Under the pieces are notes generated by a model. The model ran no database searches. It had not been told where the DNA came from and worked only from the letters and a program-made list of their open reading frames with translations. A stretch of 64,000 nucleotides of DNA, taken from assembly GCF_964194155.1 (NCBI RefSeq), contig NC_135887.1:16182001-16246000 (forward strand), written 5' to 3'. The translations under genes were made by a program, and so were the position numbers. Within the stretch, counting starts at the first letter, position 1, and every line of letters begins with the position of its first letter. Shown piece after piece: positions 1 to 64,000 of the stretch. This DNA is from Cetorhinus maximus. Lineage: Eukaryota.

Positions 1-102
1 GTTATTGTCAGCAGGTTATAGTGTGACTTGAGCAGAAATTACAGCAGCAGGAACTTGCATATTATCTTGGTTGAGGCATTTGAAACACAATGGAAAAAAT
101 AA

Positions 103-288
<186 letters not shown>

Positions 289-859
289 TAGGCTTCATTT
301 TGGTTTGCTGTCTGTTAAGGGCCTTGTACAATGAATGAACTACTGTGGGATATGTGTAGTGTTACGAAATTTGATTGGACTAATTCCTCAAGACTTCATC
401 CCAAGACCTTGCACCTCCAACTGCCCAGCCCAATCAAATAGCCTTTTCACCTATTTCTAATATTTTTATAACTAACTAATGAAAAATAAAAGAAATTGAA
501 AAATAAGCATTTTTTAATGCCCCTATGATTTTCCTCCTGGGTTGCTTGGACCTGTGTCAAGACGATTAATCTGCCATTTCGCAAGACTGCAGGCAATTCC
601 TAGAGGGTTGACAACCCTCAGTGTCTCCAACACCTCTGATATCATGTCATTTGTTTGGTCTGGAGATACCACTGGCTGACAAAACATATCTCTTGGCGCC
701 AAGAATTTTGCTTTCTAAATGCAAAAGTCCAGTATTTGTTTGAAACGTTCTGTAATGATTTTCTCACCCGAAGTGATCATTGACCAGTTCTGATGATTAT
801 TATCTCTCTAAGTTAGCAGTGGTGCTTCTCATAACTGGCCTTCACATTGGGAGCTGCTT

Positions 860-3856
860 TTTTCCTTCCATGTTGAGCAAGCCCAGCATTTATTGTCCAC
901 TGCTAATAGCCCTTGGGAAGATGGTGAGCTGCCTCCTTGAACCACTGTAGTCCATGTGGTGTAGATACATCCACAGTGCTGCTAGGGAGGAAGTTCCAAG
1001 TCAGGATGGTGTTTGGTTTGGAAGGGAACTTGCAGGTGGTGGTGTTCCCATGTGTCTGCTGCCCTTGTCCTTCTAGATGGTAGTGGTTGTGGGTTGGAAG
1101 ATGCTGTCTAAGGAGCCTTGGTGAGTTTCTGCAGTGCAGCTTGTAGATGGTGCACACTGCTGCCACTGTGCGAGGTGGTGGAAGGAGTGAATGTATTTGG
1201 ATGGGGTGCCAGTCAAATGGGTTGCTTTGTACTGGATGGTGCTGAGCTTCTTGAAAGTTGTTGGAGCTGCACTTATCCAAGCAAGTGACTTGTGCCTTGT
1301 AGATGGTGGACAGGCTTTGGGGAGTCCGGAGGCGAGTTACTTGTTGCAGGACTCCCAGCCTCCGACCTGTTCTTATAGCCACAGTATTTATATGGCTAGT
1401 CCAGTTCAGTTTCTGGTGAATGTTAACCCTCAGGTTGTTGATAATGGTGGATTCAGTGATAGTAATGTCATTGAAAGTCAGGGTGCATTGGTTAAATTCT
1501 CTCTTGTCGGAGATGGTCATTGCCTGGCTCTTGTGTGGCGCGAATGTTACTTGCCACTTGTGAGCCCAAGCCTGGATGTTGTCCAGGTCTCACTGCATTT
1601 GGACATGGACTGCTTCAGTATCTGAGGAGTCACGAATGGTGCTGAGCATGGTGCAATCATCAGTGAACATCCCCACTTCTGACCTTATGATGGAAAGAAG
1701 GTCATTGATGAAACAGCTGAAGGTGGTTGGGCCTCAGACACCACCCTGAGGAACTGCTGCATTGATGTCCTGGAACTGAGATGAGTGACCTCCAACAACC
1801 ACAACCATCTTACTTTGTGCTAGGTATGACTCCAATCAGTGGAGAGCTTTCCCCCAATTCCCATTGACTCCAGTTTTGCTTGGGCTGCTTTAATGTCGCT
1901 CTCACCTCACCTCACCTCACCTCTGGAGTTCAGCTGTTTTGTCCATGTTTGAACCAAGGCTGTGATGAGGTCAGGAACTGAGAGTTCCTGGCGGAACCCA
2001 AACTAGACATCAGTGAGCAGGTTATTGCTAAGCAAGTGCCACTTGATAGCACTGTTGATGACACCTTTCATCACTTTACTGATGATTGAGAGTAGACTAC
2101 TGATGCGGTAATTGGCTGGATTGGGTTTGTCTTGCTTTTTGTGTACAGGACGTACCTGGGCAATCTTCCACATTGCTGGGTAGATGCCAGTGTTTTAGCT
2201 GTACTGGAACATCATGGCAAGTTCTGGAGCAGAAGTCTTCAATAGTATTGCCAGAATATTGTGAGGGTGCATAGCCTTTGCAGATTCCAATACCTTCAGC
2301 CATTTCTTGATATCATGGAATAAATTGAATTGGTTGAAGACTGGCATCTGTGATACTGGGACCTCCAGAGGAGGCCAGCATAGATCATCCACTCGACATG
2401 TCTAGCTGAAGATTGTTGTAAATGCTTAAGCCTTATCTTTTGCACTGATGTGCTGAGCTCGCCCATCATTGCAGATGAGGATACTTGTGGAGCCACCTCC
2501 AATGAGTTTAATTGTCCATCACCATTCACGACTGGATGTGGTAAGACTTCAGAGCTTAGCACGGTAGTAGTCCTGTGCTATAGTTTCACCAGGTTGACAA
2601 CTCATTTTTAGGTATGCCTGGCGCTGCTCCCAGCATGCCCTCCTGTACTCTTTATTGAACCGGGGTTGATCCTCTGGATTAGTGGTAATTGTAGAGTGAA
2701 GGTTATGCTGGGCCATGAGGTTACAGGTTCTGCTGCTGCTGCTAGCCCACAGCACCTCATGGTTGCCCAGTCTTGAGTTGCTAGACCTGTTTGAAATCTA
2801 TCCCATTTAGGGTGGTGGTAGTGCCACACAACATGGAGGGTATCCTCAATGTGAAGACAGGACTTGTCTCAACAACGACTGTGCGACGGTCGCTCCAACC
2901 GATACGGTTATGGATAAATGCATCTGCAGCAAGCAGGTTGGTGAGGATGAGGTCAGTTATGCTTTTCCCTCTTGTTTGTTCCCTCACCACCTGCTGCAAA
3001 TCCAGTCTAGCAGCCCTGTCCTTTAGGACCTGGCCATAACGATGCTCCGAGTCACTCTTGGTGATGGACATTGAAGTCTCCCACCAAGAGTACGTTCTGC
3101 ACCCTTGCCACCCTCAGTGCTTTCTCCAAGTGCCGTTCAACATGGAGGAGTACTGATTCATCAGCTGCAGGGGGACGGTACATGGTAATCAGCAGGAGGT
3201 TTCCTTGCTCATGTTTGACCTGATGCTATGAGACTTCATGCCTTCTGCAGTCGATGTTGGGGAATCCCAGGGCAACACCCTCCTGACTGTATACCACGGA
3301 GCTGCCACCTCTGTTGGGTCTGCGCTGCTGGTGGAACAGGACATACCCAGGGATGGTGGTGATGGTGTCTGGGGCATTATCTGTAAGTTATGATTCTGTG
3401 AGTATTACTCATTTCTGGGGCAGCTGTCCCAATTTTGGCACAAGCCCCCAGATGTCAGTAAGGGGGACTTTGCAGAGTCGACAGGGCTAAGTTTGCAGCT
3501 GTTGTTTCCAGTGTCTAAGCCGATGCCAGGTGGTTTGTCCGGTTTCATTCCTTAGATACTTTCTAGTGACTTGACACAATTGAGTGCCTTGGTAGGCCAT
3601 TTAAGAGTTGAGCTAGACCAGGTAAGTACGGCAGATTTTCTTCCCGAAAGGGACATTAGTGAACCTAATGGGTTTTTACGTCAATCGACAATGGTTTCAT
3701 GGTCATCATTAGACTTTTAATTCCAGATTTTTATTGATTGAATTCTGCTGTGGTAGGATTCAAACCTGGGCCCCAAGAGCATTCCCCTGGATTTCTGGAT
3801 TACTAGTCCTTGGATTTCTGGATTACTAGTCCAGTGACAATACCACTGCGCCACCT
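860..3856 (-). mobile_element. Near full-length degenerate LINE (APE endonuclease + RT, CR1/L2-related group) with tRNA-like 5' head
   Basis: Broken ORFs with endonuclease motifs (DLILTN, SDH-like) and RT C-terminal motifs. Head has A-box TGGCGCAGTGG (3843-3853) and B-box GGTTTGAATCC (3756-3766). The 3' tail is shared with copies at 9960, 54500 and 60390. Confidence 0.85.
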
Positions 3857-6800
3857 TGAACCTGCCCTTCATACAAGACTCTGGTTGGGAAGCTTGGAAA
3901 TTTGATGACGCATGTTGGTGAAATGGCTCACAAATATTAAAGAAACTAAAGCAATTAATATCTTGATAAAACACGACTTGAATTATGTCATTCAGATCCC
4001 ACCCAGAAGTGGGATTTTGCTGTTTGTATGGAGAAAAAAGGTTGGAGTCCGAACAAATGTCAGCAGCTGCATTAACTGACCATTGTTTGATCTCTGCTCA
4101 GCGCAACTTCTCATCTCACATTTTAATTGCCAATTATCTAACAATCCACAAGCCTGTGTGGGACTGCTCTGTGAAGTTAACCCCTTTCTAATCTGCTTTG
4201 GACAGTGTCTTGTCCAGGTCCTACATGGTGGTCAAGAGGCAAAAGAACCCCAAACCTTGATGGGATCCCAAACTGATGTTCCTTTTCTTGCCTTGACTGA
4301 GGCAAATTGCAGCACCCATAACACCACCCTTGACTTAAGTGAACCAATCTAGCGCAGACTAACAATCTAATTGGTGCCCGTTAGTGCTGGGTTATTTTCA
4401 TGTTAATATTAAAGGGACGTTACAGCTTCGGACTGGGTCACCAGCTTCCAACCCTTGCTATTTTAATGTCACCACAAATTGTGAGTAACTATATACCTTC
4501 AACTTGGAGCAGACCACAAACTCAATTTTAATTCAATTTGTGGGAAATGATGATATGTTCATGAGATATTTTTATAATCTGAGAAATGATTAATATCTGC
4601 TGATTGAAAATCAAAGTGATAGTGTAGTCTGAAACAACATTTTAATTTGTTAAATAGATAACTGAAAGTAGAGCGATTGCTAATGTTTAGGCTAGGCAAC
4701 TCTAAACACACATTACAGGGTATAAGTATGGTTTTCCATATTGCTACAGGTGAGATGCACTTACAGGAACCAATGTCACTCTTGAGAGAGAAGATGGCTC
4801 CATTAAATGCCCCACATTTTAATGCTGGGCCTGACATTCATTACCTGGCTTATGAGCCTTACACCATCGCTGTTTTAATAAAAGTAATTGCAGAATGCTG
4901 CCCATTGAACAATTTTGCTTGGGCTACTTTGTACTTGTTTCTTGGAGCACAATAGAACAGGACTGTGATTCAAATTTCCAATTGATAAACTTGCCTTTTT
5001 TAGTTGCTGCATACAAATCTGAGGGGTTAAATCTAGCTCATTGTTAATGCACATTTTTTGACTCTGCCACGTGAAGACCTTGGTGATTAGCTTGTGAATC
5101 GGAATGACATTTTCCTATGAACTTACTTACCTGTCCTGAAGTAGTTGAATAAACCTTTAGAACTTCAGTGATATTGGGCATGATACATCATTAAACTGGA
5201 AAGAAACAAGCTTCAAAAACTTTTTTAATTTACAAAATATCTAATACTATATGAAGTTGGTTACCAAATGTTAAAACCTACCTACCTGTTTTTGGAGGTT
5301 CTGCAGTAATGGTGGCTCTGAATGTTGCTGCCGGTGCTGAAAGTTTTAGCTATATGTTCTGCGGCTACAATCTTTAAATATTGACTTGGGTTGATTCTGG
5401 TGCCCTTTGGCGATTTTGACTGTATTTCAGCAGTCACAACTGAAGAAGAGTAGACTTCGATAGACTGGGTCTAGGGCTTCAGTGTGCTGCAGAAATTGTC
5501 AAGCTGGGTCTGCTTTTCATTCCTGAAAATTTCAGTGCGGTCTAAAAATTAAAATGGAGATTTTTTTAAAAAAAAAGCTGCAGATACAAGTGTACAGTAA
5601 GCCTATCTAAAAGTGAGAAGCTAGTGTTTTGGAGAAAAAAATTTGAGTTCCAATATACTTTTTACCCTAAACCTCATCCTGCCATTGCTTTTCGGATGTT
5701 GACTCATGTGCTGTGTATTTGTAGCATTTTTAATAATTGTAATTTAATTCACACCTTTTGTCAGCTCAGTCTCAAATTTCTCATTTCCCATGTGTTGTAT
5801 TTGTCTTTTAAACATGATATTGTACAGTGACAGCTGCCACAAATTGTCCTTAAATCTGTTAAAGTTGCTAGCTTTATGTGCTTAATCTTTGCATTCGATG
5901 TCAACGTGTTGTCCTGCTTACCAGTTGTTGACTTATGGTTCTTATTCCTGCTTCAGCGTCTTGGTGACTGTTCTAACTGGTGGAATTACTGGTCAGCACA
6001 CTATAGCAAAGCCGACCCTGTTAATGTATGTTGAGGACCTTCTGGCTGCCATGCTTATCCAATAGGTTCTCTGGCCATTGGAGCTTTCTCTGCCTTGTTG
6101 GGCTTTCTACCTGTCCCCCTTTAGCTATTCTTACATCCTGTGTCTCGGCTGTTTTTAAAATCTTTTGGTTTCTCTCATTAGCCCTTCTTTTTCCACCTGT
6201 TAACATTATGTCTGTCATTCTGTTACCTCTTGCCTTCACCCAGACACTTCACAAGACATTGTTTCATTTCCAGTGTCTCTGGTGTTTTTCCCCACTTTCC
6301 CTTGTTTTGGATTTAAATGCTGTTCACTTGCAGTCTCTCGCAATATTGAGAAAAGAGTGAATTGCTTAAGCAATTGCTGCTGTTGTACACAGTGCTGCCT
6401 GACCTGCTGAGTGTTTTCAGCCTTTCCTAGTTTTCAAATTTCCAGTATCTGCGGTATTGTTTCTTTACATTGTGCTTAGCCAGTGGGCCTGTCAGCCCAA
6501 TGCAGTTGTGACTCAGTCATGTTATCCCATTGGATGAATATAATTTCTCAATATTATCCCTTTTGAAGTGTTTCAAAATTAACTAGTTGGAGGCATTGAT
6601 GCACAATGACATTGGATGATAGAATCAAAGCAAAAATAAGCCCCATATTGGTTCTGTGGTTGTCATGGGCATGATTGTACGGAACATGCTAATTGATTCC
6701 GTGCAGTCACCAGTTATGCGATTGCTGTTATACACAGAACTTTCTGTAGCTTCTGTCTAAAGGGAGCATATGTATTTATATAGCACATTCATGTGACTGT

Positions 6801-7651
6801 GGTTGTATATCAAGAAACATTAATCTCAAGTTTGTCTGCTGGGCTGAACAGTGTAACACGCGAAGTAAATGGTTTTAATCTGAAGATTGTAATCTTGAGG
6901 CTGTGTTTTGGGCATGTACCTGGCATTTTTCCTTGCATGGCCCACAATAGAGATGGAATTTGAAACCATGGGAGGTGCCTGCGTGCAGCTGAGATCACTT
7001 CAAATTGACATAGGTGTTCTGATCTTTGAAGATATTTGTCTTTTTGTTTTGACCACACAAAAAATCTGATTTTGTTGAACTTGGCTTTTCCAATGCAGTT
7101 AGGGAAAAAAAAATTCTTGGATTTATATAGTACCTAACACAACCTCAGGATGTCCCAAGTACTTTGCCGCCAATGAAGTGCTCCTGAAGTGCAGTCACTG
7201 TTGTAATGTAGGAAAGTATTTTTAAATCCAATATTTTGATCAGTAAAATTTTTTTTTCAGGCAGTTGGAGGTCATGTGCGTGTAATCTCTCGAATCTGCC
7301 ACCTTCTGTGAAATAGTCTTTGTTCAATTCACCAACTTGCTTTCAAACCAGCACTTTATGCCACTTAAGTGTCTGCATGATGCAAGTCTTCGTACAATAT
7401 GTTGATCATTTAGATACAGACTCAGAACATGTGCTGTTTATTCCTTTATGTGTTTAAAATTGGGTGTATGGGTAGATTGTCAGGTTTTGAATTATTTGTT
7501 TCAATTAGACAACTTGAATTGTTATCCCAGCTCCAGCAATGTTTCCTGAACTAGGTGCCAGGGAATACCCTTTTCTGGGTTTGAACCTGCTTTTCTTTGG
7601 GTACAGTGTATCTTTATGCTGTAGGATCTGGCCCCTGCCAACAGAAGGAAA

Positions 7652-8000
7652 AAAGAAAGACTTGCATTTAAAAAGCACCTTTCACAACAACCTCAGGACA
7701 TCTCAAAGCGCTTTGTAAACAATGAAGTACTGTTGTAATGTAGAAAACTTGACACACCATTTGTGCACAGCAACCTCTCTCAAACCACAATCTGATAACC
7801 AGAGAATGTTTTGTGAAATGTTGAGTTAAGAGGAAAAACTTACCCAGAACATGGGGGAGAACACCCCTGCTGCTCTTTCAAATAGTGCCATGGAGTCGCT
7901 CTGCATACAGAGGGAAAATAGGGTCCTCCATTTAACATTTCACCTGAAAGGTGGAACATCTGATCATACAGCGCACTCTCAGTACTCTGCTGTAGTGACA
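7652..8000 (-). mobile_element. Deu-domain SINE (SacSINE1-like), degenerate
   Basis: Reverse-complement homology to 41820-42243, including the tail 'aaagcgctttgagatgtcctgaggttg..gaaagg..aaatgcaagtctttc'. Confidence 0.7.
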
Positions 8001-9959
8001 CCTTTCTTGTGCGCCGCACATTAAGGATTTCTTGTGTCAGACCAGATATATTGCAGCGACTTTGGATCCTTAGTCATTTCCAATTCAACCTTTCAACTCA
8101 GTCAACATTCTGGTCCTTGGACTATTTCTGTTCTCATTTCGTTCCATCCCCCAACACCTGTATGTGCCTTTGCCCAATAGTGCTAACTAAAATATTTCAC
8201 AAGTGATTTCAAAGCTTCCAAAACCCAGTAGATGTAGAGTAGCTGACGGTTTTTAAAGGTGTTTCCTGAGGCTTCAAATTTGTAATTTTTTTATTTTGGC
8301 GCGTGCGTGGGCATGACTGGTATTAAATATCCTCTCCGTGTGTCTTGTTGCTAAATTATTGCCTTCATTTAAGTTGGATGCTGCGCTTTTTAAAGCTCTG
8401 AGATTAAAACTTTTAGTAGGGGTATGCAGCATGGTTAGCTCAGGGGGACCGAATGTTGAAACATACTGCGTCTGATTCTGACTGCCTTAATATGAAGGAG
8501 CCATCCAGGAGTGCAACTGGAATGTCTATACTTCCTGTCTCTTAGCTACTGGGAAATGCCCATAGACCCTAAATGCGCCAAGGAGCACAAAGCAATAATC
8601 TGCTGCAAAATCAGTTTTGTTTAAATTTGTCACTAAACCACCTGCCACCAACCCAAGTTAGAAGCTTCAATTAAAAAATTCAGATTAAAGTCACCATTCG
8701 CTATGATGTTGTGGCAATGTAGAAAGCCTTTCAGTGAAGATTTCTGGGTTTGCAGGCCACAGTTTGAACACACAGTCTTGGAGTGTACAGAGTAGAGGAA
8801 CGATGCTTATCTCCAGTATTGGAAAAATGAATTGTGAGAAATGATAAGCCGGGGCCCTTCAAAATTGTGAATAGATCCCTTGAAAGGCTTTTTAATTACA
8901 TATAAGACACTGAACAGTATCGGGAATGTAAATCCAAAAATAAATTTGTAAAACATATTGGGATCTATTCAGTGTTGTGAAAGGCAAGTTTAGGGTTTAG
9001 GGATCAACAATATATGGGATGGATTGCCAGAGAAGGAGGTTGAGGACTGGATACTGGACTCATTAAGTCACATCTAGCTGATGTATTGGGAAAACAGTAA
9101 GGTTCGTTTTTTTTTCTTTGAAGTACATGGTCCAGGAAGCTTTCTTCATCTGCCCCATCCTCTGATCTGTACAATTGCAATCGTAAATGCAGAGTGTTAC
9201 TGTAGTACAGCTTTTTTGCCGCAGGAGACCCTCAGTGAGCCATTAGTGAAGTGCTCTTTTGTTGCAGAGAGTAATGTTACAGCATTAATATTCACTAATC
9301 TCAAAAGGAGATTATTTTTGAGATTTTCATAGTTGTTCCCAAACTTAGACTGATAGAATTTCCCATCCTGAGAAGGAAAACTGCTATTAAGGCAAAGGGT
9401 TCTGTGCGTGGTAATTCAGCCAGGACTTTTTAAAATCAGTTCCTTCATATTTTCAGTATTTATAGAATATTTAGTTTTAAGGGCTGCATATTTATTTTTA
9501 GGTATACAGTTCTCTCAGGATGTTAAAAAGATGAAATAAGAGCCCATAAGCAGAATAAGCTGTATGTGGTCTCTGGAATTATAGCTGTCGTCTTCTCACT
9601 TGTTTTCCTATGTATGCTAACATAAACTGAAAAATGTTTTGTAGGTAGAAATTTTTAAGATGGATATGAATCAAATCCTGGCAGAATCTCACTTTGTTTC
9701 CAAGCCCTTCAATTTTCTTTCTGTATCAGAACTTTACTGGAGGATATGCTAAGTGGGTTAATCTGTATTGAAACTGAGTTCTGTCTGGTTGCTATCTTTG
9801 CTTCCTGATTCACTAGTGTATTTGAACTGCGATGATAAAAACCAAGGTGAAACGAAAGGTTGATTTTCTTCATAAAATCACAGGGTTGTCAACTGTGCTT
9901 ACCAGATGTGGTCATGATGTTTTGATGCCTTCTACAATGGAGACCTCAATTTTTCAAAA

Positions 9960-10625
9960 ATTATCCATCCACTGAATGTGGGTGTCGCTGGCTAGGCCAG
10001 GATTTGTTTCCCATCCCTAATTGCCCTTGAGGAGGTGGTGAGCTGCTGCCTTGAACTGCTGCAGTCCATGTGGTGTAGGTCCAACAGTGCTCTTGGGGAG
10101 GGAGTTCCAGGATTTTGACCCAGTGACAGTGAATGAACAGTGATATATTTCCAAGTCAGGATGGATGGTTTGTGGCTTGGAGGGGAACTTCCAGGTGGTG
10201 GTGTTCCCATGCATTTGCTGCCCTTGTCTTTCTAGGTGGTAGAGGTCGTGGGTTTGAAAGGTGCTGACGAGGGAGCCTTGTTGAGTTGCTGCAGTGCATC
10301 TTGTAGGTGGTACACACTGCTGCCACTATGCATCAATAGTGGAGGGAGTGAATGTTGAAGGTGGTGGATGGGGTGCCAATCAAGCAGGCTGCTTTGTCCT
10401 AGATGGCATCAAGCTTCTTGAGATTGTTGGAGCTGTACTCATCCAGGCAAGTGGTGAGTATTCCATCATACTCCTGACATGTGCCTTGTAGATGATGGAG
10501 AAACATTGGGGAGTCAGGGAGTGAGTTACTTCCTGCAGAATTCCTAGCTTCTCACCTGCTCTTGTAGCCACAGTATTCATATAACTGGTCCGGTTCACTT
10601 TCTGGTCAATGGTAACCCCCTGGGT
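9960..10625 (-). mobile_element. 3' fragment of the same LINE family
   Basis: MEYSPLAWM and KSWNSLP peptides; tail homologous to 870-1450. Confidence 0.85.
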
Positions 10626-11859
10626 GTTTAACTAATGAGATGGATGTTAGGTTTTTTATGCAAGAAATGAGAGGCAACATTTATATTGTGCCTTTAAAAT
10701 TAATGGAAATAAAGTTTGGTGGTGCTTCAGGATGAAAATATTTGACATAGATGCCAATCTAGAGAGGGAGAGATTGGTAGGGGTGACCAAGGGGTTGGTT
10801 GAAAACTTTGTTGCAAGTTGGTTTGCTCCAGGTTGTGAAATTAAGTAAAGACTTTGTCGAAAGACACAAAATATTGCCAAGCTAAGAGCTTCCGCGTTAA
10901 AACTTGCTGTCTTCCACAAGGAAATTTTCACAGGTGCACAATGAGTGGTTAAATAAATATATATTTTGATGGCTGCTTTCAATTTGTTTTCAAGATTCAA
11001 CATTTTATTTGAAATTTAGTTATATTACATTGCAATTAACTTATTATTTACAAAATAATTTGGTGGTTGCATGCAACCCCACACAACAGGAAAAAGATGC
11101 TCAAAATTTAATGTTACAAATAGAGAATCCAGTTAGACGTTTCAGGTCACACAGAAATAGTTTAGTTGTAAAATTATTAAACTATTCCTAAGAGTTTGAT
11201 TTTACAGAAAATGAATTCTGAATGTGTATCACAATTGCTTTATGTTGAAATAAAAATAAACATTCACAACATGGTGGGTAGGTAGTTTGTTTGATAACCT
11301 TTGTTAGTAAGGGTGCTTTCTGCTACTTGCTGGTGGGTTGGTTTGTGGTGGAGGTTTACTTTTTTCTTTACCCTTTCCTTGTGATGGTGATGACCTATTG
11401 GGGTACTGTGCAATTGCAGCCCCTTCTTCCATTACCGCTTTCCATTACTCGTCCATGTGGTTGTTCTTCATCTGTGAGCCTTGACCCAAATGTTTTCAAA
11501 GGCTATGCTGGTGGGGCTGGGGGAGGTGGTCAGTGGTGGCTCATATCTGAACCTATTCCTGTCCAGATCGGACATTCACAAGTGCACACTTTCCAGCAGG
11601 AGTTAGAGAGTCACTGTTGCGACTGGGGAGCCCAAGTTTACCTTTTATTTCCCTTCTTTCCAGTCCATGGGACAAATCAGACCTGACGTAATGAGGCAGG
11701 CGCACCACAGACCAGAGATCAGATTTGTTCGGTATGACTCACCGAGTCTTTAGAGGAGGCCTTTGTTCTTCGTTTCTTTGAAAAAAAAATTGCAAACTAC
11801 CTAATTCATTGACCATAAGTGATGTTGACTGTCTGTAACTGTTTCCCTTGTTTAGATGA

Positions 11860-13377
11860 CTAAACAACCAGTGATACCAGCATGGTGAGAACAATTATGT
11901 AGAGGCTTATTCCTGTGCATACATGTGCTTTTGAGTTTGGGCTTTGCACTGTTGTCACATGTTGATTCACATGACTTGTTGTTCCAGTGATTCCATTCAT
12001 CTTTGGTGCAGTGGTCAGACTGGTAGGAAAAACCTTGATGGTTTTTGTAATGCTTCTTATTGCAGCATGAGAAGTGGTTGCCTTGATGGTAATTGACTCT
12101 GAGACTGTTGAGGATGTAGTGGATGCAGTTGACTTGTGACTTTTAATGGCCGTTGGCTGCAAGGTTGACCGTGACATTGATCCACTGGTTTGGCTTTTCA
12201 CAGTTCCATTTGATTTGTTGGCCCTTGTAATGGACTTGGTTGAAACTGTGCTGTTGGAGGTGAATTCCGGTGTTATAGTGGACATTGTGGGTGATGAAGG
12301 CCCATTAGTTGTATTATTAGTAACACTAGGTGTATTGTTTGAACTTTCAGTGCTACCTGTTTGAATGGAAATGTTTTTGGTTGCTATTTGTTCACTAACT
12401 GAGCTTGGTGCAGGCGAATTCAAACTAGCATTGGTGACTAACTGTGAAAAGGATGGAGTTCCAGTTTCTTGACTAGTTAAAGATTGAGATGTATTTGCTT
12501 CACTCTCTCTGGGCCTAGTACTTATTATTGTTTTGATTTCAGTCTGCTGACCTGTAAAAGCTGAAGTATGACTTGGTAGTGTAACGGTGCTTAGGTCAGA
12601 GTTGGCAAATTGAGCTTCTTCAGTACATGGGTATCCAAGAACGGTTGCTTTCACCGTCTTTACCCACGTCAACAGATAGAATTGACTGTCCTGAGAGTTG
12701 CATTGCCACAAATTTCCATAGAGTGTAATCAACTGCAAGTTAGTGAGTTGATCAAAAGTTCCATTTGGAATAAGCCTGAAACTGTTGTTGTTCAGGTACA
12801 ATTTTGAGAGTCTGCCTTGGCGAAAAGTGTCAGGGAGTATATTCTGCAAATTGTTGTGAGATAAATCTAACACCTCCAAGTTGTGGGGTGTGTTGGTTGG
12901 GATTGCCCAGAATCTATTTCCACTGAAGTTGAGCAATTTGAGGCTACTTAGTGTGTTTTTAATTAGATAAGATCTTTTAATCAAGTTGTTAGACAAATCC
13001 AGTGTTCTCAGGTTCCACTGAGTGACAGTGTCTCCCTTCTCAAGTACTTTGATTCTATTATTGGCAGCATAGATTTCCCAAAGCGCCCGTGGAAACTCAG
13101 TTGGCATACGCGTGAGCAGATTGTTGGATATGTCGAGGAACCTCAGGTTGGTGAAATTTTTCAGCTTATCGTCGAGATCTTTAATGTCATTGTGGGAAAT
13201 GTTTAGGGATATTATATTGTCCTGGATATTCTCTGGAAGTTCAGTTAAGCCTTTGCTTGAGCAGTCTACAAACCTGTCATTTTGTGTGCATGAACACTCT
13301 GAAGGACAGGTTGCTGTGTTTGAAGGTAGGATGGACAAAAGGGCCAAGAAGCAACCGTATAATGTGAAATAGCCCAT
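11860..13377 (-). CDS. OMG: Oligodendrocyte-myelin glycoprotein, 505 aa (LRR domain, Ser/Thr stalk, GPI signal)
   Basis: Signal peptide, LRRNT CPSECSC..VDCS, tandem LRRs including 'RALWEIYAANNRIKVLEKGDTVTQWNL', long S/T-rich stalk and a hydrophobic C-terminus. Lies antisense inside NF1 intron 27b, as OMG does in mammals. Confidence 0.95.
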   Translation of the reverse strand: MGYFTLYGCFLALLSILPSNTATCPSECSCTQNDRFVDCSSKGLTELPENIQDNIISLNISHNDIKDLDDKLKNFTNLRFLDISNNLLTRMPTEFPRALWEIYAANNRIKVLEKGDTVTQWNLRTLDLSNNLIKRSYLIKNTLSSLKLLNFSGNRFWAIPTNTPHNLEVLDLSHNNLQNILPDTFRQGRLSKLYLNNNSFRLIPNGTFDQLTNLQLITLYGNLWQCNSQDSQFYLLTWVKTVKATVLGYPCTEEAQFANSDLSTVTLPSHTSAFTGQQTEIKTIISTRPRESEANTSQSLTSQETGTPSFSQLVTNASLNSPAPSSVSEQIATKNISIQTGSTESSNNTPSVTNNTTNGPSSPTMSTITPEFTSNSTVSTKSITRANKSNGTVKSQTSGSMSRSTLQPTAIKSHKSTASTTSSTVSESITIKATTSHAAIRSITKTIKVFPTSLTTAPKMNGITGTTSHVNQHVTTVQSPNSKAHVCTGISLYIIVLTMLVSLVV

Positions 13378-14425
13378 TGTTTCCCTATAAAAGAAGATAA
13401 TTGCACATTGGTTTATTTGCCCTTCACAGCAACAAAAAAAATCATGTCTTTATTTAAAGAAAAATATAACTGTTTCCCCCCCATACCATGCAGCATTCTT
13501 GGGATTAGCAGGTGCACCCAGAATGGGAAATGAGCTGCACAAAGGAACAGGTTTACTTCACCACCCATCCCACCCCCTTCCGCACAAAACAAAATACTCT
13601 GTGGGAGTACCTGACCTCAGCTCAAATGAGGCCGTTCAATGAAATGCCTTGGCTGACAAGATAATGGCATAGAGAATCTCGAGCACATGCCTTGCATTCT
13701 AATACTCATGTGGCACAGTTCCAGGCTGGTGTTGGAGAGCGTCTCATGCCTGGATTTGTTTAAGAACCTAGATGTCTGAATGCTCCATTATTATTGCTTG
13801 TGAAACAACAACTAGATGCACAATGCTCTGGAATGAACAAATCAACAGACAGTGTTGCAGCAAAAGATTTGTGCAAATTAGTATGGCTGTGTTGTGATTA
13901 TGGACTTTCTTGCAATCCACCTATAATAAGACATTGCTGACGAAGAAAAATTATTTTTTAAATGTTTTAATTAATGTAACTTATTGTCCTATTTTAAAAA
14001 AGAAATCTGGATTTTTTAATGAAGGAAATTATATTATCAAAAAGCTTTACCATGACATTCATAAGATCAAGAAAGGCCACTCAAAATTAAATATTCACCC
14101 TTCACTAAACTGCCAGCTTAATGCACAAATCAGTTCTGTTCAGGTTAATATTCCTCTTTCAAACGATTTTTTAAAAAAAATGCAATGAGGGTTTAGTTCT
14201 GTGGAAAAAGGAAAATCCCGTAAAACGTCGTTTTATCCTACCGTTAACAGCAGAATTACAGCTGCTGCCCTTGGTTCTATATTTTCTAGCACGGCATAAA
14301 AATCCGATTTAGCTGGTCTCGACAAATTTGCTTTTCACTGCAGTCTCCAAGAAATGGTGCAAGTGAGAAAAATATTACAAAAAAGAGAAAAAGCAAAACC
14401 CAATAGAAAAACATAGTGTACTTAC

Positions 14426-14492
14426 CAAGGCAGCCCTTTACAAGAGGATCTTTGCTGCTGAAGTGTTCTTGGTGCAGATGTTCAATTGCTAG
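14426..14492 (-). other. OMG: Predicted non-coding first exon of OMG (5'UTR intron 13385-14425)
   Basis: Minus-strand donor TTG|gtaagta at 14425 and acceptor cttcttttatag| at 13385, 7 nt before the ATG. TSS is inferred ~30 nt downstream of the TATA box. Mammalian OMG also has a single 5'UTR intron. Confidence 0.72.
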
Positions 14493-14513
14493 ATAGCTGC
14501 TTTACAGAGGAGC

Positions 14514-14521
14514 TATTTATA
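14514..14521 (-). promoter_or_regulatory. TATA box of the predicted OMG promoter
   Basis: TATAAATA on the minus strand, about 90 bp upstream of a consensus splice donor. Confidence 0.62.
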
Positions 14522-15239
14522 CCCACTCTGAAGCGATGCAGGGATCTTTAGTGTAAGCACCATGCCCTGTTCTGAGTACAATCTAAATTACGTGTTATTG
14601 ACAATATGACCTCATTTCTACACCTCCCGAACATGAGTGTGACACAGATATTTAATTTATTACTTCACTAGCACTGAGTGACAGACAGCTAGGGTAGTGC
14701 ATATCCATTGTTTGTGCAATACTGAAAAATATATAATGTCATTTACACTTGTAAAGAAGAATGTTAGACTTTTATGTAACTAAGACCACTGGTTTGCCGT
14801 TTTCTTGGAAGGATGGATGGGATCATGGAATGTGATGTTCAAAATAGTAGCTTAGAAAGAAAAATCTAGAATTCCATGTAATAGAATTTGATTTCAGCCA
14901 TCATTAACCATGGCTGTTATGTTGTTAATGAAAATGCATTGGCACTTTGTCCTATGAGGGTTGCTGAAGGAATTTGAAAGTAACATGCAGCAGATTAATT
15001 TGAATATATTGCAATCACTTCTCCCAGTTTCCTCCCCTTTTCCACTGCTTTCTCTGCCAGTTAGAAGGATGTGGACGGAAGTGACAGTCTGACTCTCTTG
15101 TACTATTGGCCATTGCTGGTTTCTCCATGGCATTCTCGAATATCTACTTCTAAGCCACTCGAGCAAGTGGCTGAGGAAATCTTGCAAAAATGTCTTTGTT
15201 CTGTTGTGTTATTTTCTCTTATATTGCTTTTGTCAATAC

Positions 15240-15600
15240 AAAAAAAAATCATCCTTGTTTTCAAGTTCCTCCCTGGCCTCTCCTCTCCCTATCTCTAATG
15301 TGCTCCAGTCCTATAATCCTCCGATATCTCTCTGTTCTTCCAATTCTGACCACCTTGTGCATCTCCAATTTTTATCACTCGACCATTGCCAATTGTACTT
15401 TCAGCTGCCTGGGTCCTAGGATCTAGCATTCGTTCATTCCCTATGCCTCTCCACCGCCCTAGCTTTCCTTTTAAGACACTCGTTAAAAATTATCCTTTTG
15501 ACCAGATCTTCAGTCCCCTGTCCTAATATCTCCTTGGGTAGCTCAGTGACAAATTTTGTTTAACAGCTCTGAGATACTTTGCTACATTGAAAGTGCTACA
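15240..15600 (+). mobile_element. L2-type LINE 3' fragment
   Basis: Homologous to 33980-34350 and to 35110-35370 (reverse strand); typical L2 3' end. Confidence 0.6.
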
Positions 15601-15899
15601 TAGTTGATTACTCATTGACTTGTATTCTGTTCCACTTGACCTCTGTTGGTGGATTGTTGAGTAACCTCTAACATTCTCCATGGTTTCAGATGTCCTTGCT
15701 GCCCTTCAAGTGAGGCTGTTTGGCACATCCCTGAGCCATTGTTCTGCTGAAGTATATTGCACCTTTATTTGGGCTTTTCTGTTCAGTTAAAGGAAATCTG
15801 TGTTTTCCAATTTGAGAAATGCTTTGGGAACTTTGCTTAGTTACGTATTTTGTCACTATTTGTGCAAGGAGTGCTGTTGACATCTATATCTGACAATTT

Positions 15900-16245
15900 C
15901 TTGTTCAAATTGGCTTCTCTATTAGAGGCTGTGGGTTCAAGCCACACCCAAGAGACCTGAGCGGTGCTACCCTGTCAGGTGCTCATTTTAAATGGGGCAT
16001 TAAACCAAGGTGAATGTAAAAATTCCACAGCACTAGAAGACCAGGAGAGAGTTCTGTTGTCCTGACCAATATTAATCCCACAACTAAGAGCACTAAAACA
16101 GATAAACTGTTCCTTTATCTGATTGCTGTTTCTGGGACTGTGCTATGTGCAAACTGGCTGCTGAATTTATCAAAATGACAACTTACAAGACTGCACTTAA
16201 TGACTATTAAGTGCTTTGGGATGTTTCTTTATAAATACAAGTTCT
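15900..16245 (+). mobile_element. Deu-domain SINE, degenerate
   Basis: B-box-like gggttcaag, core 'gtaaaaattccacagcacta..gaaga..gtcctgaccaatatt' and tail gtgctttgggatgt. Confidence 0.62.
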
Positions 16246-16564
16246 TTGTGACCATTTTGATCCATTGTAGTGGGGAAATGAATGGTGAGGGTGAAGTGTG
16301 GAATTTTATCCCAAGAGTATTTTCCCATTATACTTCTAAAGGATGGTCTGTCTTTTTTACTGAAGACATTTTCCACTCCATTTTTATGCTAGCCCATTTT
16401 TTTTTTAGTTGCTGGTAGGGATAGAGGGTGGAGGTTAAAATGTCTGCTTGGAGATATCGGTCATGGTCAGTGTATCCCCAAGTATGCAAATATCTGCATG
16501 TGAACAATGATGGACAGAAAAGGCCCACTGTTCCATCCAGCCTGTCATACTCACATCATATGCC

Positions 16565-18937
16565 TGTGACTGTATGAAGACTATGGAGATTTTAAGAACA
16601 AACTAAATGACACACAGACAATTTACCTTGACCCATGATGGAGTCATGAGGGGTCAAGTGACTTTTGTAATTCCTGCACTGACCCAGAACTAACCCTGTC
16701 TCTGGAAAATCATTAAAATGTAAAAGCCCATGGGTGGAGGACTCTGCCTTGATAAGACATTAAAAACGTGAGATCACTTGTGGAATTTACAGCTCCCATT
16801 ATCTGAATAATTACAGAAGCCCAAATATGATGATCCTCAGACTAGGTATCTGCAAACCCGAAACCTAACAAAGAGCGGTATGAAGAAACCAGTTTATCAC
16901 CAGCAGGTGTGAACAGCCACCATTCATCCATCCTCCATTGTGCAGCAATTGTTATGATCCCAGTTGACATTACTATTGGGCAAACCAGATCCCAGGGTGG
17001 AACCTGGCTTGATAGATCCTAATTTTTATTTTTTTGTTTAGCTAGGTGGAGAGTGGCTACTGAACAGAGTCACAGGAGTCAGCTGATGAACTTTTGACAA
17101 AAGAATAAAGCATTTCTTCAAGAAAAGATGAACTATATTACTATTACAATACTTCTTCACCCACAACTATACTTTTACAGATATATACAGTTTTGTAAGG
17201 ATAGCATAAGTTACAAAAGCTATCTTGTACTCTAATGTTCACAATAAGCACGCAGTCCATGTAAATCAATGGGCAACCTATGGGCAGACACACTACATTC
17301 TGAAACCAGGTGACAGATGCCAACCCAAACAGATGCTATGGATCTCACATCAACTCCCCCCAGATGCTTGTCATCCCGTGAGCCAACCATGAGGGTTTCC
17401 AATCTCCACTCTTGAAGAACCCGCTGTAGAATCTTCTCCCAAACAATGGTTTCTTTCAGACACCTGCAAAAATCCACTCAACAGTTTCAAACCCTCCTCC
17501 TGATGCCCCTCTCCCCTGGATCACCACATGCATTCAGGCTTCCTTCAATGCACTCTCCAAAATGCTCCACCATGTCAACAGAGCGCTACTGCTTCACATA
17601 CCCATAGTAAAGATTTGCAGACCTTCAGCTGTCTCCTTGGATCTTCTGGCTTCTTGCAAGCCTATATTGCTTTAAATCTGTGTCCTGCGGCTTTCTCCCT
17701 TTAAGCTTGGAGCCTTTCTCTGCTCCTCACTCTTAACTTCACTTACAGGACCTTTTCCAGATTCCCGTCCTCATCCTTTGACTTAACTGTCCTCTTGGGG
17801 CCTTTCCTGTTCCACTCCCTGGTTTCAAGGGCTTCCTTCTTTGTTTTTTTTGGAACCTGCTCTTTGCAGCTCCCTCTCCTGTCCTCCTGCTGGCCATTGC
17901 TTCTACCTTTACTTTGGGACTTGCTATCTGTCCTCTTATGCTGCTTTTGCTGGCATCTCTTTTCAAACCTTGGAGCCCACTGACCAACTGCACTCAAACT
18001 GAACTGAAACTACTTTTCTGTCTCTGTGGGGCCTTCTGTTGCTAGGCAATAGCAGTATTTTCTATCTTGTGTTTTGTTTTACCTTGCCTTCAAGAGTCAT
18101 AAAATCTAATTAAAATGCTGGTATCTTTTAAAGTGAAACTAAAGCTCAAATTCTCCCTTTCTTAACACACCAATACAGAAACACAGATTAAACTTAGATA
18201 TTCCTTATTCTAGATATACACCCAAATACACATACAACTTATACCAGCTCTATTTCCTAACACATTCGCTTCTAACATTGTATCATCTGTGTGGATAGGT
18301 ATTGATCATGTGGTGACATGGTTGAAACTGACTTGAGATAGCACATTATTCAGAGGACCAGCCAGGGCAGGCCTGTCTGGGAGAAACAGCACAAATGGGA
18401 GCCACCACCCAGCTAGAAATATAGAACCCTGCCTAACAACTCAAGTCAACTCAGACAGTGAGGGAGGGACTAATTTGTTCCAACCAGCAAGAATATATCT
18501 CCCCTACAAAGGTTTAGCCACAATAATGTGTAAAAATCCGGAGACTTCACCTGAAAATCCAGAGATTTAAAAACTCTGTTTATCTTTAGGGAACCAATAG
18601 AAGGAACTCAATGTGCCTGCGATGCTTTCCATCTTAAAGGACAAATTTAAAGTATGATTTGCTTCTTGTTATTCTGTTAACCTAAGTGCATGCTTTATCT
18701 GTAGACTCTTGTGCGTTTGTGTGTTTTTTGAGGGAGTGTGTTTTTGTTGCATTTCAGGTATTTAGTGAATATGCATTTTTTCTTCTTTTGATTTAAACTT
18801 AACAGCCTGTTTCGTGTCTGTTGTTTAAGGTCACAACACTCAAAATGGTTTAAAACACTCCTAAAACATATACCTTGTTGCGAACAACAAAGAGATGAGG
18901 GGAAACATTATCCCACCATCTCTCTTCATCCATAACA
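16565..18937. mobile_element. Solo LTR (~1.05 kb net) interrupted by a second LTR
   Basis: TGT...ACA termini with a perfect 4-bp TSD TGCC (16561-16564 and 18938-18941). Confidence 0.7.
16950..18262 (-). mobile_element. Solo LTR nested in the previous LTR; same family as 21273-22628
   Basis: TGTTA...TAACA termini, TSD caat/catt (one mismatch), end-to-end homology with 21273-22628. Strand is tentative. Confidence 0.8.
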
Positions 18938-19211
18938 TGCCTGGCCATGTGTATCATACTAGCTATCATAATATGTACACTCTTCACTCCATCCACTGTC
19001 AAGTGCTCTTTGGTTGAGGCGGAAATTCAGATTAAATGCCCTGGTTGATTTTAGGGGGAAAATCTCTTAAATTTTGTCCAACCCCAACCTCAGTGATTGA
19101 ACCTAGTCCTGGACATCACTTTGGCCCTAATAATTCAATCTGGTACCTAGCTTTTGGCCTCAGACAAAAACAGGTCCAGTGCTTGCTTGTAGGAATTCAG
19201 CAAATTGGCAT

Positions 19212-20572
19212 TGTTATGAAACCCAACTTAGATTATTCTTGAGTGCTGAGGTCGGGAACTCCAAGTCCCGACAGCCGTCGGACCTCAAGCACATTTTCGG
19301 CCGGGAGCAGGCTAAACATGTGCAGCCCTGCGTCTTAACGTTCTTCGGCCCGCGTTAGGCCCCGCACGCCTGCACCTAGAGAGAAAAAGAAGGGCATGAA
19401 AACCTGGGTGAGGTGACTGGGTGTAGAGCACCATAGCTACCAAGTGCCCCAGAGAGGGACAAAGGAGGGGGACAGGGAGAGATCCCAAACGGGAGAGGAG
19501 ACAGGGAGACATCCCAATAAGTGCCCCAAAAGGAAGCCCTAAGTAAGGGACAAAGATGGGACGGAAACAAGTCCAAGTTAAGTTGAGGAAAAAGAAGGGA
19601 GCAAAGAAACTGGCTCGAAGTTAGAGAGAGGGTTGCAGGGAGCAGCCTTTTAAGTACAAAGGACTCATGAGAGGCCCTGGTAATTGATGTGGGTCGTTGG
19701 GGCAAAGGTACCCCTTTGGAGCAGTAGGGTTCTGCTCAGCACGGCTGAAGATCTGAAGTTGTGCCTGTAATTTGGTGCTTGGGTGTATACATGGGAATCC
19801 AGGGGAACGCAGTCTTGCAAGGCAAGATTGAAACCCTGCGAGGTGGGCTGTTGTTGATGCCGTCCGAGTCTGGTAATTGAAGAGGGCTCAAGAGAAGCTC
19901 TGAAGATCCAAGAAGGCAGCTGGAGGTTGGTGACTCCGTGCTGTGGGCCACTGGGGCAAAGGTACTGCTTTAGAGCTGTAGTGTTCTGCTTGGCATGGCC
20001 AAATAGCTGAAATTGTGCTTGTAAGTTGAGGTTTGAGTGTGCTAAGGAATCCAGGGAGCTGAATCTTGGAAGGCGAGATTAAAACCCTGCAAGGTGGGCT
20101 GTTGTTGAAGCTATCTGACCTGGAGAAACTTTGGAGAGAATTCCAAGGCAAGATCGTCGAAGATGAAGATTGGAAACTCTTGTGAGAGAGAGGCAAGAGT
20201 TTGAGAGATTGATGGACCCACTGTGTGACTAACATCTGGGTGGCTTGTTGAGAAATCCATGGAATCTGTTTTGGTTGCATTTGTCATTTAATTGTATAGT
20301 GTGGTGTGTCCAACCACAATTTGCCTCTTGTTTCACATATACCTCATGCTCTAATATTCAGGGTCAATATAAGATAGATATTGTAAATTGTTTTATATTT
20401 CTCTCCTTGTATAGTAAAGTTTTTTTTGTTTGTTCAAAACCCGTGGAACCTTGTGGCTTTATTCTATTAGCAAATGTTTTGAATCTCAAACTCGTTCTAC
20501 TTTAAATAAAATGTTATTGGTCCCTAACTGGATCTCACCAACAACTTGGGGGTCTGGCCAACGATCATAACA
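19212..20572 (+). mobile_element. Solo LTR with internal ~254-bp duplication
   Basis: Perfect 8-bp terminal inverted repeat TGTTATGA/TCATAACA, TSD gcat/gtat, duplicated block anchored by ggggcaaaggtac at 19699 and 19953, AATAAA near the right end. Confidence 0.75.
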
Positions 20573-21272
20573 GTATCCATTGCATGAGCTGGCAGACTGT
20601 TCCAGAATTCCATTGTCTGGAATAAGAACCACCTCAATTAAAGGATTCAGTATTGCTTAATACCCCCCTTTCTCTACCACTACTTGAGATTGTTCTTGCT
20701 GATTGAGAAATGCTGGCAAGAGTCCCATTAAATTAATGACCTGGGCCTGCCAGAGTTTGAAATAAAGCTTCTCTTTTTTAAAAAAAAAGTGAATTTAAAA
20801 AAGAAAAACTGACACGCTCACTTGCTTCAGTGATATTGTTCTTGCAATACTGCTGTGGAGCATCGGGTTGTGCTGAAGTCTGAGTATGGGGCTTGAAGTC
20901 TGAGTATGGGGCTTGAACCCATTACCAATTGACTCGGGCAACAGTGCAGTGAATTCAAGCTGACACTCAGTTGAAATAAAAAGATAACTTGGTAGAACAA
21001 CTGATCGTTTCTGTTGGGGCTGCATTCAGTGTTCTCTTTAGAGCTGTCACTTTGCATTTTCAACGCATTCTCCTTTTATAATAAAGTAAATAATGGGCAG
21101 AGAAACTTGTGCAAAGACCCTAATCTTGGATTGATTCCAGTACTCATTGTTAATTGGTGTTGATTGTTAAATGTGGTTCACCCACAAATTTGTTTTTGCA
21201 GCTTGCATGGCTTTATTCTGAATAAGTTTATAAGCAATTCTAGGTGTGTGAGTGCTGTACCATTTTATCTAT

Positions 21273-22628
21273 TGTTACAATCCCAGCTGAGGTTACCCCT
21301 GGACAATCCTGATCCCAGAGTGGAACCCAGCTTGATAGATCTTAACTTTTTAATTTGCTTGTTTAGATACCTGGAGAGTGGCTACTGAACAGAATCTCTG
21401 GAGTATGCTAATGAGCTTTAAACAAAAGAATAGAACGTTTATTTAACAAGAAAAGATGAACTATATTACAATACTCCTTCACCTACAACTATACCTTTAC
21501 AGATATATACAGATTTGTATGGATAACACAAGTTACCAAAGCTATCTTACCCTTTAATGTTTACAGTAAGTACACAGTCTATGTAAACCTATGGTGACCT
21601 GTGGTTAGACATACCACACTCTGAAGCCAAGTTACAGAAGCCACCTCAACCAGATGCTATGAATCTCTCCTCAACTCCCCCCAGACACTTGTCACACCAT
21701 GAGCCAACTGGTCTCACTGGAAACCCTTGTGTGAAAGACACAGTGCAATCTCCACTTTCCAAGAACTCGCCTTGGAATCTTCTCCCAAACCGCTTTCTCT
21801 CAGATGCCTTCTGCAAAGGTTCACCTCCAGGGTTTTGAACACTCCTTCTGATGTTGCTCTTCCCTGTGTCACCACATGCATTCAAGCTGTCTTCCACGGA
21901 CTCTCGCTCCGACTCAGCTGTCAACAGCATACCACTGCTTCACATGCCCATAGCAAAGACTTACAGACCTTCAGCCGCCTCTTTGGACCTTCTTACCTCT
22001 TGCAAGTTGTTCTCATTTTAAATCTGCTTTCTGCAGCTTTTGTCTCTTTAAATCTGAAGCTTGGAGCATTTCTCTCTGCTCCTCACTCTTAACTTCACTT
22101 AACAGGACCTTTTCCAGGTTCCTGTTCTTCCTTTGAAGTCCCTGCTTGGGACTTTCGCCTGTTCCACTGCCCTGGATTCTGGGGTATTTTCTTTAGCTTG
22201 GGATTTGCTATCTGCCCCTTTTGCTCCAGCCTCTCTCTGGCAGCTACTTTCAATCAACTTTAGCTTGGAACTGGCAATCTGCCCCTTCTAGGTGGCTTCT
22301 TTTTGGCAGCTGTCTTCAAATCTGACCTCAAAACAGCTTCCAAAACAAATTGCTGTTTCTAGCTTTTCTGTGTTTGTATCTGTGGGAGGGACCTGCCTCT
22401 CTGGGCCCCTGTTGCTAGGCAACAGCACTTTTTTTCTCTATTCTTGTTTGCTTAACTTAGCCAACAGTCGTAAAACACTCATTAGAACTGCAAGCACCTT
22501 TTAAAATGAAACTAAAACTCAATTTATCCTTTGAAATACAAATCAAGCTTAAACATTGAAGCTAAAACTCATTCCTAACAGCCACAAATACAAATATAAC
22601 TTATTTAAGCTGTCTCTATTTCCCAACA
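21273..22628 (-). mobile_element. Solo LTR (Gypsy-like 4-bp TSD)
   Basis: TGTT...AACA termini with perfect TSD CTAT (21269-21272 and 22629-22632). Strand is tentative. Confidence 0.85.
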
Positions 22629-23154
22629 CTATTGATGAAAGGAAATAGTGCCACAGGATCTTTTGTGCCCACCTGAGAGAGCAGACACTGTAGCACTCCA
22701 GATACTGCACTGTGCCTGCCTAGATTTTGTCTTTGAGTCTCTGGAATAGGCCTAGAACACACAGCCTTCTGACTTCTAGGTGAGAATGCAACCAGCGAAC
22801 CTCTACTAACACAGTTAGTAGTTGACATACTTGTAAATTATCTACTGTCAGATAATTTTTTTATACATTTAATATGGTGACAAATTTGGGGCTGGGAGGG
22901 TCCACAGGGAGGGAGAAACTTGCAATTGCAAACCACCCCATGGCTAAAGTCTAACTGCAGCAAGACAGTTAACATGATGGAAAACATTTGAATGGAAAAT
23001 CTTGACTTACCAAGCAACAGTGGTGCACATTGCCTCAAAGCTGAGAGCAAAATTTGTAGCTGTGGAAACTGTGCCATATGCGAGATTTTTCATTTAGATA
23101 CAATTTTGATCATTGATGCAGTCTCTACTGAAGAGCACTGTACCTTTATAAATA

Positions 23155-25340
23155 CGAACATTCGAAATAGGAGGAGCACAAGTAGGCCATTTGGCCCCTT
23201 GAGTCTGCTTTGCCAGTCAATAAGATCGTGCCTGATCTGTTTGTGTTTCGAATTCCACATTCCCATCTGCCGCTGATAACCTTAGATTCTTGTTAAACAA
23301 GGAATTCAATCTACCTCTGCCTTAAAAATATTCAGCAACCCTGCCTCCACTGCCTTCTGAGACAGTGTTCCAAAGTGTCTCAACCTGTGGGAGAAAAAAA
23401 ATCTCCATCTCTGTCCTAATAAGGCGACCCCTAATTTTAAAACAGTGCCTCCTAGTTCTGGACTCACCCACAAGCGAAACATCCTTTCCACGTCCACCTT
23501 GTCAAGACCATTCAGGATCTTATATACTTCAATCAAGTCACCCCTCACTCTTCTAAACTCCAGTGGAAACAAGCCCAGCTTGCCCAGCCTCAAGACAACC
23601 CGCTTATTCTAGGTATCAATCTAGTCAACCTCCTCTGAACTGCCTCCAATGCATTTATGTACGTCCTTAAATAAGACCACCAAAATCTCTCACAGTATTC
23701 GAGATGCGGACTCACCAATGCCCTGTATAACTGAAGTATAACATCCTTATTTTTTATGTTTAATTCCTCTCTTAAAGAATAGCATTCTATTAGCCTTAAT
23801 TACTTGCTGTACCTGCATACTAAGTTTTTGTGACTCATGCACAAGAACACCTAGATCCCTCTGCACCTTGGAATTCTGCAGTTGTTCTCCATTTAGGTAA
23901 TACTGTGCATTTTTTATTCTTGCTGCCAAAGTGAACAACCTCACCTTTTCCCACATTTTACTCCATCTGTCAGATTTTTGACCACTCACTCAACTTATCT
24001 ATATCCATCTGCAAGCTCCTTATGTCGTCTTCACAACATACTTTCCTATCTATCCTTGTGTCGTCTGCAAATTTAGCTATCATGCCTTCGCTCCCCTCCT
24101 CTAAGTCATTGATGTAAATTGTAAAAAGTTGAGGCCCCAGCACAGACCCCTACGGGACTCCACTTGTCATATCCTGCCAATCAAAGACCCATTTATGCAT
24201 GCTCTGTTTTCTGCCAACCAGCCAATCTTCTATCCAAGCTAATATGTTACCCCCTACACTTGGGAGCTTTTATTTTCCGCAATAACCTTATCAAATGCTT
24301 TCTGGGAATCCAAGTACAGTACGTCTACAGGCTCCTCTCTATCCACCGCACGTTATTCCTCAAAGAACCCTAATAAATTGGTTAAACATGATTTCCCTTT
24401 CATAAAGCCATGCTGACTCTTCCCAATTACTTTGAGCTTTTCTAAATGCCCAGCTGCAACCTCTTGAATGATCAACTCTAACACCTTTCCCACGGCAGAC
24501 GTCAAGCTCACTGGCCTATAGTTTTCTATTTTTTGCCCCATCTCCTCCTTGAGCAGAGGGGTTATATTTGCTACTTTCCAGTCTGACGGAACCTTCCAAG
24601 AATCTAAGGAATTTTGGAAAATTAACACCAACGCACTTACTAACTCATTAGCCACCTCTTTTAAGACCCTAGGATGAAGTCCATCTGGACCCAGAGACTT
24701 GTCAGCCCGCAGCTCCATCAGTTTCTTCAGCATTATTTCCCTAGGGATTGTAATTTCACAATGTTCCTCTCTCTCTTCCACCTCCCGATTTACAGCTATT
24801 ACTGGAATGTTTTCTTTGTATCCCCTATAGTGAAGACAGGAACAAAATATTTATTCATTTCATGTGCCATTTCCTTCTTATCTACAAAAAACCCCCATTC
24901 TCACTCTCTAGAGGACCAGCACTCACTTTCCCTACTCTTTGCCTACTTAAATACCTGTAGAAACTCTTGGGGCAGAATTTTACGGCCCTGTTTCGGCGGG
25001 GGCAGGGCCACACAACGCGGCGAGACATTATAAACCCCATTGACTTCAGCGGGAACGTAAAATCCTGCTGCTGTAAAATTCTGCCCTTGCTGTCTGTTTT
25101 AACATTTGTAGCTAGCTTCCTTTCATATTTGACCTTTTAGTCATTCTCTCCTGCCCTTTATATTCTGACCAATCATCTAAACTGCCACTCATCTTTACTA
25201 AGTTATATGTTTTTTCCTCAAGTTTGATGCTTTCCCTAACTACTTTAGTTAACCATGGCTGTTGGGTCCTTCCCTTAGAATTTTTCTTTATAGCAGGAAT
25301 ATAGTTATTTTGAGTATTCTGAAATATCCCCTTAAATGTC
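23155..25340 (-). mobile_element. CR1 LINE fragment (RT region)
   Basis: GPDGLHPRVLKE, NYRPVSLTS, QHGFMKGKSCLTNL, QRDLGVLV and RGDLIEVYKI peptides. Confidence 0.92.
24970..25086. mobile_element. 117-bp MITE (PIF/Harbinger-like) inserted in CR1
   Basis: Perfect 14-bp TIRs GGGCAGAATTTTAC/GTAAAATTCTGCCC and 3-bp TSD TTG. Confidence 0.85.
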
Positions 25341-27669
25341 TGTCTTTAATGTGGAAAACTGCCCCACAGAGGAGAAACTGAAGTTGGTTTTGAAACTGTG
25401 ATATTTGCTCACAGGAAGCAGTTTGACTAAGCAAAATTGTAGCTGTATGCTTTGTGTACAATTTCTGTATGGAATAATGTTTCTGGCACAAACAGGGCAT
25501 TTGACACTAATTCCAAAGAAGTGACTTATTAGTGCAAATGATGTAGAGGATGGCATGGCATCCCACAATAAGTCAACTGAATTTCTACATCTAGGACTAC
25601 AATGTGGTGACAGATATTGTATTATTGCATAAAGATGAGGAAATATTGCTGAGTTACTTATCTCTTGTCGTGATGCCTAAGCAGTTCCTACTGGAATTTG
25701 TTTCATCGTTGGATTTTCACAATATTGAGGTGCTAGCTATAAAAGCTCCTCTGTGGGAGGCCCAAAATGGGATAAGTTCAACTAATGTGCCATAGAAGCA
25801 GGTGAGGGAATCATTCTGAAAAACTCTTAAGGGCAACATTTTTTTTAAATTGGAGACATTATGAATTCATAATGAGTTCAGAAATCTCAATAAATTTAAT
25901 ATGCTGGAAGTACACAGCAGTTCAGTCTGTAAAGGGGACAGATGTTGTTTCATCAGGGTTCTCATGCTACCTACAGCTTATGACCCCAATATAGTCAAGC
26001 TCTGAACCAGGGAGCAGCATGGCCACTGATCAGGGAGAGGAGCAGTACCAAGGTTGGTTTCATGAAATAGAGCTGCTTTGCCTAGAGAATCAACTAGAAT
26101 AAGTCTTTAATGTTGAAATAAGCACTTTCTTTCAAGAACATAGTGTCCCCTGTAATAAATTCACAGATAAACCATAAGCCTAAAATCCATAACCTAAAAT
26201 TTAAACCAATCATAATCCTAACTTCTCTATCTAACCCAAGACAAATTGATTCTGCGAACAGATTTATGTAGTGACAAGGCTGTAATATTCTCTCCCAGAA
26301 TGCTCAGCGCAGTGTGGTCTCCTGGTAGCTGGCTATTTTGGGATGGCGCAGAGCGTTAAGATTGACCCCTTGATTCTCAACAGCAGCATGGGGCAGAGTG
26401 CAGGTGAATGCTGGACTGAGGGGCTGACTACCTGCACCTAGATCTGATAGGTGGGGGAACACCTCTGAGCTTCTCCTCCAAGGCCCAACAGTCTTCATCG
26501 TCAGGGTCCCTGGGCTGAGCCCTGTACAACACCAATGGCGTCCAATTCCAGGGCAGACAGGACAGCATCAACCTGCCCAGCCGGGTAAGGCCCATGATCA
26601 TTGTGGAAAAGCCGGAACTGAAGGCAATGCACTTGAGAAAACTTTCGCAGCCTACCTTCTTTGTCAGCATGAGTGACAGCTCATCTGTATCCTCTCCTAT
26701 GGTGGAAAAGACAGGCCCACTAAACAAGAAGATTGAGGAAGGAGGGAGGAATCTCAATTAGGCGGTGTCTTCGCTGCTACGCCCCCAGGGACTGAATGAT
26801 TGTGTGCCCATTGCTCCTTTGCTCCTCATATCACCTTCCTAGCCCATCACACTCCCTTCCAGTCCTCTGATTAAGAAGAGGAACTTGCCTGTGTAGCACC
26901 TGTGTACCAAGATATAAGATGGCACTGCAGTGCGGTGGCACAGGATTTTACATTGCTCAGCGTTAGCAAGTAATTTTTCTTTTTCATTTCATGTGAGAAA
27001 TTTTTGGTGAACAACCAATGTATCTCCAATAAATTTCCAAATGGATGATAATGTGACTTGAATTCAGCAAAGACCTAGGACAATGGGGCAGGCAATAAAA
27101 GCTCTTAAAATGTTGGGAAGGTAAGCTTAGCTGCATTAGTAACAGGTCTGGGAGTACATGACAGTATGTGAAAAGAACCAGGTATGAAAATGATGTACAA
27201 TATTCCTTTTTAATTCTTTTGAATGTTCAACAGCTAATTGAACAAGGCCAACTTCGGAAATCTCTTGAGAAATTCAAAAACTGGTACGATAAGTACCTAA
27301 TGAGACAGAGCAGTGTCCTGGCCAGTTCAGTTCTTGGCTATAGCTTTATCGAAGCTCACTGACTTATGGCAGAAAGATCTCTTATGGACAGAGCGAACCC
27401 TGTGAATTATATTTTCTATTTCAGATGAAGAATTTTGTAATGGAAAGTTAGTAGTCGTTCTTAGACGGAGTTGACTGCAGTGAGCCTGTTCACCTAATGT
27501 TGTCATGGCAGGTTGTGTTTGTTGAGGTGATTGGCTCCCAGCAGTTTTTAAAATCCATCTTAAGGCAATTGCCCTGAAATTGATATGACACTGAAACACT
27601 CCATTAAGGAGATATACATGTATAGGAAACACTGCGTTAAGGGGATATGTGTACACAAATTGGGGAGAC

Positions 27670-28262
27670 AAAAGCATAGTGGTAAGGTCACTGGTAATCC
27701 AGAGGTCAGGCTAATGCAGGGCAGCTGGTGAAATTTAAATTCAATTAATGAATTTTTTAAAATCTGGAATTGAAAGCTGGTCTCCATAATGGTGGCCATG
27801 AAACTATCATCGATTGTTTTAAAAGATCTCTAAGGACTAAAAGTCCTTTAGGAAAGGAAATCTGTTGTCCTTATCAGGACTGGCCTACATGTGACTCCAG
27901 ACCCATAGCAATGTGGTTGACTCTTAGCTGCCCAACCAGTTGGACCAAGCTGCTACAGAATACTCATTAAACTGGAAGGACTACCTGGCTTTGACTTAGG
28001 CACAGGAAACAACAATGGTGCACCCGGCCTGGTCGACCCAGCAAAGTCATCCTGCCTAACATCTGGGGGTTTGTGCCAAAATTGGGAGGGCTGTCCCACA
28101 GACTAGTCAAACAACAGCCCGACATAGTCATACCTATCGAATCATACCTTACAGACAATATCCCAGACATCACCATCCCAGGATACGCCTTGACCCACCG
28201 GTAGGACAGACCCAGAAGCGGCGGTGGCAGCACAGTAGTATACGGTATGGAGGGAGTTGCGC
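27670..28262 (+). mobile_element. 5' fragment (head + endonuclease start) of the same LINE family
   Basis: Head homologous to 3600-3850, continuing into NIWGFVPKLG..VKQQPDIVI. Confidence 0.8.
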
Positions 28263-28289
28263 TGTTTGAGTAGGAGGAACACTGAATGA

Positions 28290-28500
28290 TGGTGTAACAG
28301 GGCAGAGAGCATGCTCCAAGATTTTTCCGCCACAGCACTAGAGGCCTTGGTGCAAGTGGTGGACAGGAGGAGAGAGATTCTTTATCCACAGGGAACCAGG
28401 AGGCTGGTTCATAGGGAAAAGATTGATGTTGTGGTCAATGCTAGAAGTGTAGTCAGAGGATCGGATGCAGTGCTGCAAGCAGTTCAATGATCTTGCATGA
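28290..28500 (+). mobile_element. Remnant of a Harbinger-type Myb/SANT-like ORF
   Basis: Frameshifted translation REHAPRF..ALEALVQVVDRRREILYP...VNARSVV..MQCCKQFNDL resembles Harbinger ORF1 Myb/SANT domains. Confidence 0.62.
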
Positions 28501-28527
28501 ATGACTGAGAAAAGGAAGAATGTGTAG

Positions 28528-29415
28528 TGTTATGGCACAGTGGATGTAAATGCCGAGTGCTTAAATCCCAGAGGGAAACTTGAAACAGCTGCCACAACTG
28601 TTTTGTAATTTGTTTTTATTCTGTGATGCGTGCCTTGAATTCAGTAGTAATAAGACCACTGAGTCTTAGAGGTTTTTTACAAAACTAAATTAAACATTTT
28701 TAATAGAAGAAAAGATTTTAAGCACATACATAGGTCTACAAAAATAACTCAAATCTCCTAATTAATCTGACTCCAGTTGCACCTCCATTAAGGCAACTGT
28801 AAAACAAAATGGATTTTGACAGACCCAGGCAAAGCACACAATACCTTGGACAGTGATATTCATAGTGAGTTTTCTTAGCTTAAGTTCCTACAGACAGCAG
28901 CTTGATACACACAGGCTGGAGGCTTTTCACACTTGTTAAATCTTAGAATGCTTTCTCCCTTACACACAACCTCATTTCCTTTATACAGGTTTCCCCCTTT
29001 TTAATGTAAATTCCATTGTCCCAATATGTCTTTGCAACTTTACTTTTTCCATAAAATCTTTCATAGTACTCATAATCAGTAGTCTTTGGGAAAAATAAGC
29101 AAACTGTTTGGCTTAACTTCTTATGGCTAAGTGTAACACCTTCTTATCGCTTTGAAATTCATGACTGTCTCTGGTTTATCTAAAAATGCAAATGTTCCAT
29201 GCACCCCTCATTCTAAAACTTCAGCCATGTTTATGTATTTAGTATTTCAAACCTAGCTTCCCTTTTGATAACTCAAAAGCTCCAGACTAGCTCTCTGCAA
29301 TTCAATTAAAACCCCCCCACACACATCCACACAGAGAAACTAATCCAAACCCCACTACTAACCTACCTTTACAATAAATCACTACAATATTATGAAAATT
29401 ATATTTTTCATGACA
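28528..29415 (-). mobile_element. Solo LTR, same family as 45380-46213 in opposite orientation
   Basis: TGTTATGG...TCATGACA termini and reverse-complement homology of both ends to 45380-46213. No TSD seen. Confidence 0.72.
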
Positions 29416-32233
29416 TGCCAGGTTATGGAGAGAAGACGGGGGAGTGGCACGAAGTGAATTGCTCATTGAGAGAGCCGGTGCAGATATGATGGGCCAAATG
29501 GCCACCTTTTGTGCTATAACAATTCTGAGATTCTGGGAGAGTGAGTAATATTTCATAGTCATGTCTAATGTAGCTTTAGCAAAGTGGTGTAAGGCAATAT
29601 ACCATGGCAATTTAAAACACAGCTGTGAGTGGGCATAAATATACTTGTTAAATTTTCATATTAGTATTTGTAAACCCTGTGATAATTTCCTTTTCTTGTA
29701 AACCTGAGCCTTCTGGATTAATGACTCAGTGAAGAACATTTGTTTCGCAATTTCAATAGCACAGCAGCAACTGGGTCGCACTTAATGCAATCTAACTCAA
29801 TTCAACATCACACACTTAGCAAGCAGATTTCAGCTGGTAAATGCTGAATGGAGCCACGATATACATCTGAGGAATGCCCAATATTTTAGTAAGGTGTGGC
29901 TCAGCTGGCCTCACGCTCACCTCTAATTCAGAAGGTTGTGGGTTCAAGACTCATTCCACGACTTAAGCACAAAAGTCAAAGCTCCAGTGCTTTGAGACGT
30001 CCTGTGGTGGTGAAAGGCACTACATAAATGAAGGTCTTTCTGTTCTTTTTTCTTTTTAATTTTAAAGCTTTTGTGGCAACAGAATCGGTGGTCATCAAAT
30101 GCCATCTTTAACATTTTGATATTAGTATTAAGGCTTGTAACCTCATTGCTCCAGAATTATTCAACACTACCTGTTTTAAAATTTGGTCTTTGCTTTTAAT
30201 CTTTATTGAAATAAACTTTTGTCCGTTTTAATATGTTGCTGATGAATGTTGTTTTACTGGAGTTCTGGGCATGTGCTGAACATGGATAAAATATTAAGAA
30301 AAAAATTGACTGGTTCCATCCTGACCAGTTGGCGATGTGTATTAATGTGCTGTACCAAACAGCTGCCCAAATATTTACTACTGGTCAGTGGACTGATGTA
30401 ACATGCAAGAAAAGCCAGGGTCGAGATTGTCATCTGCCCCATCGAAGATGACCCATCTGGTAGAGAAACCCTCCTACCACGCAGTCTGGTTCATTGTTAG
30501 AAAAATCCCAATGCTTTTGCCTCTATTCTCCTGCTTGGTAGCATGAACGTTTATAGGACTCATTGTGAAAGTAGCATTTCCTTTTTATTTCATTAACTTC
30601 CCTTGGTATCCTCTGATCTTGTAGCTTGTTTGTTTTGAAAGTAACACTGAGTTTATCAGTTGCAATCCCCTCTTAACCACTTTAAGTTGTAAGGTTCAAG
30701 TTTTTCAGATGCTTCCTCATGGCAAATCTCATCTCTATATTTGGAATCAGCCATGTTGCTTTTCTCTGAATTTGTTCTAAAACATAGATATCCTACCACT
30801 CTATTAACTTTTTTAATTGCCTTGTTACACCATCTGGACAATGCAATGAACATGACAGTAATTGCTCCCCAAATCCACTGTGAACTTTCAATTAACTAAT
30901 TCCATATGCATATTTCTGGCCCAATTATTTTCTTCACATTTTTTGCTTCACATTTACCTGCCATATTGGAGAGACAATCCGATTCTACTTTTAAAAATGT
31001 TGTCTTTTGCTACAGCCCTTTCCCTTTAATTGCTATTGCTCTTCCTATCTTTGAAATTGATCAAAGAACTTGCAATTGTAAAAAATCTATGCATTCTGGA
31101 GTCCAGTATTCCATTTGTCTAAGTTGAGATCTTTAGATGGCATTCTGAGTACCAACGTAAGAATATCTACATTTAACTAAAGCTCCAATTGACTGTTTCA
31201 TTGCTTTTATTAGTTCTCTCCTTTTCTATTTGGTCATAACATATAAATTAAAAGTTACTGATTAAAACATGCAGATCTAGGTTATCTTAAAATTATTTGC
31301 AAAATTTGGGACTGTAAATAAATCATTGATTAGATTTAACAGTCTGTAACCTTCCATTCAAAATTAATTCACACTTAAGAAATAAAATACTAAAATGTGT
31401 TAATTTTCAGTGGAGTTTGAGTAGGGTAGAGGGAAACCTGGAGAAAGATATGGGGAAGACCAGCGCATACAACACTAAAAGCAGTCTGCAGTGCCATGGA
31501 ATATGTTTACAAAGCATAGCTTCTGTTTTTCTTATTTGCAAACTTGTCTGTTGAAGAATTTTTTTCAAGCTGAATAAGTTATACTCCTGTAATATTTCTG
31601 AGTAAAGCTGGCCCATAGAAATTATTATTTTGTTTTCTAGACTTTTTCCATCTCACATGAACTATTGAAGATTTGTGTGTTAAACTCTGCTTTCATGGGG
31701 TTGTTTGGCCAACTGTTTTTCCGTTTGTGGTCTTATAAACAATTTTTCTTTGTTGTCTAAAAACAGGAAATGTATCATTTGCTGCTATATTCACCACTTT
31801 AATAATGAACTGTGCATAAGATGGCTGCTGAGAAGGGAATTGGTGGATGGATAATAAAAGCGAAAAGGCTTTTGAGGTAATTCACTGTTAACCAGTTACC
31901 CAGTGGTCTGCAGAGGTGGGCATGAAACAAATTGAGAATTGAGCTTGTATTGCTGCCCATTTAATTTTTAAAGAAGCAGAACATTAATGGAATTGCAGTC
32001 TATGGGAGATTTTGTTTGCATGTGTGTAGGTTCAAATCATGCCACCTCCAACTTTGCATTTCAAAAAAATGCAGTGCATTGCACTACAGGAGTTATCGAT
32101 TATTTTAACATGTCTTATTTTTTACAATATGGTGTGGCAATGCTGATGCACAAAAGCACTTGCTGCCTTGCAACCCTGTAGCCAATGTACACTTGCTTTG
32201 CAGTTGTGAAAGCTAAAACTAAAAACCAGTGCT

Positions 32234-33307
32234 TTAGGCTTGCAGCTCAATGAGTGGTGGTGGAAAATCAGAATCATTCACAAGATCCAGAAAGTCGAAT
32301 GGAGGAAGGGGAAAGCTGGTGATGTTTGGATTTACATCAGGAACCTCCTGAGGGGAGCTAGGAGCATCTGTATCGGTTGCAGGCAGTGGAGCAGCTGGGT
32401 CATTGCCATTCAGTGAAACTTGTGCCTCAAGAGGAGGTGGTGGTGGAAAAACTTGGCTTTGTATTTCGTGTGTTGCACTGGTAGATGGTGTTTCTTTTTC
32501 TGTTTCATTTTCCACTTTGACTTCAGGCTCAATGAGCTTTTCTTCAATCTCTGATGAAGAAGCATTGATGATTCCTTCAGACTCCTGCACCTCCATGCTA
32601 TATTGATCAAGTAAGGATTCACGTTTAGATTTTTTAGATAAGAAGGTGGTGAGTGAGGGACGCTTTGCTGGAGCAACATTGTTATCATTGTCCTCAGCTG
32701 CATGTACACCATCTTCACTGGGGCCTGGACAAGCTCCTGCCCATGTGAGGTCCTGTACAGGATATTTTGAACATCTTCTCCTTATCAGAAGAGTGCATAT
32801 TATGATCAACATTAGCAACAATATCCCGCCGATGAAGTAAGCAACAATCTTGCCTGCAGTCGGGTTATCAGAGTATTTAATAGATGACTCAGTGGTTGAC
32901 GTAGACTTAATAGTGATTGGCGTAGACTTAATAGTGATTGGCGTAGACTTAATAGTGATTGGCATAGAAGTCTGATTTATATTTGTCACGTATGAAGTTG
33001 GTTGAGAGGGCGAACTCTGAATCGATTGTACCTCAGGTGAAATTTTTGATGTGAGCTGTGAAGTTGTAGAAGGTGTATTTGTCAAGATAGAAGTGTTGCT
33101 GGGAAGATCGCTTGAAGGTCCACTTGTTACAGTTGGCATACTTGTGATTATCAAGGGAGTTGCAGGGGTCAGGGTAGCTGAGTCGTGAAGTGAAGATGAT
33201 GTTGGGTTTGTTCTTTCTGATCCCACCGTTAACTGAAAGTTAGTTGTGGTTGTGCCCCCAAGGCCGTTTACCAGTAGTGCCAGTGTAGCCAGCTGGATTG
33301 CTTCCAT
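32234..33307 (-). CDS. EVI2B: EVI2B (CD361)-like type I membrane mucin, 357 aa
   Basis: Signal peptide, S/T/P-rich ectodomain, one TM (IVAYFIGGILLLMLIIICTLLI), juxtamembrane 'WAG..P' motif and acidic proline-rich tail. Located between OMG and EVI2A. Acceptor ttctttttag| at 33372. Confidence 0.88.
   Translation of the reverse strand: MEAIQLATLALLVNGLGGTTTTNFQLTVGSERTNPTSSSLHDSATLTPATPLIITSMPTVTSGPSSDLPSNTSILTNTPSTTSQLTSKISPEVQSIQSSPSQPTSYVTNINQTSMPITIKSTPITIKSTPITIKSTSTTESSIKYSDNPTAGKIVAYFIGGILLLMLIIICTLLIRRRCSKYPVQDLTWAGACPGPSEDGVHAAEDNDNNVAPAKRPSLTTFLSKKSKRESLLDQYSMEVQESEGIINASSSEIEEKLIEPEVKVENETEKETPSTSATHEIQSQVFPPPPPLEAQVSLNGNDPAAPLPATDTDAPSSPQEVPDVNPNITSFPLPPFDFLDLVNDSDFPPPLIELQA
32900..32963 (-). 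repeat. Three perfect 21-bp coding repeats (PITIKST) in the EVI2B stalk
   Basis: cgtagacttaatagtgattgg occurs three times in tandem. Confidence 0.95.
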
Positions 33308-33589
33308 CTTTCTTAGTTTTGAAGAGACAGGTTTTCAGAATCAAAACCAGGCTGCTGATGCCTATAAATACCTAAAAAGAATTAAGAACAGAAACATTTT
33401 TTAATAGTGTTCCTTTTTGGAATTGTGTGGTAAAAATTCTGTGTGTGTGTCTGTGTATAGAAGTTAAAGAAAAAGATGTACCATCAACACACTTCAAGTA
33501 TCAAGTTAATAAATTCATACTTTAAAGCAACTTTAAAAATGCCTGTTGCTAACTCGCAATAGTAACTTTTGTTAGTGTCCAAAGCCATT

Positions 33590-34350
33590 GTTTTTACCCC
33601 TAACCACCAACTCCATCCCTTTCCCAGGCTATTGCTGAGGCTGAACCAGGCCATTTGCTACTTTGATGTCACATTTGACCCTGAGCTAAGTTTTCAACGC
33701 TATATCCTCTAGATGACCAAGATTGCTGACTTTAACCCCCATAACATCCACCCCGGCTCAGCTTATCTGCTGTTGAAATGCTGAACCATTTCTTTGTTAC
33801 CACAGAATTTGACTCTTCCAATGTTTTCCTGCCCAGCCTCTTACCCTGCGCCCTCTGTAAATTTGAGCTCATTAAAATTCTACTGCATGTATCCTAACTT
33901 ACACCAAGTTATGTGAACTCAACAGCCCTGTGCTTGCTGACCTGCATTAGCTCCCGGTCCAGCAATGCCCTGATTTTATCATTCTTGTCCTTTTTTCCAA
34001 TCTCTCCATGGTCTCACCCCTCCATATCTCTGTAATTTCCTACAACACTCTTGAGATCTCTGGCTGCTCTTTTCTGGCATCCTGCACATCCCCAGTTGTC
34101 CTTATTAAACTGTTGGTGGCCGTGCCATCAGCTGCCTTCACCCTAAGCTCAGGAATTAACCTTCCCAAATCTCTCTGCCAGTACACGCACACACACACAC
34201 CTTAAGACAATCTTTAAAAACTACTTTTTTAACCAAGCTTTTGATCATCTGTCCTAATATATCCCGTGGCTCAGTCACATTTGTTTAATTTCAACTTTAA
34301 AAGTACCTTGGGAAGTTTTACTACAATTAAGGCGTGCAATATAAATGCAC
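33590..34350 (+). mobile_element. L2-type LINE 3' fragment
   Basis: Degenerate RT C-terminus (fvttefdssn / spvladlh*lpv-like) and tail ending atataaatgca. Confidence 0.65.
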
Positions 34351-35109
34351 ATTGTTTAAATTAAGCTTCTCACTGTTGACCTACTCTATGCTTTCGAGGG
34401 GTTAATTGGAAGACAAGGAACAGACTTTGGCTGGACTGATTTTATCTGCTTCAGTAATATCATGAGTGGGAGCAACAGATTGTGAACCACATCCCTCATT
34501 CATGATGCAGATGGAGCTGAATGTTCTAATAACCTAGCAGGAGTGGTGTTGCCATAAGTGTCTCCTCGCAGGCTGCGAGAATGCAGCTGAGAATAGGACA
34601 GACGCGGCTGAGACACTGCTCCTTACATGGGTAGTCTTAACGTTTAAGGTTGGCAAGCAAGTTAGTCAACTGCACTTCCCCTTTGAGTGGCTGTTAGTCT
34701 TCTGTCATCAGAGGATAAACACTGCCTGGTAGGTCACTAACACACACAGGGCGGCTAATTTTTAAAAGCATTCCTCCCCAATTCCTCAGATATTTCTAAA
34801 ATGCTTGTATTTTTTGATCAGTGATAAGGTAGTGTAGGTGAAGCCCTTGCAAATGATCTTGGCTACACTCCGGAAGTCCAAAATATACCCACATAATTTG
34901 TATTTATTTCATACTTGTTGAAATGCTCCCAAATGTGAAATACAGCATCTGCACATCAACATCCCACAAACAGCAAGGGTTAAACTGTTAAGCATGGTTA
35001 AACTGTTTTTGCTCCTATTAGTTAAGGAGCATTGTTAGCCATAAAAACCACCTACTCTTCAAATATTGCCATGGAACCTTAAATAAACCACTTTAACAGG
35101 TAGAGTTAT

Positions 35110-35370
35110 ACATTATATAAGGAAATATTAGGACAGGTGATCACGAGCTTTGTTAAAAAGGTTTTTTAAGGATCTTCTTTGAGGAGAGAGGTTGAGTGAC
35201 TGGAAAGTTTTAGGAAGATTAACATGGCTTAGGGCTGAGGCAACTGAAGGCACTGCTGTGCTATTGGTGCAGTGATGAAAACTGGGGATGTGCAAAAGAC
35301 CATAATTGAAGGAGCACAGAGATTTCAAGTTTGGATCTGGGGCTGGAGGAAGATGTAGATAGGAGGGGAG
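35110..35370 (-). mobile_element. L2-type LINE 3' fragment
   Basis: Reverse-complement homology to 34020-34265. Confidence 0.58.
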
Positions 35371-36684
35371 AGAAGAGATTTGAGTATTAAAAATTGCTGG
35401 TTAAGGTAGAGTTTTGTTCTATTTTCTTTGAATTGGAGAATGCCAAGATTGGAAAATTAATTACGCTGTTCTGTACTTTCAACTAAATGAATGACACCCC
35501 ATTTTAGTGAAATGTACATCTGATTGAAAGTAAAGCTCGGAGCCAGATAATCTTGTATTCAGCCATGAGCATCTGAATGCAGCTCACAGAATGCTGTGTG
35601 AAGCACTCTCTTCTGATATAAATGTGTTTTTCTTGGCTTGCAGCATTGTAGCACCCTCAGAGAATGGCCTGTGTGGTATACTCTGATTTTCATACTGCAC
35701 ATCAAGGAGACAGACCCAGTAGTGTTGCTGAAGTGAGCTCTTCACATTTACTTTAATTAATCCACTTGGTTGTAATCCAGTGGTGGATTCCTGGATCACA
35801 TCTAATTTGATGCTATCAGTTTGTTGTAGACCAACTGGTTTGCAGTATGGATTGTAGCCAACAAAGGAAGGACCGTGCATCTGCAGTCTGCTGTAATTCT
35901 GTAATAGAAGCACATCTGCTTCTGCAGATTACAATTAATCAGGGTACATAACTCTGATGTCAGTGCCTGCAATAGTGCATTGTTCACTATCCAAGTGTGC
36001 CTGGGCTGGCTGGTGAATGTGTTTGAGTGGCTATGTACCTCTCTTGTGTGTTCAACCTTAAGCAGGTTTGTGCAAACAGCTTCCAACCAGCACTGTGCAT
36101 AATCTAAGCGTGAATAAAGTCATATATGATGGTTTGAAACACTTCGTTTTGGAGTGAGCTGATGCTGTTATATAAAAATTCTAGTGACTTAATCCTTACA
36201 ATGAGAATGAAGTGTCATGGGCCTGACCTGGATATTTGTACATCATTTTCAGTAGGAGTTGTGATCTTGCGACTGACTTTTTATCTGAACTGGAAGGTGC
36301 ACTTTTACAAGTGCTATGTAAACAATATGTACAGTAATTTCATTACTCAGCTTTAGGGCTGGTGAATTAGGATACCGGCAAAAAGTTCACTAACTGTGCT
36401 CGTTGACAAAAAAGAACTCCGTTCAGTTGAAGAGTACACTCAGTTAATTAATCTCTGCTCTGAAGTAGTATCTCTTATAATTCATCCCTTCCTTTCCGGA
36501 CTGTGGTGCTTAGCTGTGACTCAGATCAGACTACAACATTTGTTTTATTCCTTGCACATGTTTGAAATTCGCCTGGGTTCCCAGTTTATGTTGAACAATT
36601 GATTTTTTAATTCTTTGTTTTAGTGTATTTTTTGCTCTCTTTTCAGCTGAGCAAGAATGAGATTGAACAGCTTCTAAATTTCAA

Positions 36685-36826
36685 AACAAAAATACCTGGA
36701 AAAACTCAGCAGGTCTAGCAGCATCTGCGGAGAGGAGTACAGTTAACGTTTCGAGTCTGTATGACTCTTCAACAGAACTAAGTAAAAATAGAAGCGATGT
36801 GAAATATAAGCTGGTTTAAGGGGGGC
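36685..36826 (-). mobile_element. Penelope-like terminal fragment with hammerhead-like motif
   Basis: 9-bp TSD aaatttcaa (36676-36684 and 36827-36835); homologous to 62907-63090. Confidence 0.75.
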
Positions 36827-37364
36827 AAATTTCAACATTGCTGGATAATTGGCAGCAGGAATAGAGACATATGTGGTCCAAGAGAAGTTGCCTCTTATTG
36901 GGGAAATTCCCCTTGCACTGCAAGTTCCCAATTTCAGCTCTGGGAAAAACAGTCATGTTAGCTATGTTTCTAAAATAGTTAACATGATAATTAGTTCCCT
37001 AAACAGCACAGCTGTTCAAATGACTGTCTAAAATGTATGCTGATGCAGTCTGCTGCATAGTGCAATTGTGTGCTTTTACACTGGGCTGATGAGACATAAT
37101 TTTGCATCTCCCCAGCCCTACCACAGCAATTTTCTCCAGCTCAGAAAATGGCATGTGTGAGGTTCCCAGCAGGAACCCCCAGGGTGCTCTCCGCAGAAGG
37201 AGAAAATCTATCTCGTGTAAGCCTACACTACTGTTACCTGTTTCTGATGCCTTATCTCAAAGGCAACATTGATGGAAGCTTAAAGCTCTGATTGCCCTTC
37301 TGTCCCTCAGTCAGGTACTGGGTGGTGGGTACAAGAAGGTGGTTAAATGAGATGGAAGAAAAAT

Positions 37365-37810
37365 TTTTAAAACATGCTTGAACAAATATTTGGCACCTTT
37401 TATGTCTGCTGGAATGGTTCATTACATCCCAAAGCACTTTGCAGCTACTTTTGAAGTGTAGTCACTGCTGTAATGCAAGAAATGCAGCAGAAGGTTTCAA
37501 CAGCAAGGTCCCACAGTTAGCAATGTGATAATGACTTAGGGATATTGGCTGGGGGAGAAAGGTTGTCCAGGCTACAGGAGAACTTTCCTGCCTTTCTTCA
37601 AAACAGTGCCATGGAATCTTTCAGACTAACCTAAGGGGGCAGATGGAGCATCAATTTAAGGTCTCATCTGAAAGACAGCACCTTTGACAATGCAACAGTT
37701 AATTCAACCTGATGCTTTACAGTACTATGTGCTCAGGTCTCTGGAATGAGACTTGATCCACCATCTTCCGAGTCAGAGATGAGTTTGCTACCACTGAATC
37801 ATGGCGGACA
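37365..37810 (-). mobile_element. Deu-domain SINE, degenerate
   Basis: Reverse-complement homology to 41820-42243. Confidence 0.68.
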
Positions 37811-38309
37811 ACTTAATAGGTAACACTGGGATGAATATATGCATGAATAGGTTTTACTTCTATGTTGCACAGGGAAATTTTGTTTTTCCTTGAAGCAGAA
37901 ATCCCCACAAAAGATTCCTGTGCCAATAAGCAACACCTATATCAGCAGCACCTAAAAAGATTGACTAGGCTACCATCTCCTTGTGTTTATGGGCTGAAAG
38001 TGACTTCGGATAGTGCCGTTTTTGCCTATACTGTGTGCTCAAGAAGAAGCAATTGTGCAAAGTGTTTTTGAGAGCTTTTGATGTGGCTGCCAGTATCTAA
38101 ATGAATGTGTTATAACTCCATAATTAATCAATAGACTTGCAATGAATTGCTTTCAATGGTCTGAAACCACTCAGTAGGAGTGTTGATGTGCATCAGGCAC
38201 TAACAATGCACCTATGCCATAAATTCTGTAACAATTTACCCATAGAAACAGCCATATCTCTCTCCTACCCCCCCTCACTCGCTCTCTCTCCCCACCCCCT
38301 GCCTCTCTT

Positions 38310-38310
38310 C

Positions 38311-38341
<31 letters not shown>

Positions 38342-38355
38342 TCACACACACACTC
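38310..38355. repeat. (CA)n microsatellite
   Basis: Directly visible. Confidence 0.9.
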
Positions 38356-38379
38356 CCCGCCCCCCCCCGCCTTCTTCAG

Positions 38380-40022
38380 AATCACAGAATTGTAATGGCA
38401 CAGAAGGAGCCCATTTGGCCCAGCGTATCTGCACCAGCTGGCTGAGCATTTTAACTTAGTGTCAATCTCCTGCCTGTTCCCCATAGCCTGCATGTTGTTT
38501 CTATTTAAATAATCATCCAATGCCTTCTTGAATGCCTCAATCGAACCTGCCTCCACCACACTTCCAGGCAGCGCATTCCAAACCCTAATTACTCGCTGTG
38601 TGAAAAAGTTTTTTCTCACCTCGCATTTGCGTCTTTTGCAAAACATTTCAAAACTGTGCCCTCTGGTTCTCAATCCGTTTATGAGCGGGAGCAGTTTCTC
38701 CCTATCTACTGTCCAGACCCCTCATGATTTTGAAAACTTCTATCAGGTCTCCTCTTAACCTTCTCCCCCCCAAGGAAAACAGTCCCAACTTCTGCAATCT
38801 TCCCTCATAATTGAAGTGTCTCATTCCTGGAACCATCCTTCCTATAGTGTGACGCCCAGAACTGTACACAATACTCCAGCTGAGGTCTAACCAGTGTCTT
38901 ATATAAGTTTATCATAGCCTCCTTACTCTTGTACTCTATGCCCCTATTAATGAAGTCTAGAATACTGTATGCTTTGGAAAGAGCTCTCTCTACCTGTCCT
39001 GCCACTTTTAATGACGTATGTACACATACACCCCAGTCTCTCTGCTCCTGCACACCGTTTAGAATAGTATCCTTTATTTTATACTGTCTCTCCCTGTTCT
39101 TTGTACCAATGTGTATAACCTCACACATCTCCACATTGAACTTCATCTGCCATCTATCTGCCTACTCCACCAACGTGTCAGTGTCCCTTTGAAGTTCTAC
39201 ACCGTCCCCTCAGTTTACAATTCTCCCAAGTTTTGTGTCGTCTGCAAACTTTGAAATTGTCCCCTGCACACCAAGATCTGGATTATTTAATATATATAAA
39301 TATATATATATATATATAAAAGGAAAAACAAGTGCCCCAATACTGGCCCCAGGGGAACTCCACGACAAACCTCTTCCAGCCCAAAAATACCTTTTAACCA
39401 TTACTCTCTGTTTCCTATCCCTCAGCCAATTTTGTATCCACGTTGACATTGTCCCTTTTATTCCATGACTTATAACTTTCCCCTCAAGTCTTTTTTGTGG
39501 CATTGTATCGAACGCCTTTAGGAAGTCCATTTGCACCACATCAACGGCCTTGCTTTCTTCAACCATTTCTGTTACCTCTTCAAAAACTCCAACAAGTTAG
39601 TTAGAAACGATTTTCCTTTAACAAATCCATGCTGACTCTTCCGAATCAATCCACATTTTTCCATGTGATTATTAATTCTATCTCAAATAATTGTTTCCAG
39701 AAGTTTCCCCACCACCCAAGTTAAACTGATGGGTCTGTAATTGCGGGGCAGATCTTTACAACCTTTTTTGAACAAAGGTGTAATGTTTGCAATTCTCCAG
39801 TCCTCTGGCACCTCCCCCAAATCCAGGGAACATTGAAAGATTATTGCCAGTGTCTGCAATTTCTAATTTCACATCCTTCAATATTCTCGGATGCATCTCA
39901 TCCAGTTCTGGTGCCTTATCAACTTTAAGTACCGGCAGCTTATCCAATACCACCACCTTTATCAATTTTAAACCCTTCTAATGACTGAGTTTCCTTCTCT
40001 GTCGCTATGGCCTGGGCAGCAT
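38380..40022 (-). mobile_element. CR1 LINE fragment
   Basis: SKFADDTKLG, LVRPQLEYCVQFW, RTRGHS and FFTQRVIRVWNALP peptides; contains a (TA)n run at ~39290-39318. Confidence 0.92.
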
Positions 40023-40049
40023 CTGTCTCATAAATAAAGATGGATCACT

Positions 40050-40130
40050 CCTCTCTTTCTCTCTCCCCCTCCCTCTCTCTCTCTCTCTCTCCCTCTCCCT
40101 CTCCCTCTCTTCTCCCCCCCCCCCCCCCGC
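40050..40130. repeat. (CT)n / poly-C polypyrimidine tract
   Basis: Directly visible. Confidence 0.85.
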
Positions 40131-40338
40131 CTCCAATTGTTTAATTCGCTAAGCAGCAATGTGCGACACTTGAGAGGTTGACTATTTGAAATCACAGGCT
40201 AAATCTGGCTAATCATAGGTTTAGGTTTCTTGACTGATCACAAATTGACTAAACTATTTTCTGTGTGGCCTTATCAAGAAAATAATTTGTCTATGCATCC
40301 AAAACAAAAATCACACTTGTGCTTTTGCAAACACTTAC

Positions 40339-40570
40339 CACTGATGGAGCTTGGACTTGAAGGTTGAAGGGTGGTTCCGTGTCTGCAGTTACTGTGCATT
40401 ACACATTAAGATATATACAAGTTCCTATAAAATTAATAACTTTGCATTTATTGCCACGCTTGGTGATGAAGTGAATACTCAAAGTCAATCGATCTGTGGT
40501 GTTATGCTGTCACTTGGTAAGCTTGAGGTTTTAGAAAAAGGGAAGTAAAAGCATTTGTGTCCGGATGTGA
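40339..40570 (-). promoter_or_regulatory. Candidate EVI2B first exon and haematopoietic promoter
   Basis: Minus-strand donor G|gtaagtg at 40338. Upstream are RUNX TGTGGT (40495-40500), PU.1-type AAAAAGGGAAGT (40535-40546) and ETS CCGGATGT (40561-40568). This is non-repetitive sequence 7 kb upstream of the EVI2B coding exon. Confidence 0.55.
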
Positions 40571-40604
40571 AGAAATTGGCTCGAAAACAAGTGCTAAGTG
40601 CTGG

Positions 40605-41047
40605 ACAAAAGCAAAAAACTGCAGATGCTGGAAATGCAAAACAAAAATAAAAACACCTGGAAAAACTCAGCAGGTCTGGGAGCATCTGCGGAGAGGAACA
40701 CAGTTAAAGTTTTGAGTCCATGTGACTCTTCAACAGAACTAAGTAAAAAATAGAAAAGAGGTGAAATGTAAGCTGGTTTAAGGGGGTGGTGGGACAAGTA
40801 GAGCTGGATAGACAGCCAGTGATAGGTGGAGATAACCAAAAGATGTCACAGACAAAGGGACAAAGAGGTGTTGAAGGTGGTGATATTATCTAAGGAATGT
40901 GCTAATTAAGGGTAGAAAGCAGGACAAGCAAGGTACAGATAGCCCTAGTCGGGGTGGGGTGAAGGAATAAAAGGTAGAGATAAAACAATGGATGGAAATG
41001 CGTTTAAAAATAATGGAAATTGGTGGGAAAAGAAAAATCTATAGAAA
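40605..41047 (-). mobile_element. Penelope-like terminal fragment
   Basis: 13-bp TSD tgctaagtgctgg (40592-40604 and 41048-41060); homologous to 62907-63340, which is contiguous with a GIY-YIG ORF end. Confidence 0.82.
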
Positions 41048-41818
41048 TGCTAAGTGCTGGCATTATTTTGAAAATAAAATCTGGAGGTAAATCAATTAAA
41101 GATTAAACTATGAATTTAAGTTTCCAATTTTATGTAGTTTGCTGCTTGATCCTAATGCTACAGTCAGAGAGCTCACGTTTACTCTAAGCCTGTTTGATAT
41201 TTTAATTTGCTCCTGATCAGTTAGGGTTAAACAGTTCATGTAGTTACACAACCTGTACTGATGAAACTCTGTTCCTGGTAGAGTTCTTCTGTGAAATCCT
41301 GTGTCTGACTGTCCTCTCTCTTCCTCATCTGAGAGTTAGACTATGTTTGTAGCATGATACAACTACAGTTTTGCTTAGCTTTGAATTAAAGTTGTCAGAG
41401 AAGCAACGCAGGTGAGCGGAACTCGACTCTCATTTTAGTAAATTTTAGCTGATGTCCAACCTCTTGAACGTGACAAGCTAGGTCAGGAAGTTGGCTCTTG
41501 GGTAAGCCACTGAAATGTGCTGCAACAACTGTGCTCCATGTTGAAGTGGTGGCAGAGAGGAGACAATGAGCTGAACCCCACTGAAGGGATTGGATGTCAT
41601 CGTTTTGGCATCCCCCTGTGTTGACATTGTAGTTGACAGCCTGGTTCTTTTATGCAGCTCATTAAAACAGGAATATGTTTTTGAGATGAAGTGGAAATGC
41701 TCTTAGAGGGAACCAAAACCTCTGGGAACCAAATCAAACCAAACCTTCTCCCCTCTCTCTTTCCTGTTGAGCATTGGTCTCCACAGTTTTGGTGGGCTGC
41801 AGCATAAAATATGGAAAT

Positions 41819-42245
41819 TGACCTCAGTTGGTAGAAATCTTGCTTCTGAGTCAGAAGGTTGTGGATTCAAATTCCACTCCGGACTTGAGCACAAAAAAAT
41901 CTAGGCTGACATTCCAGTGCAATACTGGGAACATGCTGCACTATTCCAGATGTCTCCTATCAAATGAGATTTTAAACCATCTGCCCCCTCAGTTGGATGT
42001 AAAAGATCCATGTCACTATTTTGAAGAAGAGCAGGGAGTTAACCTGGGGTCCTGGTGAATATTTATTCAGTCAACATCATTTAATCAGGTTATCTGTCCA
42101 TTTTGGCATTGCTGTTTTGGGAGTTTGGTGTGAGCAAATTGGCTGCTGTTCCCTACATTGCAACAATGACTACACTTCAAAAGAACTTCATTGTAAAGTG
42201 CTTTGGGATGTCCTGAGCGTGTGAAGGGTGCAAGTCTTTCTTTTC
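41819..42245 (+). mobile_element. Full-length tRNA-derived Deu-domain SINE (SacSINE1-like)
   Basis: tRNA-like head (ctcagttggtag...ggattcaaatt), Deu core 'gatgtaaaagatccatgtcactattttgaagaagagcaggg' and L2-like tail. Confidence 0.78.
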
Positions 42246-43094
42246 TAAATACCTTTTTCATGCACTTAATTTTTTGGGCCTATCATATTGCCCATTGCCT
42301 ACAGGAATCCATAAATTTATACTTACAGTTGTAATTATCTGTTGAACAACCATGGTTAGCTATGTTCTTCTCCAGTAGAAGTACTTCTACATTACTCCAC
42401 CAAATTGTTTTTAACCATTGTTGATGGTAAAAATTTATTCAACTGTGTATGAACTGATATTTACTTAAAATTTAAGCATCCTGAGCAGATGGTTTCCTGT
42501 CCATTGTGAAATCAGCATTTATGTTTTATCTTTAAACAGTGCACCACTTCACTGTTTTGTTGTTTGTTCTTTCACTGGGTGTTGGGGGGGGTTACACAAT
42601 GTATCTCCCTATGCCACCCATTACCCACAGCCACAGGGAAGGTGATGCTCAATTTACTTGAAAGGGGAGCTGGGATGACACTTGCCACCCTCCCCCTCCT
42701 GTTCACTGTGGAAATTTTGTTATCGGGATATTCCTAAGATTGGCAATCTGGTGCTGCAAGGGATTTCTGGTGCGAAACCTTTGTTGAGTAATCAAACAGG
42801 CTGCTCCTCAGTGCTATAGGTAATGTTTTATGCCTTGTTTTAGGCTTTCACAGTCACATATATATTTTCATACAATTAATTATTTGGCCCCATGGGTACA
42901 GTGAGAATGTCACATGGGTTTATAGCTGGTTAAGCAAAAAATAAATAAGTAAAAAATTAACCAGACAGTAATTATTTGAATTCGTACCTAATATACTTTG
43001 ATTATTTTCTCCACCAAAGGCAGCTTCTATGTATGAATATGTCTTCTTTAGGAACTTAAAGAAAGGTGAGCATTTTTAACAGAGGGAAGAAAAC

Positions 43095-43920
43095 AAATTT
43101 AATGTACAAAGGGAGGAGGAGTAGACCATTCAGCCTTTTGAGCCTGCTCTGCCATTCAATAAGATCTGGCTATGGCCTCAACTCCATTTTGCCATCTGCA
43201 CCCCCCCCCCCCCGCCCCATATCCCTCGACTCCCTTGCCTATCAAAAATCTATTTAACTCGGCCTTGGATAAATTCAATGACCCAGCCTCCTCTGCTGTC
43301 TGGGGAAGAGAATTTCATAAATTAACAACCCTTTGAGAGAAAAAAATTCTCCTCATCTCTGTCTTGAATGGTAGACTACTTATTCTTAAACTGTGTCCCC
43401 TGGTTCTACTCGCTCCCACAAGTGGAAGCATCCTCCCAGTACCCACTATCAAATCCCTTCAGGATCTTATGTTTCAATAAGATCACCTCTCATTCTTCTA
43501 AATTCGAATGGGTATAGGCCTGACCTGTTCAACCTTCCTTCATAGGATAAATCCTTCACCCCAGGAATGAGTCCGGTGAAACTTCTCTGGACTGCTAACA
43601 CAATTATGGCTTTTTGAAATTAAGGAGACCAAAACTGTACAGAGTATTCCAGATGTGGCCTCACCAAGGCCCTACAGATGCAGTAAAACTTCCCTATTTT
43701 TGTATCCCATTCCCCATGCCTTCGTAATTACATGCTGTACTTGCAAACTAACGTTTTGTGATTCATGTACCAGGACACCCAGATCCCTCTGTACCACCGA
43801 GTTCTGCAATCTGTCTCCATTTAAATAGTATACTGCTTTGAAAGTTCACATTTTCCCCATTATACTCCATCTGCCAATTTTTGTCCACTCACTTAACCTT
43901 TCTATATTCCTTTGATTTCC
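43095..43920 (-). mobile_element. CR1 LINE 3' fragment
   Basis: Homologous to 23165-24000. Confidence 0.85.
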
Positions 43921-44374
43921 AAATTCTTTGTGAAGGCAATTACGGGTGTGGATGCATTTTACTGATAAAATTTGTTTGCACATTGATGTTTGTCAACAGA
44001 TTGTACGGTACTTTTTGTATCACGTTTCTAATTATGCCTATGAGTAATGATTTAAAGGAGATTAGGAAAGATTATTATTGGAATCCAACATTGACACACT
44101 TAAGATTCAGTTTAGTTATGTTTAGTTTATGACGTGATAAATTGAATTTGTCAATTGTAAATTAAGTGGGGGGAAAAGCATTCTTCTGACTGCAGCCTTT
44201 GTCATTCATCTTGGGTGTGCAGTTCTCACCCTTTGCGAATGTAAGCAGGTCTTGATAAATCGCGAGTTAACCGTGATTACTGGTAACTGCACAGTTTCTC
44301 CCATACAAAAATTATCATTGTTGCTTCTGAATTACTTGAGCTGTTTTAAAATATTTTAGGCTATTTACATTAGT

Positions 44375-45320
44375 ATTAATGATTTAGATGAAGAGGCAGA
44401 GAGTAATGTGTCTAAATTTGATGATGATGCCAAACTAGGTAAAAGGTGAGCTGTGGCGAGGACATAGGCTGCAAAGAGATAGAGACAGGTTATGTGAGTG
44501 GGCACCAAGATGGCAGATGGAGTATAACGTAGGGAAGTGTGAAATTATTCAATTTGGTCGTAAGATTGAAGCAGAGTATATTTTTAAAGGTGAGAAATTA
44601 ATGTTCAGAGAGACTTGGGTGTGCTTGTACAAGGAATGCAGAAAGTTTAGCATGCTGGTGCAGTTAGCAATTAGGAAGGCTAAAGGCATGTTGGCCTTTA
44701 TTGCAAAGGGATTGGAGTACAAGAATAACAAAGTCTTGCTGGCACTGTACAGGGTTTTGGTGAGATTGCATCTGGTGTAGTATGTGCAATTTTGGCCCCC
44801 ACATTTAAAAAAGTGTATACTTGTATTGAAGGTGGGCACAGCGTAGGTTCACTAAGTTGGTCCCTGGGATGAGGGGGTTGTCCTGTGATGAGAGGCTGAG
44901 TAAATTGAGTTTATATTCTTTGGAGTTTAGAAGAATGGGAGGCAATCTCATTGAAACTTACAAAATGCTGAAGGGGTTTGATAGGGCAGACGCTGAGAGC
45001 TTGTTTCCATTGTTTGGGGAATCTAAAACACGGGGGCACGGTCTCTCGATAAGGGGCCAGTCATTTAGGACTGAGATATGGAGAAATTACTTCACTCAAA
45101 GGATTGTGAACCTTTGGAATTCTCTACCCCAGAGGGTTGTGGATCCATCGTTGAATACGTTTAAGGTTGGGACAGACAGATTTTTGGCACATCAGGGAAT
45201 AAAGGGATATGGGGAGTGGGCAGGAATAAGAAGTTGAAGCCCATTTTCAACCATGATCGTATTGAATAGCGGAGCAGGCTAGATGGGCCACGTGGTCTAC
45301 TCTTGCTCCTATTTCTCTAT
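44375..45320 (+). mobile_element. CR1 LINE 3' fragment
   Basis: MEYNVGKCEII and KTRGHGL..FTQRIVNLWNSLP peptides. Confidence 0.9.
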
Positions 45321-45379
45321 CTTCTTATGTGAAGGACTCTTTGAAGAAAATCTGATGCATGATTTGAGATTAGGTGCAC

Positions 45380-46213
45380 TGTCAGGAAGATATAATAATT
45401 TTCATAATGTTATTGGAATTTATTGTAAGGTAGGAATAGTGTGTGTGCATGATGTTACTGAATTAAAGACAGCTGGTCTGAAGGCTAAGGTGTCAGAAGA
45501 GAAGCTAGGTTTGAAATGTTAGGCAGCGTTGAGCATTGCAGCGTGTGATTCACGCTGGCTGGCCACTAATTGACCAGCCAGCGTGAAATCACAGTTGGTG
45601 CCTGATTGTGGGTGGTAGTTGGTTTCACAGCCATTCCTGGGCCCACCCGCCGTGCCCGCCTAACGAGGTAAAAATCCTGCCCTATGTGTTTTACTGTTGC
45701 CTTAACGGAGGTGTAACTGGGAGTTAGATTAGGTGGGGAGCTAGGAGTTATTATATTGGTAATTTGTAAAGCTATGTATGTGCTTAAATTTTTTTGATTA
45801 ATAAAGGTTTAATTTAATAATAAAAGCAAAAAACTGCGGATGCTGGAAATCCAAAACAAAAACAGGAACAGAAATACCTGGAAAAACTCAGCAGGTCTGG
45901 CAACATCGAGGACTTGAAACGTCAACTGTGCTCTCCTCTGCCGAAGAGTCATGAGGACTCGAAACGTCAACTGTGCTCTCCTCCGCCGATGCTGCCAGAC
46001 CTGCTGAGTTTTTCCAGGTATTTCTGTTTCTGTTTTTGTAAAGGTTTAATTTAGTTTTGTAAGAAACCTATAAGACGCAGTAGCCTTATTACCACTGAAT
46101 TCAAAGCACGCATCTTGAAATAAATACAAATTGTAAAATAGTTGTGGCGGTTGTTTCAAGCTTCCCTCTAGGATTTGAACAGCTCAGCATTTCCCATCCG
46201 CTGTGCCATAACA
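45380..46213 (+). mobile_element. Solo LTR with secondary insertions
   Basis: TGTCA...CCATAACA termini, TSD gcac/acac. Interrupted by a CpG-rich MITE-like fragment (~45525-45683) and a Penelope-derived palindrome. Confidence 0.7.
45817..46038. mobile_element. Palindromic Penelope-derived mini-element
   Basis: 15-bp TSD taaaggtttaattta (45802-45816 and 46039-46053), ~55-bp inverted arms and an internal tandem duplication. Confidence 0.82.
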
Positions 46214-46855
46214 ACACCAAAGCTTTATTTGAATAAAATGATATCCACACTTGTTCACCAGTGTACATATCTACTCATTCGCCCTCTTGATGGCTGAGTT
46301 AATGTACCTGGTGTGTCCTTGAGGCATATGGCTCTGGGAAATCCCCGATTTGGAGTACAGAGTGGGATAACTGTAACAGATCTCCGTTGCATTGAGGACG
46401 ATAAATCTCCATTCAATCTACCAAAGCTCATTCCTCCTGCCCCAACTGAACCAATTCAACAGCTAGCTGTTTTGAATGCTATTGATATCTATATATCTGC
46501 TGACTTGCCTAGCAGATAATAACCAGATATTTATCACTTTCCATAACCAAGTTCCTCAATGAATCTGTTTGTTTTGCACTAGTTGCCATTTATGAACTCT
46601 AATCCTATTCCATCTTTTCTCAAAATAATCAGGGTTCATCTGAACCCAGCTATTTAATGTTTTATATACTTAAGAAGCACCTCACACTTTTCAGCCCCTG
46701 GTGGACTAGTTGGACTAAATATTCTATTTAACTTCTTTCTCTTGAAGTGTATAGATTGAACTTAAGCTTTTGTCATAGGAGAAAAAAAGAGGACGACGGT
46801 TAGAATGTTTCTTCAGTGCTGAGGTGAATTTCAGCCAAGGAGGCAAAATCTTAAG

Positions 46856-46980
46856 ATAAAAGCAAAATACTGCAGATGCTGGAAATCTGAAATAAAAACA
46901 GAAAATGCTGGAAAAACTTAGGTCTGACAGCATCTGTGGAGAGAGAAACAGAGTTAGTGTTTCGAGTCCATCTGACCGTA
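46856..46980 (-). mobile_element. Penelope-like terminal fragment (further short copies at ~6395-6465 and ~59620-59725, opposite strand)
   Basis: 'aaaagcaaaatactgcagatgctggaaatctgaaataaaaacagaaaatgctgg' is shared with 62911-62965. Confidence 0.75.
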
Positions 46981-48059
46981 CAGCAGAGTTCCTCCTAACA
47001 TTTGAACTGCACTGCTTGACTTTTTCATTCTTATAGTCCAAAAATATACAAGCCTCAGCATTGCTGTTACTGGCCCAGTAATAGCCCATGTGTTTTTCCC
47101 CTTTCGGATGCTCACACGATCTGTGCATTTTCAGCACGTCTCTTTATTTTGGTTTTCTAGCCCCACGCCCCACCTTTGATAAACAATGCAAAGAAATAAT
47201 TTAAATGCTCCGTAGCTTTAATTTGTCACTGAGATTTCAACTTTATTTTTGTCTTGCCAAAGTTTTTCTCCTATCAGATTTTGCTATTGCTTATGCATGT
47301 GCACTTGAGTAAAATAAGTTGGCAGTTTCTTCAAAGTCTGAATTAAAAATAGAAAGCCAGCCACAGACGTATGAAATTCTAAATCCGTCCCTGAGCGCTC
47401 TTCCCTTCACAGTCACACCTTGAAGAGCTCTGAGCAGGTGTATACTCAAGTGAATTTCTATTAAGGTGGGCAGCAATGAGTAACTTTTTCTTTGGAATTG
47501 TTTCCTGGCAGCCGAAAATCAGGAATAATGATTTGGAATGCACAACATTTGGGGCGATGCCAAGTCATGATTGTCTCAAACCAAAGAAAATTCTTTTTTG
47601 TACGAAGAGTAAATAGTAGTTGAAGTGAAAAATCTGATTTCTTTTGAGAAATAATTGGATGCTTAAATGATGGGGCTTAAGGTACTTATGGATGGATTAA
47701 ATGAGATGAGCCAAATGTCTGTCCTCATCCATTATTGTCTTAAAGTGTCATTAATTTCCTGAGCACCATGCTAATTTGTCTTGCATATGAAACTTGGTGT
47801 TTTCTGTGCTAGGCAAAAGATAACAAAGGTTTACCTTTTAAAAAAGCACAAATTTTAAAATTTTTTTGCTGAAATTACAGAAGTTTTGGATCTCTTGAGT
47901 TAGAGAAATTCAGGACAATTACTTTTAAAAACCCAGAAATAATGAAAAGCCCAACTTAGAGTTGTATATCACTAAGTATATTCAGTGTTAGTCGGAATGT
48001 GTGGCCCTTTACAGCTGTAGTTGTATATTTACTGAAAATCTTGGATGTTAATAAACTCA

Positions 48060-48520
48060 GCTTGTTCCTGGGATAAAGGGCTTATCCTATGAAGAAAGGT
48101 TGAACAGGTTGGGCCTATACCCATTTAAGTTTAGAAGAATGAGAGGTGATCTTATTGAAACATAAGATCCTAAGGGGACTGGATAGGATAGATACTGGGA
48201 GGATGTTTCCACTTGTGGGGGAGACTAGAACTAGAGGACACAGTTTAAGAATAAGAGGTCTCATGTTTTACACGAGAATGAGAATTTTTTTTATCTGAGA
48301 CGTTAGCCTGTGGAATTCTCTTCCCCAAAAAGAATTGGAGGCTGGGTCATTGAATTTATGCAAGGCAGGGTTAGAAAGATTTTTGATCTACAAGCTAGTT
48401 GAGGATTATGGGGACAGTCAGTAAAGTGGAGTTGAGACCACGAACAGATCAGCCATAATCTTATCAAATGGCAGAGCAGGTTCGAAGGGCTGAAGGGCCT
48501 ACTCCTCCTAAATCCTTTGT
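48060..48520 (+). mobile_element. CR1 LINE 3' fragment
   Basis: 'tttagaagaatgagaggtgatcttattgaaac' and the CR1 tail 'gaagggctgaagggcctactcctcct'. Confidence 0.82.
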
Positions 48521-50104
48521 TCAAGTGTCCTAACTCATGGAGGCTTCATCATTGGTCATCTGGGGAAATGGTTTGAGATGTTCTTTCAACAGACACACAG
48601 GCATTGTGCAAATTACCGCCTCATTTGTTCATCCCACAAAGCTCCCCTCATTTGCCCAAGCATGATCAAAGTGGCATGTACAATATAATATAGAAAGGAC
48701 ATAACCATGGAGTTGCTCACTAAGTCAGCCTTGGCTCTCTTGGCATGCCACTTGCCTCAGAGTCAGAAAGATGTGGATGCCACTCCAGAGACTACTTGCA
48801 TAAATTACACGAGGACACTTCACATACACAGTTAGCTACAAAGCAATTTTATAAGTCTGAGGATCTGTATGAATACAAATACTTTCTTTTCTTCACTCCA
48901 CAATTTGGGATTAGTTTAGTTTTCCGTGATAAAAATAAAAATCTCGGGAACAGGAGAAGTCCATTAGGTCCAATAAGCCTGTCCATTTTTCATTGACCAA
49001 CTCTGCTGGCCATGCAGCGTTCCTTATTAGATGTGCATCCAAGTATTTCTTGAGCTGATTGATGCTGTCTTTTTCAATGGTCTTCTGTATAATTCCTTTT
49101 TCCCTGTGGATACATTTCACATGACCATATGTGAACCTTCCACCATAATGAACTAGTTGCCTGCAGCAATTGTGTCCTTTACATCGATAACATTGAAAGC
49201 ATAATTTGGTCACCTTTGGCACATAGACCCTGTTATGGAATCATTTGTGAAAGTGACTAAATGGCTTGTAGAAGTGATGGTTAGTTCCTCATCATCTCAC
49301 CCCACTTCCCCCACCCTCAATTCCCACTCAAAAATGTTGATGGAACAATTGAGGCTGCAGTAGGATACTAAACATTTTTTTAAGCATCTACTTACATGGG
49401 AGCATTATTGTAGCTATTAACATTCTATTGCCTTCAGTAACCCATTACATTGAGGAATTTGAAGCAAAAATTAGCTTGGTTAGTCCTCAATATCAATCTA
49501 TTGCATGAATTGTACAGCTGATAGTTTAATGAGTACTTAGCAAGTCAGTGGTGCATATTTGAGTAGGAAGGACTCTTAAACTGACTGATCTGTGTTCATT
49601 TCTGTTAACAATACATTAGAGATTCCTGGATTGCATATTCTTCTCCCAGATTTTCTTTCAGCAGGGGAGAATAATGTTTTTGACCAAAAGTAAAATGAAA
49701 TATAATATTGCATTAAATACTCCGGTACAATATAAAATAAGTTGTCATTGAACTAATTAACTGTCGTCACAGTGCCTGTATATGGTTGTGGATCTCCAGG
49801 CGCACGGTAAGGATCGGGACAAATGGGTTGTTGATTAAATGAACACACGGATAACTCAAAACAAATCTATTATTTTTCACTGGCTGACCTGGGTGGTTAT
49901 GTTTCTATCTTGCCTGTTCTTCCCTTTCACCAAATAATCAAAAATTTAAGTATAAAAATTGCTTGTTTTTCAGTATTCTATTTGTTTTGAATATTGCTCT
50001 AATGAGCACTCTGTGGCACTATCTACAACGGCATAAAAATGGTTAAGAGACTAGAATCCACAACAGATCAGTCTTTTTTGTCAGCTAGACTTCATGTATT
50101 CTTA

Positions 50105-51346
50105 TTATATTAATGGCTCGGCTTCTTCCTCATCTTTTAATTCCATGGCTTCTTCCTTTGCCTCCAGAGCTTTGACCTCCTTCAGTGCGATATTGGTTTC
50201 TGCTGGCTCACCTGGAAGTTGGATGGGACCAGGGGACCATAGACTGGCTCCTTTAACAAAGTCAGAGTTGCTTCTTGTCGGTCGCTTTTTCATGTTGGCT
50301 TTGAGAATTGACACCCGACAGCCCAAGCCAATTGTTGATGCTAGTAGTATGGTACAGAGAATTATTAATATGCCTATTATGATTAAGTAAATCAAAATTT
50401 CTCTGCCTTTTGTTCTTTGAATTGAAAGAGAATGCTTATCATCTACATTAATTAACCGATGAAGATTTGTGTTTTCATTGGCTGTTGCAAGAGGATCGGG
50501 ACCCTCAGTAACGTATTTTTCCTCAGTCGTTAGAACGGGATCGGGACCCTCAGAAACGTATTCTTCCTCAGTCGTTAGAACGGGATCGGGACCCTCAGTA
50601 ACGTATTCTTCCTCAGTCGTTAGAACGGGATCGGGACCCTCAGTAACGTATTCTTCCTCAGTCGTTAGAACGGGATCGGGACCCTCAGTAACGTATTCTT
50701 CCTCAGTCGTTAGAACGGGATCGGGACCCTCAGTAACGTATTCTTCCTCAGTCGTTAGAACGGGATCGGGACCCTCAGTAACGTATTCTTCCTCAGTCGT
50801 TAGAACGGGATCGGGACCCTCAGTAACGTATTCTTCCTCAGTCGTTAGAACGGGATCGGGATCCTCAGTAACGTATTCTTCCTCAGTCGTTAGAACGGGA
50901 TCGGGACCCTCAGTAACGTATTCTTCCTCAGTCGTTAGAACGGGATCGGGACCCTCAGTAACGTATTCTTCCTCAGTCGTTAGAACGGGATCGGGACCCT
51001 CAGTAACGTATTCTTCCTCAGTCGTTAGAACGGGATCGGGACCCTCAGTAACGTATTCTTCCTCAGTCGTTAGAACGGGATCGGGACCCTCAGTAACGTA
51101 TTCTTCCTCAGTCGTTAGAACGGGATCGGGACCCTCAGTAACGTATTCTTCCTCAGTCGTTAGAACGGGATCGGGACCCTCAGTAACGTATTCTTCCTCA
51201 GTCGTTAGAACGGGATCGGGACCCTCAGTAACGTATTCTTCCTTAGTCGTTAGAAATGTTGGTGCACTGTTGACCTTGATTTGTGTAGCTAAAAGAGCAA
51301 AGATCACAGCTTCCACCAAGACAAGTTTTGTTATGTATTGATTCAT
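50105..51346 (-). CDS. EVI2A: EVI2A-like type I membrane protein, 413 aa, with repeat-expanded ectodomain
   Basis: TM and tail LIIIGILIILCTILLASTIGLGCRVSILK...KRPTRSNSDF..ASLW match the EVI2A signature. The first ATG (51346) lies 17 nt after acceptor ttgacag| (51364), followed by a signal peptide. The ORF track start at 51370 is a TTG inside the intron. Confidence 0.9.
   Translation of the reverse strand: MNQYITKLVLVEAVIFALLATQIKVNSAPTFLTTKEEYVTEGPDPVLTTEEEYVTEGPDPVLTTEEEYVTEGPDPVLTTEEEYVTEGPDPVLTTEEEYVTEGPDPVLTTEEEYVTEGPDPVLTTEEEYVTEGPDPVLTTEEEYVTEGPDPVLTTEEEYVTEDPDPVLTTEEEYVTEGPDPVLTTEEEYVTEGPDPVLTTEEEYVTEGPDPVLTTEEEYVTEGPDPVLTTEEEYVTEGPDPVLTTEEEYVTEGPDPVLTTEEEYVSEGPDPVLTTEEKYVTEGPDPLATANENTNLHRLINVDDKHSLSIQRTKGREILIYLIIIGILIILCTILLASTIGLGCRVSILKANMKKRPTRSNSDFVKGASLWSPGPIQLPGEPAETNIALKEVKALEAKEEAMELKDEEEAEPLI
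50492..51253 (-). repeat. Coding minisatellite, ~17 x 45 bp (EEEYVTEGPDPVLTT)
   Basis: Unit tcgggaccctcagtaacgtattcttcctcagtcgttagaacggga; 16 full units plus one partial, with only about four point substitutions in the whole array. Confidence 0.98.
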
Positions 51347-52002
51347 TATTCCTGGGCCTTCACCTGTCAATGAATCAGATAAAAAGAGGTTGTGATTTAT
51401 ATGTGTTTAATTCCAAAGCATTAGAATAGAACAGCAAAGAAATCAGTTGAATTCTTGAACCTGTCAGGCTTGGAATGTTTTCTTCCAATTACCCTCTATC
51501 TGTACTGACTATGCAACTAGTGCTGGAATCGGCAAAATGCAAAATACATATGTAAGACTTTCTGATACAATCCCACTCCTAAACTTATGGCTTGATGTAG
51601 CAGTTCTGTAAATTGAACAGATTTGTATACTTGGATTATACTTTTTGAATAGATTGAGACTCCATCCAGTAATTGAATGTGAAAAGTTACATTTCTGAGA
51701 GCCTGAAGGGGCTCTTTTATTTTGCCTATTGGATTGTCAGTCATAGCTGGGGTGCAAGTGCATTGTCCAAGTGGCTAGTGCGCAGACTTACAAATTGTGA
51801 GCAATGACTCACTGGGTACCAATGGAATTGACTCACCAGACTCTGAGGCAAAATTAGTCCCCTCGCGAAGATCAGGTACTCCCCAGTCGCGGAATGCTGT
51901 GATCTTCCTGGCTGCTCTGGCCCAGTCAAATGCTGAATGAGCTCACTAAGTCATCAAAGAGCCTAAGGGCTGGCATTGAAATGTGTATGTGGTCGAAAAA
52001 AG

Positions 52003-54560
52003 CTTTGGTCATGGGCAAGGATACCTCCTGATTCCCACGTATGCTCCTCTTCAGCTGATCAATCAGTACTCCTCCAAGTTGAACACCACTTGGAGGAATA
52101 ACCAAGGGTGACAAGGGCACAAATGTACTCTGGGTGGGGACTTCAATATTCATCACCAAGAGTGGCTCGGTAGCACCATCACAGACCAAGCTCGCCGAGT
52201 CCTAAAGGACATAGCTGCTGGGCAAGGTCTGTGGCAGGTGGTGAGGGAACCAAGAAGAGGGAAAGACATACCTGACCTCATCCTCACCAATCAGCCTGCT
52301 GCCGATGCATCTGTCCATGACAGTATTGGTAGGAGTGACCACCACACGGTCCTTGTGGAAACAAAGTCACATCTTCACATTGAGGATACCCTCCATCATG
52401 TTGTGTGGCACTATCACTGTGCTAAATGGAATAGATTTTGAACAGATCTAGCGATTCGAGACTGGGCATCCATGAGGCTCTGTGGGCCACCAGCAGCAGC
52501 AGAATTGTACTCGATCACAATCTGTAACCTCATGGCCCACCATATACACCACTCTACCATTACCATGAAGCCAGGGATCAACCCTGGTTCAAAGAAGAGT
52601 GCAGGAAGGCATGCCAAGAGCAACACCAGGCATACCTAAGAATACGGTGTCAACCTGGTGAAGCTGCATCACAGGACTACTTGCATGCCAAACAGCATAA
52701 GCAACAAGTGACAGTCTGAGCTAAGTGATTCCACAACCAATGGATCAGACCTAAGCTCTGCAGTCCTGCCACATCCAGTCGCGAATGATGGTGGGCAATT
52801 AAACAGCACACTGGAGGAGGAGGCTCCACAAATATCCCCATCCTCAATGATGGAGGAGCCTAGCACATCAGTGCAAAAGGTAAAAATGAAGCATTTGCAA
52901 ACATCTTCAGTCAGAAGTGCCGAGTGGATGATCCATCTTGGCCTCCTCCAGAGGTCTCCAGATGCCAGTCTTCAGCCAATTTGATTCACTCCATGTGATG
53001 TCAAGAAACGGCTGAAGGCGCTGGATACTGCAAAGGCTATGGGCCCTGACAATGTTCTGGCACTAGTACTGAAGACTTGTGCCCCAGAACTTCCCACACC
53101 CCTAGCCAAGTAGTTCCAGTACAGCCTGGACACTGGCATCTACCTGGCTATGTGGAAAATTGCCCAGGTATGTCCTGTACAGAAAAAAAGAGGACAAATC
53201 CAACCCAGCCAATTACCACCCTATTAGTCTACTCTTGATAATCAGTAAAGTGATGGAAGATGTCATCAACAGTGCTATCAAAGGGCACTTGCTTAGCGAT
53301 AACCTGCTCACTGACAGTTTTTTTTTTACAGTTTGGGTTCCGCCAGGGCCACTCAGCTCCTGACCTCATTACAGCCTTGGTTCAAACATGGACAAAAGAG
53401 CTGAACTCACGAGGTGAGGGGAGAGTGACTGCCCTTGACGACATCAAGGCCACATTTGACCGAGTGTGGCATCAAGGAGCCCCAGCAAAACTGGAATCAG
53501 TGGGAATCAGGGATATAACTCTGGTTGGAGTCGTACCTAGCACACAAGAAGATGGTTGTGGTTGTTGGAGGTCAGTCATCTCAGCTTCAGAACATCACTG
53601 CAGAAGTTCCTCAGGGTAGTGTCCTTGGCCCAGCCATCTTCAGCTGCTTCATCAATGACCTTCCTTCCACCATAAGGTCAGAAGTGGGATGTTTGCTGAT
53701 TGCATAATGTTCAGAACCATTCGCAACAACTCAGATACTGAAGCAGTCTATGGTCAAATGCAGCAAGACCTGGACAACATCCAGGCTTGGGCTGACAAGT
53801 GGCAAGGAACACTTGCACCACAAAGTGTCAGGCAATGACCATCTCCAACAAGAGAGAGTCCAACTGTCGCCCCATGATGTTCAGTGGCATTACCATCACT
53901 GAATCCCCCAAAATCAACATCCTAGGGGTTACCGTTGACCAGAAACTGAACTGGACTAGCCAAATAAATACTGTGGCTGCAACAGCAGGTCAGAGGTTAG
54001 GAATAATGTGATGAGTAACCCACCACCTGACTCCCCAAAGCCTGTCCACCATCTGCAAGGCACAAGTCAGGGGTGTGATGGAATACTCCCCACTGCCTGG
54101 GTGAGTGCAACTCCCATAACACTCAAGAAGCTTGACAGCATCCAGGACATAGCAGCCCGCTTTGGCACCACACCCACAAACATTCACTCCCTCCACCACC
54201 GACGCACAGGAGCAGCCTACAAGGTGCACTGCAGGAATTCACCAAGGCTCCTTTGGCAGCACCTTCCAAACCTACGACCACTACCATCTAGAGGGACAAG
54301 GGTAGCAGATACATGGCAACACCACCACCTGCAAGTTCCCCTCCAAGCCACACACCATCCTGACTTGGAAATATATCGCCATTCCTTCGCTGTCACTGGG
54401 TCAAAATCCTGGAACTCTCTTCCCAACAGCAGTGTGGATGTACCCATACAACATGGACTGCAGCGGTTCAAGAAGGCAGCTTACCACCACCTCCTTAAGG
54501 GCAACTAGGGATGGGCAATAAATGCTGGCCCAGCCAGTGAAGTGCACATCCTGTGAATTA
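52003..54560 (+). mobile_element. 5'-truncated degenerate copy of the same LINE family
   Basis: DLILTN..SDHH, NYHPISLL, QFGFR, PQGSVLGPAIFSCFINDL and KSWNSLP motifs spread across frameshifted ORFs. Confidence 0.9.
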
Positions 54561-54754
54561 ATTTTTTTTAAAATTGGGTTATCAGTGTCTGTATCAGACA
54601 GAGCACAGCCAGACAATGCTGCTACTACTCTATCCTACCTGCTATTGCACCAATATGAAATTTCCACTGATGGGAGAATTAAAGTTAATTATGAGCAGTT
54701 TTGTGTTGTGCTCTTTCAGTTACTGGGTTCAGGTTGCGTCAGAATCCTGTATGG

Positions 54755-55549
54755 ACCCCACCCAGAGTACATTCTGTGCCCTTACCACCCTCAGTGCTTC
54801 CTCCAAGTGTTGTTCAACATGGAGGCACACTGATTCATCAACTGAGGGAGGGTGTTGCGTGGTAATCAGCAGGAGGTTTCCTTTCCTTGAGACTTCATGG
54901 GGCCCGGAGTCTATGTTGAGGACTCCCAGGGCAACTCCCTCCAGACTGTATACCACTGTACCGGTGGGACAAGACATACGCAGGGAAGGCGATGATGGTG
55001 TCTGGGATGTTATCTGTAAGGCATGATTCCATGAGGATGACTATGTCAGGCTGTTGCGTGACTAGTCTGTGAGACAGCTCTCCCAATTTTGGCACTAGCC
55101 CCCAGATGTTAGTAAGGAGGACTTTGCAGGGTCGACAGAGCGGCGATTGCCATTGTCATTTCTGGTGCCTACATTGATGTCACATGGTCCATCCAGTTTC
55201 ATTCATTTTTTGTGATTTTGTAGTGTTTTGTTACAACTGAGTGGTTTGCTAGGCCATTTCAGAGGGCATGTAAGAGTCAACCACATTGCTGTGGCTCTGG
55301 AGTCACGTGTAGCCAGACCAGGTAAGGACGACAGATTTCCTTCCCTCAAGGACATTAGTGAACCAGATGGATTTTTACAACAGTCGACAATGGTTTCATG
55401 GCCATCGTAAGACTTCTAATTCCAGATTTTTATTGAATTCAAATTCCACCATCTGCTGTGGCAGGATTTGAACCTTGGTCCCCAAAGCGTTACCCTGGGA
55501 CTCTGGGTCACTGGTCCAGTGACAATGCCACCGTACCATCACCTCCCCC
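54755..55549 (-). mobile_element. 5' fragment (tRNA-like head + endonuclease start) of the same LINE family
   Basis: A-box-like 55528-55538, B-box GGTTCAAATCC 55464-55474, peptide PKLGELSHRLVTQQPDIVILMES. Confidence 0.85.
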
Positions 55550-57464
55550 AAAATGAAAGAAGTGTTCCTTTGCCCACCACCAGCAAACTTCATATCAAAA
55601 AGGGCAATGTTTTTGTTAAAAAGTAGTCAGTTATAAATAAAATTCGGCTTCTCTGTGTACATTATGCCATAGAAGTAAATAATTTAACTGTTCAGGTCAA
55701 AAAAATGTGCATTATGCAAAATAGAGCATGCATTGAAAACTAAACAAAAATGGAAAATTAAATCATAGTTACGGTTTGTAAAATGGATTCCTTGTTTAGA
55801 TCATACCTGAACTTAATTGCGCAAAATAAATGTGAAGACTGAAAATTGGTATAACGGTGTTATGCAATCCTGAGTATTGTAGCACTTTGCATCGCAGCTG
55901 CTGTTCTGACTCAATCTTAGTTTCCCAGACCATGATGGACATTCAAGAGCCGACAATTATATGCACAGCAGTGATGATGTCGTTAAACAATGTCTATACT
56001 TCCCCTCTTGAATTCCCTATTGGAAGAAATGCAAGGGGAGATCAGTTGATCTCTTCAGAGCAAGATGGAGACACATAGGTATTGATGTTCGTGATGAGCA
56101 TCATTGGAGTATTTGAGGGTGTGTAAGTAGACAATGCACTCTCGTCATCAGGAAGGTTTGTTTGGGACAGACAGCCTCAACAAGGGAGGCTTTTAAAAAA
56201 AAAAATCAGTGTGGAATGAAAGCAGGGCTTTAACATTGACCCAAAAACAGCCAAGCTACTTATTTCCCTATTACTGCTCCAATTTTTCTCCTTCCCAAAC
56301 TACAGGTTCTGTGATTAGCTATTATGGAAGGAATAGTTACTATCAGGGTAAGCTGTCCTTTGTGTTTCTCTCTCTCCTTCACAAACCACCTCCAATTCTC
56401 AAATTTTTCTATGCCTGTTCTGATATCTAGTTTGAAATTTTCTGAACGACCAGACAAGTCAAACAAACCATGGTTTCCTCCAGTTCTTCAATATTTAACC
56501 TCCAAAAGCAGAGGTGTTAATGTTTACAATTGATAAAAAAAAACTACCTTTACACTCTCTACTAAACCAACGATTTGGTTGTGAGAGTGAATGCAGCAAA
56601 TGTTTGTTAACCCAGAAAAAAGTAACAGCTATATCCTACCTCCAGCAGCTCCTGATCCATTCAACTCTTTTCTAATCAGTGTAGGTGAAGAGTACTCCAA
56701 AGCTCAGTGGTTTTGCCCAGTTGTTCTTCAAGATGAGTGACTTTATTAGTGTAGACGCAGCAGATTATGACTAATAAACACTTTGCCCAATCACCTCTTC
56801 TGCATGTACATTGCACCACTACACTTGGCACTGATGACGTTGATGGACCACGGAACGTTAATCCATTTCCTAATCAGCGTATGCAATTTCCAAATTGAGC
56901 TGTGAGGCATTTTTGAAAACTTTGGTTTAAAGAAAGCCCTACACTAGCTGCAGGAAGAGTTTTCGTGTGTGTAGGGAGGAGTGGCAAAGAAAGCAAAAAT
57001 AGAAGATGCTGCAAGTGCGAAAATTGTTAAATGTGAAAGCAAGATGAGTCAATGGTTTTGAGTCTCGGGCCTTAGCCAGATTGGAAATTTATAGAAAATG
57101 ACAGTCCTTAAGACGGGTGGGAGACAACAAATAGAAGTCAGATCTAGCCTTCTCATCTTTGTCAATTACTGGATTCAACCAAGACACAAAAGGAACATGG
57201 ATATGTATCAGATGGCTATGTAAAGAAAATTCATTCTTCCTGTTAAAATTGAAATGGCCTTATTGACTTCAGATATGTAGCCCACCCCAATGTCACTGTG
57301 TGATTTTAATGTAGTGCTAGTGTGGGAATTCACTGGAATAGCCTTTAAGATCTATCTCTACTGGTTATGATTTTCTTAAAAATTAACCTGCGTTAAAATT
57401 ACACGTTTATTTTAGAACTTAAAAAAATCAATTTACTTCCATTAGGTTGCAGAAAGACATGGGT

Positions 57465-57860
57465 CTTTTTAAAAATTGTCCTTGGGATATGAGTGTTTCT
57501 GGCAAGGGCAGTGTTTATTGCCCATCCCCAATCACCCTTGAACAGGTAGTAGTGAGCCACCTACAACTGAGTGGCTTGCTAGGCCATTTGAGAGGGCACT
57601 TAAGAGGCAGCCATATTGGTGTGGCATTTGGTGTCACAGTAGGCAAGACTACAATAAGGACTGCAGATTTCCTCCCCGCAGGATGGGTTTTTACAACAAT
57701 CCGGTCATTTTATGATCAATATTAATGAGATTAACATTTTATTCCAGATTTATTAATTGATTGAAATTAAATTTCTCCAGCTGCCGTGGTGAGATTTGAA
57801 CTCTTGTCTATGGAGCATTACTCCGGGTCTTTGGATTACAAGTTCATAACATTACACATA
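57465..57860 (-). mobile_element. SINE-like internally deleted derivative (head joined to tail) of the same LINE family
   Basis: Head region homologous to 55230-55520 is joined at ~57561 directly to a tail homologous to 54478-54555. Confidence 0.7.
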
Positions 57861-59800
57861 TTCCTACAGCGTCCCAAGGTAAAAAATCTGTGGCGCTTCA
57901 CAAACCTAAGGCCATTAAGAGTGCAAATTTAAGATAAAGGTTCAAAGGGGATGTTAGAAAAATGGCAGTACACCTAGAGATGTGACATGCCAGAAACAGT
58001 TGTTAAAATAATTTATGGGCTCTGCTTTTAAGAGGGAGTTAGCTGCTTAAGAGAGAAGATGAGTAAGTATCAGGGCCAAGCAGAAAATCTTAGATTAGGC
58101 TAAGTGACTCGAGGAGAAAAGAGGGCATAAACATCATGAGCTTAAACATCCTGTTTGTATGCTACAAAATGCTGTGGTTCTGTGAACGAAAGCACCCGGG
58201 TAGATCCTCAGCCCCAAAGTGTAAGAGTTATTTTGTCACAAACCAAACTGTTGCAATGTAATACTGAAATAAACTAAACAGATTGATTTTTGTTTATAGC
58301 AGCTTGGCTGACTGACCATTTATGTATGGGAATTGTTCCTAAACATCTTACACCGAAGGCATGTGCCTTTTACTGCCCTCAGATTATGGGTTTGCAGTTC
58401 AACAATGATTGATTCATCTGTTTTTAAAACACATGTTAACGTGATTTTTTTGCCTGAAGTCTCCAAATGGCTTTCAAAAGAGGAATAGTTGATATCTTCT
58501 GTGTGATGGTACCTTGGAGAACCTATGTCCTGGTATAGCACTTGTACACTAATGGTCAAGATATTTATCCATACTGTTTAGCACTGCCAGTACTTAACAG
58601 TGCAAGCAAGACTAGCTGTAAGAGGTAATCTCACTTTAATTCTCACTGCTGTCAATGCAAAACTCAAGGTGACTTCCTGTGTAACCTTGTTTTAGATCAA
58701 GAATATTTAACGAGATAATTAACTGACAGTAAGTTAAGGCCAGATAGTCTCATTTGAGTGTGCTTAAGTGCACATGTGCAGAGCTCAGCCATCACCTATT
58801 TTGCTGTAATTGATTGAGTAGAGTATGTATATCTCCCCAATTGCAACAAGTGCTGTCAGCACTGCATCAGCAAGTAGAATGTAGCAGTGGCAATAGGAAC
58901 AAAAAGACAATTGTTATTATGCCAGTGTTTTACTAAGAACAGTTGAAGTGTCTGTTCAACTTTTATTTTTATAGTGCCTTTGATGTCATAAAGCGTCCCA
59001 AGATGCATTATCAGAAGCATTTATACAACAAAATAAAGCTATCCCTCATTTAGCACTTCTGATGTGTTCCTGAAAATGTACTAAATGAAAATCGCTTTCC
59101 CCCTCAAAAAACATGTAATGAGGATGGGTTACAATCCTGACCTGTATTTTTTACATTAAAAACATTGGCTGCCTTGAACCTAACTGGCCCAAAAATCTTC
59201 GTACTAACTTCATAACGCTTGCTGACTTACTAACTCTTTCTACTTGCCTCCCTTTCATCGCTTCTCAACCCTCCCGCTCACTTTCCTCTCCGACCCTCCT
59301 GCTCGCTGCTGCCCACTTCCCTCTCTGACTCTCCCAATCTCCCAATTGTCACTGGCCTCTATCGGCCTGCTTGCTCACCGCCTCTCCTGATCACCACTTC
59401 CTGCCATCCAACTTCCCTCCCGCTGTCTTCCTCTGTCTCGCCACACCGCTCACTCACTCCTTCCCTCTTGCTGCCTCCCTCCTGACCCTCCTTTTTTCCC
59501 AGTGCCCCTCCCCTGTGCCCTTGCTCACAGTGGAGTCACAGGACAGGGGCAGTGAGGACCTGGGAGAGATGGAGAGAGTGGGAGGGTCAAATATGACTTC
59601 TTCAGAACTATTGTGATGGTTACATCTGTTTCTCTCTCCGCAGATGCTGCCAGACTTGCTGAGTATGTCCAGCACTGTTTTTATTTCAGATCTCCGGTAT
59701 CTGCACTATTTAGTTATTTTATTATTACTATTTGCATAGGAATGTAAACTTTGTTACTTCCCAGTTCGCCTTGAAATGAGTTTAATGTGACGAGCAGTAA

Positions 59801-60304
<504 letters not shown>

Positions 60305-60384
60305 TGAATAGTAGGATTTGATTCCAAGTGTCTGAAGCCAAACGGTATTGTACAAAAATCAATAGGACTGCAGAAATTCACAAC

Positions 60385-60910
60385 TTTTTTCATTCTTCCA
60401 TGGAATGTGAGCATCGCTGGCAGGGCTAGCATTTGTTGCCCATCCCTAATTGCCCTTGAGAAGGTGATAGTGAGCTGCCACCTTGAACTGTTGCAGTCCA
60501 TCTCGTGTAGGTATACCCACAGTGCTGTTAGGAAGGGAGCTCCAGGTTTTTGACCCAGCTACAGTGAAGGAATAGCAATACAGTTCCAAGTCAGGATGGT
60601 GTGTAACTTGGAGGGGAATTTGCAGGTAGTGGTGTTTTCATGCACCTGCTGCCGCTGGCCTTCTGGGTTGAATAGTCGCAGGTTTGGAAAGTGCTAGTCA
60701 GTGAGGCTTGGTGAGTAGCTGCAGTGCATCATGTATATGGTACACACTGCTGCAGCTGTGTGCTGGTGGAGGAGTGAGTAAATGATTAAGGTTGTGGATG
60801 GGATGTTGATTAAACAGGCTGCTTTGTCCTGGATGGTGGCAAGCTGCTTGAGTGTTGTTGGAGCTACACTCATCCAGGCAAGCAGAGAGTATTTCATCTC
60901 GTTCCTGACA
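60385..60910 (-). mobile_element. 3' fragment of the same LINE family
   Basis: Homologous to 9960-10480; MKYSLLAWMS peptide. Confidence 0.85.
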
Positions 60911-61599
60911 TCCACCATCTTCAAGGCAGTGCTTTGAGGAGTTAAGAGGTGAGTTCCTGAACTGTTCAAGTGGAGCGTAGAGTGGAAAATCCAGAAGCAA
61001 AACCCCAATGTAATCCTCATTGTCCAATGTAGGAACTGTAAAACTGTGAGTTGTCTGTTATATTTCAAAGTTGATCAGGTTTTTTCAATTTTAAAACAGC
61101 ACCTGTTGAATTTTTCACACGAGTATTTGTAAAAAAAAAGTTTTAAAATTAACTTTAGAAAAATGATAATTACTGTACCACCCCAATGAACTACATGATG
61201 GGATATTGACAACCCTCGACATTAAAATTAAAATATAAGTTTATGGAAGTGTAGCAGCGCTCTGTGGATTAAAGAAACACACAAATACACAGAATGAAAG
61301 CAAGTCACAGGGCAAGTTTAGCTTTCTTACATAGAGCTAAAACAGAAAAAGAGTTTACTATACATCAGCTTGATTTCAGTTAATAGCACTTTAACCTCTG
61401 AATTAGAAATTTGTGTCTTCAAATATGACTCCAGGACTGAATTAATGGCTTAGGTTAACATTGTCTGTGTTGCTTAGTGGGTGAGATGTTCAACTGAGAT
61501 CTCATGTGCCTTTACAGGTAGACATAAGGTTCCTATAACACTACTTGGAGATGTTTGGGTGAGCCAAAACTAACACTACCAAAACCACTTCGCATTGAC

Positions 61600-62875
61600 T
61601 TTCTTAATCTAGATTGTTTATGTATAACTTTGTCAATTTTTAGTCTTTCTAATATATCAGCTAGTGTCCCTTCTTTTTCACTTTGACTTCATCTTTTTTT
61701 AAAAACAAGTACAAAGTAGTACCTCAACCATGCCCTCTGCCTCCAGTATGCATATCATTTGGTCCTTTATCAGCCCCACCCCTCCTTTTACTACCCATTT
61801 ATTATTTATATGCCTATAGATGACTTTTGAGTTCCCTTTTATGTTAGTTGCCAGTCTCCTCTTGTACTCTTTTTCTCTAATTTTTCTTTTTACTTTCTCT
61901 CTGAACTTTTTATGTTCAGCCATGTTCTCACTGCATTATCAGCCTGGCATTTGTCATGTGTACCATTTTTCAGCTTCATCTTATTCTGTTTCTTTCGTCA
62001 TTCAAGTAGCTCTGGCTTTGCATGCCCTACCTTTCCCCCTCATGGGAATGTCCCTCGACCATACCTGAACCATCTCCTCTTTAAAGACAGCACGTTGTTC
62101 CATTGCAGTTTTGCCTGCCAATCTTTGATTCCAGTTTACCCGGGGCCAGATTTGGTTCTACCCCATTGAAATTGGCCCCCCTCCAGTTGAGTATTTTTAC
62201 TCCAGATTTCTCCTTGTCCTTTTCCATAACTAACCTTATGATACTATGATCACTGTTCCCTAAATGTTCCCCTACTGACACTTGACTCAACTCATTCTCC
62301 AGAAACAGATCCTTGTTGGGCCAGAAGCATACTGATCAAGAAAATGCTCCTGAGTGCACATCAGAAACTCTTCCCTCTTTCTGTCCTTTACACTGTTACC
62401 AGTGTGCAGTCCTGTTTGACGTCAGCATCTTCCTTGATATAGACAGATGCAAAGTACTCATTTAGTACCTCTGCCTCCATGTGTAGATTCCCTTTTTGGC
62501 CCAGTTTATGTTCAGATTATTAAAGTTTCCCATTATAACTACTGTATAATTCTTGCATCTCTCTATAGTTTCCTTGCAAATTTGTTCCCCTATATCGTTC
62601 CCACTAGTTGGTTATATCAAATCCAGTAATGTAATGGTAACACTGTTGTTTCTTATCTATAGCCAATTATATTCTGTCCTTGACCCCTCCTGGACACCCT
62701 CTGTCTCAGCATTTTAATTTCCTTACTCAAAATTGTTACCACTGTTCCTTTTCCCCTTTTTTTCTGAACACTTTATGTCCAAGAATATTCCTTTACTTTT
62801 TCAAGCCAGGTTTCCATTATTGCCACAACATGATATTCTCATGTGGCTATTTGCACCTCAAGCTCACCAACCTCC
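61600..62875 (-). mobile_element. Degenerate CR1 fragment (endonuclease/linker region)
   Basis: VGEHLGNSDHSIIR..LNWRGANF and LATNIKGNSKVIY peptides. Confidence 0.75.
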
Positions 62876-62906
62876 ACTGTGCCCTCAGGCCTCCAGCTCA
62901 CCACTG

Positions 62907-64000
62907 TAATAAAAGCAAAATACTGCGGAGGCTGGAAATCTGAAACAAAAACAGAAAATGCTGGAAAAACACAGCAGGCCTAACCGCATCTGTGGAGAAA
63001 AAAAACAGTTAACGTTTCGAGCCCTTATGACTCTTCAGAGTTAAAGAGAAGTAAGATGTAATGATATTTATACTGTTTAAGGGGTGTGGAGCAGGTGAAG
63101 CTGGGTAGAAGGCCAGTGACAGGTGGAGGCAAAGGAGAGATTGCCAGAGATGTCGTGGACAAAAGGACAAAGGGGTGTTAATGATAGTGAAACTGGCTAA
63201 AGGAGGTGCTAGTGGTGGCATTAGGGTCGGAGAGCAGAATGTGATAATGGCAGGACAAGGGTAAGCACTCTGGAAAGAACAACATGAACAAGTGACAGAT
63301 GGTCCTACTGGGGGTGGGGTGGAGGGGAGGAGACGGTGGAAAAAAAATTTAAATGAGAAAATGAAAAAATAAAAACTAAGAAATGAGAATGAGTAATGAA
63401 AAAAGAGGATATAAAGGGGGTGAGGATGGAGGTGAGAGTTCATGGTCTGAAGTTGTTGAACTCAATGTTAAGTCCGGAAGGCTGTAAAGTGCCTAATCGG
63501 AAGATGAGGTGCTGTTCCTCCAGTTTGCGTTGGGCTTCACTGGAACATTGAAGCAGGCCAAGGACGGACATGTGGGCATGAGAGCAGGATGGTGTGTTGA
63601 AATGGCAAGCGACAGGAAGGTCTGGGTCATGCTTGCGGACAGACCGAAGATGTTCTGCAAAGCAGTCACCCAGTCTGCGTTTGGTCTCTCCATGCGGTCT
63701 CCTCTACATTGGAGAGACCAAATGCAGACTGGGTGACCACTTTGCAGAACACCTTTGGTCTGTCGGCAAGCATGACCTAGACCTTCCTGTCGCTTGCCAT
63801 TTCAACATCCCATCCCGCTCTCATGCCCACATGTCTGTCCTTGGCCTGCTGCAACGTTTCAGTGAAGCCCAACGCAAATTGGAGGATCGGCACCTCATCT
63901 TCCGATTAGGCACTTTACAGCCTTCCGGACTTAACATTAAGTTCAACAACTTCAGACCATGAACTCTCCCCTCCATCCTCACCCCCTTTATATCCCCTTT
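62907..64000. mobile_element. Penelope-like retroelement remnant: inverted pair of GIY-YIG C-terminus/pLTR segments, running off the window
   Basis: LLYIGETKCRLGDHFAEHL..PVACHFN..RKLED.HLIFRLGTLQPSGLN is a typical Penelope GIY-YIG end. 63402-63692 is the reverse complement of 63710-64000. Confidence 0.88.

Follow-up and report, generated by a model that had tools for sequence, protein, structure and literature searches.

A tandem acidic-tyrosine repeat in the ectodomain of elasmobranch EVI2A, a candidate multivalent sulfotyrosine stalk

Known sulfotyrosines are mostly single or in clusters of two or three within six residues (PMC9372746), and the arrangements described comprise single sites, tight clusters and irregular acidic tracts (PMC9372746, PMC7310474). 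The substrate rule of the tyrosylprotein sulfotransferases (TPST) is an acid at position −1 and three to five acids within ±5 of the tyrosine (PMC6272617, PMC5562738). Optimal substrates combine Asp at −1 with an acid at +1 (PMC5562738, PMC9372746), and a Lys at −1 would block sulfation (PMC6272617). Known arrays of acidic tyrosines bind heparin-binding proteins, collagen or thrombin exosites (PMC9372746), and calcium sequestration has been proposed as a role for the array of osteoadherin (PMC7310474). In PSGL-1, the glycosylated Thr lies in the motif T[D/E]PP[D/E] in 12 of 14 mammals, the horse has a variant of it, and horse PSGL-1 rolled on human L-selectin and not on P-selectin (PMC2174952). 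The site of the mouse protein comprises Tyr13, Tyr15 and Thr17; the Tyr at −4 relative to the Thr was important, unlike that at −2 (PMC3102115).

EVI2A is an orphan with almost no known function. In chicken B cells it localises to the plasma membrane, close to the BCR (PMC4031500), and it has been reported in B cells and in murine leukaemia contexts (PMC4031500, PMC10826067, PMC7692384). The human NF1 gene hosts EVI2A, EVI2B and OMG, nested on the opposite strand (PMC7692384), and a further study treats mammals only (PMC6896060). Our literature search, which covered few subscription journals, returned no work that connects EVI2A with sharks, with tyrosine sulfation or, through ancestry, with PSGL-1. 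Here, we describe an EVI2A gene of the basking shark in which most of the ectodomain is a tandem repeat with one acidic tyrosine per unit. The comparison of sequences points to a real elasmobranch-wide remodelling of this orphan membrane protein, likely into a multivalent sulfotyrosine mucin stalk.

The EVI2A locus and its array of 17 units

The window is a stretch of 64,000 nucleotides of Cetorhinus maximus (contig NC_135887.1, positions 16,182,001 to 16,246,000), and coordinates are counted from its first base. The open reading frame (ORF) at 50105..51346 on the minus strand, a single exon encoding 413 aa, is shark EVI2A by Pfam and by gene position. Residues 315–371 match the Pfam EVI2A family (PF05399) with 45.5 bits for a cut-off of 25, and BLASTP gives 53% over 75 aa with the annotated EVI2A of Callorhinchus. 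The neighbourhood has the arrangement of human NF1: an OMG-like ORF (11860..13449; leucine-rich repeats [LRR] plus a Ser/Thr-rich part), an EVI2B-like ORF (32234..33334) and EVI2A are all on the minus strand, and an NF1 exon with CRAL-TRIO/Sec14 and PH_NF1 domains in Pfam is on the plus strand (59801..60307). The EVI2B-like ORF encodes a single-pass mucin without significant Pfam match, which we take to be EVI2B from its position in the known gene order. The identity of the gene and the conserved transmembrane (TM) and tail region, both asserted in the initial annotation from the sequence alone, are thus borne out. In a tree of 17 proteins built on the columns of the signal peptide and the TM/tail, the window protein falls among the elasmobranchs (83/81, open fork); its branching order within them is left open by the tree and support is modest. 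Heptranchias was omitted from this tree because its gene model lacks the TM.

A few other elements of the region deserve mention. The EVI2B-like ORF contains its own in-frame repeat of 21 bp (3.7 copies, 32891–32968), without acidic Tyr. ORF fragments at 903–1589, 24353–24850, 44830–45237 and 53260–54508 resemble LINE remnants, presumably CR1-type reverse transcriptases from their look. A Ser/Val-rich ORF on the plus strand (50463–51341) was considered as the true gene and rejected as an antisense shadow of the repeat, because the splice signals and the Pfam match sit on the minus strand.

By hydropathy, the protein has a predicted signal peptide, one TM helix and a cytoplasmic tail. The signal peptide (~aa 1–27, 51266..51346), also called by the initial annotation, is compatible with the hydropathy of the N-terminus (aa 5–23, the only criterion used) and resembles the N-termini of the orthologs; its cleavage site was placed by eye. 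The repeat follows as 17 in-register units of 45 bp (aa 33–287, 50486..51250). Then come a non-repeat juxtamembrane stalk, as read from the ORF translation (aa 288–316, 50399..50485), and the TM helix with a conserved Cys331 (~aa 317–341, 50324..50398), delimited by Pfam, hydropathy and alignment. In the cytoplasmic tail (50105..50323), the alignment reveals a basic juxtamembrane stretch, a conserved Asn360 and Trp370, and an acidic end.

Tandem Repeats Finder places the 45-bp array at 50493–51255 with 17.0 copies and 99% matches, in frame within the ORF, in line with the roughly 17-fold in-frame repeat first described. The typical 15-residue unit contains one acidic Tyr, three Thr, two Pro and about five acids. 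The DNA is identical in 13 of the 17 units; units 1, 9 and 16 each deviate at a single base and unit 17 at five. Even when up to 18 mismatches in 45 were allowed, no further copy was found elsewhere in the 64-kb window. The observed/expected ratio of CpG is 1.37 in the array versus 0.27 in the window. These 17 near-identical, CpG-rich copies look like a recent local expansion of a variable-number tandem repeat (VNTR) that would alter length and valency, and we read the 17-copy array as something other than the origin of the acidic-Tyr motif itself.

The array is predicted to be lumenal and lacks nearby Cys and N-glycan sequons. The only Cys of the protein, 331 and 343, lie in or just past the TM, and no sequon is present in the ectodomain, as had been claimed. 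The statement that each Tyr has three upstream Glu holds for 15 of the 17 units and fails in unit 1 (KEEY) and unit 17 (EEKY). A lumenal position and the absence of nearby Cys and N-glycans are also expected of a TPST substrate. An acid, always Glu, precedes the Tyr in 16 of the 17 units, and with three to five acids within ±5 these tyrosines have the TPST-preferred context attributed to them. The highest-affinity form is not the one found in the unit, which has Glu in place of the Asp at −1 and Val in place of the acid at +1, and the Tyr of unit 17 is predicted to be unsulfated because of its Lys at −1. From this context, the tyrosines of the array are probably sulfated.

The array also matches a Pfam ice-binding family (LbR_Ice_bind, PF21300) at aa 177–239, with 31.7 bits for a cut-off of 30, and Heptranchias is matched as well. 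This could suggest that the repeat folds as a β-solenoid, similar to the β roll of grass antifreeze proteins. Yet the family matches only 2 of the 34 aligned members, each unit lacks an Asn ladder and contains two Pro besides its roughly five acids, and the search of a chondrichthyan profile against the sequences of the PDB gave 0 matches at E-values up to 10. We rejected the match as inconsistent across orthologs and likely driven by composition, and consider a solenoid highly improbable.

Contigs from 4 of the 19 sequencing runs listed were aligned to positions 50800–51750. The one presumed RNA run labelled with the window's own species (X19) contained hardly any sequence words of the region, which says nothing about expression. 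Two of these runs (X1 and X6) are from two studies with two organism labels, and their contigs, mostly 95–99% alike, come from close relatives and not from C. maximus. The X1 and X6 contigs stop matching at 51365, and their loose end corresponds to an upstream exon (3 mismatches in 26) that ends at 56640 and is succeeded by a GT on the minus strand. Because the loose end maps across a GT–AG junction, we took these contigs to come from spliced RNA, and the RNA origin of both runs is itself deduced from this splice. The junction delimits the 3' part of exon 1 (56640..56732, minus), a GT donor at 56639–56638, an intron of 5,276 nt (51364..56639) with its AG acceptor at 51365–51364, and a leader of 17 nt that opens exon 2 ahead of the ATG (51347..51363). 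One contig of X1 leads from exon 1 across the signal-peptide sequence and 59 bases into the repeat, and contigs of X1, X4 and X6 pass from the repeat into the flank that follows it. The repeat is transcribed in close relatives of the window's species: a check on whether it is spliced out, or missing from transcripts and reads, found it in the spliced contigs of X1 and X6.

The contigs bridge into and out of the array and none spans it entirely, as expected for collapsed unitigs. In the DNA run X15, which possibly is the source sample and in which depth is a rough measure of copy number, the unitig of the repeat is covered 10.6 times as deeply as the unique flank, versus 14.1 expected from the window; this ratio is 4.7–7.4 in the relatives. 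An array of 17 copies over-expanded by the assembly, or lying outside the mRNA, would fit the missing contig across the array and the lower than expected depth. Against this, the depth in X15 still implies ten or so copies or more, both junctions of the array are bridged by spliced contigs, and independent assemblies of eight species carry the unit. We regard this explanation as very improbable, and an assembly artefact as an unlikely source of the array. The transcript leader has one further peculiarity: an ATG in exon 1 starts an upstream ORF of 12 codons whose stop overlaps the start codon of EVI2A (56660–56640 and 51363–51346, minus). The loose end of X1 has GTG at the position of this ATG, and the upstream ORF may be species-specific.

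The unit across vertebrate EVI2A

The set of EVI2A homologs comprises 3 orthologs from a first search, 57 matches of a HMMER scan and one protein from a last search. Ten of the 56 new scan matches are named; the other 51 matches include five named ones, from coelacanth, lungfish, two teleosts and a rodent. Among these 51 EVI2A-like matches, 25 were confirmed as Pfam EVI2A and the remainder were classed as bony-vertebrate-type by their appearance. A search for homologs of shorter length returned 33 candidates, none of which passed. The elasmobranch profile retrieved 7 proteins. All were EVI2A, including a new one, and neither PSGL-1 nor an unrelated bearer of the repeat was among them; this search is insensitive because it missed two known members. 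In the ESM Atlas, the TM/tail of Callorhinchus gave scores of 0.75–0.77 to EVI2A clusters, DUF4689 and one unnamed family, which are leads only, and no usable match when the EVI2A and DUF4689 families were skipped.

The 15-residue unit is present in all eight other elasmobranch EVI2A proteins retrieved, six from sharks (Scyliorhinus canicula, S. torazame, Chiloscyllium plagiosum, C. punctatum, Heterodontus francisci and Heptranchias perlo) and two from rays (Pristis pectinata and Narcine bancroftii). These species represent six orders, in both sharks and rays. Most of the proteins are annotated as 'uncharacterized' or 'mucin-4-like'. The seven orthologs that were scored have 5–8 units each, versus 17 in the window. 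The proposal that this particular lineage had converted EVI2A must hence be revised: the unit occurs in every elasmobranch sampled, and the copy number alone is local. The related check, whether relatives lack the acidic-Tyr motif, gave its presence in every one of the eight.

Outside elasmobranchs the picture changes. The EVI2A of the chimaera Callorhinchus lacks the 15-residue unit; it has a pair of acidic Tyr close to the N-terminus, followed by a Tyr-free repeat of ~19 residues (P0009/P0062). The pattern [DE]YxT occurs 0 times in 49 bony-vertebrate-type ectodomains (4,390 aa), in agreement with the earlier statement that mammalian EVI2A has no such array. When an acidic Tyr is defined by an acid at −1, at least three acids and at most one basic residue, 49 of the 70 ectodomain Tyr qualify in eight elasmobranch proteins, window included, versus 5 of 69 in the 51 others, where they are isolated residues in four proteins. 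The simplest reading of these sequences is that the acidic-Tyr array arose on the elasmobranch stem.

Several individual sequences have features of their own. In two fish-like EVI2A (P0030 and P0048), the N-terminal part contains one or two acidic Tyr that may be left over from an ancestral site. The two Chiloscyllium proteins (P0007 and P0065) show a higher-order repeat in which full and shortened units alternate, with His/Met-rich linkers. Most of the TM helix is missing from the model of Heptranchias perlo (P0008), either by an error of assembly or gene model or by a real deletion. In a fish protein of 673 aa (P0043), an EVI2A-like part is joined to an OMG-like LRR protein, probably by a fused gene model or read-through.

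To measure conservation within the unit while avoiding circularity, we located the units in seven orthologs with each column ignored in turn. Retained in 44 of 48 units (0.92), the Tyr is the best kept of the 15 columns and the majority residue in all seven species. The next best kept columns are Thr at +2 (43 of 50), Thr at −4 and Pro at +5 (37 of 49), and Glu/Asp at −1 is found in 43 of 50. The linker matches the window in just 2 of 50 units at +8 and in 3 of 50 at +9. Identity at linker positions +7 to +9 is 0.62 within species and 0.22 between them, versus 0.67 and 0.56 for the core. The pattern in the aligned units is one of concerted evolution around a retained core, with the linkers homogenised in each species and Glu-Glu-[Glu/Asp]-Tyr-x-Thr-x-x-Pro kept. 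Since the units descend from one ancestor, the 44 retained tyrosines are not independent tests, and the fair count is seven of seven species. Across elasmobranchs, the acidic Tyr is apparently selected. All seven differences within the array in the close relatives fall outside positions −2 to +3 and +5, although numbers are small. The catsharks speak against a strict requirement: most of their units carry Lys at +3, and their ectodomains are only weakly acidic. As for the gene itself, 9 of the 10 coding differences listed for close relatives at 50892–51329 are non-synonymous; they are too few for calling selection, and the 5' part of EVI2A may evolve fast.

Candidate roles of the stalk

We propose that elasmobranch EVI2A could be a Golgi-sulfated, O-glycosylated and extended stalk with many PSGL-1-like sites, likely on leukocytes, and put the chances of this reading at about even. 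TPST would sulfate up to 16 Tyr in the Golgi, and GalNAc would be added to the Thr at +2 (Thr-x-x-Pro) and to the Thr pair. At an assumed 0.25 nm per residue, the stalk would extend over ~70 nm. Expression in leukocytes is extrapolated from the chicken and mouse data. Binding to selectins or to basic heparin-binding proteins, e.g., chemokines, would then be based on avidity. A multivalent binding role dependent on sulfotyrosine could, judged from these data, equally well be right or wrong.

The main rival to such a role is that the array is a charged mucin spacer and nothing else, steric and anti-adhesive like CD43-type sialomucins or SHREK-type virion inhibitors, with a copy number that drifts as in any VNTR and a Tyr sulfation that, if it takes place, may be incidental. 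Extended mucins do act sterically (PMC8147968). The ectodomains of all EVI2A retrieved are of low complexity and poorly conserved, the stalk of Callorhinchus is filled with a repeat devoid of Tyr, catshark units have many Lys, and the window array seems young given its identical units and its CpG content. But a spacer needs no aromatic residue, and Tyr is the best-kept column in all species scored, in a core that persists while the linkers diverge. A mucin spacer also fits poorly with the Ser+Thr fraction of elasmobranch ectodomains (0.17–0.24), below that of most bony-vertebrate-type ones (mostly 0.25–0.5). We consider the spacer a possible, if somewhat unlikely, explanation.

Charge could also have been selected for another purpose, apart from leukocyte adhesion. 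The net charge is −81 for the window ectodomain and −82 for the 255-aa array. Such a polyanion might serve lumenal phosphorylation, the binding of Ca2+ or mineral, or the binding of a protease exosite. Lumenal kinases include VLK-type enzymes, which act on Tyr, and Fam20C-type enzymes, which act on Thr-x-Glu. The ligands of known acidic Tyr arrays (collagen, heparin-binding proteins and thrombin exosites; PMC9372746) and the calcium sequestration proposed for osteoadherin (PMC7310474) are precedents for it, and the RNA-type runs carry no tissue label that would point to leukocytes. The reports of EVI2A in B cells and murine leukaemia contexts speak against it. So do the two catsharks, with ectodomain net charges of −13 and −10: because they keep the Tyr and lose most of the charge, bulk charge is a poor candidate for the selected property. 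The term 'highly anionic' used in the initial annotation is hence apt for the window protein and cannot be extended to the family. Overall, a polyanion with such a purpose seems to us rather improbable.

The PSGL-1-like stalk proposed above would have consequences either way. A clade-wide, apparently selected acidic-Tyr repeat is the first sequence-level handle on a possible past role of the EVI2A ectodomain. If the protein did bind selectins or chemokines, it would act as a naturally multivalent sulfotyrosine ligand, might account for the rolling and homing of leukocytes in cartilaginous fish, and would connect EVI2A with PSGL-1. If there were no binding, it would still be a neat example of a coding VNTR whose core is conserved.

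Comparison with PSGL-1 and other known proteins

Like PSGL-1, the window protein is a type I mucin with a stalk of variable-number repeats (247–322 aa in mammalian PSGL-1, 289 aa here) and with acidic Tyr shortly ahead of a Thr followed by [D/E]-x-P-[D/E]. The strict motif T[DE]PP[DE] has 0 occurrences in all EVI2A-like sequences examined, which include 10 chondrichthyan ectodomains. The relaxed T[DE]xP[DE] occurs 16 times in the window protein, 5 in Heterodontus, 5 in Heptranchias, 6 in each Chiloscyllium, 4 in Pristis and 3 in Narcine, versus none in 49 other EVI2A-like ectodomains. The variant of the horse PSGL-1 motif is also present in units of Pristis. Catsharks have one and no occurrence of the relaxed motif and appear to have eroded the acidic-Tyr motif.

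The Tyr of the shark unit occurs only at the −2 spacing from the Thr, unlike the Tyr pair of mouse PSGL-1. The mouse spacing, Tyr-x-Tyr-x-Thr, is found at the N-terminus of Callorhinchus EVI2A, once and as the sole instance among the 59 ectodomains counted. One UniRef entry of this protein is named P-selectin glycoprotein ligand 1, with no basis given for the name. Because of the Thr at +2 followed by [D/E]-x-P-[D/E] and of the similar spacing in Callorhinchus, the unit works on paper as a repeated PSGL-1 binding site. There is real evidence against this likeness: the strict motif is missing throughout, horse PSGL-1, with a variant motif of the type found in the shark unit, did not roll on human P-selectin, and the −2 Tyr, the sole spacing of the shark unit, did not matter in the mouse. 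PSGL-1 has one N-terminal site with 1–3 acidic Tyr, then decamer repeats that are Tyr-free in the mouse, whereas in the window protein the putative site is the repeat itself, with 17 Tyr spaced by 15 residues. A Cys at the start of the TM, like the juxtamembrane dimerisation Cys of PSGL-1, is present in 17 of the 34 aligned EVI2A proteins, including Heterodontus and Callorhinchus; the window protein has Tyr320 in this column. Finally, the gene is in the EVI2A locus. The window protein is EVI2A. It is not to be filed as PSGL-1, because its Thr motif is not the strict one, its putative sites are many and not confined to the N-terminus, and it lacks the juxtamembrane Cys.

The TM ends of EVI2A and PSGL-1 may resemble each other, and NF1 and SELPLG may lie in a paralogous block (17q11/12q24). 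A search of the literature for this resemblance or this paralogon gave nothing usable. EVI2A could conceivably be an unrecognised ancient paralog of PSGL-1, with an ancestral N-terminal selectin site that was lost in bony vertebrates, stayed single in Callorhinchus and was amplified in elasmobranchs into a selectin ligand with 5 to 17 sulfotyrosine/O-glycan sites, the avidity of which would be set by copy number. We view this scenario, taken as a whole, as doubtful.

With bony-vertebrate EVI2A, the window protein shares the matching TM and tail, the nesting in NF1, the EVI2B-like and OMG neighbours, and the type I single-pass layout. The ectodomains differ: those of bony-vertebrate type are Ser/Thr-rich, often N-glycosylated and near neutral, whereas that of the window is a repeat of acidic Tyr without sequon. 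The CD43/CD34-type sialomucins of the SHREK group also present an extended mucin-like stalk on a single-pass protein, and an acidic Tyr in each repeat, as in shark EVI2A, is not a trait named for them in the abstract describing the group (PMC8147968). The many Tyr in an acidic and flexible N-terminal tract recall fibromodulin, osteoadherin, lysyl oxidase and GPIHBP1. In these proteins, which are secreted or GPI-anchored, the tracts are irregular and terminal and have up to ~6–9 sulfations. Window EVI2A differs from them, and from the usual spacing of sulfotyrosines, in having one Tyr per 15 residues in a regular VNTR that makes up nearly the whole ectodomain of a transmembrane protein.
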